From: Campylobacterales bacterium
GTDB lineage: Bacteria; Campylobacterota; Campylobacteria; Campylobacterales; Nitratiruptoraceae
NCBI GenBank assembly: GCA_027002625.1
Contig: JALWZJ010000149.1
Coordinates: forward strand, 1 to 41,802
Length of the DNA: 41,802 nt
Direction: 5' to 3'
Part shown: positions 1-41,802 of the stretch, one piece after another
Layout: each line of letters starts with the position of its first letter
How positions within the stretch are numbered: position 1 is the first letter of the stretch
Made by a program: the position numbers and the translations under genes
The notes under the pieces: model-generated
Told to the model about the DNA's origin: nothing
The model's database searches: none
The model's input: only the letters and a program-made list of their open reading frames with translations

Positions 1-561
1 CCAAAAGAGCAGCGCATCCTTATCGAAAGAGGCGAAATGGTCACTAAAATCCTCGTCCACCACCCGCTTGAAAGTCTCGTACATCACCTCGCTCATCCCT
101 TTGGCATCTTTGGAGACAAAAAGCTCTTTTAGCCACTTCGCACCAAAGGGTTTGAGGGCTTTATAGAGCCCGATCTTTGCCCGCACACTCCAAGGCTTTG
201 CCACCGGTATACCAGCACTTGAGAGCAGGACCAAAAGATCTGGCCTTAGCAGGGTAGCCACCTTGCCACCGAAGGAGTGTCCCACCACTATCTGGGGCAT
301 TCTATCCAGACTTCGCAAAAAGAGCTGCACGATAGTGGCATAATCTTTTGTCGTCAGCACCGAATCGTTGGAACTTTTACCAAACCCTGGTAGATCGAGA
401 TAGAGCGAGCACCACCCATCCACTGGAGCGAAGGCTCTTCGCATCAGCTCCTTACTGCTCCCCCATCCATGCAAAAAAAGCAGCGTCGGCTCACCACTGC
501 CCACCATCTCATAGGAGATGTCGTATTGATTACCGTTATACTCTACCGTCCGAAGGGCCAA
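1..561 (-). CDS. Alpha/beta fold hydrolase (3' end runs off the window)
   Basis: Absent from the ORF track. Manual translation from TTG at 561 is open to position 1: MALRTVEY...LLFLHGWGSS...LDLPGFGKS...VVGHSFGGKVA, with the HGWG oxyanion loop and GxSxG nucleophile elbow. AAGGTG SD-like sequence upstream. Confidence 0.9.
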   Translation of the reverse strand, partial: MALRTVEYNGNQYDISYEMVGSGEPTLLFLHGWGSSKELMRRAFAPVDGWCSLYLDLPGFGKSSNDSVLTTKDYATIVQLFLRSLDRMPQIVVGHSFGGKVATLLRPDLLVLLSSAGIPVAKPWSVRAKIGLYKALKPFGAKWLKELFVSKDAKGMSEVMYETFKRVVDEDFSDHFASFDKDALLFW

Positions 562-580
562 ACTTCACCTTTTTGACACA

Positions 581-589
581 ATTTTACCA
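581..589 (-). promoter_or_regulatory. Extended -10 box (TGGTAAAAT) for the hydrolase
   Basis: TGnTAnAAT match about 20 nt upstream of the TTG start; this is the typical Campylobacterota sigma70 promoter form. Confidence 0.55.
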
Positions 590-606
590 TTTTTTCCATC
601 TATCTA

Positions 607-615
607 TGCTAAAAT
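607..615 (+). promoter_or_regulatory. Extended -10 box (TGCTAAAAT) for the OmpA-family gene
   Basis: TGnTAnAAT match 36 nt upstream of ATG 652; AAGGA SD present. Confidence 0.55.
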
Positions 616-651
616 ACTCTATCTCTCAACGACAACAAAAGGATAGAAACG

Positions 652-1806
652 ATGAAAAAAACTCTACTTTCTCTTGCTCTCGTCGGAGCTATGAGTCTTG
701 CGTATGCGGCCGATAACGCTTTCGAAGTGGGGATCCAAGGAAACTTAGGATTTACCGACAATAAAAGTCCTGTCAAAGACAACTTCAAGTCCTACGGTCT
801 TCGAGCCAACTACCGAATCTTGGAAAATGTGTTGGTGGGAGTGGAGTACGACAGAGCCGACGACCAGCGATATAGAGACAACATTGGCAAGAGCGATCTA
901 CAAAGCTACTTTCTTAATGCCGAATATGAAATAGGCGGCAATGAAAACTATACCCCCTACGCCATCACCGGTATCGGATACCAAGATATCGACAAGGAGA
1001 TCGCGGGCCGGTTCGAAAGCGGTATGGTGGCCCAAGTGGGTGCCGGATGGAAATGGCATCTACTCGATTTTTTGGATCTTTTCGTAGAGGGCAAATATAT
1101 CCGAGATTTCGAAAACACGATGGACAACTTTGCGATGACAGCCGGTCTGACCATCCCTTTTGGTGGTAGCCAAGCACCCAAAGCGGCTCCTGTGAGTGAC
1201 AGCGACAACGACGGAGTGAGTGACGACAAAGATATGTGTCCAAACACACCGACAGGTGTAGAGGTAGACGCCAAAGGATGTCCAATAGACAGCGACCATG
1301 ACGGTGTACCAAACGGACTGGACAAATGCCCGAACACTCCTCCAAATATAAAAGTGGACTCCAAAGGATGCCCAGTAGTAGTGGACAGCGACCACGACGG
1401 TGTACCCGACAATCTCGACAAATGCCCAGATACTCCATCAGGCGTGGCGGTCGACAAGCATGGGTGTCCCATCATCATTAATCTCCAGATCAACTTCGAT
1501 TTCGACAGTGCAAAAGTGAAACCGGAATATATGACAAAGATCAAAGAGGTAGTGGAGTTTCTCAAAGCAAATCCCGCCTACAAAGCCGAAATCCAAGGCC
1601 ATACCGACAATATAGGACCAGCCAGCTACAACAAAAAACTCTCCGAAAAAAGAGCCAAAGCGGTCTACGACATCATGGTGAAAATGGGTATCGATCCAAG
1701 TCGTCTTAGCTACATCGGCTATGGCGAAGAACACCCCATCGCTTCCAACGCTACTCCTGAAGGTAGGGCCAAAAACAGACGAGTGGAAGTCCACCTACTC
1801 TACTAA
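652..1806 (+). CDS. OmpA family outer-membrane protein (CadF/OprF-like): beta-barrel, thrombospondin type-3 repeats, OmpA_C domain
   Basis: Signal peptide; amphipathic beta-strand N-domain; three D-x-D-x-D-G-V...C-P repeats; C-terminal INFDFDS, GHTD, LSEKRA and NRRVE peptidoglycan-binding motifs. Confidence 0.92.
   Translation: MKKTLLSLALVGAMSLAYAADNAFEVGIQGNLGFTDNKSPVKDNFKSYGLRANYRILENVLVGVEYDRADDQRYRDNIGKSDLQSYFLNAEYEIGGNENYTPYAITGIGYQDIDKEIAGRFESGMVAQVGAGWKWHLLDFLDLFVEGKYIRDFENTMDNFAMTAGLTIPFGGSQAPKAAPVSDSDNDGVSDDKDMCPNTPTGVEVDAKGCPIDSDHDGVPNGLDKCPNTPPNIKVDSKGCPVVVDSDHDGVPDNLDKCPDTPSGVAVDKHGCPIIINLQINFDFDSAKVKPEYMTKIKEVVEFLKANPAYKAEIQGHTDNIGPASYNKKLSEKRAKAVYDIMVKMGIDPSRLSYIGYGEEHPIASNATPEGRAKNRRVEVHLLY
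1198..1470 (+). repeat. Three tandem ~29-aa TSP3-like (Ca-binding) coding repeats
   Basis: DSDNDGVSDDKDMCPNTPTGVEVDAKGCP / DSDHDGVPNGLDKCPNTPPNIKVDSKGCP / DSDHDGVPDNLDKCPDTPSGVAVDKHGCP, starting at 1198, 1288 and 1384. Confidence 0.9.
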
Positions 1807-2916
1807 TCTCTTCATACCTTTGGCAGCCGCGTATGCGCTGCTAAAGGCCCACTGAAAGTTGTACCCTCCAAGCTCGCCCGTCACATCCAGTACCTCTCCA
1901 GCAAAAAAGAGTCCAGGCGCAAGACGGCTTTGCATATTTTCATCGATTTCACTCAGCGACACACCCCCTTTGGTCACCTCCGCCCTTTCAAATCCAAAAG
2001 TACCTGCCGGAGCGAAAGGGTAGTGACAGAGTAGCTCCAGTCTCTTTTTCTCCTCTTGGCTCAGTTCACCCACCTTTTTGTCCTCTACACCGATACTTTT
2101 CAAAAAGGCCTTGACGAACCGCTTGGGAAGTGGCAGCTGGGTGGAGATGATCTTATGGGGTGAAAGCTTGGGGAGTTTTGGCAAAAAGGAGAGGATGATA
2201 GCCCCTCTCTCCCAATAGAGCGAGGCGTTGAGGATCGCCGGGCCACTGATCCCTTTGTGGGCGAAGAGGATATCGTCCTCGAAGAGTTTACCACCCACCT
2301 CCACCTTGACTCGCATCGATATGCCAGCAAGCTCCTTGAACCAAAACTGCTCCTTTTGGACCGTGAGCCCCACCAGGGCCGGGCGCAAAGGGATGATGGT
2401 ATGGCCAAAACTTTTGGCGATCTCGTAGCCAATGCCTGAAGCGCCTATTTTTTTGTAGCTCAGCCCTCCGCTGGCGATTAGCACCGTTTTGGCCAAAAAG
2501 TTGCCTTTGGTGGTATGGACCACAAAACCCTGATTGGTTTTTTCCACACTCTCCACTTCACAGCCAAGCTCAATTTGAGGCCTATTGGAGAGCAAGATAT
2601 CTATAAGCTCACTTGAAGAATGGGGACAAAAGTATTGCCCCTTTTTGCGTATTACCGGACGACACCCCTTTTTGGCTAAAAACTCTAAAAGCTTCCTGTT
2701 GTCGAACTTTTCCAAGATCTTATGCACGAAGCTTGGATCACTGCTGTGGTAGTGGTCGGCCGATACCGCTTTGTTGGTGACGTTGCATTTGCCGCCACCA
2801 CTGATTTTGATCTTTTGGGCCGGTTTTGGATTGTGCTCCAAAATTGTAGCGTTTGGAAGATAGATAGAAGCAAAAAGGCCGGCGGCCCCGCCGCCGATGA
2901 TGATGGTATCTCTCAC
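1795..2916 (-). CDS. HI0933/YhiN (BaiN-like) NAD(P)/FAD-dependent flavoprotein
   Basis: IIGGGAAG, KISGGGKCNVTN, GISGPAIL, VTKGGV and GEVLDVTGELGGYNFQWAFSS motifs. Confidence 0.92.
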   Translation of the reverse strand: MRDTIIIGGGAAGLFASIYLPNATILEHNPKPAQKIKISGGGKCNVTNKAVSADHYHSSDPSFVHKILEKFDNRKLLEFLAKKGCRPVIRKKGQYFCPHSSSELIDILLSNRPQIELGCEVESVEKTNQGFVVHTTKGNFLAKTVLIASGGLSYKKIGASGIGYEIAKSFGHTIIPLRPALVGLTVQKEQFWFKELAGISMRVKVEVGGKLFEDDILFAHKGISGPAILNASLYWERGAIILSFLPKLPKLSPHKIISTQLPLPKRFVKAFLKSIGVEDKKVGELSQEEKKRLELLCHYPFAPAGTFGFERAEVTKGGVSLSEIDENMQSRLAPGLFFAGEVLDVTGELGGYNFQWAFSSAYAAAKGMKRLVE

Positions 2917-3932
2917 TTCTTGGCCGAGATGGAGGAGATGTAGCGATACTCTATAGAGATTTTTCTACTCTTTGGCAGATGGGAGGCCAGACGCTCCAAA
3001 ACGGCCGCAAAATCATCGAAGAGATAGTTGGCCAAACTTCCTGGCACTGCATTGATCTCGTTGAGATAGAGCTCATCTTCATGCACGAAAAAGTCCATCC
3101 GCACAAGCGAGCCCAAAAAGAGTGGATCGTAGACTTTGGCGAAAGCCTCTTGCATCCGCTTTTGCAAATCGGTGGGCAGGTCGGCGCTGGCCACCTTTTC
3201 TCTGGCAAAATCCATATATTTTTGCTCGAAATCGAGCAGACTCCCCTTTTGCACCCTCTCTATACGAGAAAAGTAAAAATCTTGGGCCCTACATCCAGCC
3301 AGATTGTACTCTTCGATTCCCTCAATAAAAGGCTCCACGAGCACCTCATCGTCAAACTCGAAAGCCACATCGAGCCCATATTCTAACTCCTCTTTATTTT
3401 TGGCCACAGCCAGGCCTATACTGGAGCCAAGATGTAATGGCTTGATAATGACAGGAAACTCGAACTCCAGCTCCCTTGGCTCCCCTCGTCGCAGCAGCTG
3501 ATAGGGCAGCACCCTCACTCCCACCTCTTTGGCGTAGAGCTTGGTCAGCATCTTGTTAAATCCCACCACCGAGGCCTCTATCCTGGGACCGATATAGGGA
3601 ATCTCATAGAAATCCAAGAGGGCGGCGATATGTCCATCCTCTCCATCCCCTCCATGTATCAGATTGAGCGCCACATCCGCCTCAATTCTTTTAGAGCCCA
3701 GCAGCCCTTTGAGATAGAACCCTCCTTTTTGTAGCTGGACTTTTGGCATCTTTTTATATTCGCCCTTGATAAACAGATCGGCCCTGAGAGCCTTTGGCTC
3801 TATCAGATACCACTCGTGTTCCTCGTCCAAAAACAAAAACTTCGCGTCGATGAGCTCTTTTAGCGCAATGGCACTGACGATACTGATCTCATGCTCATAG
3901 CTTCTGCCTCCAAAGAGCACCATATACTTCAT
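2913..3932 (-). CDS. ddl: D-alanine--D-alanine ligase
   Basis: FGGRSYEHEISIVSA, IHGGDGEDG, KP-x3-GSSIG and NEINAVPG motifs. ATG 3932 follows a GGAG SD. Confidence 0.95.
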   Translation of the reverse strand: MKYMVLFGGRSYEHEISIVSAIALKELIDAKFLFLDEEHEWYLIEPKALRADLFIKGEYKKMPKVQLQKGGFYLKGLLGSKRIEADVALNLIHGGDGEDGHIAALLDFYEIPYIGPRIEASVVGFNKMLTKLYAKEVGVRVLPYQLLRRGEPRELEFEFPVIIKPLHLGSSIGLAVAKNKEELEYGLDVAFEFDDEVLVEPFIEGIEEYNLAGCRAQDFYFSRIERVQKGSLLDFEQKYMDFAREKVASADLPTDLQKRMQEAFAKVYDPLFLGSLVRMDFFVHEDELYLNEINAVPGSLANYLFDDFAAVLERLASHLPKSRKISIEYRYISSISAKK

Positions 3933-3940
3933 ACTCACTC

Positions 3941-4504
3941 CTAAATCTTTTGTATCTTTTTCAAAGCCTCTTTGACCAGCCCTGCCGTATCCGTAGCCTC
4001 ACACTGGGCGAGTACCTTTTGGATCTGCTCTTTTTTAAATCCCAGGCTCTCCAGCGCTTTTGCAGCCTGCGACGCCGCCTCGTCCACCACCCCACTGGTC
4101 TGCAGCTCGAACTCCCCAAGCTCCACCAATATCCGCTGGGCGCTTTTTGGCCCGATACCAGGCACTTTTTTGAGTTTCGCCACACTCTTTTGGCGTACCG
4201 CCTCGACAAACTCAGATGGCTTGAAAGTGGAGCATATGGCCAAAGCCACCTTGGGTCCCACGCCGCTGAGGCGAATGAGGCGATCGAAAAGCCGCTTCTC
4301 TTCTTCGGTAGCGAAGCCATAGAGACTCTCGCTATCTTCACGGATGATATGGGTAGTATGCAAAAATATCTCACTTTTGTCCATGCAATCTAACTGAGCA
4401 CTGGTATTGAGAGATATGAAGACCTCGTAGACCACTCCATGTACTTCGATATGTACGGAAGTGGGCTCTTTTTTTAGGATACGTCCTCGCAGACCTACGA
4501 TCAA
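3941..4504 (-). CDS. ruvA: Holliday junction branch migration protein RuvA
   Basis: MI-x-LRG start, IREDSESLYGF, two HhH motifs (SGVGPK, PGIGPK), C-terminal ALESLGF. TTG start with AAGGAG SD. Confidence 0.96.
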   Translation of the reverse strand: MIVGLRGRILKKEPTSVHIEVHGVVYEVFISLNTSAQLDCMDKSEIFLHTTHIIREDSESLYGFATEEEKRLFDRLIRLSGVGPKVALAICSTFKPSEFVEAVRQKSVAKLKKVPGIGPKSAQRILVELGEFELQTSGVVDEAASQAAKALESLGFKKEQIQKVLAQCEATDTAGLVKEALKKIQKI

Positions 4505-4511
4505 TGGAGCT

Positions 4512-4799
4512 CCTTTATAAAGTCAAAGAAAAATGACAAATAGAGCGAAAACTTTGCAATTTTAACTTGAAAATTTTATGCTGGCCTTTGGCCAAAAAAG
4601 TGCGCCCAACCCGAAGGGCGCCCTACAGGCGTAGGCTATGCAAGTTTGCATAAACGCCTCGCCGTGCGGAGCTACGAAGGATAAGCAGTTATCCTTCGTA
4701 ACGCTCCTCCCGTTCGCACTTTTTAATAAAATTTTCAAGAGGTGCGCAAGCAAAAATTGCAACTCGTTTGAGCGAGATTTGATCATTTTTCTATAAAAA
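4512..4799. repeat. Nested multi-branch palindromic element (MITE/REP-like insertion or structured 5' leader)
   Basis: Nested inverted pairs read directly: 4528-4541/4777-4791 (one-nt indel), 4554-4563/4753-4762, 4566-4579/4726-4739 (14 bp perfect), 4595-4604/4715-4724. Inner hairpins at 4582-4594, 4627-4659 and 4668-4707 (12-bp perfect core). Function unknown. Confidence 0.8.
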
Positions 4800-4808
4800 T
4801 TTGCAGCG

Positions 4809-4814
4809 ATTGTA
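4809..4814 (-). promoter_or_regulatory. Candidate -10 box (TACAAT) for the ruvA-ddl operon
   Basis: TGGT-TACAAT on the minus strand immediately outside the palindromic element. Confidence 0.4.
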
Positions 4815-4832
4815 ACCAATCTCCTCTTAATG

Positions 4833-4838
4833 TATAAT
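4833..4838 (+). promoter_or_regulatory. -10 box (TATAAT) for the MFS gene, probably a leaderless transcript
   Basis: Perfect TATAAT with 7 nt between it and ATG 4846; no SD. Confidence 0.55.
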
Positions 4839-4845
4839 TACGCTA

Positions 4846-6045
4846 ATGTATGCCAAAAACAATCTAAAAAACGTACTCCACGGCTTTTTCTTGGCCGTGG
4901 CCCTCACCATCGCCGAGCCTTCGACCACGCTGCCGCTCATCATCCACCACTTTAGCCAAAACGTGGCGATCGTGGGAGTCTTTACCTCCTTGCTTCGGGG
5001 CGGAGCTATCTTGGTGCAGCTCTTTGCGGCCTTTTACGCCCAGAGTTTTCGCTACGTGATGCCCTATCTGCGCCTTGTCTTTTTGGCCAGATTTCTTAGC
5101 TGGCTGGGTATCGGGCTTGCCATCTACTTTTTTGGCTCCACGCACCCCACCCTCACCCTTTGGCTTATCGGTATGGGGCTCTTTTTTTTCAGCTTCAGTG
5201 CCGGATTTGGCAGTATCTACTTCAACGAGATTTTGGCCAAAGTCTTCAGTCACGAGCTTCGGGGCCGCTCCATGGCCAACCGCCAATTTTTTGCCGCCAT
5301 CGGCTCGATCCTAAGCGGTCTGGCGGCCGGCTGGATACTGCAGCATTTCGAGCCACCTCACAGCTACGCCTATCTTTTTATCGTCAGCGCCTTTTTTATG
5401 GGGCTTGGACTTTTGGCTTTTTCCACCATCGAGGAGCCGCCCAAAGAGAGTATCAGCCAAAAAGAAAAGAGCTTTTTCGAGTTTTTGCGCAACGCTTTTG
5501 CTCTGCTCAAAGAGGATAAACGACTCCAGATCCAGATCGTCACCGTACTACTCAGCTACTCCTTTTTATTTGGCTTCGCCTTTGTGATCTTGCAAGCCAA
5601 AGAGCATATCGAGCTCACCGGCTGGCTGGTGGGTGGATTTATCGTGGTACAAATGGGTGGAGCCCTGCTGGGCAACCTCATCTGGCGCCGCCTCTCTCCA
5701 CGATACAAGCAGATCATGATCGCCTCTTTTTTGCTCGCCATCCTCGCCTATGCCTCTTTGCTTCTATCTCATGGGAAGCTTAGCTACTTTTTTGCTTTTT
5801 TCGCTCTGGGGATGGCGATAGATGGCTTTCGGATATCTACGATGAATCTGCTGCTACTCATCGCCCCAGAGTCCAAACGCCCCGTCTACATCGCCTTGCA
5901 AAACAATCTCACCTCCATCGGCCTCTTTTTTGCCATTCCAGGTGGCCTCATCCTCAAAACCTTTGGCTACGAGGTGCTCTATAGCTTTACCATCGCCATG
6001 CTTGGGCTCGGCCTCTATTTCGCCACAAGGCTCAAAGTTGATTAA
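4846..6045 (+). CDS. MFS transporter (about 12 TM, substrate unknown)
   Basis: 399 aa with about 12 hydrophobic segments; MFS-type loops ELRGRSMA and APESKRPVYIAL. Confidence 0.85.
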   Translation: MYAKNNLKNVLHGFFLAVALTIAEPSTTLPLIIHHFSQNVAIVGVFTSLLRGGAILVQLFAAFYAQSFRYVMPYLRLVFLARFLSWLGIGLAIYFFGSTHPTLTLWLIGMGLFFFSFSAGFGSIYFNEILAKVFSHELRGRSMANRQFFAAIGSILSGLAAGWILQHFEPPHSYAYLFIVSAFFMGLGLLAFSTIEEPPKESISQKEKSFFEFLRNAFALLKEDKRLQIQIVTVLLSYSFLFGFAFVILQAKEHIELTGWLVGGFIVVQMGGALLGNLIWRRLSPRYKQIMIASFLLAILAYASLLLSHGKLSYFFAFFALGMAIDGFRISTMNLLLLIAPESKRPVYIALQNNLTSIGLFFAIPGGLILKTFGYEVLYSFTIAMLGLGLYFATRLKVD

Positions 6046-7444
6046 AAAGATATTTACCAATAGTGCGGGCATACTGCTTAGCCGTATACTTGGCTTCATC
6101 CGAGACCTACTCACCGCCTCCATCCTTGGCGCCAATATCTACAGCGATATCTTCTTCGTCGCTTTCAAGCTCCCAAACCTTTTTCGCCGCATCTTTGGCG
6201 AGGGGGCCTTTGTGCAAAGCTTCTTGCCCTCTTTTAGCGCCTCACGGCATAAGGCTCTTTTTAGCGCCGCTATCTTTTGGCGCTTTTTTTGGCTCATTTT
6301 AGGGCTCTCACTCCTTGTCACTCTCTTTAATGAGTTTTTCACTCGCCTCATCGCTCTGGGTTTCAACGAGCGACTCATCGAGCTTGCGGCCCCTTATGTA
6401 GCGCTCAATTTCTACTATCTGGACCTCATCTTTTGCGTCACTTTCCTCGCAGCCTTACTACAGTACAAAGAGCACTTCGCCACTACCGCCTTTTCCACCG
6501 CCTTGCTCAATCTCTCGCTCATCACAGCTCTTGTGCTTTTTGCCCACTCCGCCAAGCCCCAAATCGTCTGGGCGATGAGTGTGGCGGTGCTCATAGGCGG
6601 AGCGCTACAGCTACTTTTGCATCTGTGGATGGCAAAGCGCTTTGGGATCACTCGGTGGCTTTTGAAAGCTCTTGTGGTGCTTCCAAAGAAAAAGGCTCTT
6701 GTCCAAAAGGATCTGCAGCGCTTTTATCAAAACTTCTTCCCAGCCATCTGGGGCAACTCCACCGCCCAAATATCTGCTTTTTTGGATACTTGGCTGGCTT
6801 CTTTCTTGGCGGCTGGCTCTATCAGCTATCTTTACTACGCCAACAGGGTCTTCCAGCTGCCCCTGGCTCTTTTTGCCATCGCTACGGCTACGGCCCTTTT
6901 TCCCAGCGTCTCGAAAGCTTTGGCCAAAAAGGATGAGGCCAAAGCCCTCGCCTACTTTTCCAAAAGCTTCACGCTGCTTCTATGGCTGCTTAGTGCCAGC
7001 ACCCTTGGGGGCGTGATCCTCTCCAAAGAGATCGTCTGGCTACTCTTTGAGCGGGGCAACTTCACCAGAGCCGACACCCTGGCCGCATCCAAGGTTTTGG
7101 CCATGTACATGGTAGGACTGCTCCCCTATGGGCTATCGAAGCTGCTTTCTTTGTGGCTCTACGCTACCCACCGCCAAAAGGAGGCCGCCCGCATCGCCAC
7201 CTACTCTTTGGCCACCAATATCGTAGGCTCTTTGGTGCTGCTCTTTTTTTATCAAGCAGCCGGTCTGGCCCTGGCATCGAGCCTTGCTGGATGGGTGCTG
7301 CTATACAAAAATATCCAGCTTTTTGGCCAAAAACGCTTTTGGCAGCTTTGCCGCCAGGCGGTGTCGATGCGTGCTATACTTGCTATAATTGCGCTAACGA
7401 TTGCTTTGATTTTTATAAAAAAGGTGCTCGATGGTTATCTATGA
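6038..7444 (+). CDS. murJ: Lipid II flippase MurJ (MviN)
   Basis: SRILGFIRD, AFKLPNLFRRIFGEGAF, YLYYANRVFQLP and LFERGNF motifs. True start taken as TTG 6038, overlapping the MFS stop, rather than 5930. Confidence 0.95.
   Translation: MIKKIFTNSAGILLSRILGFIRDLLTASILGANIYSDIFFVAFKLPNLFRRIFGEGAFVQSFLPSFSASRHKALFSAAIFWRFFWLILGLSLLVTLFNEFFTRLIALGFNERLIELAAPYVALNFYYLDLIFCVTFLAALLQYKEHFATTAFSTALLNLSLITALVLFAHSAKPQIVWAMSVAVLIGGALQLLLHLWMAKRFGITRWLLKALVVLPKKKALVQKDLQRFYQNFFPAIWGNSTAQISAFLDTWLASFLAAGSISYLYYANRVFQLPLALFAIATATALFPSVSKALAKKDEAKALAYFSKSFTLLLWLLSASTLGGVILSKEIVWLLFERGNFTRADTLAASKVLAMYMVGLLPYGLSKLLSLWLYATHRQKEAARIATYSLATNIVGSLVLLFFYQAAGLALASSLAGWVLLYKNIQLFGQKRFWQLCRQAVSMRAILAIIALTIALIFIKKVLDGYL
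7381..7389 (+). promoter_or_regulatory. Internal extended -10 (TGCTATAAT) upstream of cysS
   Basis: Perfect TGnTATAAT inside the murJ 3' end, 41 nt before the cysS ATG, preceded by a tandem TGCTATACT (7372-7380). Confidence 0.55.
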
Positions 7445-8825
7445 TAGTTCCCTCAAACGAAAAGTCCCCCTCCAGCCTCTAAAAAACAATCAGGTGCGAG
7501 TCTATGTCTGCGGCCCCACGGTCTACGACGACGCCCATCTGGGGCACGCCCGCAGTGCCATCGCTTTTGACCTTTTGCGCCGCACCTTGCGAGCTCTTGG
7601 CTACCAGACCATTTTTATGAAAAACTTTACAGATATCGACGACAAGATCATCAAAAAAATGAAACAAAGTGGCAAGAGCCTCCAAGAGATCACCGAGTAC
7701 TACATCCACCGCTACTTGGAGGATATGGAGGCCTTGGGAGTGGAGCGAGCCGACATAGAGCCCAGGGCCACCGAGGATCTGGATGCGATGTTCGATATGA
7801 TAGAAAGGCTGCTGAAGAAGGCTTGCGCCTACCAGACCCCTACTGGCGATATCTACTTCGACACCTCCAAAGACCCCAAGTACTGCCAGCTGAGCCACAA
7901 ATGCGACGAGGAGAGCCTCTCACGCATCGAGCCCGACCCCCACAAGAAAAATCCGGCCGATTTTGCCCTATGGAAAGCGTGCAAAGAAAATGATGTCTGT
8001 TTCGACTCCCCCTTTGGGCGGGGAAGACCTGGCTGGCATATCGAGTGCTCTGCCATGATCGCCAAACACCTGGCCTACCACGATACCCCCTACCAGATCG
8101 ATATCCACGGGGGCGGGGCCGATCTTTTCTTCCCCCACCACGAAAACGAAGCGGCCCAGACCCGCTGCGCCTACGGCCAGGAGCTGGCCAAGCAGTGGAT
8201 GCACAACGGCTTTGTCACCATCAGTGGCGAGAAGATGAGCAAATCGCTGGGCAACAGCTTCTTTATCAAAGACGCCCTCGAAGTATATGACGGAGAGATT
8301 TTGCGCTTCTATCTACTTAGCACCCACTACCGATCCAATCTCAACTTCAACGAAGAGGATCTGCTCTCCTCCAAAAAGCGGCTCGATCGGCTCTATCGCC
8401 TCAAAAAGCGGATCTACGGCCAAAAGCCCTCCCAAGTAGCAGAGCCTTTTAAAAAGGAGCTGCTCGAGGCGTTGAGCGACGATCTGAATATCTCCAAAGC
8501 TTTGGCTGTAATGGATGCTTTCATCGCCTCTGCCAACGAAGCACTGGACAAAGAGCCCAAAAACAAAGCTATCAAAAAGCAGATCGCCGCCAATATCGAC
8601 TATCTTGGAGAGCTGCTTGGCATCGGGCAAAAAGATGCCTATGAATACTTTCAGCTGGGTATCGACCAAGAGACCAAAGAGCGGATAGAGCAGCTCATCG
8701 AAGAGCGCGCTTTGGCCAAAAAGCAAAAAGATTTCGCCAAAGCCGACGCAATCCGAGAGGAACTGCGCTCTATAGGTATTGCTATCATGGATACGCCTCA
8801 AGGGACGGTGTGGGAAAAGATCTGA
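7431..8825 (+). CDS. cysS: Cysteine--tRNA ligase
   Basis: YVCGPTVY, HLGH, GRPGWHIEC, DIHGGG, HHENE and KMSKS motifs. Confidence 0.98.
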   Translation: MVIYDSSLKRKVPLQPLKNNQVRVYVCGPTVYDDAHLGHARSAIAFDLLRRTLRALGYQTIFMKNFTDIDDKIIKKMKQSGKSLQEITEYYIHRYLEDMEALGVERADIEPRATEDLDAMFDMIERLLKKACAYQTPTGDIYFDTSKDPKYCQLSHKCDEESLSRIEPDPHKKNPADFALWKACKENDVCFDSPFGRGRPGWHIECSAMIAKHLAYHDTPYQIDIHGGGADLFFPHHENEAAQTRCAYGQELAKQWMHNGFVTISGEKMSKSLGNSFFIKDALEVYDGEILRFYLLSTHYRSNLNFNEEDLLSSKKRLDRLYRLKKRIYGQKPSQVAEPFKKELLEALSDDLNISKALAVMDAFIASANEALDKEPKNKAIKKQIAANIDYLGELLGIGQKDAYEYFQLGIDQETKERIEQLIEERALAKKQKDFAKADAIREELRSIGIAIMDTPQGTVWEKI

Positions 8826-10531
8826 TCGCCGTTTTAAAGCGCTTTTGGCCCTATATCCGCCAGCACAAAAGTAAATTCGCCATCGCCATCGCCGGGATGG
8901 TGGCGGCCGCCGTAGGTACCAGTGCCTCGGCCTATCTGGTCAAACCGGTGTTGGATGAGATCTTTATAGAAAAAGATGCCCATATGCTGGCTATCCTGCC
9001 CCCACTGGTGGTGCTGCTTTATCTGCTCAAAGGATTTGGTAAGTTCATCCAGGTCTACTACACCGAGTATATCGGCCAAGATGTGATCCGCCAAATCAGA
9101 GAGCGGATGCTGCACTCAATCCTCTCTATGCGGATGGACTACTTCGTCTCCCAACCCTCGGGAGAGCTCATCAGCCGCCTCACCAACGACATCAACCGCA
9201 TCAAAAACGTGGTGGCCAATATGATCCCAGATCTATTGCGAGAGCTGCTGACGATCCTGGCACTTCTGGTGGTGGTGATCTACCAAAGTCCCAAGCTTTC
9301 CCTCTACTTTCTATTTCTCATGCCACTGGCGCTCTACCCCCTCTCCAGACTCGCCAAACGGATGAAAAAGATCTCCCACAAATCCCAAGAGACCATCGCC
9401 GATCTAACGAAGCACTTAAGCGAGCTTTTCAACAATATCGAACTGATCAAGGCCGAAGGACTGGAAAAAAGAGAGCTTAAGCGCTTTGCCAAGCACAACG
9501 AGAAGTTTTTCCACCTCACTCTTGATCAGGTGCGTACCAGCGAGCTGGTGAGCCCTTTGATGGAGAGCTTGGGTGCTGTGATCATCGCTTTGGTGATCTA
9601 TGTAGGCGGACGGGAGGTGATCGAGGGGCATATGAGTGCGGGGCAGTTTTTCTCTTTCATGACGGCGCTTTTCATGCTCTACACTCCCATCAAGCATGTC
9701 TCCAAACTCTACAACAAGCTCCAAGACGCCATCGCAGCCAGTGAGCGAATCTTTGCCATCATAGATCTTACGCCCAGCCAAAGAAGCGGCACACTCCCTT
9801 TTCCTCCCAATCCCCAAAAACTTTGCTTCGAAGATGTGAGTCTGCGCTATGGCGAGACACCCGCTTTGGATCATGTGAGCTTTTGCGCCCACAAAGACCA
9901 AATCACGGCCATCGTAGGCGATAGCGGCAGCGGCAAGAGCTCGATCCTCTCTCTTGTCGTTCGTTTCTACTCTCCCACTGCTGGCCGCATCACCCTGGAT
10001 GGTATCGATATCGAAAGTATCGACATAGACGACTACCGCGCCCATATCGCACTGGTGAGCCAACGCATCTATCTGCTCGAAGAGTCGATCGCTTTTAATA
10101 TCGGTGGAGAAGATTTCGATCCAAAGCGGGTGGAAGAGGCTTTGCGGATGGCTAAAGCCTGGGAGTTCGTCAAGGAGCTGCCTGAGGGGATTTATACAAA
10201 GATCGAAGAGGCTGGGATGAACCTCAGTGGCGGCCAGCGCCAGCGTCTGGCCATCGCCAGGTCTTTGTACAAAGACCCCAAGATCCTCATCTTCGATGAG
10301 GCCACCAGTGCGCTGGATGCCAAAAGCGAACGAGCCATCATCCAGACCATCAAGCAGCTGGCCAAAGATCGTATCGTCTTGATCGTCTCCCACAACATCC
10401 CCGCCATCACAGATGCCCACAAGATCGTCGTGATGCAAAAGGGCAAAAAGGTGTGCGAGGGCAGCCACGAAAAGCTGATGGAGTCGTGCCCCCATTACAT
10501 TGAGCTTTATCGCAAAAATCAGTATAATTGA
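8810..10531 (+). CDS. msbA: MsbA-like lipid A export ABC transporter (permease + ATPase)
   Basis: N-terminal TM domain, Walker A GDSGSGKS, LSGGQ signature, Walker B ILIFDE. Position after cysS matches my recollection of Campylobacter gene order. Confidence 0.85.
   Translation: MGKDLIAVLKRFWPYIRQHKSKFAIAIAGMVAAAVGTSASAYLVKPVLDEIFIEKDAHMLAILPPLVVLLYLLKGFGKFIQVYYTEYIGQDVIRQIRERMLHSILSMRMDYFVSQPSGELISRLTNDINRIKNVVANMIPDLLRELLTILALLVVVIYQSPKLSLYFLFLMPLALYPLSRLAKRMKKISHKSQETIADLTKHLSELFNNIELIKAEGLEKRELKRFAKHNEKFFHLTLDQVRTSELVSPLMESLGAVIIALVIYVGGREVIEGHMSAGQFFSFMTALFMLYTPIKHVSKLYNKLQDAIAASERIFAIIDLTPSQRSGTLPFPPNPQKLCFEDVSLRYGETPALDHVSFCAHKDQITAIVGDSGSGKSSILSLVVRFYSPTAGRITLDGIDIESIDIDDYRAHIALVSQRIYLLEESIAFNIGGEDFDPKRVEEALRMAKAWEFVKELPEGIYTKIEEAGMNLSGGQRQRLAIARSLYKDPKILIFDEATSALDAKSERAIIQTIKQLAKDRIVLIVSHNIPAITDAHKIVVMQKGKKVCEGSHEKLMESCPHYIELYRKNQYN
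10523..10528 (+). promoter_or_regulatory. Candidate -10 (TATAAT) for pyrD
   Basis: TATAAT in the last codons of msbA, 21 nt before ATG 10550, followed by an AAGGAG SD. Confidence 0.45.
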
Positions 10532-10549
10532 GCAATTTAAAGGAGCGAT

Positions 10550-11605
10550 ATGGACTACCAAACGATCAAAAAAGTGCTGTTTCGCCTCGATCCAGAAACG
10601 GCCCACCACATCGCCGAGACCGCTTTCGAGCTGGCCGGATTTTTCCCGCCACTACTTGAAGCTTTACAAAAGCGCTACTTGGTGGAGGATGAGCGGCTAA
10701 CTCAAAAGCTTTTTGGCAAGGAGTTCAAAAATCCTTTGGGACTGGCTGCGGGATTTGACAAAAACGCTACGATGGTGCCTACCCTGCACGCTCTTGGGTT
10801 TGGCCACGTGGAGGTGGGTACTGTCACTCCTCGTCCCCAAGAGGGCAACCCAAAGCCCCGCCTCTTTCGCTATCCCAAGTATGAGGCTCTCCAAAACGCC
10901 ATGGGCTTCAACAACGAAGGGGCCGAGGTGGTCAAGGCAAGACTGAATCGTATCTACCCAGCCCCCTTTCCCATCGGTGTCAATATCGGCAAAAACAAAA
11001 CCACACCCCAAGCAAAAGCTTTGGAGGATTACCGTTTCTTGATCGAAACTTTCAAGGATCTGGCAGATTATCTGGTGATCAACATCTCCAGCCCCAATAC
11101 GCCGGGTCTAAGAGATTTGCAAAACGAAAGCTTCATCCATGAGCTTTTTGCTATGGCAAGAGAGCGTACCGATACTCCGATCCTACTCAAAATAGCTCCA
11201 GACATGACACCAGATCAAGCAGTCAGTTTGGCCAAAACGGCGGTAGAAGCGGGAGCTGGCGGGATCATCGCCACCAATACCTCTATCGACTACACTCTGC
11301 TGCGAGGTGCCAAAGATTTTGGAGGTATCAGCGGCAAGCCGATCGCCGATAAAAGCTTCGCCATATTCCAAGCCGTAGCCAAAGAGCTCTTTGGCCAAAC
11401 GATCCTCATCAGTGCTGGAGGGATCGATAGCGCCCAGGAGGCCTATCGGCGTATCCGAGCCGGAGCCAATTTGGTACAACTCTACACCGCTTTCATCTAC
11501 GGCGGTCCTGCGCTACTTCGCGATATCAATCTTGGTTTGCTACAATTACTCCAAAAAGATGGCTTTACCCATATCAATCAAGCCGTTGGAGCCGATTTGC
11601 GATGA
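10550..11605 (+). CDS. pyrD: Quinone-dependent dihydroorotate dehydrogenase (class 2)
   Basis: DPETAH, NPLGLAAGFDKN, GNPKPRLFR, NISSPNTPGLR and KIAPD motifs. Confidence 0.97.
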   Translation: MDYQTIKKVLFRLDPETAHHIAETAFELAGFFPPLLEALQKRYLVEDERLTQKLFGKEFKNPLGLAAGFDKNATMVPTLHALGFGHVEVGTVTPRPQEGNPKPRLFRYPKYEALQNAMGFNNEGAEVVKARLNRIYPAPFPIGVNIGKNKTTPQAKALEDYRFLIETFKDLADYLVINISSPNTPGLRDLQNESFIHELFAMARERTDTPILLKIAPDMTPDQAVSLAKTAVEAGAGGIIATNTSIDYTLLRGAKDFGGISGKPIADKSFAIFQAVAKELFGQTILISAGGIDSAQEAYRRIRAGANLVQLYTAFIYGGPALLRDINLGLLQLLQKDGFTHINQAVGADLR

Positions 11606-12897
11606 GAGCGTTACTACTATCACTACTGATCATTGGAGGATTGATGGCTGGAAGTTTGCCAAAATATTACGAAACCACACTTAAAAACGGCCTCAAGGTC
11701 GTAGCGATCCCGATGCACAACGATAGTGGCGTGCTCACCACTGATATCTTCTACAAAGTGGGCAGCCGCAACGAGGTGCTGGGCAAGACGGGGATCGCCC
11801 ATATGCTCGAACACCTCAATTTCAAATCGACCAAACATCTCAAAGCTGGAGAGTTCGACGAGATCGTCAAGAGCTTTGGCGGCGTGGACAACGCCTCGAC
11901 AGGGTTCGACTACACCCACTACTTCATCAAAAGCGCCAAGGAGCATCTGGACAAATCCTTGTGGCTCTTTAGCGAGCTGATGGCAAATCTGAAACTGGAC
12001 GAAAAAGAGTTCCAGACCGAGCGAGAAGTGGTGGCAGAGGAGCGCAGATGGCGCACCGACAACAGCCCCACCGGGTATCTCTATTTTCGCCTTTTCAACA
12101 ACGCTTATATCTATCACCCCTACCACTGGACGCCCATAGGATTTATGTGCGATATCCTCAACTGGACCATCGAGGATATCAGAGCCTTTCACAAGACCTA
12201 CTACCAACCCAAAAACGCCATTATCGTGGTAGCGGGCGACGTGAACGAGAGTGAGGTGTTCGAGCTGGCCAAAAAGCATTTCGAGCAGATACCAAACTGC
12301 TGCGACATTCCAAAAGTCCATCAAGTAGAGCCCAAGCAAGACGGTCCCAAGAGGGTTTACATCAAAAAAGATGTGGAGTCTCAGATCCTGGCCATCGCTT
12401 TTCATATCCCAAACTTCGAGGACAAAGACCAAGTGGCTCTAAGCGCCATCAGTGAGTTGCTTAGCAGTGGCAAGAGCAGCCGACTCTATAAAACCCTCGT
12501 GGATCAAAAAAAGATGGTCAACCAGATCTATGGCTACAATATGGAAAATATCGATCCGGGACTTTTTATCTTCCTCGCTGTCGCCAATCCGGGCGTGACC
12601 GCCGAGGAGATAGAAAAGGAGATCTGGAGCGAGATCGACAAGCTCAAGGAGGGCAAGATCGAACGAAGCGAGCTGGATAAACTCAAGATCAATACCAAAG
12701 CCGACTTCATCTTCTCACTCGAAAACTCCAGCAACGTAGCCAGTCTCTTTGGCAGCTATTTTGCCAGAGGCAACATCGAGCCACTTTTGCATTACGAGGA
12801 AAATATCGACAAACTCACCACCAAAGATATCCAAGAAGTAGCCAAGAAATATTTCACCAAAGACAACTCCACCACCGTGATTGAAAGGAAAGATTGA
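11602..12897 (+). CDS. M16 (pitrilysin) family zinc peptidase, exported
   Basis: Signal peptide, inverted HxxEH (HMLEH), NASTGFDYT. Confidence 0.93.
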
Positions 12898-13784
12898 TGG
12901 AAAAAGTAAAAGGAGCGATGACCGCACTCATCACCCCATTCAAAGATGGCAAACTGGACGAAGAACGCTACGCCCAGCTCATCCAGCGCCAGATCGACAA
13001 CGCCATAGACGCCGTAGTACCCGTAGGGACCACAGGAGAGAGCGCGACGCTAAGCCACGATGAACACAAACGCTGTATCCAGATCGCCGTGGAGGTGTGT
13101 AAAGGCACCGGTACCAAAGTGATGGCGGGAGCTGGCAGCAACGCTACCCATGAAGCGATCGATCTGGCCAAGTTCGCCCAAGAAGCAGGAGCCGACGCGA
13201 TCCTTAGCGTCACGCCATACTACAACAAACCGACCCAAGAGGGGCTCTACCAGCACTACAGGGCAATCGCCGAGTCTGTAGATATCGGCGTAGTACTCTA
13301 CAATGTCCCGGGACGTACGGGTGTAGATCTCAAGCCCGAGACCGTCTTTCGCCTCTTCGACGAAGTAGAAAACATCTACGGGATCAAAGAAGCCACGGGC
13401 TCCATCGAGCGCACTGTGGAGCTTTTGGCCAAACGGCCAGAGCTCTATGCCATCAGCGGTGATGACGCTATCAACTACCCCATCATCGCCGATGGGGGGA
13501 TGGGTGTGATCTCGGTCACCGCCAACTTGCTGCCAGACAAGATCGCCATGCTGGTCCACGCAGGACTCGCCGGGCAGTTCGATACGGCCAAGATGATAAA
13601 CGACGAGCTTTATGAGATCAACAAGGCTCTTTTTTGCGAGAGCAACCCGATCCCTATCAAAGCGGCCATGTATCTGGCTGGACTCTTGGAGAGCTTGGAG
13701 TATCGCCTCCCACTCGTGCCGCCAAGCGATGAGCATATGGAGCTACTCAAAAAGATACTACAAAAGTATGAGGTGGTACAATGA
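12897..13784 (+). CDS. dapA: 4-hydroxy-tetrahydrodipicolinate synthase
   Basis: [24 protein letters not shown] and NPIPIK motifs. Confidence 0.97.
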
Positions 13785-14545
13785 GCAAGACATTGGTATT
13801 AAGCGGAGGTACCAGAGGCATCGGCAAGGCGATCGTGGAGCGATTTGCCAAAGAGGGGGTGGATGTGGCTTTCACCTACAACTCCAACGAGGAGCTGGCC
13901 AACCAACTGGCCCAGGAGCTATCCCAAAAGTACGGGATCAAAGCCAAGGCCTACCCTCTTAATATTTTGGAACCCAACGACTATAAAGAGCTTTTCAAGC
14001 AGATCGATCAAGATTTTGAGAGAGTGGACTTTTTCATCTCCAACGCCATCATCTCCGGTCGCCCGGTGGTAGGAGGCTTTGGGCCTTTCATGCGCCTGAA
14101 GCCAAAGGGGCTGTGCAACATCTACACCGCTACCGTACTGGCCTTCGTAGTAGGAGCTCAAGAGGCGGCCAAGAGGATGGAAAAAGTAGGAGGCGGCTCA
14201 ATCATCTCCATGAGCTCCACCGGCAATCTGGTCTACACTCCAAACTACGCAGGACACGGCAGCTCCAAAGCGGCAGTGGAGACGATGGTCAAATATGCAG
14301 CTCACGAGCTTGGAGAAAAGAACATCCGAGTCAATGCCGTCAGCGGTGGCCCTATCGATACTGATGCCCTGCGGGCTTTTCCAAACTACGAGGAGGTAAA
14401 GGCCGAGACGATCGCCAGAAGCCCCCTTGGGCGTATGGGACGACCAGAGGATCTGGCGGGAGCTTGCTGGTTTTTGTGCAGCGAGGATGCAAGCTGGATC
14501 ACGGGACAGACGATCGTAGTGGATGGGGGGACCAGCTTTAGCTGA
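13781..14545 (+). CDS. SDR oxidoreductase, FabL-like enoyl-ACP reductase (often annotated 7-alpha-HSDH)
   Basis: SGGTRGIG Rossmann motif. Catalytic Y-x6-K spacing (YAGHGSSK) is the enoyl-ACP reductase type rather than classical YxxxK. Confidence 0.8.
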
Positions 14546-15072
14546 TGAATCTGCCAAACCTGCTCGCCCTATCGCGCCTTTTTATTGCGCCACTTATGTT
14601 TTTCTTGCTGGTGGAGAGGGATCTGCCCATATTCGCCCATATCCATCCAAGCTGGCTGGACTATTGGGCCGCCTTTTTGTTCGTGCTCGCATCCATCACC
14701 GACTTTTTCGATGGCTATATCGCCAGAGAGTTCGATCAGATCACGGAGCTTGGCAAGATCTTGGATCCGTTGGCGGACAAGATGCTCACGCTGGCTGGAT
14801 TTTTGGGACTGATGGTCTTAGGACGTGCGGATCCTTGGGCGATCTATCTGATCCTTACTCGAGAGTTTTTCATCACGGGGCTTCGGGTCAGTGCAGCCGG
14901 CATCGGCAAGGAGATCGCAGCGAGCTTTCTTGGCAAGATCAAGACCATCGCCCAGATGATCGCCATCGGCTTTTTGATGATGGATTGGCCCGGAGGCGAG
15001 CTGCTGCTCTGGATCGCCGTAGCCTTGACACTCTATAGCGGTTACGAATATATCAAAGCATATTTGAGGTAA
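14545..15072 (+). CDS. pgsA: CDP-diacylglycerol--glycerol-3-phosphate 3-phosphatidyltransferase
   Basis: MNLPN start; TDFFDGYIAR...GKILDPLADK CDP-alcohol phosphatidyltransferase motif; GKIKT. Confidence 0.95.
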   Translation: MNLPNLLALSRLFIAPLMFFLLVERDLPIFAHIHPSWLDYWAAFLFVLASITDFFDGYIAREFDQITELGKILDPLADKMLTLAGFLGLMVLGRADPWAIYLILTREFFITGLRVSAAGIGKEIAASFLGKIKTIAQMIAIGFLMMDWPGGELLLWIAVALTLYSGYEYIKAYLR

Positions 15073-15074
15073 CG

Positions 15075-16142
15075 ATGGGAATAGTTGTAAGTTTACTGGT
15101 ACTATCATTTTTAATCTTTTTCCACGAGCTTGGCCACTTTTTGGCGGCACGCTTTTTTGGCGTGAGAGTGGAGCGATTTAGTATCGGGTTCGGTCCAGTG
15201 GTAGCCAAAAAGTGGTGCTGCGATACCGAGTGGGCCATCAGTGCCATTCCACTGGGCGGATATGTGAAGATGAAAGGTCAAGACGACACGGATCCTACCA
15301 AGCGAAGCGAGGATCCTGACAGCTACAGCGCTAAAAAACCCTGGCAGCGGATCATCATCCTCCTCGCAGGCCCCTTCGCCAACTTCTTTTTGGCCTTTTT
15401 GCTCTATCTGGCAGTGGCACTGATGGGTTACGACACGTTGGCGCCAAAGATCGGCAAAGTACTGCCCAATACGCCAGCAGCCCAGGCGGGAGTGCAGCCA
15501 GGTGACAGGATCCTCGCCATCGATGGCCAAACGGTGCGCAGCTGGGAGGATCTTAGCCGCATCATCGCAGAGCACCCTGGCAAACCGCTTGAGTTCGTAA
15601 TCGACAGAGCTGGCAAGATAGTGCATCTTCGCATCGCTCCCAAACCGACATCTACCAAAAATATCTTTGGCGAGCAGGTGCGTCGACCCATGATCGGCAT
15701 CGCTCCAGCCCAAGAGTTCGTCAAGGTCCATTACTCTCCTCTCGAAGCTATCGAGGTAGCTTGGCAAAAGACAGTGGAGGCGAGCAAATTTATCGTGCTG
15801 GGAATTGAAAAGATGATCGAAGGGGTGGTCTCGCCAAAAGAGATTGGAGGCGTGATCTCCATCATGGACGTCACAGCCAAGGCGAGCCAGGTGGGACTGG
15901 TAGCGCTACTGAGCCTGACGGCTCTGATCTCGGTGAACCTGGGCATCCTCAATCTGCTCCCCATCCCAGCCCTCGACGGCGGCCACATCATGTTCAACCT
16001 CTATGAATGGATTACTCGCCACACTCCAAGCGAAGAGGCGCTCTACAAGATCACGCTGGCTGGCTGGGCCTTTTTATTGGGGCTCATGGGCTTAGGCCTT
16101 TATAACGATATCAATAGGCTCTTAGGAGGTATCAATGGATAA
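15075..16142 (+). CDS. rseP: RIP metalloprotease RseP
   Basis: HELGH, FSIGFG, IPLGGYV, PDZ domain and NLLPIPALDGG. Confidence 0.96.
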   Translation: MGIVVSLLVLSFLIFFHELGHFLAARFFGVRVERFSIGFGPVVAKKWCCDTEWAISAIPLGGYVKMKGQDDTDPTKRSEDPDSYSAKKPWQRIIILLAGPFANFFLAFLLYLAVALMGYDTLAPKIGKVLPNTPAAQAGVQPGDRILAIDGQTVRSWEDLSRIIAEHPGKPLEFVIDRAGKIVHLRIAPKPTSTKNIFGEQVRRPMIGIAPAQEFVKVHYSPLEAIEVAWQKTVEASKFIVLGIEKMIEGVVSPKEIGGVISIMDVTAKASQVGLVALLSLTALISVNLGILNLLPIPALDGGHIMFNLYEWITRHTPSEEALYKITLAGWAFLLGLMGLGLYNDINRLLGGING

Positions 16143-16815
16143 GTATAGACTCAGAGACAACTTCGACGAGGTGGTCCAAAGGGTGGAGAGTGCCAGGATC
16201 AAGCGAAGCGAACACCATATCGTCCAGATCGTGGCGGTGAGCAAATATGTAGGCAGCGAGGAGATCAGAGCTCTGTACGAACTGGGGCAGCGGGCCTTTG
16301 GCGAGAGTAGAGTCCAAGATCTAAAAGCCAAAGCCAGCGAGCTGGAGGATCTGCCCATCGAGTGGCACTTCATCGGCCGACTCCAAAAGAACAAGATCAA
16401 CCACCTCATCGACCTGGAGCCTTGGCTCATGCAGTCCCTTGATAGCCTGGAGCTCGCCCTCGAGATCGACAAACGGCTCGATGCCAAGGGCAAGAAGATG
16501 AGCTGCCTGCTGCAGATCAACAGCTCTAAAGAGCCCACGAAAGCGGGCATTGAGCCAGAGCGAGCCTATGACGAGTATCTCAAGATCATCGAAGAGACCA
16601 AACATATCGATCTACAAGGCGTGATGACCATCGGAGCCCACAGCGAGGATGAAAATCTCATTCGCCAAAGCTTCGAGACTACCTACAAAATCTATGAAGC
16701 CCTCAAACCCCACGGCGCAGAAATCTGCTCCATGGGGATGAGCCACGACTTCGAGCTGGCCATCGAGTGCGGCTCCAATATGGTGCGCATCGGCAGCCTA
16801 CTCTTCAAAGATTAG
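16135..16815 (+). CDS. yggS: YggS/PLPBP pyridoxal phosphate homeostasis protein
   Basis: AVSK, FGESRVQ, WHFIGRLQKNK, SMGMSHD and VRIGS motifs. Confidence 0.95.
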   Translation: MDKYRLRDNFDEVVQRVESARIKRSEHHIVQIVAVSKYVGSEEIRALYELGQRAFGESRVQDLKAKASELEDLPIEWHFIGRLQKNKINHLIDLEPWLMQSLDSLELALEIDKRLDAKGKKMSCLLQINSSKEPTKAGIEPERAYDEYLKIIEETKHIDLQGVMTIGAHSEDENLIRQSFETTYKIYEALKPHGAEICSMGMSHDFELAIECGSNMVRIGSLLFKD

Positions 16816-17039
16816 TTTGGGCAGCTGGGCGGCTCGGTATCACAAGCACCTCCGCAATGCTTAAGCTCCAGCTCATCCAGCGCCTTTCGCATCTCTGTGA
16901 GGATCAGCCTGGAGGCCAGATCCTCGTCCATCTCCGGTACGTCGAGCCCATAGCGCTTGAGCCATTTGTAAAAAAGATCTTTCACATCCTCGTGGATCTC
17001 GTCGGCATATTTGCAATCTTCTTTGAATTCCGCTCTCAT
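16812..17039 (-). CDS. Hypothetical 75-aa acidic protein with Cys-rich tail
   Basis: ATG directly abuts the truD stop, AAGGAG SD upstream, fills the gap between truD and yggS. Confidence 0.7.
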   Translation of the reverse strand: MRAEFKEDCKYADEIHEDVKDLFYKWLKRYGLDVPEMDEDLASRLILTEMRKALDELELKHCGGACDTEPPSCPN

Positions 17040-18122
17040 CTATTCTCCTTGTAGTTTTTTGTGGGCGATCTCTTCGAGTAGTACTGTAGCATAACTTCCT
17101 TTGGGCAAAAAGAAACCAAGCTCATACCACGCCTCTTTCTCCCTGTAGCGGCCCTCTATATCTTCAGGAAAGACCCAGGCGTAGCGCCTGTCGCCAAACT
17201 CCTCGATCCGCTCGTCATCAAAATCCTTCTCTATCTCTCTGGCCAGTCCATCGGCCCGCTTGACCCGACGGCCGGGCAGCAATCCCGTAGGAGAGATCTG
17301 GCGCTGCCAAAATCTCTCGGCCTCGGCTGGCGTATCCTCTACATAAAAGATCTTGCCAAATGGGTAGTGCATAGCGATATCGCCAGGAAGAATTTTGAAA
17401 AATCGCTTCTGCTCCTTGAGCTCTTTGATAATCCCGCTGGGTAGATCCAGCACATCCGCAAGTTCCTTTGGATCGAAAGAATTGATCAAGCGGCTTAGCT
17501 CCACCCGTTTACTCAGCCACAGATTGAAAAGATGGCTTTGGTAGGCGTTGATGAGAAGCTTTCGAAGCTTTCTGTTTCGCTCCTTTTTGACTCCAGCCAC
17601 GATCTGCTCGCCAAGCCGCCAGTTGTCTCCCTCATTTCCAAATCGCTGGTAGCCAAAGTAGTTTGGCATCCCCTCTTTCTCGATAGTCCTTAGCACCTCA
17701 TCGATTCGTTTGGCATCCACGGGCGAGACCTTTTTGAGTCGGATAAAAAAACAATTGCCTTTGAGGTGTCCCAGGCGGATTTTGTTGGTGTGGTAGGTCT
17801 TTTCGATGATCTTGATGGCTGGATGGCTAAGATGCCCCAGCTTCTCTTCATACTTTTTTGGAAGAGAGATATACTGGTAGGTCAAGGCGTTTTTGTCCTT
17901 GAGGCCGGCATAGCCGATATCTCGAAGCTTCACCCCCACCTGCTCGCTGATAGCTTGGAGCATCTCCCAGGTGGAGAGATTTTTTTTCCTTACTTTGAGT
18001 ATCAGATGTTCCCCTTCACCACTAAAAGGATAAAGCGGTACCTCCTCCACCACGAAAGTCTCGGGTGTCGGCCGAAAATAGAAGTCGATCGGAGCGTGGG
18101 AGAGATAGAAAAGTCGGTCCAT
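17040..18122 (-). CDS. truD: tRNA pseudouridine(13) synthase TruD
   Basis: GEGEH, GYAGLKDKNA (catalytic Asp), PNYFGYQRFG, AYQSHLFN and LPKGSYAT motifs. Confidence 0.96.
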   Translation of the reverse strand: MDRLFYLSHAPIDFYFRPTPETFVVEEVPLYPFSGEGEHLILKVRKKNLSTWEMLQAISEQVGVKLRDIGYAGLKDKNALTYQYISLPKKYEEKLGHLSHPAIKIIEKTYHTNKIRLGHLKGNCFFIRLKKVSPVDAKRIDEVLRTIEKEGMPNYFGYQRFGNEGDNWRLGEQIVAGVKKERNRKLRKLLINAYQSHLFNLWLSKRVELSRLINSFDPKELADVLDLPSGIIKELKEQKRFFKILPGDIAMHYPFGKIFYVEDTPAEAERFWQRQISPTGLLPGRRVKRADGLAREIEKDFDDERIEEFGDRRYAWVFPEDIEGRYREKEAWYELGFFLPKGSYATVLLEEIAHKKLQGE

Positions 18123-18130
18123 ACTGTTCC

Positions 18131-18949
18131 TTAGAAATGGTTTGGTCTACAAAGGTTGCGAAATCGCCCCCGCACCACTTGGCCAAAAATGGTCACAGGT
18201 GTACGGGCGGCTCTGGCACGAGCCAGGATCGAGTACTTGTGCCTTGGATCGAAGGCAAAGAGCAGCTCATACTCCTCCCCACTGCACCCTTTGGCTTTGG
18301 GGATGGGAGCCAAGAAGTGCACCCCTTTGCGATTTAGGCGCGTCATTTTAGCCAAATCGTCGAAGAGTCCATCGCTGATATCCATCGCCACTTTGATATG
18401 ACGAGCGGCTCGTCGCATGAAATCTGTGCGAAGCTTTGGCGAGACAAATTTGGAGTGAGGACTTATCCGCCCTCCTCGCAGCAGCCGCCGCAGATCCTTG
18501 GCCACGCTGCCCAGATCTCCCGTATAGGCCAGCAGATATCTTTCTCTCAAAGGCTTGCGATAGATGGGGCGCTTGGTAGCGGAAACGAGAGCGATGGAGA
18601 TATCGAGCCGATCGGAAGCGACGGTATCGCCGCCGATGATCTGGCATCCATACTCTTCGCACGCACTCCCAAGCCCTTTGGCCAACTCCTCCATCTGTGC
18701 TGGAGTGCAGGCTTTGGGGATGGCGATGGTGACAAGAGCGTATCTGGGCGTGGCATTCATCGCCACGGCGTCACTGACATTGACAGCCACGGCCTTGGCG
18801 GCGATTTGCCCAAGACTCATCCACTCTCGTTTGAAATGGATATTTTCACAAAAAGCGTCGGCACTGTAGACCAGGCCATCCACCACCGCCGCATCGTCGC
18901 CAATATATTTGTTATTAATCAAACTTATATAAAAAAGCTCTTTGTCCAC
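18131..18949 (-). CDS. thiL: Thiamine-monophosphate kinase
   Basis: IGDDAA, NVSDAVAM, IIGGDT, MDISDGL and GEEYELL motifs. GTG 18949 chosen because an AGAGGG SD precedes it. Confidence 0.92.
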   Translation of the reverse strand: MDKELFYISLINNKYIGDDAAVVDGLVYSADAFCENIHFKREWMSLGQIAAKAVAVNVSDAVAMNATPRYALVTIAIPKACTPAQMEELAKGLGSACEEYGCQIIGGDTVASDRLDISIALVSATKRPIYRKPLRERYLLAYTGDLGSVAKDLRRLLRGGRISPHSKFVSPKLRTDFMRRAARHIKVAMDISDGLFDDLAKMTRLNRKGVHFLAPIPKAKGCSGEEYELLFAFDPRHKYSILARARAARTPVTIFGQVVRGRFRNLCRPNHF

Positions 18950-19034
18950 GACCCCTCTTTTTGATAAATATTGTAACAAAGCACCCCTTAAAAAAGGCAG
19001 GAGTGGCTCTTTTAATCAAGATTTTGGGCGTAAA

Positions 19035-19043
19035 TGCTATAAT
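19035..19043 (+). promoter_or_regulatory. Extended -10 (TGCTATAAT) of the sdhABE operon
   Basis: Perfect TGnTATAAT 31 nt before ATG 19075; AAGGA SD. Confidence 0.7.
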
Positions 19044-19074
19044 CGTAAAAATTTCACTCAAAAGGACCGACCGA

Positions 19075-20787
19075 ATGGAAATACCTATCGTACAGACCGA
19101 CGTGGTCATCGTAGGCTCCGGACTCGCCGGATGTGCCGCAGCCAGAGAGCTACAAAAAGCGGGCAAAGATGTGATAGTACTGACCAAGCTCCATCCCCTC
19201 AGAAGCCACTCGGGAGCGGCCCAAGGAGGCGTCAACGCGGCTCTAAGCGATGATGACGATCCAAAGCTGCATATGTTCGACACCGTCAAGGGAAGTGACT
19301 ATCTCGCCGACCAGGATGCGGTGGAGCTGATGTGCTCCAAAGCACCCGAGACCATCCGATGGATCGAGCACATGGGAGCGGCCTTTAGCCGCCGCGAAGA
19401 TGGTCGTATCGCTCAGCGCCCCTTCGGAGGACAGAGCAAACCAAGAGCCTGTTATGCCAAAGATAGAACGGGTCTGACGCTCTTGCAGACCATCTTCGAG
19501 CAAGCCGATAGAGAAGGTGTGGACTTTTGGGACGAGTGGTATGTAGCCGATATTTTGTACAAAGATGGCAAAGCTTACGGTGTGGTGGCTTTCAATCTCA
19601 AAGACTCCACCCCCACCATCTTCAACGCAAAAGCGGTGATGTTCGCCACGGGTGGATACGCAAGAGCCTTCAAGATCAACTCCAACGCCCACGCCAACAC
19701 GGGCGATGGCCTGAGCATCGTAGCACGCCACGGACTGCCACTGGAGGATATGGAGTTTGTGCAGTTCCACCCAAGTGGATTGGCGGGCAGCGGTATCCTC
19801 ATCAGTGAAGCGGCCAGGGGCGAGGGAGGACGGCTCTACAACGCCTTGGGTGAGCGATTTATGGAAAAGTACGCACCTGAAAAGATGGAGCTGGCTCCCC
19901 GTGACGTGGTGGCCAGAGCTATCATGAACGAGATCAGAGAAGGTAGAGGTGTGGGTCCGGACAAGATGGCGGTCTATCTGGATCTGACACATCTGGGTGA
20001 AGAGCTCATCATGGAACGATTGCCAGAACTACGGGATCTTGCCATCACCTTCCTTGGCCAAGATATGGTCAAAGAGCCCATCATGATCACCGTCACCGCC
20101 CACTACTCCATGGGAGGGATCCCAGTCGATATCGACGGACACGTGAAGAAAAATCCAAAAGAGACGGTCGAAGGACTTTACGCCGCTGGAGAGTGCTCGT
20201 GCGTCAGCGTCCATGGAGCCAACCGCCTGGGAGCCAACTCCCTTCTTGAAGCGCTCTTTTTTGGCCGCCATGTGGGGCAAAGTATCGCCAAAGACCTCGA
20301 TACCATCGAGCTCAAAGAGGCCCAGCCAGAAGAGGCACAAAGAATGCTCGAGGAGATGGAATTCTTGCTCACCAACAACGGCACCGAGCATACAGCGACT
20401 CTACGCCAAGAACTCCAAGATACGATGTTCGAAAATTGTGGAGTCTTTCGAACGGAGGAGTCACTCAAAAAGCAGAAGAAGATCCTCGAAGATCTCAAGA
20501 AGCGCTTCAAAAACATCCGCATAGACGACAAATCCAAAACCTTCAACACCGATCTACAAGAGGCAATAGAGCTGGGGCATATGCTCGATTATGCCTCCTT
20601 CATCGTCGAAGGGGCCATCGCCAGAAAAGAGTCCAGAGGTGCCCACTACCGAGAAGATTATCCCCAAAGAGACGACGAGAATTTCTTGAAGCACACCTAC
20701 GCTTATATGGATGGAGATGGCCAGATCCGACTCGAGTATGGTGATGTGGTGATCACTCAGTTCGAACCACAAGAAAGAAAATATTAA
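19075..20787 (+). CDS. sdhA: Succinate dehydrogenase/fumarate reductase flavoprotein subunit
   Basis: VGSGLAG, RSHSGAAQGG (covalent-FAD His), QFHP, EAARGEG, HYSMGG, HGANRLG and ESRGAHYR motifs. Start reassigned to ATG 19075, downstream of the promoter and SD. Confidence 0.95.
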   Translation: MEIPIVQTDVVIVGSGLAGCAAARELQKAGKDVIVLTKLHPLRSHSGAAQGGVNAALSDDDDPKLHMFDTVKGSDYLADQDAVELMCSKAPETIRWIEHMGAAFSRREDGRIAQRPFGGQSKPRACYAKDRTGLTLLQTIFEQADREGVDFWDEWYVADILYKDGKAYGVVAFNLKDSTPTIFNAKAVMFATGGYARAFKINSNAHANTGDGLSIVARHGLPLEDMEFVQFHPSGLAGSGILISEAARGEGGRLYNALGERFMEKYAPEKMELAPRDVVARAIMNEIREGRGVGPDKMAVYLDLTHLGEELIMERLPELRDLAITFLGQDMVKEPIMITVTAHYSMGGIPVDIDGHVKKNPKETVEGLYAAGECSCVSVHGANRLGANSLLEALFFGRHVGQSIAKDLDTIELKEAQPEEAQRMLEEMEFLLTNNGTEHTATLRQELQDTMFENCGVFRTEESLKKQKKILEDLKKRFKNIRIDDKSKTFNTDLQEAIELGHMLDYASFIVEGAIARKESRGAHYREDYPQRDDENFLKHTYAYMDGDGQIRLEYGDVVITQFEPQERKY

Positions 20788-20798
20788 GAGGGTATGAC

Positions 20799-21755
20799 AT
20801 GAAACTGACACTGAAAGTTTTTCGATTCAACGCCGAGACCGACTACTTGCCACACTACGACACAATAGAGATGGAGGTGGATCCTAAAGAGGTGGTCCTC
20901 GACCTGCTCAACCGCATCAAGTGGGAGCATGACGGCAGCTTCACCTACCGAAGAAGCTGTCGCCACGGAATCTGCGGCAGCTGTGCCATCAAGGTCAATG
21001 GACGAAGCACGCTCGCTTGCAAAGAGCGGGTAGTGGATATGGTGGAGACGTTTGGCACCGAGCTGATACTCGAACCCGTGAGCAAAAAGCGAGCCGTCAA
21101 AGATATGGTGGTGGACAAAGCCGACTTTTGGAAAAAGTACGACGCCGTCAAACCCTGGCTCGTGGCCGAGATCGACGAGCATCCGCAGATGGAGAACATC
21201 ATCCCGCCAAGTGAGGCGGAAAAGCTCGAAGACGCGGACTACTGTATCCAGTGTGGCTGCTGCTACTACGCTTGCCCTGTGGTGGAGGTCAACGAGGACT
21301 ATCTGGGGCCTGCCGCATTCGAAAAAGCCTACCGCTTCACGGCGGATGTACGAGATCACGCCAAAAAAGAGCGGCTGGAAATCGTAGATCAGCTGGGCCA
21401 AGGGGTATGGGACTGTGTCAAATGCTACGAGTGTGCCGAGGCGTGTCCAAAACATATCGATCCGATCGGCAAAATCACCAAGCTGCACAACCAGATCTTT
21501 GAAGAGGGTGTGGCTAAAAGCAATGTAGCCACCAGGCATGCCGTGGGCTTCAAGCACTCCATCAAAAAGCATGGTATCTTGGATGAAGGAGAACTGGTAC
21601 TGTACAGCGAAGGCTTCGGTGTCTTCAAACATATTCCAGAGGCTCTGGAGATGTTCAAAAAAGGCAAAATCGTCATGCCTTGGAATATGCCAAAATCCAA
21701 AAATCTCGATGAAATCAAAAAGCTCGTCGATATCGCTTCGACGGTGAAATTTTAA
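20799..21755 (+). CDS. sdhB: Succinate dehydrogenase/fumarate reductase Fe-S subunit (type E)
   Basis: SCRHGICGSC..C [2Fe-2S], CIQCGCC...CP and CVKCYECAEACP (a second 4-Cys cluster), plus a C-terminal extension. Confidence 0.93.
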   Translation: MKLTLKVFRFNAETDYLPHYDTIEMEVDPKEVVLDLLNRIKWEHDGSFTYRRSCRHGICGSCAIKVNGRSTLACKERVVDMVETFGTELILEPVSKKRAVKDMVVDKADFWKKYDAVKPWLVAEIDEHPQMENIIPPSEAEKLEDADYCIQCGCCYYACPVVEVNEDYLGPAAFEKAYRFTADVRDHAKKERLEIVDQLGQGVWDCVKCYECAEACPKHIDPIGKITKLHNQIFEEGVAKSNVATRHAVGFKHSIKKHGILDEGELVLYSEGFGVFKHIPEALEMFKKGKIVMPWNMPKSKNLDEIKKLVDIASTVKF

Positions 21756-21765
21756 AGGATAGCCT

Positions 21766-22650
21766 ATGAGTAAACTACGATATGCCCTGTATACCGGATG
21801 TACCGCAAGAGAGAGCACCCCGGAGCTTCTCAAATCGACTCTGGCTATTGCCAAAAAGCTCGATATCGAGCTGGTGCTTTTGGATGAGGCGAGCTGCTGT
21901 GGAGCGAGCCACCTGCAAGATTTCGATCCCTTCCTCAGCCTCGTACTCAACGCCAGAAACATCTGCTATGCCGAAAAAAGAGAGCTCGATATGGTCACTA
22001 TCTGCAACACTTGCCAGCTCAATACAGCCATGACCAAACACAAGCTCGACAACGACCCAGAACTCAAAGCCAAAGTCAACGAAAAGCTCGAAGAGGTGGG
22101 GCTGGTCTATCTGGGTACGAGCAATGTGCGCCACTTTCTCTATGCATTGATCGAAGATTACGGTCTGGACAATTTGCGAGATCGGGTGGTCAAACCTCTA
22201 AGCCATCTCAATATCGCACCCTTTTATGGCTGTCACAACATCCGCCCAAGCGAGCTGCACCACCACTTCAACCGAACCAAAGAGAATCCATACAATCCCA
22301 CCTCTTTGGATGAACTCATAGAGGCATTGGAGGGCAATAGCGTAGACTACGAGCACAAAAACAAGTGCTGCGGCTTCCATGTGGACCTACAGGCTCCAAA
22401 AACCTCCAACATCCTCACAGGAAACGCCATCGTCGATGCGCTGGACAACAACGCCGACGTGATGGTCACACCATGTCCGCTATGCCATCTCAATCTGGAC
22501 GTCAAGCAAAAAGCGGCCACAAAAGCGGTCAATAGAGAGCTACCAAATCCGATGCCGATTCTGCATCTACCGCAGCTCATCGGTTTGGCCCTTGGATGTA
22601 CTCCAGAAGAGCTTGGCCTGCAGCACCATGTGACGGAGGTTCCGGCGTAA
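21766..22650 (+). CDS. sdhE: HdrB-like CCG-domain subunit of type-E SQR (SdhE)
   Basis: Two CCG domains (GC...SCCG...CNTC and GC...KCCG...CPLC); no transmembrane cytochrome b anchor. Confidence 0.88.
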   Translation: MSKLRYALYTGCTARESTPELLKSTLAIAKKLDIELVLLDEASCCGASHLQDFDPFLSLVLNARNICYAEKRELDMVTICNTCQLNTAMTKHKLDNDPELKAKVNEKLEEVGLVYLGTSNVRHFLYALIEDYGLDNLRDRVVKPLSHLNIAPFYGCHNIRPSELHHHFNRTKENPYNPTSLDELIEALEGNSVDYEHKNKCCGFHVDLQAPKTSNILTGNAIVDALDNNADVMVTPCPLCHLNLDVKQKAATKAVNRELPNPMPILHLPQLIGLALGCTPEELGLQHHVTEVPA

Positions 22651-22659
22651 GCCGCCTCC
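22635..22659 (+). terminator. GC-rich hairpin at the sdhE stop / convergent gene junction
   Basis: GGAGG-ttc-CGGC-GTAA-GCCG-CCTCC with a GNRA tetraloop; no strong U-tract. Confidence 0.4.
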
Positions 22660-22940
22660 TATAGCTTTTGCTTGGTAGGGAATATGGAGCATTTGAAAGC
22701 TCTGGCGATCAGCTCCAACAACGTCACGATAATCACGGACCCTGGCAATAGCGTGATAGGAAATAAAAAAACGATCTTAAAAAGATCGATAAGCTGCTTG
22801 TCGGCCTCTTGCATCAGCTCTTTGTTTTCTCTTTCATTCAGATAGATTTCAGCCATTCTTTTCGTCTCTTTGTATTCGCGCAAAGAGACTATCCAAAATC
22901 TCTTCAAAGAGCGTTTCAATCTTCTTACTATTTTTCTCAT
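22659..22940 (-). CDS. Hypothetical 93-aa membrane-associated protein (LETM1-like by resemblance)
   Basis: ATG ORF with a basic N-terminal helix, then a hydrophobic hairpin FLFPITLLPGSVIIV and a terminal IFP motif. Confidence 0.7.
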   Translation of the reverse strand: MRKIVRRLKRSLKRFWIVSLREYKETKRMAEIYLNERENKELMQEADKQLIDLFKIVFLFPITLLPGSVIIVTLLELIARAFKCSIFPTKQKL

Positions 22941-22972
22941 AAGATAATTTTATCCAAAACTTGTAACGGGAC

Positions 22973-22997
22973 AAATAGGAGATTTTTTATCCTATTT
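22973..22997. promoter_or_regulatory. Dyad AAATAGGA-N9-TCCTATTT, putative operator
   Basis: Perfect 8-bp inverted repeat in a divergent promoter region, just upstream of TACAAT (23012-23017). Confidence 0.5.
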
Positions 22998-23050
22998 TAA
23001 TTTTTTTCTTGTACAATAAAGGGTGAAAAATCTCAACGAAGGAGGCGAAT

Positions 23051-23434
23051 ATGCCAAAAATCAATAGATATGTAGATATCTCTCAAGTGGACAAAGAGGC
23101 CAAAAAGGACTACATCGATCGACACTCTCCTTTCATCCATTGTGAAAAAACAGCGAAGAAAGGTGAGAAATTTAAAGTCAATGTCAAAGTAGGAAACGAA
23201 TATTGCCATCCAGACGATTTCGATCACTACATCGCCTATGTACAGCTTTGGGATGGTGAGCGACTACTTGGACAAGCCACATTCACACCAGGATCTCTTG
23301 GCAACCAATGCTCTCAAACGGAAGTGGACTTTTTTATCGTACCTACCAAAAAAATGAAGCTTACCGCTATGAGCTACTGCACCAAGCATGGTCTTTGGGA
23401 GAGCGATCCGGTAGAAGTGGAAGTGACCGAATAA
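23051..23434 (+). CDS. Superoxide reductase-like (desulfoferrodoxin/neelaredoxin, class II SORL) protein
   Basis: Iron-ligand pattern H(SP)...HPDDFDH...YCTKHGLW; AAGGAGG SD. Confidence 0.88.
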   Translation: MPKINRYVDISQVDKEAKKDYIDRHSPFIHCEKTAKKGEKFKVNVKVGNEYCHPDDFDHYIAYVQLWDGERLLGQATFTPGSLGNQCSQTEVDFFIVPTKKMKLTAMSYCTKHGLWESDPVEVEVTE

Positions 23435-23441
23435 CTCTTTC

Positions 23442-23458
23442 GGGGCTCTCGCCCCTTT
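23442..23458 (+). terminator. Short intrinsic terminator-like hairpin
   Basis: GGGGC-TCTC-GCCCC followed by TTT, just after the SORL stop. Confidence 0.45.
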
Positions 23459-23494
23459 AATCTCGCTTTAACCCCCTCTTTTGTATCATTTCTT

Positions 23495-24160
23495 ATGAAC
23501 GATCGGCAACGACTCACCCTTTTGTATCAACTCTATTTGCACCAATGGATAGGAACGTCATATATGGATCCAATCAAACAAGAAAATCCTGTTACACAAT
23601 CTTTGCCCGACGATCTGGAAGAGCTCAAAAAAATAGTCTTGCAGTGCCATCTGTGCGATTTGGCCAAAACACGCAAAAACGTGGTCTTCGGCGAGGGTAA
23701 CCCTCACGCCAAACTGATGTTTATCGGTGAGGGTCCGGGAGCCACCGAAGACGAGACGGGACGCCCCTTCGTAGGCCGGGCTGGTCAGCTACTGACCAAA
23801 ATGATAGAAAATGTACTAAAGATCCCCCGAAGCGAAGTTTACATAGCCAACATCGTCAAGTGCCGCCCACCCAACAATCGCGTCCCCACACCCGAAGAGG
23901 CCCGTACCTGTATCCCCTACCTTTTCAAGCAGATCGAGATCATCGATCCCAAAATCTTGGTGGCTTTGGGAGCCACCAGCTATCGTTGGCTCACGGGTGA
24001 CACTACCCCCATCTCCAAAGTACGGGGACAAAGGATCGAATTTAGAGGTCGTATCCTCATCCCCACTTTCCATCCAAGCTACCTTTTGCGCAATCCCTCC
24101 AAAAAGAAGGAAGCCTACGAGGATCTACTCAAAATCAAAGAGTTGCTATGCGAAGTTTGA
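23495..24160 (+). CDS. Uracil-DNA glycosylase, family 4 (4Fe-4S)
   Basis: CHLC, GEGPG, GRPFVGRAG, KCRPPNNR and HPSYLLR motifs. Confidence 0.93.
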   Translation: MNDRQRLTLLYQLYLHQWIGTSYMDPIKQENPVTQSLPDDLEELKKIVLQCHLCDLAKTRKNVVFGEGNPHAKLMFIGEGPGATEDETGRPFVGRAGQLLTKMIENVLKIPRSEVYIANIVKCRPPNNRVPTPEEARTCIPYLFKQIEIIDPKILVALGATSYRWLTGDTTPISKVRGQRIEFRGRILIPTFHPSYLLRNPSKKKEAYEDLLKIKELLCEV

Positions 24161-25374
24161 TCTTGTGGTCCGTGCTGCTCTTGTCGCTGCTGGCTGGGGG
24201 GAGATACCTCTCTCCCGTCCCTCTGCCCAAAAGCTATTTTATCGATCTTGAGACCTATCCATGCGACAACTACTGCTTGCAAGAGCATTTGCAAAACGGC
24301 GAGATCTTCTCCTTTTTGGCCAAATCCTCGCCGCAAAATATCGAGGGGTTGCAAAAAGAGTACCAGACATATGCCACACTTTTTGGAACGCCATCATTTT
24401 TGCCCACGCACCATATCCGCGTCACCATCCTCTCTTCACACCTTCTCGCCCCATACAGCGATACAGTCGTCAAATCGTTAATAGCCTATTTCTTACAAAA
24501 AGAGATCACATACCAAATACGAACCGTCGTTTACGATAAAGAAGACCAGATCCAAGATCTGGTAGACCAGGCCTACCAAAGCGATCTGATCATCTTGCCG
24601 CTCGATTTCGATCACAAAGAGGTGCTCTCTACCCTCTCCAGCGAAGTGCCGATCTTCGTACCCACGCTACACAGATCCTTTGTCTCTCAAGCCGACAATC
24701 ATATCTTCTTTGGAGGAGCAGACTACACTGGCCAGCTGGATAGACTCTTGCAACTGGCACAAAAGAGAGTGGCCCTGTTTTATCTCGAACACTCCACCCT
24801 CTCTCGACTTCTAAGCACCCATATCCTTCAAAAACCGGACATTTTGGCCAAAGAGTATCCTATAGACACCACCGTTTCCAATCTCAAAAACTATCTTGAA
24901 AACAATAAAGAGCTCAACCAATCAAGCGTAGTGCTCAACACCCCTATCGTCAAAACGGCCCTCATCCTCTCTCAACTCACTCTCTATGACATAGAGCCAA
25001 AAAACAAACTGAGCACTCAGATCAACTACTCCCCTCGCCTCTTCACTCTCACTCAGCCAAGAGATCGTCACGATCTCATTCTTGCCTCTTCTATAAGTAC
25101 ACTTCCTCCCAAAACCGCTGGCGCTTTGGAAGCGCTGGGTATCGATTCCCATTTCGATTGGCTGGGGTACGCCTCTTTCGTGGGAAGCGACATCTTCTTT
25201 TCCAAATTTTTAGGATTTCAAAGAGAGAGCCAGGAGCGACTGATAGATCACCAGATCGGCTACGATATCACGCTCTGGCGAAGCGAGAGATTTAGCTTTG
25301 TACCGATCGAAGTACCTGCACAAACTCCTGAGGAAGGCGAGAGGGGCGAGCCCCCCGCATACATATTAGAGTGA
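24148..25374 (+). CDS. Conserved hypothetical exported protein
   Basis: 408-aa ORF with a signal peptide, YLSPVPLP and C-x3-C; start overlaps the UDG stop. Confidence 0.75.
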   Translation: MRSLILWSVLLLSLLAGGRYLSPVPLPKSYFIDLETYPCDNYCLQEHLQNGEIFSFLAKSSPQNIEGLQKEYQTYATLFGTPSFLPTHHIRVTILSSHLLAPYSDTVVKSLIAYFLQKEITYQIRTVVYDKEDQIQDLVDQAYQSDLIILPLDFDHKEVLSTLSSEVPIFVPTLHRSFVSQADNHIFFGGADYTGQLDRLLQLAQKRVALFYLEHSTLSRLLSTHILQKPDILAKEYPIDTTVSNLKNYLENNKELNQSSVVLNTPIVKTALILSQLTLYDIEPKNKLSTQINYSPRLFTLTQPRDRHDLILASSISTLPPKTAGALEALGIDSHFDWLGYASFVGSDIFFSKFLGFQRESQERLIDHQIGYDITLWRSERFSFVPIEVPAQTPEEGERGEPPAYILE

Positions 25375-25666
25375 TCTCCATCTCGAAGCAGAGCTCTTCG
25401 CCCTTCTGGGCCCATTGGTGCAGACGCACCACGGCACCCTTGCTCTCCAAAAGTTTAGTGCCGATCTCGAGTATATCGCCCAAGAAAGCCGGCCGGTGAT
25501 AGGAAGCTTGTAAAGACTTGACCACGAAATGGTACTCCCCCAGTTTTGGTGAGATACCTTGAGAAAAGAAGATCTCACTCCTCGCCCGTTCGCAAAAATT
25601 GATATACCTACTGTGATAGACGATCCCGCCAGCATCCACATCTTCATAATAGACTCGTATCTTCAT
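25292..25666 (-). CDS. ybgC: YbgC/FadM family acyl-CoA thioesterase
   Basis: RVYYEDVDAGGIVYH...CERAR hot-dog fold motif. Confidence 0.9.
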   Translation of the reverse strand: MKIRVYYEDVDAGGIVYHSRYINFCERARSEIFFSQGISPKLGEYHFVVKSLQASYHRPAFLGDILEIGTKLLESKGAVVRLHQWAQKGEELCFEMEITLICMRGARPSRLPQEFVQVLRSVQS

Positions 25667-25667
25667 C

Positions 25668-26363
25668 TCACCAGTCCACTACCAAGGAGACCATAAAGGT
25701 GCGGTCCATCTTCTTTTTATCCCCTGGGGGGAGGTTTTTGTAGTCGATCTTGTAGCTCACCCCCAACTTGAGCTTGCCGTCGATAGTGCTGTAGAAGGAG
25801 CTTTTGGAGTACAAGAACCAATTGGAGGGATGAGAGAGATCCGATCTCCAGTTGGCCTCTTCAAAAAAAGTGAGTGTAGGAGTGATCCGATAGGTATACT
25901 CCAATCCAGCTCTTCCCGATGGGTAGATATCTTTTTGGCCGGTGGTATAACTATCGATAGAATACAAAATTAAAAGATTCAAAGAAAGGCTTTGATCCGG
26001 AGTCTGGATCGCTTGCCACCCCAGTCCCGGCCCAGTATAGAACTGATACTCAAATCCGGAAAACTTGTCCTGCTTGTATCCTACAAGATACTCCAACTCC
26101 AAAATTTTAGAAAAATGGTAGTAGTAGTGCGTTTCCAAAAACCAAACATTTTTGGTCTCTTTACCATTGCTGGTAGCATAATGGGAATCGAAATCGAAAG
26201 CTATTTCATGAGGAAGCCAGCTCTTTTGAGCGTGAAAATCGAGTCCAAAAGAGGAGGTGTCGGTATTGCCACTGGTTTGGATATAGGAGAGCTCGGTGTG
26301 GGTATGCCAAGGCGTGGCGATCGCTCCAGTTGCCACCAGCAGAGCCGTCACCACTCTTTTCAT
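25668..26363 (-). CDS. DUF481 (YdiY-like) outer-membrane beta-barrel protein
   Basis: Signal peptide, TSGNTD, YKQDKFSG...TGPGLG, amphipathic strands and a terminal aromatic residue (W). Confidence 0.85.
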   Translation of the reverse strand: MKRVVTALLVATGAIATPWHTHTELSYIQTSGNTDTSSFGLDFHAQKSWLPHEIAFDFDSHYATSNGKETKNVWFLETHYYYHFSKILELEYLVGYKQDKFSGFEYQFYTGPGLGWQAIQTPDQSLSLNLLILYSIDSYTTGQKDIYPSGRAGLEYTYRITPTLTFFEEANWRSDLSHPSNWFLYSKSSFYSTIDGKLKLGVSYKIDYKNLPPGDKKKMDRTFMVSLVVDW

Positions 26364-27379
26364 ATCTCTATCTCCTCTTTGATCTCCAGTCCAAATCCTC
26401 CAAGTCCCACGAACTCCCTACCCTTTTGGGAAGTGAGTAGTCTGATCTCATGCACGCCCAAAGCTTTGAGTATCTGTGCTCCGATACCAAACTCTTTGGT
26501 CTGATCGCTCACTTTTTTTGAATCTAAAAATATAAGTACTCCACTATTTCGCTTGAGATAGTCGATGGAGTTGATCAAAGAGCGAAATTTTTTGCTATCG
26601 AGCAAAAGCTCCTTGTCGGGTGTCACGTTGTGAAACTTCACATTGGCGCTCCCCTCAGCCGAATAGAAGATGAGAGCCGTGTGGATATTGCCCAGATGAT
26701 CTTCGAAATCGCGCTTTTGGACTTTCACTCCAAAAAATTCTATCTCCTCCTCGCCTTTTTCTTTGATCAGCAGCTCGTTTTGCAGACGATACTCCACGAT
26801 ATCGGAGATATAGACGATTTTGAGACCATGACGCTTGGCGAATTTTTCCAAACTCTCTCGTCTGGCCATAGTGCCGTCTGGGTTCATGATCTCACATATG
26901 ACGGCTGCAGGCTGCAGTCCCGCCAACCGGCAAATATCCACCGACCCTTCGGTATGTCCCGTACGCACCAGCACTCCACCCTCTTTGGCCACGAGAGGAA
27001 AAATATGACCAGGACGTACGAAATCTTGAGGCGTGCTCAAAGGGTTGGCCAAAAGCTTGATCGTCATATCCCGCTCATATGCCGATATCCCAGTGGTCGC
27101 CTCTTTGGCGTCCACACTAATCGTAAAGGCGGTCTCATGGGCCGAATCGTTTCTTTGGACCATGGGAGCCAGATCGAGCCGATCGGCTATCTCTTTGGAG
27201 ATCGCCACACATATAAGCCCCCTCGCCTCGCTGGCCATGAAGTTGACCTTCTCAGGAGTACTGAAGGTAGCTGCGTAGACCAGGTCCCCCTCGTTCTCTC
27301 TATCTTCATCGTCGATCATGACGATCATGTTGCCCTTTTTGATCTCTTCTATGGCCTCTTGGACTCTTTTGATAGGCAT
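26360..27379 (-). CDS. ribB: 3,4-dihydroxy-2-butanone-4-phosphate synthase fused to a degenerate GTP cyclohydrolase II domain (RibBX type)
   Basis: DDEDRENEGD, PGHIFPL and GHTE RibB motifs. The C-domain keeps FGIGAQIL but lacks the Zn-binding Cys motif. Start ATG 27379 follows a GGGAG SD. Confidence 0.92.
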   Translation of the reverse strand: MPIKRVQEAIEEIKKGNMIVMIDDEDRENEGDLVYAATFSTPEKVNFMASEARGLICVAISKEIADRLDLAPMVQRNDSAHETAFTISVDAKEATTGISAYERDMTIKLLANPLSTPQDFVRPGHIFPLVAKEGGVLVRTGHTEGSVDICRLAGLQPAAVICEIMNPDGTMARRESLEKFAKRHGLKIVYISDIVEYRLQNELLIKEKGEEEIEFFGVKVQKRDFEDHLGNIHTALIFYSAEGSANVKFHNVTPDKELLLDSKKFRSLINSIDYLKRNSGVLIFLDSKKVSDQTKEFGIGAQILKALGVHEIRLLTSQKGREFVGLGGFGLEIKEEIEI

Positions 27380-27404
27380 GGACGCTCCCCATAATTTTTG
27401 GATT

Positions 27405-27413
27405 ATTATAGCA
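27405..27413 (-). promoter_or_regulatory. Extended -10 (TGCTATAAT) for ribB operon
   Basis: Perfect TGnTATAAT on the minus strand 25 nt upstream of the ATG. Confidence 0.7.
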
Positions 27414-27426
27414 GCAATGCATTCTC

Positions 27427-27455
27427 TTGACAAACGAAAAAAAATCGTTTATAAT
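27427..27455 (+). promoter_or_regulatory. Consensus sigma70 promoter of the tRNA pair
   Basis: TTGACA (27427-27432), 17-bp spacer, TATAAT (27450-27455). Confidence 0.85.
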
Positions 27456-27486
27456 TTCACTCGTAAACGAAAGGCGAACAAGAGAT

Positions 27487-27561
27487 TGGGGTGTCGCCAA
27501 GCGGTAAGGCAGCAGGTTTTGGTCCTGCCATTCGGGGGTTCGAATCCTCCCACCCCAGCCA
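27487..27561 (+). tRNA. tRNA-Gln(TTG)
   Basis: Acceptor stem TGGGGTG/CACCCCA, anticodon arm GCAGG-TT-TTG-GT-CCTGC, GGTTCGAATCC T-arm, encoded CCA. Confidence 0.97.
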
Positions 27562-27574
27562 TACATCTACATGA

Positions 27575-27651
<77 letters not shown>

Positions 27652-27688
27652 ATCAAAAATTCTAAAAATCTTCACGAAATCTCCCAAA

Positions 27689-28252
27689 TCATTGAGAGCT
27701 ATCTCCTATACAAAGTACCTGTTTCGCTTTCGACCAGCATTTTGGACAAAACCTATATCCCTTTTTATCCGTATCGGCCAGCGAGTTGGAGAAGTGCATG
27801 ACACAATGTGGATCTGAACAATGGCCAAGTCCCAGAGTATGGCCGATCTCATGAATCGCTTCCGTAGCCACTCTTTTTAGATAGAGTTTTTCATCTTTTG
27901 GCAAACCATAAAACTCATTGTGCAGCCTAACGGTAGAAATCACTGCCACTCCATAAGGCACTGCCAATCCAAAAACGAAATTGAGGTTCGGCTCGAAAAG
28001 ATCCACACCCGTCACTCCCAAAAGAATATCTTTTGGCCGCTGCTTATAAAACAGCAGCTCTTCTAAAAAGGCAGAAGCGAGATATTGCTTACGAAGGGTG
28101 TTAAAAGCGTGAGAGGGGAGAGGGAGATTTTGGCCAAAAACGGCTGGGATGTGGAGCACTTCGGGAACTATTCGCTCCAAAAAGGAGATAGTAGAGGGCT
28201 CATACCACTCGAACCCCATAAGCACCACTCTATCGTATCTACACCCACTCAT
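27689..28252 (-). CDS. Archaemetzincin family (M54) Zn metalloprotease
   Basis: HEIGHTLGLGHC-x4-CVM...FCPKC signature and NFVFGLA. ATG 28252 overlaps the upstream stop (ATGA). Confidence 0.92.
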   Translation of the reverse strand: MSGCRYDRVVLMGFEWYEPSTISFLERIVPEVLHIPAVFGQNLPLPSHAFNTLRKQYLASAFLEELLFYKQRPKDILLGVTGVDLFEPNLNFVFGLAVPYGVAVISTVRLHNEFYGLPKDEKLYLKRVATEAIHEIGHTLGLGHCSDPHCVMHFSNSLADTDKKGYRFCPKCWSKAKQVLCIGDSSQ

Positions 28253-28461
28253 CTCAAAAACTCGTTTCCACACTTGCTGCAGTGCCAGTTGGGAGCGTCC
28301 ACACTTCTTGCCACCCCTCCCAGCCTAATCTGACCAGCCTCCTCTTTTTGGAGCCACTCCTCCTCCAGCCGCAAGCCATAGACGATAGGGATCACATATC
28401 GGTTGGTACGGCAATACTTGCATCTTGGACGAAAAGGCTTTCTTTGGTTGATCCTCACCAT
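28249..28461 (-). CDS. Small (70-aa) putative Zn-ribbon protein
   Basis: CKYC...IPIVYG...LGG...PNWHCSKCG; ATG 28461 with an AAGGAG SD, overlapping both neighbours. Confidence 0.75.
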   Translation of the reverse strand: MVRINQRKPFRPRCKYCRTNRYVIPIVYGLRLEEEWLQKEEAGQIRLGGVARSVDAPNWHCSKCGNEFLR

Positions 28462-29111
28462 TTGGAATACTCCTTCAATTTCTGCTTGAGGATTTTTAGA
28501 TAGGGATTGTCCTTGTGGCATTTACCTTGCAAGATCAAATAGAGCTTGGCAGGATCGCAGCGATAGAAGCGCTGGTTGGCCTCATAGTCCACCTCCAGCT
28601 TCGCTCCGGCAAAGGCTATACCGGCATAGGCCCCCATGCTTCTTGAGTATGTGTAGATCTTGGCTTTGAACTCAATATCCGTCGCAGCACCCGCGATCCG
28701 TCCTACCGGACCGACAGCCACGGAGAGATCGGCTCCCAGGGTGATAGCGTGATCCAAAAGCTCCAAAGCGCTTTTGGCCTCTTTGAAAATGAGCACCACA
28801 TCGATACTCTCCAGTCCTATCTGCCACCCAAGACTTCCTCCATACATCTTGATAAAGATCGGATCACTCCACTCTCCCTTTTGGCGTATCAGCAGTATGC
28901 CTTTACCATATCTGGCTCCTACGATCACTCCCCCTCTGACCATATCGGGGATGATGGCGATGGCTCCAGCCTGTCGCAAAAATCTGGGAGGGATTCGCTC
29001 TTCGGGAAGCGCCATGAATCGATCCAGAGCATTGACCGCCTTGATGAGCAGGGAGTTTTCGTCTGCATAAAGCGCAAAAAGCGTGAAACAAAACAGAAGC
29101 AGCTTTTTCAT
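28455..29111 (-). CDS. Lipid-binding SYLF (Ysc84) domain protein, exported
   Basis: Signal peptide; IAIIP...GARYGKG, GGSLGWQIG, SVAVGPVG and YSRSMG motifs. Confidence 0.9.
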   Translation of the reverse strand: MKKLLLFCFTLFALYADENSLLIKAVNALDRFMALPEERIPPRFLRQAGAIAIIPDMVRGGVIVGARYGKGILLIRQKGEWSDPIFIKMYGGSLGWQIGLESIDVVLIFKEAKSALELLDHAITLGADLSVAVGPVGRIAGAATDIEFKAKIYTYSRSMGAYAGIAFAGAKLEVDYEANQRFYRCDPAKLYLILQGKCHKDNPYLKILKQKLKEYSKW

Positions 29112-29164
29112 AAAATTCCCTTTTTAGGTTATAATAATTATATCAAATCAAGAGAGGTGAAAGA

Positions 29165-30061
29165 ATAAAAAATCGTTTCAAAAATTTCTATGCCAATTTC
29201 AAACGTCATGAGATAGAGAAGGCGATCGAGTTTTTTGCCTGTTTTAGCGGTGCAGAAGAGCTTTTCCCGATCGACTTTGCCGCCTCGATCCAAGAAAACA
29301 TTCGTTTACTGCTTCACCATGCTTCTCATATCTCCATCGATTTTTCCACTCAAGAAGAGCTATTGCTCAGCGCTTTGGCCACGGGAGATCGCAAGATAGA
29401 TTCTGCGATCAAGAAGACCACCTTGGGATACCAAAATTTCGAAGAGCTGGTGCAAAAAGGCTCGCTTCTTAAAGAGCTGAGCCGAGAGCAACTACCCAAA
29501 AAATCCCGCCCAAAACAAAAACTCAAAAAAGAGCTCAGACGCTACCGTATCCAACACAAAGCAAAATTCACCACCCCTTTTCACAGATTTTGGTTTCGCT
29601 ACATCTACCCATCCAAAGAGCTGATCGAAGCCAAAGAGTACGACAAAGTGCTCGAATTCATCCTAAGCGATTTGGAAAATTTCGTCAGCTACACCTTCGA
29701 GGAACTATGTAGTGAAATGTTGGAAGATCGTTTTGGCCAAAAAGGGGGCAGCTACTGGGATAGACGCGTAGAGCTCGATATTCTCATCGATCTGCCAAAC
29801 GGCAAAAAGGTGGTGGGCGAGTGCAAGTGGAAAAACAGCAAGATCTGCAAAAAGGTTTTCACCTCGCTACAAAAAAAGTGCCAACTCATAGGGCTCGATG
29901 TGGAGTATTACGCTCTATTTTCCAAAAGCAGCTTCTCAAATGAGCTGCTCAAATCCAGACCCAAAAATCTGCTGCTTTTCGATCTGGAGGATTTCAAAGA
30001 GTGGAGTGAAGAGAAAGCCTATAAAAAAAGAGAAAAAGTTCCCTACTCTTTTGAGTTTTGA
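29165..30061 (+). CDS. DUF234-domain protein (C-terminal PD-(D/E)xK-like module); start probably non-canonical
   Basis: FHRFWFRYI, FEEL, SYWDRRVELDI and GECKW DUF234 motifs. The frame is open from 29138, well upstream of the first standard start (TTG 29363). ATA 29165 follows a GAGG SD. Start position uncertain. Confidence 0.8.
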   Translation: MKNRFKNFYANFKRHEIEKAIEFFACFSGAEELFPIDFAASIQENIRLLLHHASHISIDFSTQEELLLSALATGDRKIDSAIKKTTLGYQNFEELVQKGSLLKELSREQLPKKSRPKQKLKKELRRYRIQHKAKFTTPFHRFWFRYIYPSKELIEAKEYDKVLEFILSDLENFVSYTFEELCSEMLEDRFGQKGGSYWDRRVELDILIDLPNGKKVVGECKWKNSKICKKVFTSLQKKCQLIGLDVEYYALFSKSSFSNELLKSRPKNLLLFDLEDFKEWSEEKAYKKREKVPYSFEF

Positions 30062-30079
30062 TCCCTTTATTCAGGTATA

Positions 30080-30195
30080 TGTAGTTATCCAAACAGTTCG
30101 CCCGACACGCTTTGGCCCGATGGGTCGAAGGCTTTGACTTCGGGGTACCCATCGTGGACAACCGCGTGGAGGAAGAACTTGTTTGGATGACTCTA
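30080..30195. repeat. Rod-shaped ~115-nt imperfect palindrome between convergent genes
   Basis: Pairs 30083-30095/30180-30192, 30096-30099/30175-30178, 30106-30110/30164-30168, 30118-30125/30147-30154 and 30126-30130/30138-30142. Confidence 0.8.
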
Positions 30196-30196
30196 A

Positions 30197-33100
30197 TTAC
30201 GCCACCATCACTCCAAGCTGCTCCGCCTCTTTGGCAAACTCCTGGCTCACATAAACCTGCGACTCGATCTCCACCTCTTGCAGTTTGGAGACGATCACCA
30301 GCTTCAAAGGTTTTTTGCCCGGATATTTGAGGGCCAGATGATACAGTTCCTCGAGGCGCTCTATCTCATGGCTGAGATCGAGCTTGATTACCAGAGGTTC
30401 TTCGTAGCGCTCTTCGATTTTGGTCTGGACATTCTGCTTTTTGGCCTCTTCGAGACTCATGATCTCGTCACAGCGGATACGGGTGAAGGAGTCGTTTTTG
30501 GTCACGTAGACCTTGAAAGCTACAGGCTTATTTAGATCCATCCGCTCTAACTCCTCGAGCTTGTCGCTAAAGAGCATCATCTCGATATTGCCATGCAAGT
30601 CCATGATGTTTACGATGCCAAACTTGTTGCCTTTGTTGCTGATCTTGGTCTTGATCTCCTCCACTTTTCCTACAAATAGCGCCTCGGAGGAGTCGGCGAT
30701 GTTGTCCAGATCGCTGGAGAGTGTATAATGGATCTGCTCCAGATCTTTGCGGTAGATATCCAATGGATGCCCAGAGACATAAAACCCCAGAGTCTCTTTT
30801 TCAAACTCCAAGATCTGCTTCATATCATACTCGCCCATATCCTCCAGCTCCACTTTGATATCGATGAGCTCTTCACTATCTCCAAACAAAGAGTTTTCGG
30901 CCATCTTTCTGGCTCTGGCGATCTCATGGGAAGCGTTGGCTATTTTTTCGATATTGAGCAGCAACGTTTTTCTACTATATCCAAAGGAGTCCATAGCTCC
31001 CGATTTGATCAAGGCTTCGATCACCTTTTTGTTGACCTTGTTGGGATCGATCCGCTGCAAGAAGTCGTCCAGACTCTCAAAAGGCGTATCTGCTCTTGCT
31101 TGCAAGATACTCTCCACAGCCGAGCGCCCTACCCCTTTGATGGCTCCAAGCCCAAAGAGGATCACATCCTCCCCATCCATCGCCGTAGCGCTAAACTCCA
31201 AGATCGATCGGTTGATATCGGGAGGCAAGAGCTTGATACCAAGCCGTTTGACCTCATCGACGTATTTGACGATCTTGTCCGTGTTGTCCTGCTCGCTGGT
31301 TAGTAGGGCCGCCATGAACTCTTGGGGATAGTGGGCTTTGAGATAGGCCGTTTGGAAGGTGATCATCGCATAGGCTGCCGAGTGTGATTTGTTGAAGCCA
31401 TAACCGGCGAACTTTTCTATCAGCTCGAAGAGTATCTCACTCTTTTTAGGATCGAACCCTCGCTCACTGGCTCGGCGTACAAACTCTCGCTTGTACTCCT
31501 CCATCAAATCTTTTTTCTTCTTTCCCATCGCCCGGCGGATGATATCGGCTTCACCGAGGCTAAAGCCCCCGATAGTCTGGACGATCTGCATCACCTGCTC
31601 TTGGTAGACGATCATGCCGTAGGTAGGCTCCAAGGAGTCTTTGAGCTCGTCGAAGCTTACCTCTTCAAAGGGATAGTAGACCCGTTTTCTTCCATGCTTT
31701 CGCTCGATGAAGTCATCGAGCATTCCAGACTCCATAGGGCCTGGGCGATAGAGAGCCAGCACCGCGATGATATCCTCGAAGGTGGTGGGCTTGAGCCTTG
31801 CGTTGAGACGCTGCATCCCGGCAGACTCTATCTGGAAAAGTCCCAGAGTGTGACCACTTTGGATCAGATCGTAGACCTTTTTGTCATTGATGTCCACCTC
31901 GTTCCAGTCGATCCTTTTGCCATAGCGCTGCTGTACCAGCTTCAAGGCGTTGTCGATGACGGTGAGGGTCTTGAGTCCCAAGAAGTCAAATTTGATCAGA
32001 TCCACATCTTCAAGGAAATTGAGAGAGTATTGGGTGACGATCGTATCCTCACCGCTTGGCTTGTATAGCGGCGTCTTGTGCCACAGCTCTTCGTTGCTGA
32101 TCACTACGCCCGCCGCATGCATACCCGCATTTCGTTTGAGCCCCTCCAGCGCCAGAGCGAAGCGCCATAGCCTCTCGAACTTTGGATCGGACTCGATCAT
32201 CTCCTTGATCTTTGGCTCTTGCTCGTAGGCCTCTTTGAGGGTGATGCCAAGCTTATCGGGGATGAGCTTGGCCATTCTGTCCCCATCGGCGTAGCTAAGT
32301 CCCAGGACTCTCGCCACATCTCGGATCACACCTTTGGCCAAAAGGGTACCAAAAGTGATCACTTGCGCTACATTGTAGCGTCCATACTTTTGGACCACGT
32401 AGTCGATGATCTCTCCACGTCTTTCTTGGCAAAAGTCCATATCAATATCTGGCATACTCACCCGCTCGGGATTTAAAAACCTCTCAAAGAGCAGATTATA
32501 CTTGAGCGGATCGATATCAGTGATCCCCATGGCGTAGGCTACGAGGCTTCCTGCCGCGCTTCCTCGCCCCGGCCCCACCGGAATGCCTCGCTTTTTGGCC
32601 TCTCGCACGAAGTCCCAGACGATGATCATATAGCCCGGAAACTTCATACGATTGATGATATCGATCTCGTGCCTAAGCCGCTCCCAATACTTGCCATGCT
32701 CCTCTTTTGGCACATATTTAAGGCGCTCTTTAAGCCCCTCTTCGCATATCCTCTCAAAAAGCTTTTCATCGTTTTCGAAGCTGTAGCGATCACTGCTTGG
32801 CAACTGGATATCTCGATCTTTTGCATATTCGAGGGTAAATTTGAAATTGGGCGGCGTAGGATTGCCAAGATCAAGCTCGAGGTTGCATTTATCCACGATC
32901 TCTTGGGTATTTTCCAAAGCCTCCGGGATATCTGCGTAGAGTCTGGCGATCTCTTCGGGGGATTTGAGATAGAACTCATGCACGCTGTGGCGAAGCCTGT
33001 TTGGATCGTCGTAGAGCTTGTTCATGGCGATACACATAAAAGCCTCGTGGGGCTCGGCATCCTTTTTTTCAAGATAGTGGGTATCGTTGGTAGCAACGAT

Positions 33101-33721
33101 CTTGATCCCGGTCTCAAGGCTTAGCCTAATGATCTGCTCGTCGATAGCGTACTGATCCTCAATGCCGTGGCGCATCAACTCCAGATAAAAATCATCGCCA
33201 AAAATCTCTTTGTGCCACAAAGCAATTTTTCTGGCCTCCTCGTAGCCCTTGGCGCCAAATTTGAGATTTTTCTCGTTGGTATTGAGATGCCAGTTGACCT
33301 CCCCTTGCAAGCATGCACTGGTACAGATCAGCCCCTCGGAGTGCTCGGCCAGCAACTTTTTGTTGATCCTTGGATAGTAGTAGAAGCCTTCGATATAGCT
33401 CATGGAGCTTAGATACATCAAGTTTTTATAGCCAACTTCATTTTTGGCAAAAAGACACAGATGAAATCGCTGACGCGTAGACTTGTCGCCAAGATCTTCG
33501 GAGTTGTGCAGATAGGCCTCCATCCCGATTATTGGCTTGAGACCCTCGGCCTTCATCGTCTTGTAAAAGTCGATCGCTCCAAACATATTGCCGTGATCCG
33601 TCATCGCCACGGCACTCATCCCAAGCTCTTTAGCCTTTTTGGCCAAAGCTTTGATCTTGTTGGCTCCATCGAGGAGCGAGTACTCCGTATGCAGATGCAG
33701 GTGGGTAAATTGTGGCTTCAT
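30197..33721 (-). CDS. dnaE: DNA polymerase III alpha subunit
   Basis: PHP domain HLHLHTEYSLLDG, GPGRGSAAGS, PDIDMDF, KFDFLGL and YGFNKSH; 1174 aa with no intein-sized insertion. Confidence 0.99.
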   Translation of the reverse strand: MKPQFTHLHLHTEYSLLDGANKIKALAKKAKELGMSAVAMTDHGNMFGAIDFYKTMKAEGLKPIIGMEAYLHNSEDLGDKSTRQRFHLCLFAKNEVGYKNLMYLSSMSYIEGFYYYPRINKKLLAEHSEGLICTSACLQGEVNWHLNTNEKNLKFGAKGYEEARKIALWHKEIFGDDFYLELMRHGIEDQYAIDEQIIRLSLETGIKIVATNDTHYLEKKDAEPHEAFMCIAMNKLYDDPNRLRHSVHEFYLKSPEEIARLYADIPEALENTQEIVDKCNLELDLGNPTPPNFKFTLEYAKDRDIQLPSSDRYSFENDEKLFERICEEGLKERLKYVPKEEHGKYWERLRHEIDIINRMKFPGYMIIVWDFVREAKKRGIPVGPGRGSAAGSLVAYAMGITDIDPLKYNLLFERFLNPERVSMPDIDMDFCQERRGEIIDYVVQKYGRYNVAQVITFGTLLAKGVIRDVARVLGLSYADGDRMAKLIPDKLGITLKEAYEQEPKIKEMIESDPKFERLWRFALALEGLKRNAGMHAAGVVISNEELWHKTPLYKPSGEDTIVTQYSLNFLEDVDLIKFDFLGLKTLTVIDNALKLVQQRYGKRIDWNEVDINDKKVYDLIQSGHTLGLFQIESAGMQRLNARLKPTTFEDIIAVLALYRPGPMESGMLDDFIERKHGRKRVYYPFEEVSFDELKDSLEPTYGMIVYQEQVMQIVQTIGGFSLGEADIIRRAMGKKKKDLMEEYKREFVRRASERGFDPKKSEILFELIEKFAGYGFNKSHSAAYAMITFQTAYLKAHYPQEFMAALLTSEQDNTDKIVKYVDEVKRLGIKLLPPDINRSILEFSATAMDGEDVILFGLGAIKGVGRSAVESILQARADTPFESLDDFLQRIDPNKVNKKVIEALIKSGAMDSFGYSRKTLLLNIEKIANASHEIARARKMAENSLFGDSEELIDIKVELEDMGEYDMKQILEFEKETLGFYVSGHPLDIYRKDLEQIHYTLSSDLDNIADSSEALFVGKVEEIKTKISNKGNKFGIVNIMDLHGNIEMMLFSDKLEELERMDLNKPVAFKVYVTKNDSFTRIRCDEIMSLEEAKKQNVQTKIEERYEEPLVIKLDLSHEIERLEELYHLALKYPGKKPLKLVIVSKLQEVEIESQVYVSQEFAKEAEQLGVMVA

Positions 33722-33777
33722 CCAATCTCCAAGGAGTTTTTGTTACCATTATAGAAAATTTTGGCTAAAGAGGAAAT

Positions 33778-34296
33778 ATGAAAAACATCGTACTGATTGG
33801 CTTTATGGGTGTAGGTAAAGGCACGCTTGCTCGTGCAATCGCAAAAAGAAGCGACATCTACGCCGTGGATACAGACGATCTGATAGAGAGTCTTACCAAC
33901 ACCAAGATCAAAAAGATCTTCGCCAAAAAGGGAGAAAAGTACTTCCGTCAGCTGGAGCAGCGCACTGCCGACTGGCTGGCCGAGAATGTCCGAAACTCCA
34001 TCATCTCCACTGGTGGAGGCTTCTATAAAGTCAAAAACCTCAAAGATATAGGCACCGTCGTCTATCTCAAAGCAGATTTTGATTGGATATATGATCGCAT
34101 CACCAAGAGCAAGAACGCCAAGAAAAAGATCAAAAAGCGACCCCTCTTCAAATCCTACAAAGCTGCCAAAGAGCTCTACGAAGAGCGAGCGCCCCAGTAT
34201 GAAGCCGTAGCCGATATTATCATCGAGGTCCAAGACAAGAGCACCAAAGAGCTCGTAGATGAAGTACTCGCTAAGGCTTTGCGATCTTCGTCATGA
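33778..34296 (+). CDS. aroK: Shikimate kinase
   Basis: LIGFMGVGKGT P-loop, DTD, GEKYFR, STGGG, RPL. Confidence 0.93.
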   Translation: MKNIVLIGFMGVGKGTLARAIAKRSDIYAVDTDDLIESLTNTKIKKIFAKKGEKYFRQLEQRTADWLAENVRNSIISTGGGFYKVKNLKDIGTVVYLKADFDWIYDRITKSKNAKKKIKKRPLFKSYKAAKELYEERAPQYEAVADIIIEVQDKSTKELVDEVLAKALRSSS

Positions 34297-35164
34297 AAAA
34301 GCCGCTATAGGCCCCCTTTGGCAAGATGCGAAGCCCTTTGGCCACCCGTGGATCGAAGCGCTTCTCCTCCCACTGAGTGATGCCTGCCATCTTGTTTTCG
34401 AAAGGGGCATCGATATCCAAGACCTGGGCCTTGGGATAATGCTGAAGCAAAAAGTCGATAACCGCCTCGTTCTCTTCTGGCGCAAAGGTACAGGTGGCAT
34501 AGATCATCTGGCCACCAGGTTTGAGGCTTTGGTAGGCGCTGATGATTAGCTCCTTTTGTAGCTTCGCGAACTTTCTGACCCTGCGCATATTCCACCAGGT
34601 CACTTCTCCATCGATATGGGCTTCGGAGCTGCAGGGCGCGTCCAAAAAGACCTTGTCGAACCACCCGGGACAGGTTTTGTAGATGAAGCGTCCATCTTTG
34701 TTATATGTCTGGATATTCTTGGCACCATGTTCTTTGAAGTTTCTACGCATCCTAAAAAAACGCTGACGATCTGGCTCCACGGCACTCACCTTCTGGGCTC
34801 GCTCGCTAAAGATGAGGCTCTTGCCCCCAGGAGCCGCCGCAAGATCGAGTACCCAGTCAGTGGGCTGGATATCCAAAGAGTAGGCCGAAAAGATCGAAGA
34901 GAGATTTTGGATATAGATCTTGTTTTGGGTATAGGGAGTGGAGGTGACGATGCGCTTACGCTCACTTATGGGCAATGTAAAAACATCCTCGGCCCACTCC
35001 ACCTTTTTGGGCTCGAAGCCCTCCTTTTGCAGCTGCTCCACTACCTCCTTGGTCTCTCCTCGGTGGTGATTGATACGAAAGCTAAACTCCTCTTTGTTTT
35101 TGAGCCCCTCCAAAATTTTGGGCTCTATTTTTTTGATACGCTCTTCAAACAGCTCTTGACTCAT
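34271..35164 (-). CDS. RsmB/RsmF (NOL1/NOP2/Sun) RNA m5C methyltransferase
   Basis: VLDLAAAPGGKS, DAPCSSE and YATCTFAPEENE; both catalytic Cys are present. Confidence 0.92.
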   Translation of the reverse strand: MSQELFEERIKKIEPKILEGLKNKEEFSFRINHHRGETKEVVEQLQKEGFEPKKVEWAEDVFTLPISERKRIVTSTPYTQNKIYIQNLSSIFSAYSLDIQPTDWVLDLAAAPGGKSLIFSERAQKVSAVEPDRQRFFRMRRNFKEHGAKNIQTYNKDGRFIYKTCPGWFDKVFLDAPCSSEAHIDGEVTWWNMRRVRKFAKLQKELIISAYQSLKPGGQMIYATCTFAPEENEAVIDFLLQHYPKAQVLDIDAPFENKMAGITQWEEKRFDPRVAKGLRILPKGAYSGFFMTKIAKP

Positions 35165-35177
35165 TTTGACTCTTTTT

Positions 35178-35193
35178 TGCTACAATTGTACCA
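35178..35193. promoter_or_regulatory. Overlapping divergent extended -10 boxes (bidirectional promoter)
   Basis: TGCTACAAT on + (35178-35186) and TGGTACAAT on - (35185-35193), sharing the palindrome TACAATTGTA. Confidence 0.6.
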
Positions 35194-35195
35194 CA

Positions 35196-35996
35196 ATGAG
35201 ATACTTTATTACCGACTTGGACAAGACATTTTTGCGAAGTGATTTAAGCGTCAGTCCCTTTGCCAAAGAGGTATGGAACAGCTTCGATAGACCCCTCACT
35301 ATCGCTACGGCCAGAAGTTACACGGGAGCTACCAAACTCCTTAAGGGACTGCGTTTGACCCGTCCTATGATCTTGCTCGATGGAGCGATGATCGCCACTG
35401 CTGATGGAGAAATCTTGCATCTCAATGCCTTGGAAAAAGAGGCAGTGGATCACTTTATAGCAGCTATAGAAAAGGAGTTTGACGAGCGTCCCCTCATCGT
35501 GGGACTTGATGGAAAAAATGAGCATTTCTTATATCCCAAAAGGCTCAATCCCCACCAAAAAGAGCTCTTACAAAACTACAAAAACGACAAGAGAGTACTG
35601 GGGATCGAAAAGCTTCGAGGATTGGAGCAAAATCTCAAAGTGGTCTACCTTGGCTCAAAAGAGAAACTCCAAGCCATCGAAAAAGAGGTAAAAAAAATGT
35701 GCGAAGTGGAGAGCAAGCTCTCAAAAGATCCTTATCAAAACTGCTACTTTCTTACCTTCTTGCATCCATTGGGCGACAAAGCCCACGCCCTCAAAAGACT
35801 CGAAGAGATCGAAGGGGTAGAGGCAAAAGATGTGACTGTCTTTGGAGATAGCCACAACGATATAGGAATGTTCGAGTATGCCGGTCGCAGCGTGGCGGTA
35901 GCCAACGCCCTGCCAGAAGTCAAACAAAGAGCCGATATAGTGCTCAAAAGGAGTAACGACGAAGATGGAGTCGCCCACTACCTCGCCAACCTTTAG
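35196..35996 (+). CDS. Cof-type HAD-IIB hydrolase
   Basis: DLDKT (motif I), ATAR, K, GDSHND; start ATG 35196. Confidence 0.92.
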   Translation: MRYFITDLDKTFLRSDLSVSPFAKEVWNSFDRPLTIATARSYTGATKLLKGLRLTRPMILLDGAMIATADGEILHLNALEKEAVDHFIAAIEKEFDERPLIVGLDGKNEHFLYPKRLNPHQKELLQNYKNDKRVLGIEKLRGLEQNLKVVYLGSKEKLQAIEKEVKKMCEVESKLSKDPYQNCYFLTFLHPLGDKAHALKRLEEIEGVEAKDVTVFGDSHNDIGMFEYAGRSVAVANALPEVKQRADIVLKRSNDEDGVAHYLANL

Positions 35997-36804
35997 CGTC
36001 GTCATTCCCACCTACAATAGAGCCCATACCCTGCCAAGAGCCATCGAGTCGGTATTGGCCCAGAGCTTTAAAGATTTCGAGTTGATCGTAGTAGATGACG
36101 GCTCGACGGACGAGACTCCCAAAATCTTGGAGCGTTACCCCATCCGAGTGATCCACCAACCAAACCGAGGAGTCAGTGCCGCACGCAATCGGGGGATCGA
36201 AGCGGCACGAGGTCACATCATCGCTCTTTTGGATAGTGACGATGAGTGGAAGCCACACAAATTGCAAAATCACTACGATTTTTTCGAGGTAAATCCCGAC
36301 TATAAAATCCACCAAACAGAAGAGATCTGGATCAAAGATGGCAAATTTTTGAACAAAAAGAGAAAACATCAAAAAAAGAGTGGTGATATCTTTTACGACT
36401 CTTTGCATCTATGTCTCATCTCTCCTTCGGCGGTAGCCATTAAAAAGGAGCTCTTTGAAGAGGTAGGGCTTTTTCGAGAGGATTTCAAGGTATGTGAGGA
36501 TTATGAGCTATGGCTACGGATCACTCGCAAATACTTGGTGGGCTACTCACCTCAGCCACTCGTGATCAAATATGGAGGACACCTCGATCAGCTCAGCTGC
36601 AAATATTTTGGAATGGATCGCTGGCGTATCAAAGGGATGCTACCCTATATCGACGATCCAAAAGTGCTGGAAGTGGCTTTGAAAAAGTGCGAGATTTTGC
36701 TCAAAGGTGCAAGAAAGCATAAAAATCGTGAGATTTTGGAAGAGTTCGAGCCGCTTTGTAACGAGCTTGCGCAAAAACGAAAAAGTTTTTGCGCAAATTC
36801 TTAG
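35965..36804 (+). CDS. Glycosyltransferase family 2
   Basis: SVVIPTYNR, VVDDGSTD, GVSAARN, LDSDD and EDYELWLR motifs. Confidence 0.93.
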   Translation: MESPTTSPTFSVVIPTYNRAHTLPRAIESVLAQSFKDFELIVVDDGSTDETPKILERYPIRVIHQPNRGVSAARNRGIEAARGHIIALLDSDDEWKPHKLQNHYDFFEVNPDYKIHQTEEIWIKDGKFLNKKRKHQKKSGDIFYDSLHLCLISPSAVAIKKELFEEVGLFREDFKVCEDYELWLRITRKYLVGYSPQPLVIKYGGHLDQLSCKYFGMDRWRIKGMLPYIDDPKVLEVALKKCEILLKGARKHKNREILEEFEPLCNELAQKRKSFCANS

Positions 36805-37358
36805 CAGTAGTCTGCCAACAGTCCCTCTTTGAGCTGCTTGTAGGTCTCTTCTCCATTGAGAAGCCGTACAAGCTCCAATGCAAAGCAGATCGCAGTACCT
36901 GGACCTCTGGAAGTGACCACATTGCCATCGATCACCACCTTTTGATCGGGGACATATCCTTCTTTACCGGTCTTTTCTTCGAAGCCTGGATAGTTGGTAT
37001 GTTTTTTGCCATCGAGCACTCCCGCCTCTTTCAAAGCCCAAGGAGCGGCACAGATCGCACCTACCAATTTACCCTTTTCGTTCATGCGGCGAATATACTC
37101 CTGGACCAGCTCGCTTTTGGCCAAATGTTCGGCCCCAGGTAGTCCACCAGGTAGTACCATCAGATCGAACTCTTCTGGATCCACATCTTTGAGCAGTGTA
37201 TGCACAAGCACTTTGAGTCCAGTGTTGGCCCCTTCTACCTCATTGTCGAATAGACCAGCTACCGTAACGTTGTTGCCCGCGCGAGCAAGCACATCGATGA
37301 TCGCCATCGCTTCGATCTCTTCGAATCCATCTGCCAAAGGAACGAGTACATTTGCCAT
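36801..37358 (-). CDS. DJ-1/PfpI (YajL/ThiJ) family protein
   Basis: GFEEIE, LPGG, AICAAP (catalytic Cys) and TSRGPGTA. Confidence 0.94.
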   Translation of the reverse strand: MANVLVPLADGFEEIEAMAIIDVLARAGNNVTVAGLFDNEVEGANTGLKVLVHTLLKDVDPEEFDLMVLPGGLPGAEHLAKSELVQEYIRRMNEKGKLVGAICAAPWALKEAGVLDGKKHTNYPGFEEKTGKEGYVPDQKVVIDGNVVTSRGPGTAICFALELVRLLNGEETYKQLKEGLLADYC

Positions 37359-37368
37359 ATCGCACCTC

Positions 37369-37935
37369 CTATTTCACTTTTTCGAGGTATTTGCCCTCGA
37401 CGGTATCGACCTTGACCACATCGCCCGTGAGGATATGGAAAGGCACCTGGATGACGGCTCCCGTCTCCAAAGTGGCAGGTTTTCGCCCACCAGTGGCCGT
37501 ATCTCCTTTGAACGCCGGAGCCGTCTCTACTATCTCCAACTCCACTACAGGCGGGATCTCCACAGAGATTGGTTTGCCGTTGTGAAAGAGGATATCGACG
37601 GTCATCCCCTCTTTTAAAAATTTGATATTCTCCTCACCCACTTGCTCATGAGAGAGTGCGATCTGTTCGTAGCTGGTGGTATCCATAAAGTGCATACTCT
37701 CACCATCGTCGTACAGATACTGCATGGTAGTCTGCTCGAGATTGGGTTTTTCTGCCTTGTCTCCGGCGTGAAAAGTCTTTTCGAGCACACGTCCATCCAC
37801 CAAGCTCTTGATTTTGGTACGCACGTAGGCGGCACCCTTACCAGGCTTGACGTGCTGATACTCCACAATTCTATACGGCACTCCGCCAAGCTCGATGCGA
37901 AGCCCCTTTTTAAGATCGTTCATACTGTATGCCAT
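37369..37935 (-). CDS. efp: Translation elongation factor P
   Basis: HVKPGKG, YLY, GDTA and KPATLETG motifs. ATG 37935 follows an AAGGAG SD. Confidence 0.97.
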
Positions 37936-37957
37936 CGTCACTCCTTGATTTTTTGCA

Positions 37958-37966
37958 ATTATACCA
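37958..37966 (-). promoter_or_regulatory. Extended -10 (TGGTATAAT) for efp
   Basis: Perfect TGnTATAAT 22 nt upstream of the ATG. Confidence 0.7.
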
Positions 37967-37968
37967 GA

Positions 37969-38169
37969 TCATCGAAAGAAGCGAAAAAAGAGATAAAAGA
38001 GCAAAGAGAGCACCACACTCAAAAGAATCGAGGTGGTGATCGGAAAGTAGAAGACGAAATTGTCCCTTTTGATATAAATATCTCCCGGAAGCCTCCCCAC
38101 GTAGTGAATAAAAAGGCCAAAGACGATTAACGATATTCCCAAAAAGATCAAAATCTTACCAAAATCCAC
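37969..38169 (-). CDS. DUF2905 small membrane protein
   Basis: GRLPGDI...FYFPITTSILLS motif flanked by two TM segments. Confidence 0.85.
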   Translation of the reverse strand: MDFGKILIFLGISLIVFGLFIHYVGRLPGDIYIKRDNFVFYFPITTSILLSVVLSLLFYLFFRFFR

Positions 38170-39872
38170 TACTTGAACTCCTCTTCGCTTCTGGTCTGCT
38201 CATCAGTAAAATCCATCGCTTTGGCATTATCCATAAGTACTGGGATGAAAAGGAGCGAGACCACTACAGCCGCTACCGTACCACCGATGAGAGCCACGCC
38301 AAGACCACCAAAGATCGGGTCACTGGCCAGTAGAGCGGAACCCAGGATAATGGCAATGGCGGTGAGCATGATGGGTCTGGCCCTCGTAGCCGTAGCTATT
38401 GCGATGGATCGTCGTTTGGGGATGTGCTTTTCTATCATCAGCGCCTTGGCAAAATCTATGAGCAAGATGGAGTTACGCGAGCTGATCCCCATCAAAGCGA
38501 TAAATCCGATCAGTGAAGTAGCCGTGAGGAAAAAGGTATCGGCAGTCACCAGATCGGCTACCCAATGCCCAAAGATCACGCCGATGATGGAGAGGAAACT
38601 TCCCGCCATCACGATATTGGAAAGCGTATAGCTTTTGTAGTAGACCACGATAAGTAGATAGATCAAAATCAAAGCGGCGATGAAAGCAAGACCCAAATCA
38701 CGGAAAGTATCGAGGGTCACTTTCATCTCTCCGCCCCACTTCAGATCGAAGACTTCACCTGTCTTTTTGTCCGTCAAGCGAAGATTGAAAAGATAGTCGG
38801 TGGTCTCGATCTTGTACTCTTTGCCAAGATTTTCGATGATTTTGGCTCGTGCGTCCAGAAGTGGATATACCTGAGAGACCAGATCGGTTTCGGCGATGAC
38901 GTTGGTATAGCGTCTAAGGTTTTTGTGCATGATGGTAGGCTCGTTGGTCACAGGAACGATATCCACTACCTCCAAAAGCGGCACCATCATCCCCTTTTGG
39001 TTCATCAGCTCAAAGGATTGCAGTTTGGCCTTGATCGCTTGGAGGGATTTGTCCTCCACTCTTCTGGTCTCGTCACTCAAGCGCAAAAAGAGTGGAATCT
39101 GAGCAGGGTACTCTTCGCTGTTTTTGACTCCTGCATCCATTCCCTCAAAAGCGAGGTAGAGTATCTTTTGGACCTGCTCCACTGCCAGTCCGCTCTTTTG
39201 GATCTTGTCGATATTTGGTTTGAGGTGGTATTTGCGAAAGATATCGTCCTCCATGATATCCACATCCACCAATCCATCGGTGTGGCGAAAAATATCGGCT
39301 ACCTTTTGGGCCAGTTTACGGCGCTCTTTGTTGTTTTCTCCATAGATCTCGGCTACGACGGCAGCCAATGTGGGAGGTCCGGCAGGCTGTTCGATCAGCT
39401 TGATGGTGGTCCCTTTTTTGAGAGGCTCACACTTGCTTTGGATGACAGGACGCAGACGATGGACCATATTGTAGCTTCGCTCCTGTCGTTCATGCTTATC
39501 CGTGAGGTTGACCACCATCTCTGCTACGTTTTCACTGTTTTTATACACACTTCCTTTGACGAGCCCAGCATAGTCCAGTGGAGCTCCCATTCCTAAAAAG
39601 CTCTCGATATCGGTGACCTCTTTTTCTTTCTTGAGGATATCGAGGACACATTCGTTCACTTTTTTGGTCTCTTCTATAGAGCTTCCCGTCGGCAAGTCGA
39701 TATAGACACTGAAGGTGTTGGCGCTTTTGCCAGGCAGCATCTTCACCAGTACCACTTTGGTCGGGATCAAGATCACCGATGCCGCCAAAGTAGCCAAAAT
39801 CAGGGTGATGACCAAAGCTTTTTTGGGCCTGCTGTCTAAAATGCTGTAAATGAATTTCTCAAATTTTTTCAC
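38169..39872 (-). CDS. RND efflux permease, C-terminal half (separate gene)
   Basis: One TM, a periplasmic loop, then five TM; GISSRNSILLIDF and RARPIMLTA motifs. Own GTG start with a GGAGG SD. Confidence 0.9.
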   Translation of the reverse strand: MKKFEKFIYSILDSRPKKALVITLILATLAASVILIPTKVVLVKMLPGKSANTFSVYIDLPTGSSIEETKKVNECVLDILKKEKEVTDIESFLGMGAPLDYAGLVKGSVYKNSENVAEMVVNLTDKHERQERSYNMVHRLRPVIQSKCEPLKKGTTIKLIEQPAGPPTLAAVVAEIYGENNKERRKLAQKVADIFRHTDGLVDVDIMEDDIFRKYHLKPNIDKIQKSGLAVEQVQKILYLAFEGMDAGVKNSEEYPAQIPLFLRLSDETRRVEDKSLQAIKAKLQSFELMNQKGMMVPLLEVVDIVPVTNEPTIMHKNLRRYTNVIAETDLVSQVYPLLDARAKIIENLGKEYKIETTDYLFNLRLTDKKTGEVFDLKWGGEMKVTLDTFRDLGLAFIAALILIYLLIVVYYKSYTLSNIVMAGSFLSIIGVIFGHWVADLVTADTFFLTATSLIGFIALMGISSRNSILLIDFAKALMIEKHIPKRRSIAIATATRARPIMLTAIAIILGSALLASDPIFGGLGVALIGGTVAAVVVSLLFIPVLMDNAKAMDFTDEQTRSEEEFK

Positions 39873-41503
39873 TGTTTACCTCCATCGATATCACACTCTG
39901 GTGGAAGTTTCTCCTCTTTTTGGAAATGGTGATGGTGGTGATGCATATGAGGCTTTTTGAGTAGTTTCTTGGATAGATAGGGTGTAAAGATATAGGCTAC
40001 AAGGAGTGAAGCCAAAAGTGCCACGGGGACGTTGTATGGAATCGGCTTCATAAACTCACCCATCATCCCACCTACAAAAGCCATCGGAACCATCGTGAGA
40101 ATGATCGCTACAGTAGCCACATTGGTCGGCGCACCAATCTCATCCGTAGCCTCGACCAGGATCGTATCCATATCCTTATAGACCGCATCGTGCTCATGCA
40201 GGTGTCTGTGGATATTTTCGATCACGATAATAGCCGCATCCACCAAAAGACCCAAAGAGAGCAAGAAAGCAAAAAGGGTGATACGGTTGATGGACTGACC
40301 GGTGATATAAGCTACAAAAAGAGTCAGTGCCAAAATGGCAGGTACAGTGAAGGTGACGATGAGCGCCTCTTTGAAACCGAGGAAAAAGACCAGCATCACG
40401 GCGATAATCGCGATAGTAATGAGCAGGTGATCTACCAGCTCGTTGACCGCATCGTTGGCCCGCTTGCCGTAGTTTCGTGTCAATACATACCCGATTCCCT
40501 CTTTTTGAAGCTTCGGTTTGAGCTCTTCCATCAAAGCCAATACATCGTTGGCCACAAAAACAGCATTGGTCCCTTTGAGTTTGCTCACCTCGAGCGTATA
40601 TTGGGGTTTGGTATGCAGCTCTTTTGTCCAGATGAGTGCCTCTTTGAAGTTTTGAATATCGATACCGTCTTCGACTGTGGCTATATCTTTGATATAGATA
40701 GGAGAACCCATATAGTTGGCTACCATTATATTTTTTACATCGTCTATACTCTCGATGGCGTTGGGTACACCAAAGATGACGATCTTTTTATCTTTTGTGC
40801 GATCTTTGACCTCCGGTACCTCTTTGGCCACGGAACCGACTGCTTGCATGATCTGACCCATCGAAAGATGGTAGCCTGTGAGTTTACCAAGATCAACCAA
40901 GATATTGAACTGTCTTTTATGGGCACCTTTGAGGGCCGTTTTTGAGACGTTCTTGACTCCATTGATCTTATATTTGATCTGACGAATGAGCTTGTAAAAC
41001 TCTCCGTCACTTAGTTTGGGATCTTTTTTATAAAAAGCGAAGGTGAGGATCGGGATATCGATATCGATATCGAAAGGCTTGACAAGGGGCTGCATCGCGT
41101 TTTTGGGAAGCATATCCATATTTTGCATCACTTTGTCGTAGAGCTTGAGATTGGAGATCTCACGATTTTGACCGATATAGTACTGCACGTTGACGATCCC
41201 CACATTGTGCTTGGCGATACCGTAGATATATTCCACTCCCTTGATTTCACGGATCTTTTCTTCCAAGGGCTTGACGATCACGTTTTCGATCTCTTTGGGT
41301 GTGGCTCCTGGCATCGGTACGATCACGGCTCCGCCACTGATAGCGATCTGGGGATCCTCTTCTCGTGGCATGATCTCCAACGAAAGATATCCGATCGCCA
41401 ATAAAAAGACCGCCAAAAGCGGGGTAAGAGGATTGTGTAAAAAGATAAGAGCCAGCTTCCCAGCTATATCTTTTGGTTTGTAGTTGCATTTTATTTCACT
41501 CAT
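39869..41503 (-). CDS. RND efflux permease, N-terminal half (separate gene), His-rich tail
   Basis: PREEDPQI, PGATPKEIE, GLLVDAAIIVIENI, PMAFVGG...FMKP; C-terminal HMHHHHHH. Confidence 0.9.
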   Translation of the reverse strand: MSEIKCNYKPKDIAGKLALIFLHNPLTPLLAVFLLAIGYLSLEIMPREEDPQIAISGGAVIVPMPGATPKEIENVIVKPLEEKIREIKGVEYIYGIAKHNVGIVNVQYYIGQNREISNLKLYDKVMQNMDMLPKNAMQPLVKPFDIDIDIPILTFAFYKKDPKLSDGEFYKLIRQIKYKINGVKNVSKTALKGAHKRQFNILVDLGKLTGYHLSMGQIMQAVGSVAKEVPEVKDRTKDKKIVIFGVPNAIESIDDVKNIMVANYMGSPIYIKDIATVEDGIDIQNFKEALIWTKELHTKPQYTLEVSKLKGTNAVFVANDVLALMEELKPKLQKEGIGYVLTRNYGKRANDAVNELVDHLLITIAIIAVMLVFFLGFKEALIVTFTVPAILALTLFVAYITGQSINRITLFAFLLSLGLLVDAAIIVIENIHRHLHEHDAVYKDMDTILVEATDEIGAPTNVATVAIILTMVPMAFVGGMMGEFMKPIPYNVPVALLASLLVAYIFTPYLSKKLLKKPHMHHHHHHFQKEEKLPPECDIDGGKQ

Positions 41504-41511
41504 ACCCTCTC

Positions 41512-41802
41512 CTATTCAAATGTAAGCTTCGCATACATCCCGGGAATGATCGTCACACCTTTTCCTTTTTTGAAAGAGACTTTCACTTTGAATTTATGGG
41601 TCATCGGATTGGCAGCCGGTATGATGGAGGTGAGCGTGCCCTCCGCTTCGTAGCCTAAAGATGGAATATAGATCGCCACTTTCTGGCCGATCTTTATATT
41701 TTTGAGATTGCTCTCGCTGATTTGAGCCACCACTTTGAGATTGTCCAAAGTGGTCAACACCATTCCAGGATATCCAGGGATCGTCAACTGTCCCTCTTTG
41801 AC
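41512..41802 (-). CDS. RND periplasmic adaptor (membrane fusion protein), 5' truncated by the window edge
   Basis: Open to the window end: VKEGQ...LKVVAQISE...IKIGQKV...PAANPMTHKFKVK...PGMYA. Confidence 0.88.
   Translation of the reverse strand, partial: VKEGQLTIPGYPGMVLTTLDNLKVVAQISESNLKNIKIGQKVAIYIPSLGYEAEGTLTSIIPAANPMTHKFKVKVSFKKGKGVTIIPGMYAKLTFE

What the first reader, a model, noticed from the sequence alone, without database searches (positions are those of the whole stretch)
4512..4799. ~290-bp nested cloverleaf palindrome wedged between the probable ruvA promoter and its ribosome-binding site
Seen in sequence: almost the whole ruvA/MFS intergenic region folds back on itself. Outer stems are 4528-4541/4777-4791, 4554-4563/4753-4762, a perfect 14-bp stem 4566-4579/4726-4739 and 4595-4604/4715-4724. 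They close a GC-rich multi-branch core with hairpins at about 4602-4621, 4627-4659 and 4668-4707 (TACGAAGGATAA-GCAG-TTATCCTTCGTA). TATAAA occurs in direct orientation at both edges (4516-4521, 4792-4797). Deleting the element and one copy leaves an ordinary compact promoter-leader on the minus strand: TACAAT-CGCTGCAAATTTT-TATAAAGGAG-CTCCA-TTG. It lacks the diagnostic motifs I know for tRNA, tmRNA, SRP or RNase P. Inference: an unnamed non-autonomous mobile palindrome (MITE/ERIC-like, TA-targeting) or a new structured RNA carried in the ruvA-ddl leader.
Basis: partly seen in the sequence, partly recalled or inferred. Interest (0 to 1): 0.75.

Follow-up and report, generated by a model that had tools for sequence, protein, structure and literature searches.

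The report
Nested palindromic mobile DNA repeat
The 284-base palindrome in front of ruvA is one copy of a multi-copy, gene-less repeat of deep-sea vent bacteria, built from nested hairpin modules and absent at the same spot in close relatives; it likely spreads as folded single-stranded DNA with the help of an enzyme not yet identified, and is probably not a regulatory RNA.

Summary
The fold is real (z -10.5). It is an insertion: all 14 same-genus relatives with a ruvA hit have an empty ruvA/MFS spacer, 284 bp shorter in the two closest. It is three nested modules: outer rod A, inner multibranch B, two-hairpin core C (4622-4711). This site occurs empty, A-only, A+B and A+B+C. The own genome holds five A/B-family copies; one relative holds 22. 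Pairing covaries strongly (49 of 67 pairs in A+B, 18 of 28 in C) while bulges, a tandem G·A loop and GNA triloops are kept, which suits DNA. Young copies elsewhere have 4-bp AT-rich target duplications; the TATAAA duplication is not supported here. In two complete genomes 27 of 29 copies are oriented by replichore, but draft genomes show no clear bias (18 of 31). No Rfam match; none of six transposase/RT families tracks it. Module C alone sits in CRISPR repeats, tRNA duplicates and Helicobacter mosaics. I found no description in ten paper searches; the scan noted analogous, sequence-unrelated cloverleaf repeats on other DNA. Verdict: new variant of non-autonomous palindromic mobile repeat, mobiliser unknown.

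The parts
4517..4800 (+). Whole inserted element (A+B+C). Net 284 bp; exact ends uncertain by a few bases because they lie in A/T runs. '+' is the strand that carries the G·A loop and GNA triloops.
   Evidence: Empty sites in G004, G009 are 284 bp shorter; covariance model R2 spans 4519-4800.
4528..4563 (+). Module A, left arm (outer rod)
   Evidence: Pairs with 4753-4791; A-only forms exist at G000:C65, L096 and at this site in runs X5, X6, X7.
4753..4791 (+). Module A, right arm, with one extrahelical base and a 3-nt bulge
   Evidence: Helices 1-3 of alignment A2: 25 of 31 pairs change on both sides; unpaired columns kept.
4543..4548 (+). GAGCGA, left half of a symmetric loop that would form two tandem sheared G·A pairs around a 2-bp duplex
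   Evidence: Sequence; the four G·A/A·G oppositions are kept in 31, 29, 31 and 28 of 32 copies. Sheared geometry is inferred.
4770..4775 (+). GAGCGA, right half of the same loop
4566..4621 (+). Module B, left part: 14-bp stem arm, side hairpin, A-tract stem arm and the CCGAAGG mini-hairpin (4611-4617)
   Evidence: CCGAAGG is the commonest loop, in 16 of 32 copies exactly.
4712..4752 (+). Module B, right part with a side hairpin
   Evidence: joints 4621 to 4711-4713 in all 8 runs laid.
4622..4711 (+). Module C: separately mobile two-hairpin core (4627-4659 and 4668-4707, GCAG loop), inserted in place of a TTG of module B
   Evidence: Same ruvA site without C in L279; C alone in other genomes; covariation.
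4516..4521 (+). TATAAA at left edge; not shown to be a target duplication
4792..4797 (+). TATAAA at right edge; not shown to be a target duplication
4602..4621 (-). Terminator-like hairpin followed by a T run, in the direction of ruvA transcription; function untested
   Evidence: 1 found against 0.5 expected in shuffles, so not beyond chance.
3941..4504 (-). ruvA (TTG start, RBS-like GGAG at 4510-4513); host gene whose leader is interrupted
4809..4838 (.). Overlapping divergent promoter-like sites: TACAAT on - (4809-4814, ruvA-ddl) and TATAAT on + (4833-4838, MFS); host sequence, kept in the two closest empty alleles
   Evidence: consensus matches only.
4846..6045 (+). MFS-like transporter gene, divergent neighbour

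Best explanation
The element is a gene-less mobile DNA repeat that was inserted into the ruvA leader and later gained (or in sister alleles lost) inner modules, and it likely moves as a folded single DNA strand that an unidentified enzyme would recognise by shape rather than by end sequence. Shown: multi-copy, empty/filled sites, nesting of A, B and C, conserved pairing with conserved bulges, 4-bp AT-rich target duplications in young copies of two other lineages, replichore-linked orientation in complete genomes. Inferred: the '+' strand folds as DNA (tandem G·A loop, GNA triloops); insertion goes through a 4-nt staggered cut at or behind the replication fork, or copies with the folding strand on the lagging-strand template are purged; module C uses hairpin-bearing DNA (module B, CRISPR repeats, tRNA copies) as target. 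For ruvA-ddl it is most likely a tolerated passenger that lengthens the leader by 284 nt.
For: Empty site in 14 of 14 syntenic same-genus genomes; two other own-genome copies also empty in G004, G009, G007. Five A/B-family copies in G000; DNA matches in 17 of 61 genomes; 22 places in G016 and 7 in G018. Clean pair L075/G016: 182-bp insert with one AATT left; 21 of 28 parsed Nitrosophilus-type copies have a 4-bp direct repeat, including non-palindromic AATA and TATT; 4 of 9 G060-type copies have a 5-bp and one a 4-bp direct repeat (read by eye). Covariation: A2 95.7% paired, 49 of 67 pairs with both sides changed, 0 of 500 shuffles, slid controls 31-48%; A1 93.3%, 18 of 28, 0 of 500. G·A loop kept; G·T 65 against A·C 29 on +. 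GNA mini-hairpins are far more stable as DNA than RNA and CCGAAGG occurs in the ssiA priming signal (PMC13037366, passages). Orientation: 27 of 29 copies in G016/G018 put '+' on the leading-strand template, p 1.6e-6, with codon skew agreeing with the dnaA-based replichores in 18 of 20 test stretches; a second subfamily fits in G001 3 of 3, G011 5 of 6, G003 2 of 3, G005 0 of 1, G054 contig 1 4 of 4 (counted by hand). No tie to gene direction (18 copies between two genes on the opposite strand, 15 between two on the same strand).
Against: No mobilising enzyme was found, so the pathway is unproven. The replichore bias is not general: 18 of 31 in draft genomes with an inferred leading strand (G012 5 of 10, G060 3 of 6, G020 7 of 9; p 0.47), 3 of 5 in the window's own genome, 0 of 1 in G040; shared ancestral insertions make the counts less than independent. 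The window copy and other Nitratiruptor copies show no clean target duplication. Covariation in palindromes can arise from arm-to-arm template switching without selection (established knowledge). Module C shows no strand preference by G·T/A·C (16 against 22). Several spacers are hit repeatedly in different genomes, which could mean ancestral insertion plus remodelling and so fewer real transposition events.
Confidence: 0.55

Rival explanations
1. It is a classical MITE: a relic moved as duplex DNA by a visiting DDE transposase that makes 4-bp duplications; the pairing is a by-product of palindrome self-correction.
For: Short, gene-less, intergenic, multi-copy, inverted ends, 4-bp duplications. 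DDE IS families can also show replication-linked orientation (PMC3971601, abstract). G016, G020 and G060 do carry DDE_Tnp_1 genes. IS3/IS481, IS256, ISL3, IS1, IS6, IS66 and IS607 families were not searched.
Against: End sequences are not shared between lineages or even between copies of one genome, whereas the conserved parts lie 24-50 nt inside. No locus had the two arms around a gene: 65 distinct left+right pairs were all adjacent and the 4 unpaired halves were contig ends, a deletion or another element. No A/B similarity in 51 loci fetched around Y1, DDE_Tnp_1, IS110 and GIY-YIG hits. The complete genome G018 has 7 copies at 90-98% identity and no match to DDE_Tnp_1, IS1595, IS630, IS110, Y1 or RT.
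Confidence: 0.2
2. No dedicated enzyme exists: host replication and repair copy stable hairpin DNA into breaks or fork gaps in A/T-rich spacers, and recombination between arms flips, trims and rewrites the copies.
For: No transposase family tracks it; ragged ends in Nitratiruptor copies; A-only and inverted versions at the same sites, tandem units that include pieces of neighbouring genes.
Against: Precise 4-bp duplications and fixed end distances in the Nitrosophilus subfamily, fixed position and orientation of C inside B in 9 of 9 long copies, and conserved unpaired bases suggest specific recognition.
Confidence: 0.12
3. It spreads through an RNA copy that a reverse transcriptase inserts elsewhere (SINE- or retrozyme-like).
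For: Module C is often at ends of highly transcribed units: tRNA duplicates, CRISPR arrays, gene 3' ends; rod-like fold.
Against: RT found in only 2 of 5 carrier genomes, not in G000, G012 or G018; orientation follows replication, not transcription; no ribozyme or other Rfam match.
Confidence: 0.08
4. It is a structured regulatory RNA selected in the ruvA-ddl leader (riboswitch, thermometer or attenuator).
For: It lies between the -10-like site and the RBS; strong covariation; a terminator-like hairpin faces ruvA.
Against: Absent from this leader in 14 of 14 relatives, four allelic states at this site, unrelated neighbours and both orientations elsewhere; ruvA mRNA would carry the strand with fewer G·U pairs.
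Confidence: 0.05

Closest known systems
Prokaryotic MITEs: ERIC/IRU, Correia (CREE/NEMIS), RUP, and bcr1 of the Bacillus cereus group (PMC3184786 and PMC10969869, passages)
   Same: Short, gene-less, intergenic, multi-copy, long fold-back, empty/filled sites, target duplication; bcr1 likewise keeps a cruciform by compensatory change.
   Different: No conserved terminal repeat sequence and no partner IS found; duplication is 4 bp (mostly AATT), not TA (ERIC) or 5 bp (bcr1); nested independent modules; no BLAST match in 20,395 E. coli records, plasmids or phages. A motif-level likeness to ERIC is recalled only and was not tested.
REP / BIME / REPIN elements with RAYT (TnpA-REP), and GTAG/CGTC repeats (PMC3733652, PMC6006769, passages)
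   Same: Single-strand hairpins with bulges, mosaics and tandem arrays of modules (Helicobacter loci), targets for other elements.
   Different: No constant GTAG or CGTC foot; 170-290 bp closed multibranch unit; target duplications; Y1 gene not found in any of the 8 genomes with several close copies.
IS200/IS605 non-autonomous derivatives (PATEs)
   Same: Structure-based recognition on single-stranded DNA and orientation tied to replication (PMC6006769 passages; PMC5027513 search listing only).
   Different: That family makes no target duplication (recalled) and needs TnpA, not found in the carriers; here the folding strand is on the leading-strand template.
Integron attC sites (PMC5371416, passages)
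   Same: [quoted passage not shown]
   Different: Solitary insertions without cassette ORFs or arrays, much longer than 57-141 bp, with target duplications; integron integrase not specifically tested.

Membership tests
MITE (IS-derived) | Short, non-coding, multi-copy, intergenic, with empty orthologous sites | tested here: met
MITE (IS-derived) | Target-site duplication | tested here: inconclusive
   Met in 21 of 28 Nitrosophilus-type copies; not shown for the window copy.
MITE (IS-derived) | Terminal inverted repeats conserved in sequence across the family | tested here: not met
   Ends are inverted but differ between lineages and copies; conserved only within the Nitrosophilus and G060 subfamilies.
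MITE (IS-derived) | Autonomous IS with matching ends | tested here: inconclusive
   None found among 65 pairs and 51 transposase-gene loci; several IS families not searched.
ERIC/IRU | About 127 bp with sequence likeness to ERIC | tested here: not met
   No blastn match in 20,395 E. coli records at E 0.01; lengths 95-290 bp.
ERIC/IRU | TA at both termini (TA duplication) | tested here: not met
   Clean pair shows AATT.
REP/REPIN-RAYT | Conserved GTAG-type or CGTC tetranucleotide at the hairpin foot | tested here: not met
   GTAG in module C varies freely; none in A/B.
REP/REPIN-RAYT | Resident Y1/RAYT gene flanked by the repeat | tested here: not met
   PF01797 in 25 of 61 genomes but not in G000, G002, G010, G012, G016, G018, G020, G060; no module hits in 20 Y1 loci.
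attC site / integron cassette | Fold with extrahelical bases and unpaired spacer, strand-selective | tested here: met
   (architecture only, not the attC consensus).
attC site / integron cassette | Array of ORF+site cassettes; insertion without target duplication | tested here: not met
   Solitary insertions between housekeeping genes with 4-bp duplications.
attC site / integron cassette | Linked IntI integrase | not tested
   Only the general Phage_integrase family was searched; it is in 22 of 22 genomes.
Known structured RNA (Rfam 15) | Match to a covariance model | tested here: not met
Cis-regulatory leader RNA | Fixed strand and conserved gene context | tested here: not met
Cis-regulatory leader RNA | Transcription and effect on expression | not testable with these tools
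   No RNA holder was listed; that is no evidence either way.

The most novel reading that the evidence does not exclude
Campylobacterota carry a transposase-free system of nested single-stranded DNA elements, defined by fold and not by end sequence, which a conserved host enzyme or an unrecognised mobile enzyme inserts at replication forks with a 4-nt staggered cut, and whose small modules home to hairpin targets such as CRISPR repeats, tRNA copies and each other. It would be a new route of DNA mobility and a model for the long-unexplained spread of ERIC-like repeats.
Probability: 0.2. Interest if true: 0.82.

Novelty: new variant of a known kind. Interest (0 to 1): 0.52.

Why it matters
How gene-less palindromic repeats without a partner transposase spread is an open question. 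This family gives testable handles: exact filled/empty pairs, young expansions (97-99% identity in G060), a complete genome with copies but none of six usual mobilising enzymes, a strand- and replichore-specific signal, and cultured carrier genera. It also rewrites leaders of core genes (ruvA-ddl here) and the ends of CRISPR arrays in abundant vent primary producers. If only an ordinary MITE, it is still an undescribed repeat family worth annotating.

Tried and rejected
Rfam at gathering and E-value thresholds: nothing. blastn against plasmids, E. coli genomes and phages: no match. Viral contig scans: 3 hits to the C motif were coding DNA of unrelated prophages; 13 hits to the A motif gave no module match beyond one 11.7-bit piece; 0 hits for a second C motif. 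Mobiliser searches without a tracking family: Y1 (46), DDE_Tnp_1 (73), IS110 (74), GIY-YIG, mostly UvrC-length frames (75), RT (77), IS1595 (78), IS630 (116), tyrosine recombinases, in all genomes and so uninformative (79). Pfam scan of 77 of 114 ORFs near module C hits showed no recurring mobile-element gene. Two weak hits near IS110 copies were another module (E) outside the IS. No RNA holder listed. No joint giving a fully empty site in 8 runs laid; contigs drop variants, so this shows nothing. One search used a structure with one helix slid by a column and is replaced. Whole-flank GC skew in 3-kb loci was confounded by gene direction and not used. Outer arms copied from the target: not seen in the empty sites. 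Pseudoknot between the GTGC linker and the GCAG loop of C: considered, sterically implausible, not tested. Paper searches that found no description of this family: (two were for background); the library lacks most subscription papers, and supplements or figures of PMC11602168 (MITE lists) and PMC3733652 (Sulfurovum consensus) were not seen and might contain it.

Full report
Observation. The 288 nt fold at -112.2 kcal/mol, z -10.5 on + and z -7.9 on -, with 0 of 200 shuffles as good. The neighbours are ruvA and ddl on - and an MFS-like gene on +. Rfam has nothing for it. Holders of the locus are labelled hydrothermal vent metagenomes in 6 of 10 listed runs; RuvA proteins of a same-genus and a same-family genome are named Nitratiruptor and Nitrosophilus.

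It is an insertion. Of 21 ruvA loci fetched, 14 are same-genus relatives; all 14 have the MFS gene next to ruvA and none has the element; the 6 other-genus loci have other neighbours and no element. In the two closest (about 90% RuvA identity) the spacer is 284 bp shorter and reads as a T5 run at the site, with no TATAAA. The same site holds A+B without the core in a metagenome contig (L279) and an A-only form with other letters at both TATAAA positions in runs X5, X6, X7 (joint 4547 to 4753, side 63-72 letters). So the site has four states: empty, A, A+B, A+B+C.

It is a family. The own genome has five A/B copies: C149 and C136 (A+B+C), C56 and C8 (A+B), C65 (A only), and a partial C at C151; the C136 and C56 sites are empty in G004, G009 and G007. 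DNA search matched 17 of 61 genomes, two of them only weakly; G016 has 22 places and G018 7. A covariance model of A+B found a second subfamily, 10 of 40 genomes scored including the own. In 65 distinct copies the left and right arms were always adjacent, never around a gene. Median identity among copies runs from 75% (G012) to 98% (G060), so there are old and recent waves. Several spacers carry different copies, or opposite orientations, in different genomes.

Structure is conserved, sequence is not. On 32 non-redundant A+B copies (32 of 35 selected), 95.7% of cells pair and 49 of 67 pairs change on both sides; 0 of 500 shuffles reach this and slid controls pair 31-48%. On 37 C copies (37 of 42 listed) the figures are 93.3% and 18 of 28. 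The shuffle control ignores relatedness, and palindromes can self-correct, so covariation alone does not prove selection; but unpaired features are kept too: the facing GAGCGA hexamers keep their four G·A oppositions in 28-31 of 32 copies, the extra base in the outer stem stays, and C-GNA-G loops recur. G·T outnumbers A·C 65 to 29 on + in A+B, but not in C (16 to 22). GNA mini-hairpins closed by a sheared G-A pair are much more stable as DNA than as RNA, and CCGAAGG occurs in a single-strand priming signal (PMC13037366, passages). I infer that the + strand folds as DNA.

Ends and target. One clean filled/empty pair (L075 against G016, 94-97% flanks) gives a 182-bp insert and one AATT left; a second pair is not clean. 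Of 28 parsed Nitrosophilus-type copies (2 more not parsed, three pairs are the same insertion in two genomes), 21 have a 4-bp direct repeat: 16 AATT, AATA once, TATT twice, 2 off by one base. G060 copies have a different, longer outer shell and 4-5-bp direct repeats in 5 of 9 (by eye). Nitratiruptor copies have ragged ends without a clear duplication. For the window copy TATA on both sides would fit a 4-bp rule, but the nearest empty alleles lack it, a sister allele differs, and a shared 6-mer has a 14% chance level: unresolved, and not TA-targeting.

Orientation follows replication in closed genomes. With dnaA as origin, 20 of 22 copies in G016 and 7 of 7 in G018 have + on the leading-strand template (p 1.6e-6; 5e-4 against a 65% null); codon skew agrees with those replichores in 8 of 10 and 10 of 10 test stretches. 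The second subfamily fits in G001 3 of 3, G011 5 of 6, G003 2 of 3, G005 0 of 1 (9 of 11 after removing two shared insertions, p 0.065) and G054 contig 1 4 of 4. Against: with the leading strand inferred from codon skew in draft genomes only 18 of 31 fit (G012 5 of 10, G010 1 of 3, G060 3 of 6, G020 7 of 9) and 3 of 5 in the own genome; the window copy fits. Gene direction does not explain orientation. The same polarity is reported for attC bottom strands in 25 of 30 sedentary integrons, where it limits excision (PMC5371416, passages); some IS families are also biased (PMC3971601, abstract).

Module C is a second element. In 9 of 9 long copies it sits at the same place and orientation, just after the CCGAAGG hairpin of B. 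Alone it was found in 21 of 151 genomes of the class and in 19 loci of a genome-wide motif scan, 16 of them in one Helicobacter species, within mosaics of other hairpin modules. It interrupts repeats of CRISPR-like arrays in G003, G005 (cas1 adjacent) and G034, lies in partial duplicates next to tRNA-Ala or tRNA-Asp in G003, G005, G034, G087, G024, and inside another module, E.

Mobiliser. Y1/RAYT is missing from all 8 genomes with several close copies. The complete genome G018 has no match to DDE_Tnp_1, IS110, RT, IS1595 or IS630 and only a UvrC-length GIY-YIG frame. No A/B likeness lay in 51 loci around such genes and no mobile gene recurred beside C. The enzyme may have been lost, belong to a family not searched, or be a host protein.

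Mechanism and effect. Best reading (0.55): a non-autonomous DNA element recognised as a folded single strand, inserted by a staggered cut in A/T-rich spacers in a replication-linked way, then nested by further modules; that it is a mobile non-autonomous repeat at all I put near 0.9. In the window it lies between the -10-like site and the RBS of ruvA and is likely a tolerated passenger; a terminator-like hairpin and outward-facing TAAAAT hexamers (4573-4578 on -, 4727-4732 on +) could alter expression but are untested.

Comparison and novelty. It works like ERIC/bcr1-type MITEs and REP/REPIN or attC-type single-strand hairpins (PMC3184786, PMC10969869, PMC3733652, PMC6006769, PMC5371416; passages) but fails a defining test for each. 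Eight paper searches aimed at it found no description; PMC11602168 passages mention only a 1.1% MITE rate in Helicobacter, supplements unseen. The scan has no sequence look-alike and nothing else in this genome, but five notes on analogous cloverleaf repeats in other DNA, which lowers how singular the phenomenon is and which I did not check. Verdict: new variant of a known kind, interest 0.52.

Noticed in passing
L065, L067, L070 (G018); L024, L143; L071/L202:1620-1900; L292:3077-3210; G000:C151:19400-19650: A further palindromic module (E, about 150 bp, same loop vocabulary) that hosts or abuts module C; in L292 it is inserted inside the last repeat of a CRISPR array.
   Followed up: partly
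L292:1246-2735 (G016): An IS110-family element inserted within a CRISPR array; a 99.9% identical copy lies elsewhere (L295).
   Followed up: partly
L128-L145 (Helicobacter sp. 11S02596-1): Intergenic regions are BIME-like mosaics of several recurring hairpin modules besides C; at least 16 loci.
   Followed up: no
L133:2200-2750: Module C repeated three or more times with a constant tail and different spacers, an array-like layout in a Campylobacteraceae MAG.
   Followed up: no
L247, L248, L245, L219, L222: Tandem units of 77-170 nt made of a C-like hairpin plus sequence resembling the 3' end of the adjacent gene.
   Followed up: no
L084/L093/L059, L052/L054, L004/L022, L088/L094, L085/L091/L097: The same intergenic spacers are occupied in different genomes by different copies, sometimes inverted: hot spots or repeated remodelling.
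   Followed up: partly
L300:1500-1750 (G017, two copies): A 98-aa GIY-YIG reading frame that appears to lie inside the 5' part of the 23S rRNA gene (rRNA identity read by eye), like an intervening sequence with an endonuclease.
   Followed up: no
L299:1500-1900 (G003): A small GIY-YIG gene followed by CGTC-type palindromic repeats.
   Followed up: no
L052, L018 and window 4800-4814: Three own-genome insertions begin 6-10 nt downstream of a -10-like hexamer, near the likely transcription start; not tested statistically.
   Followed up: no
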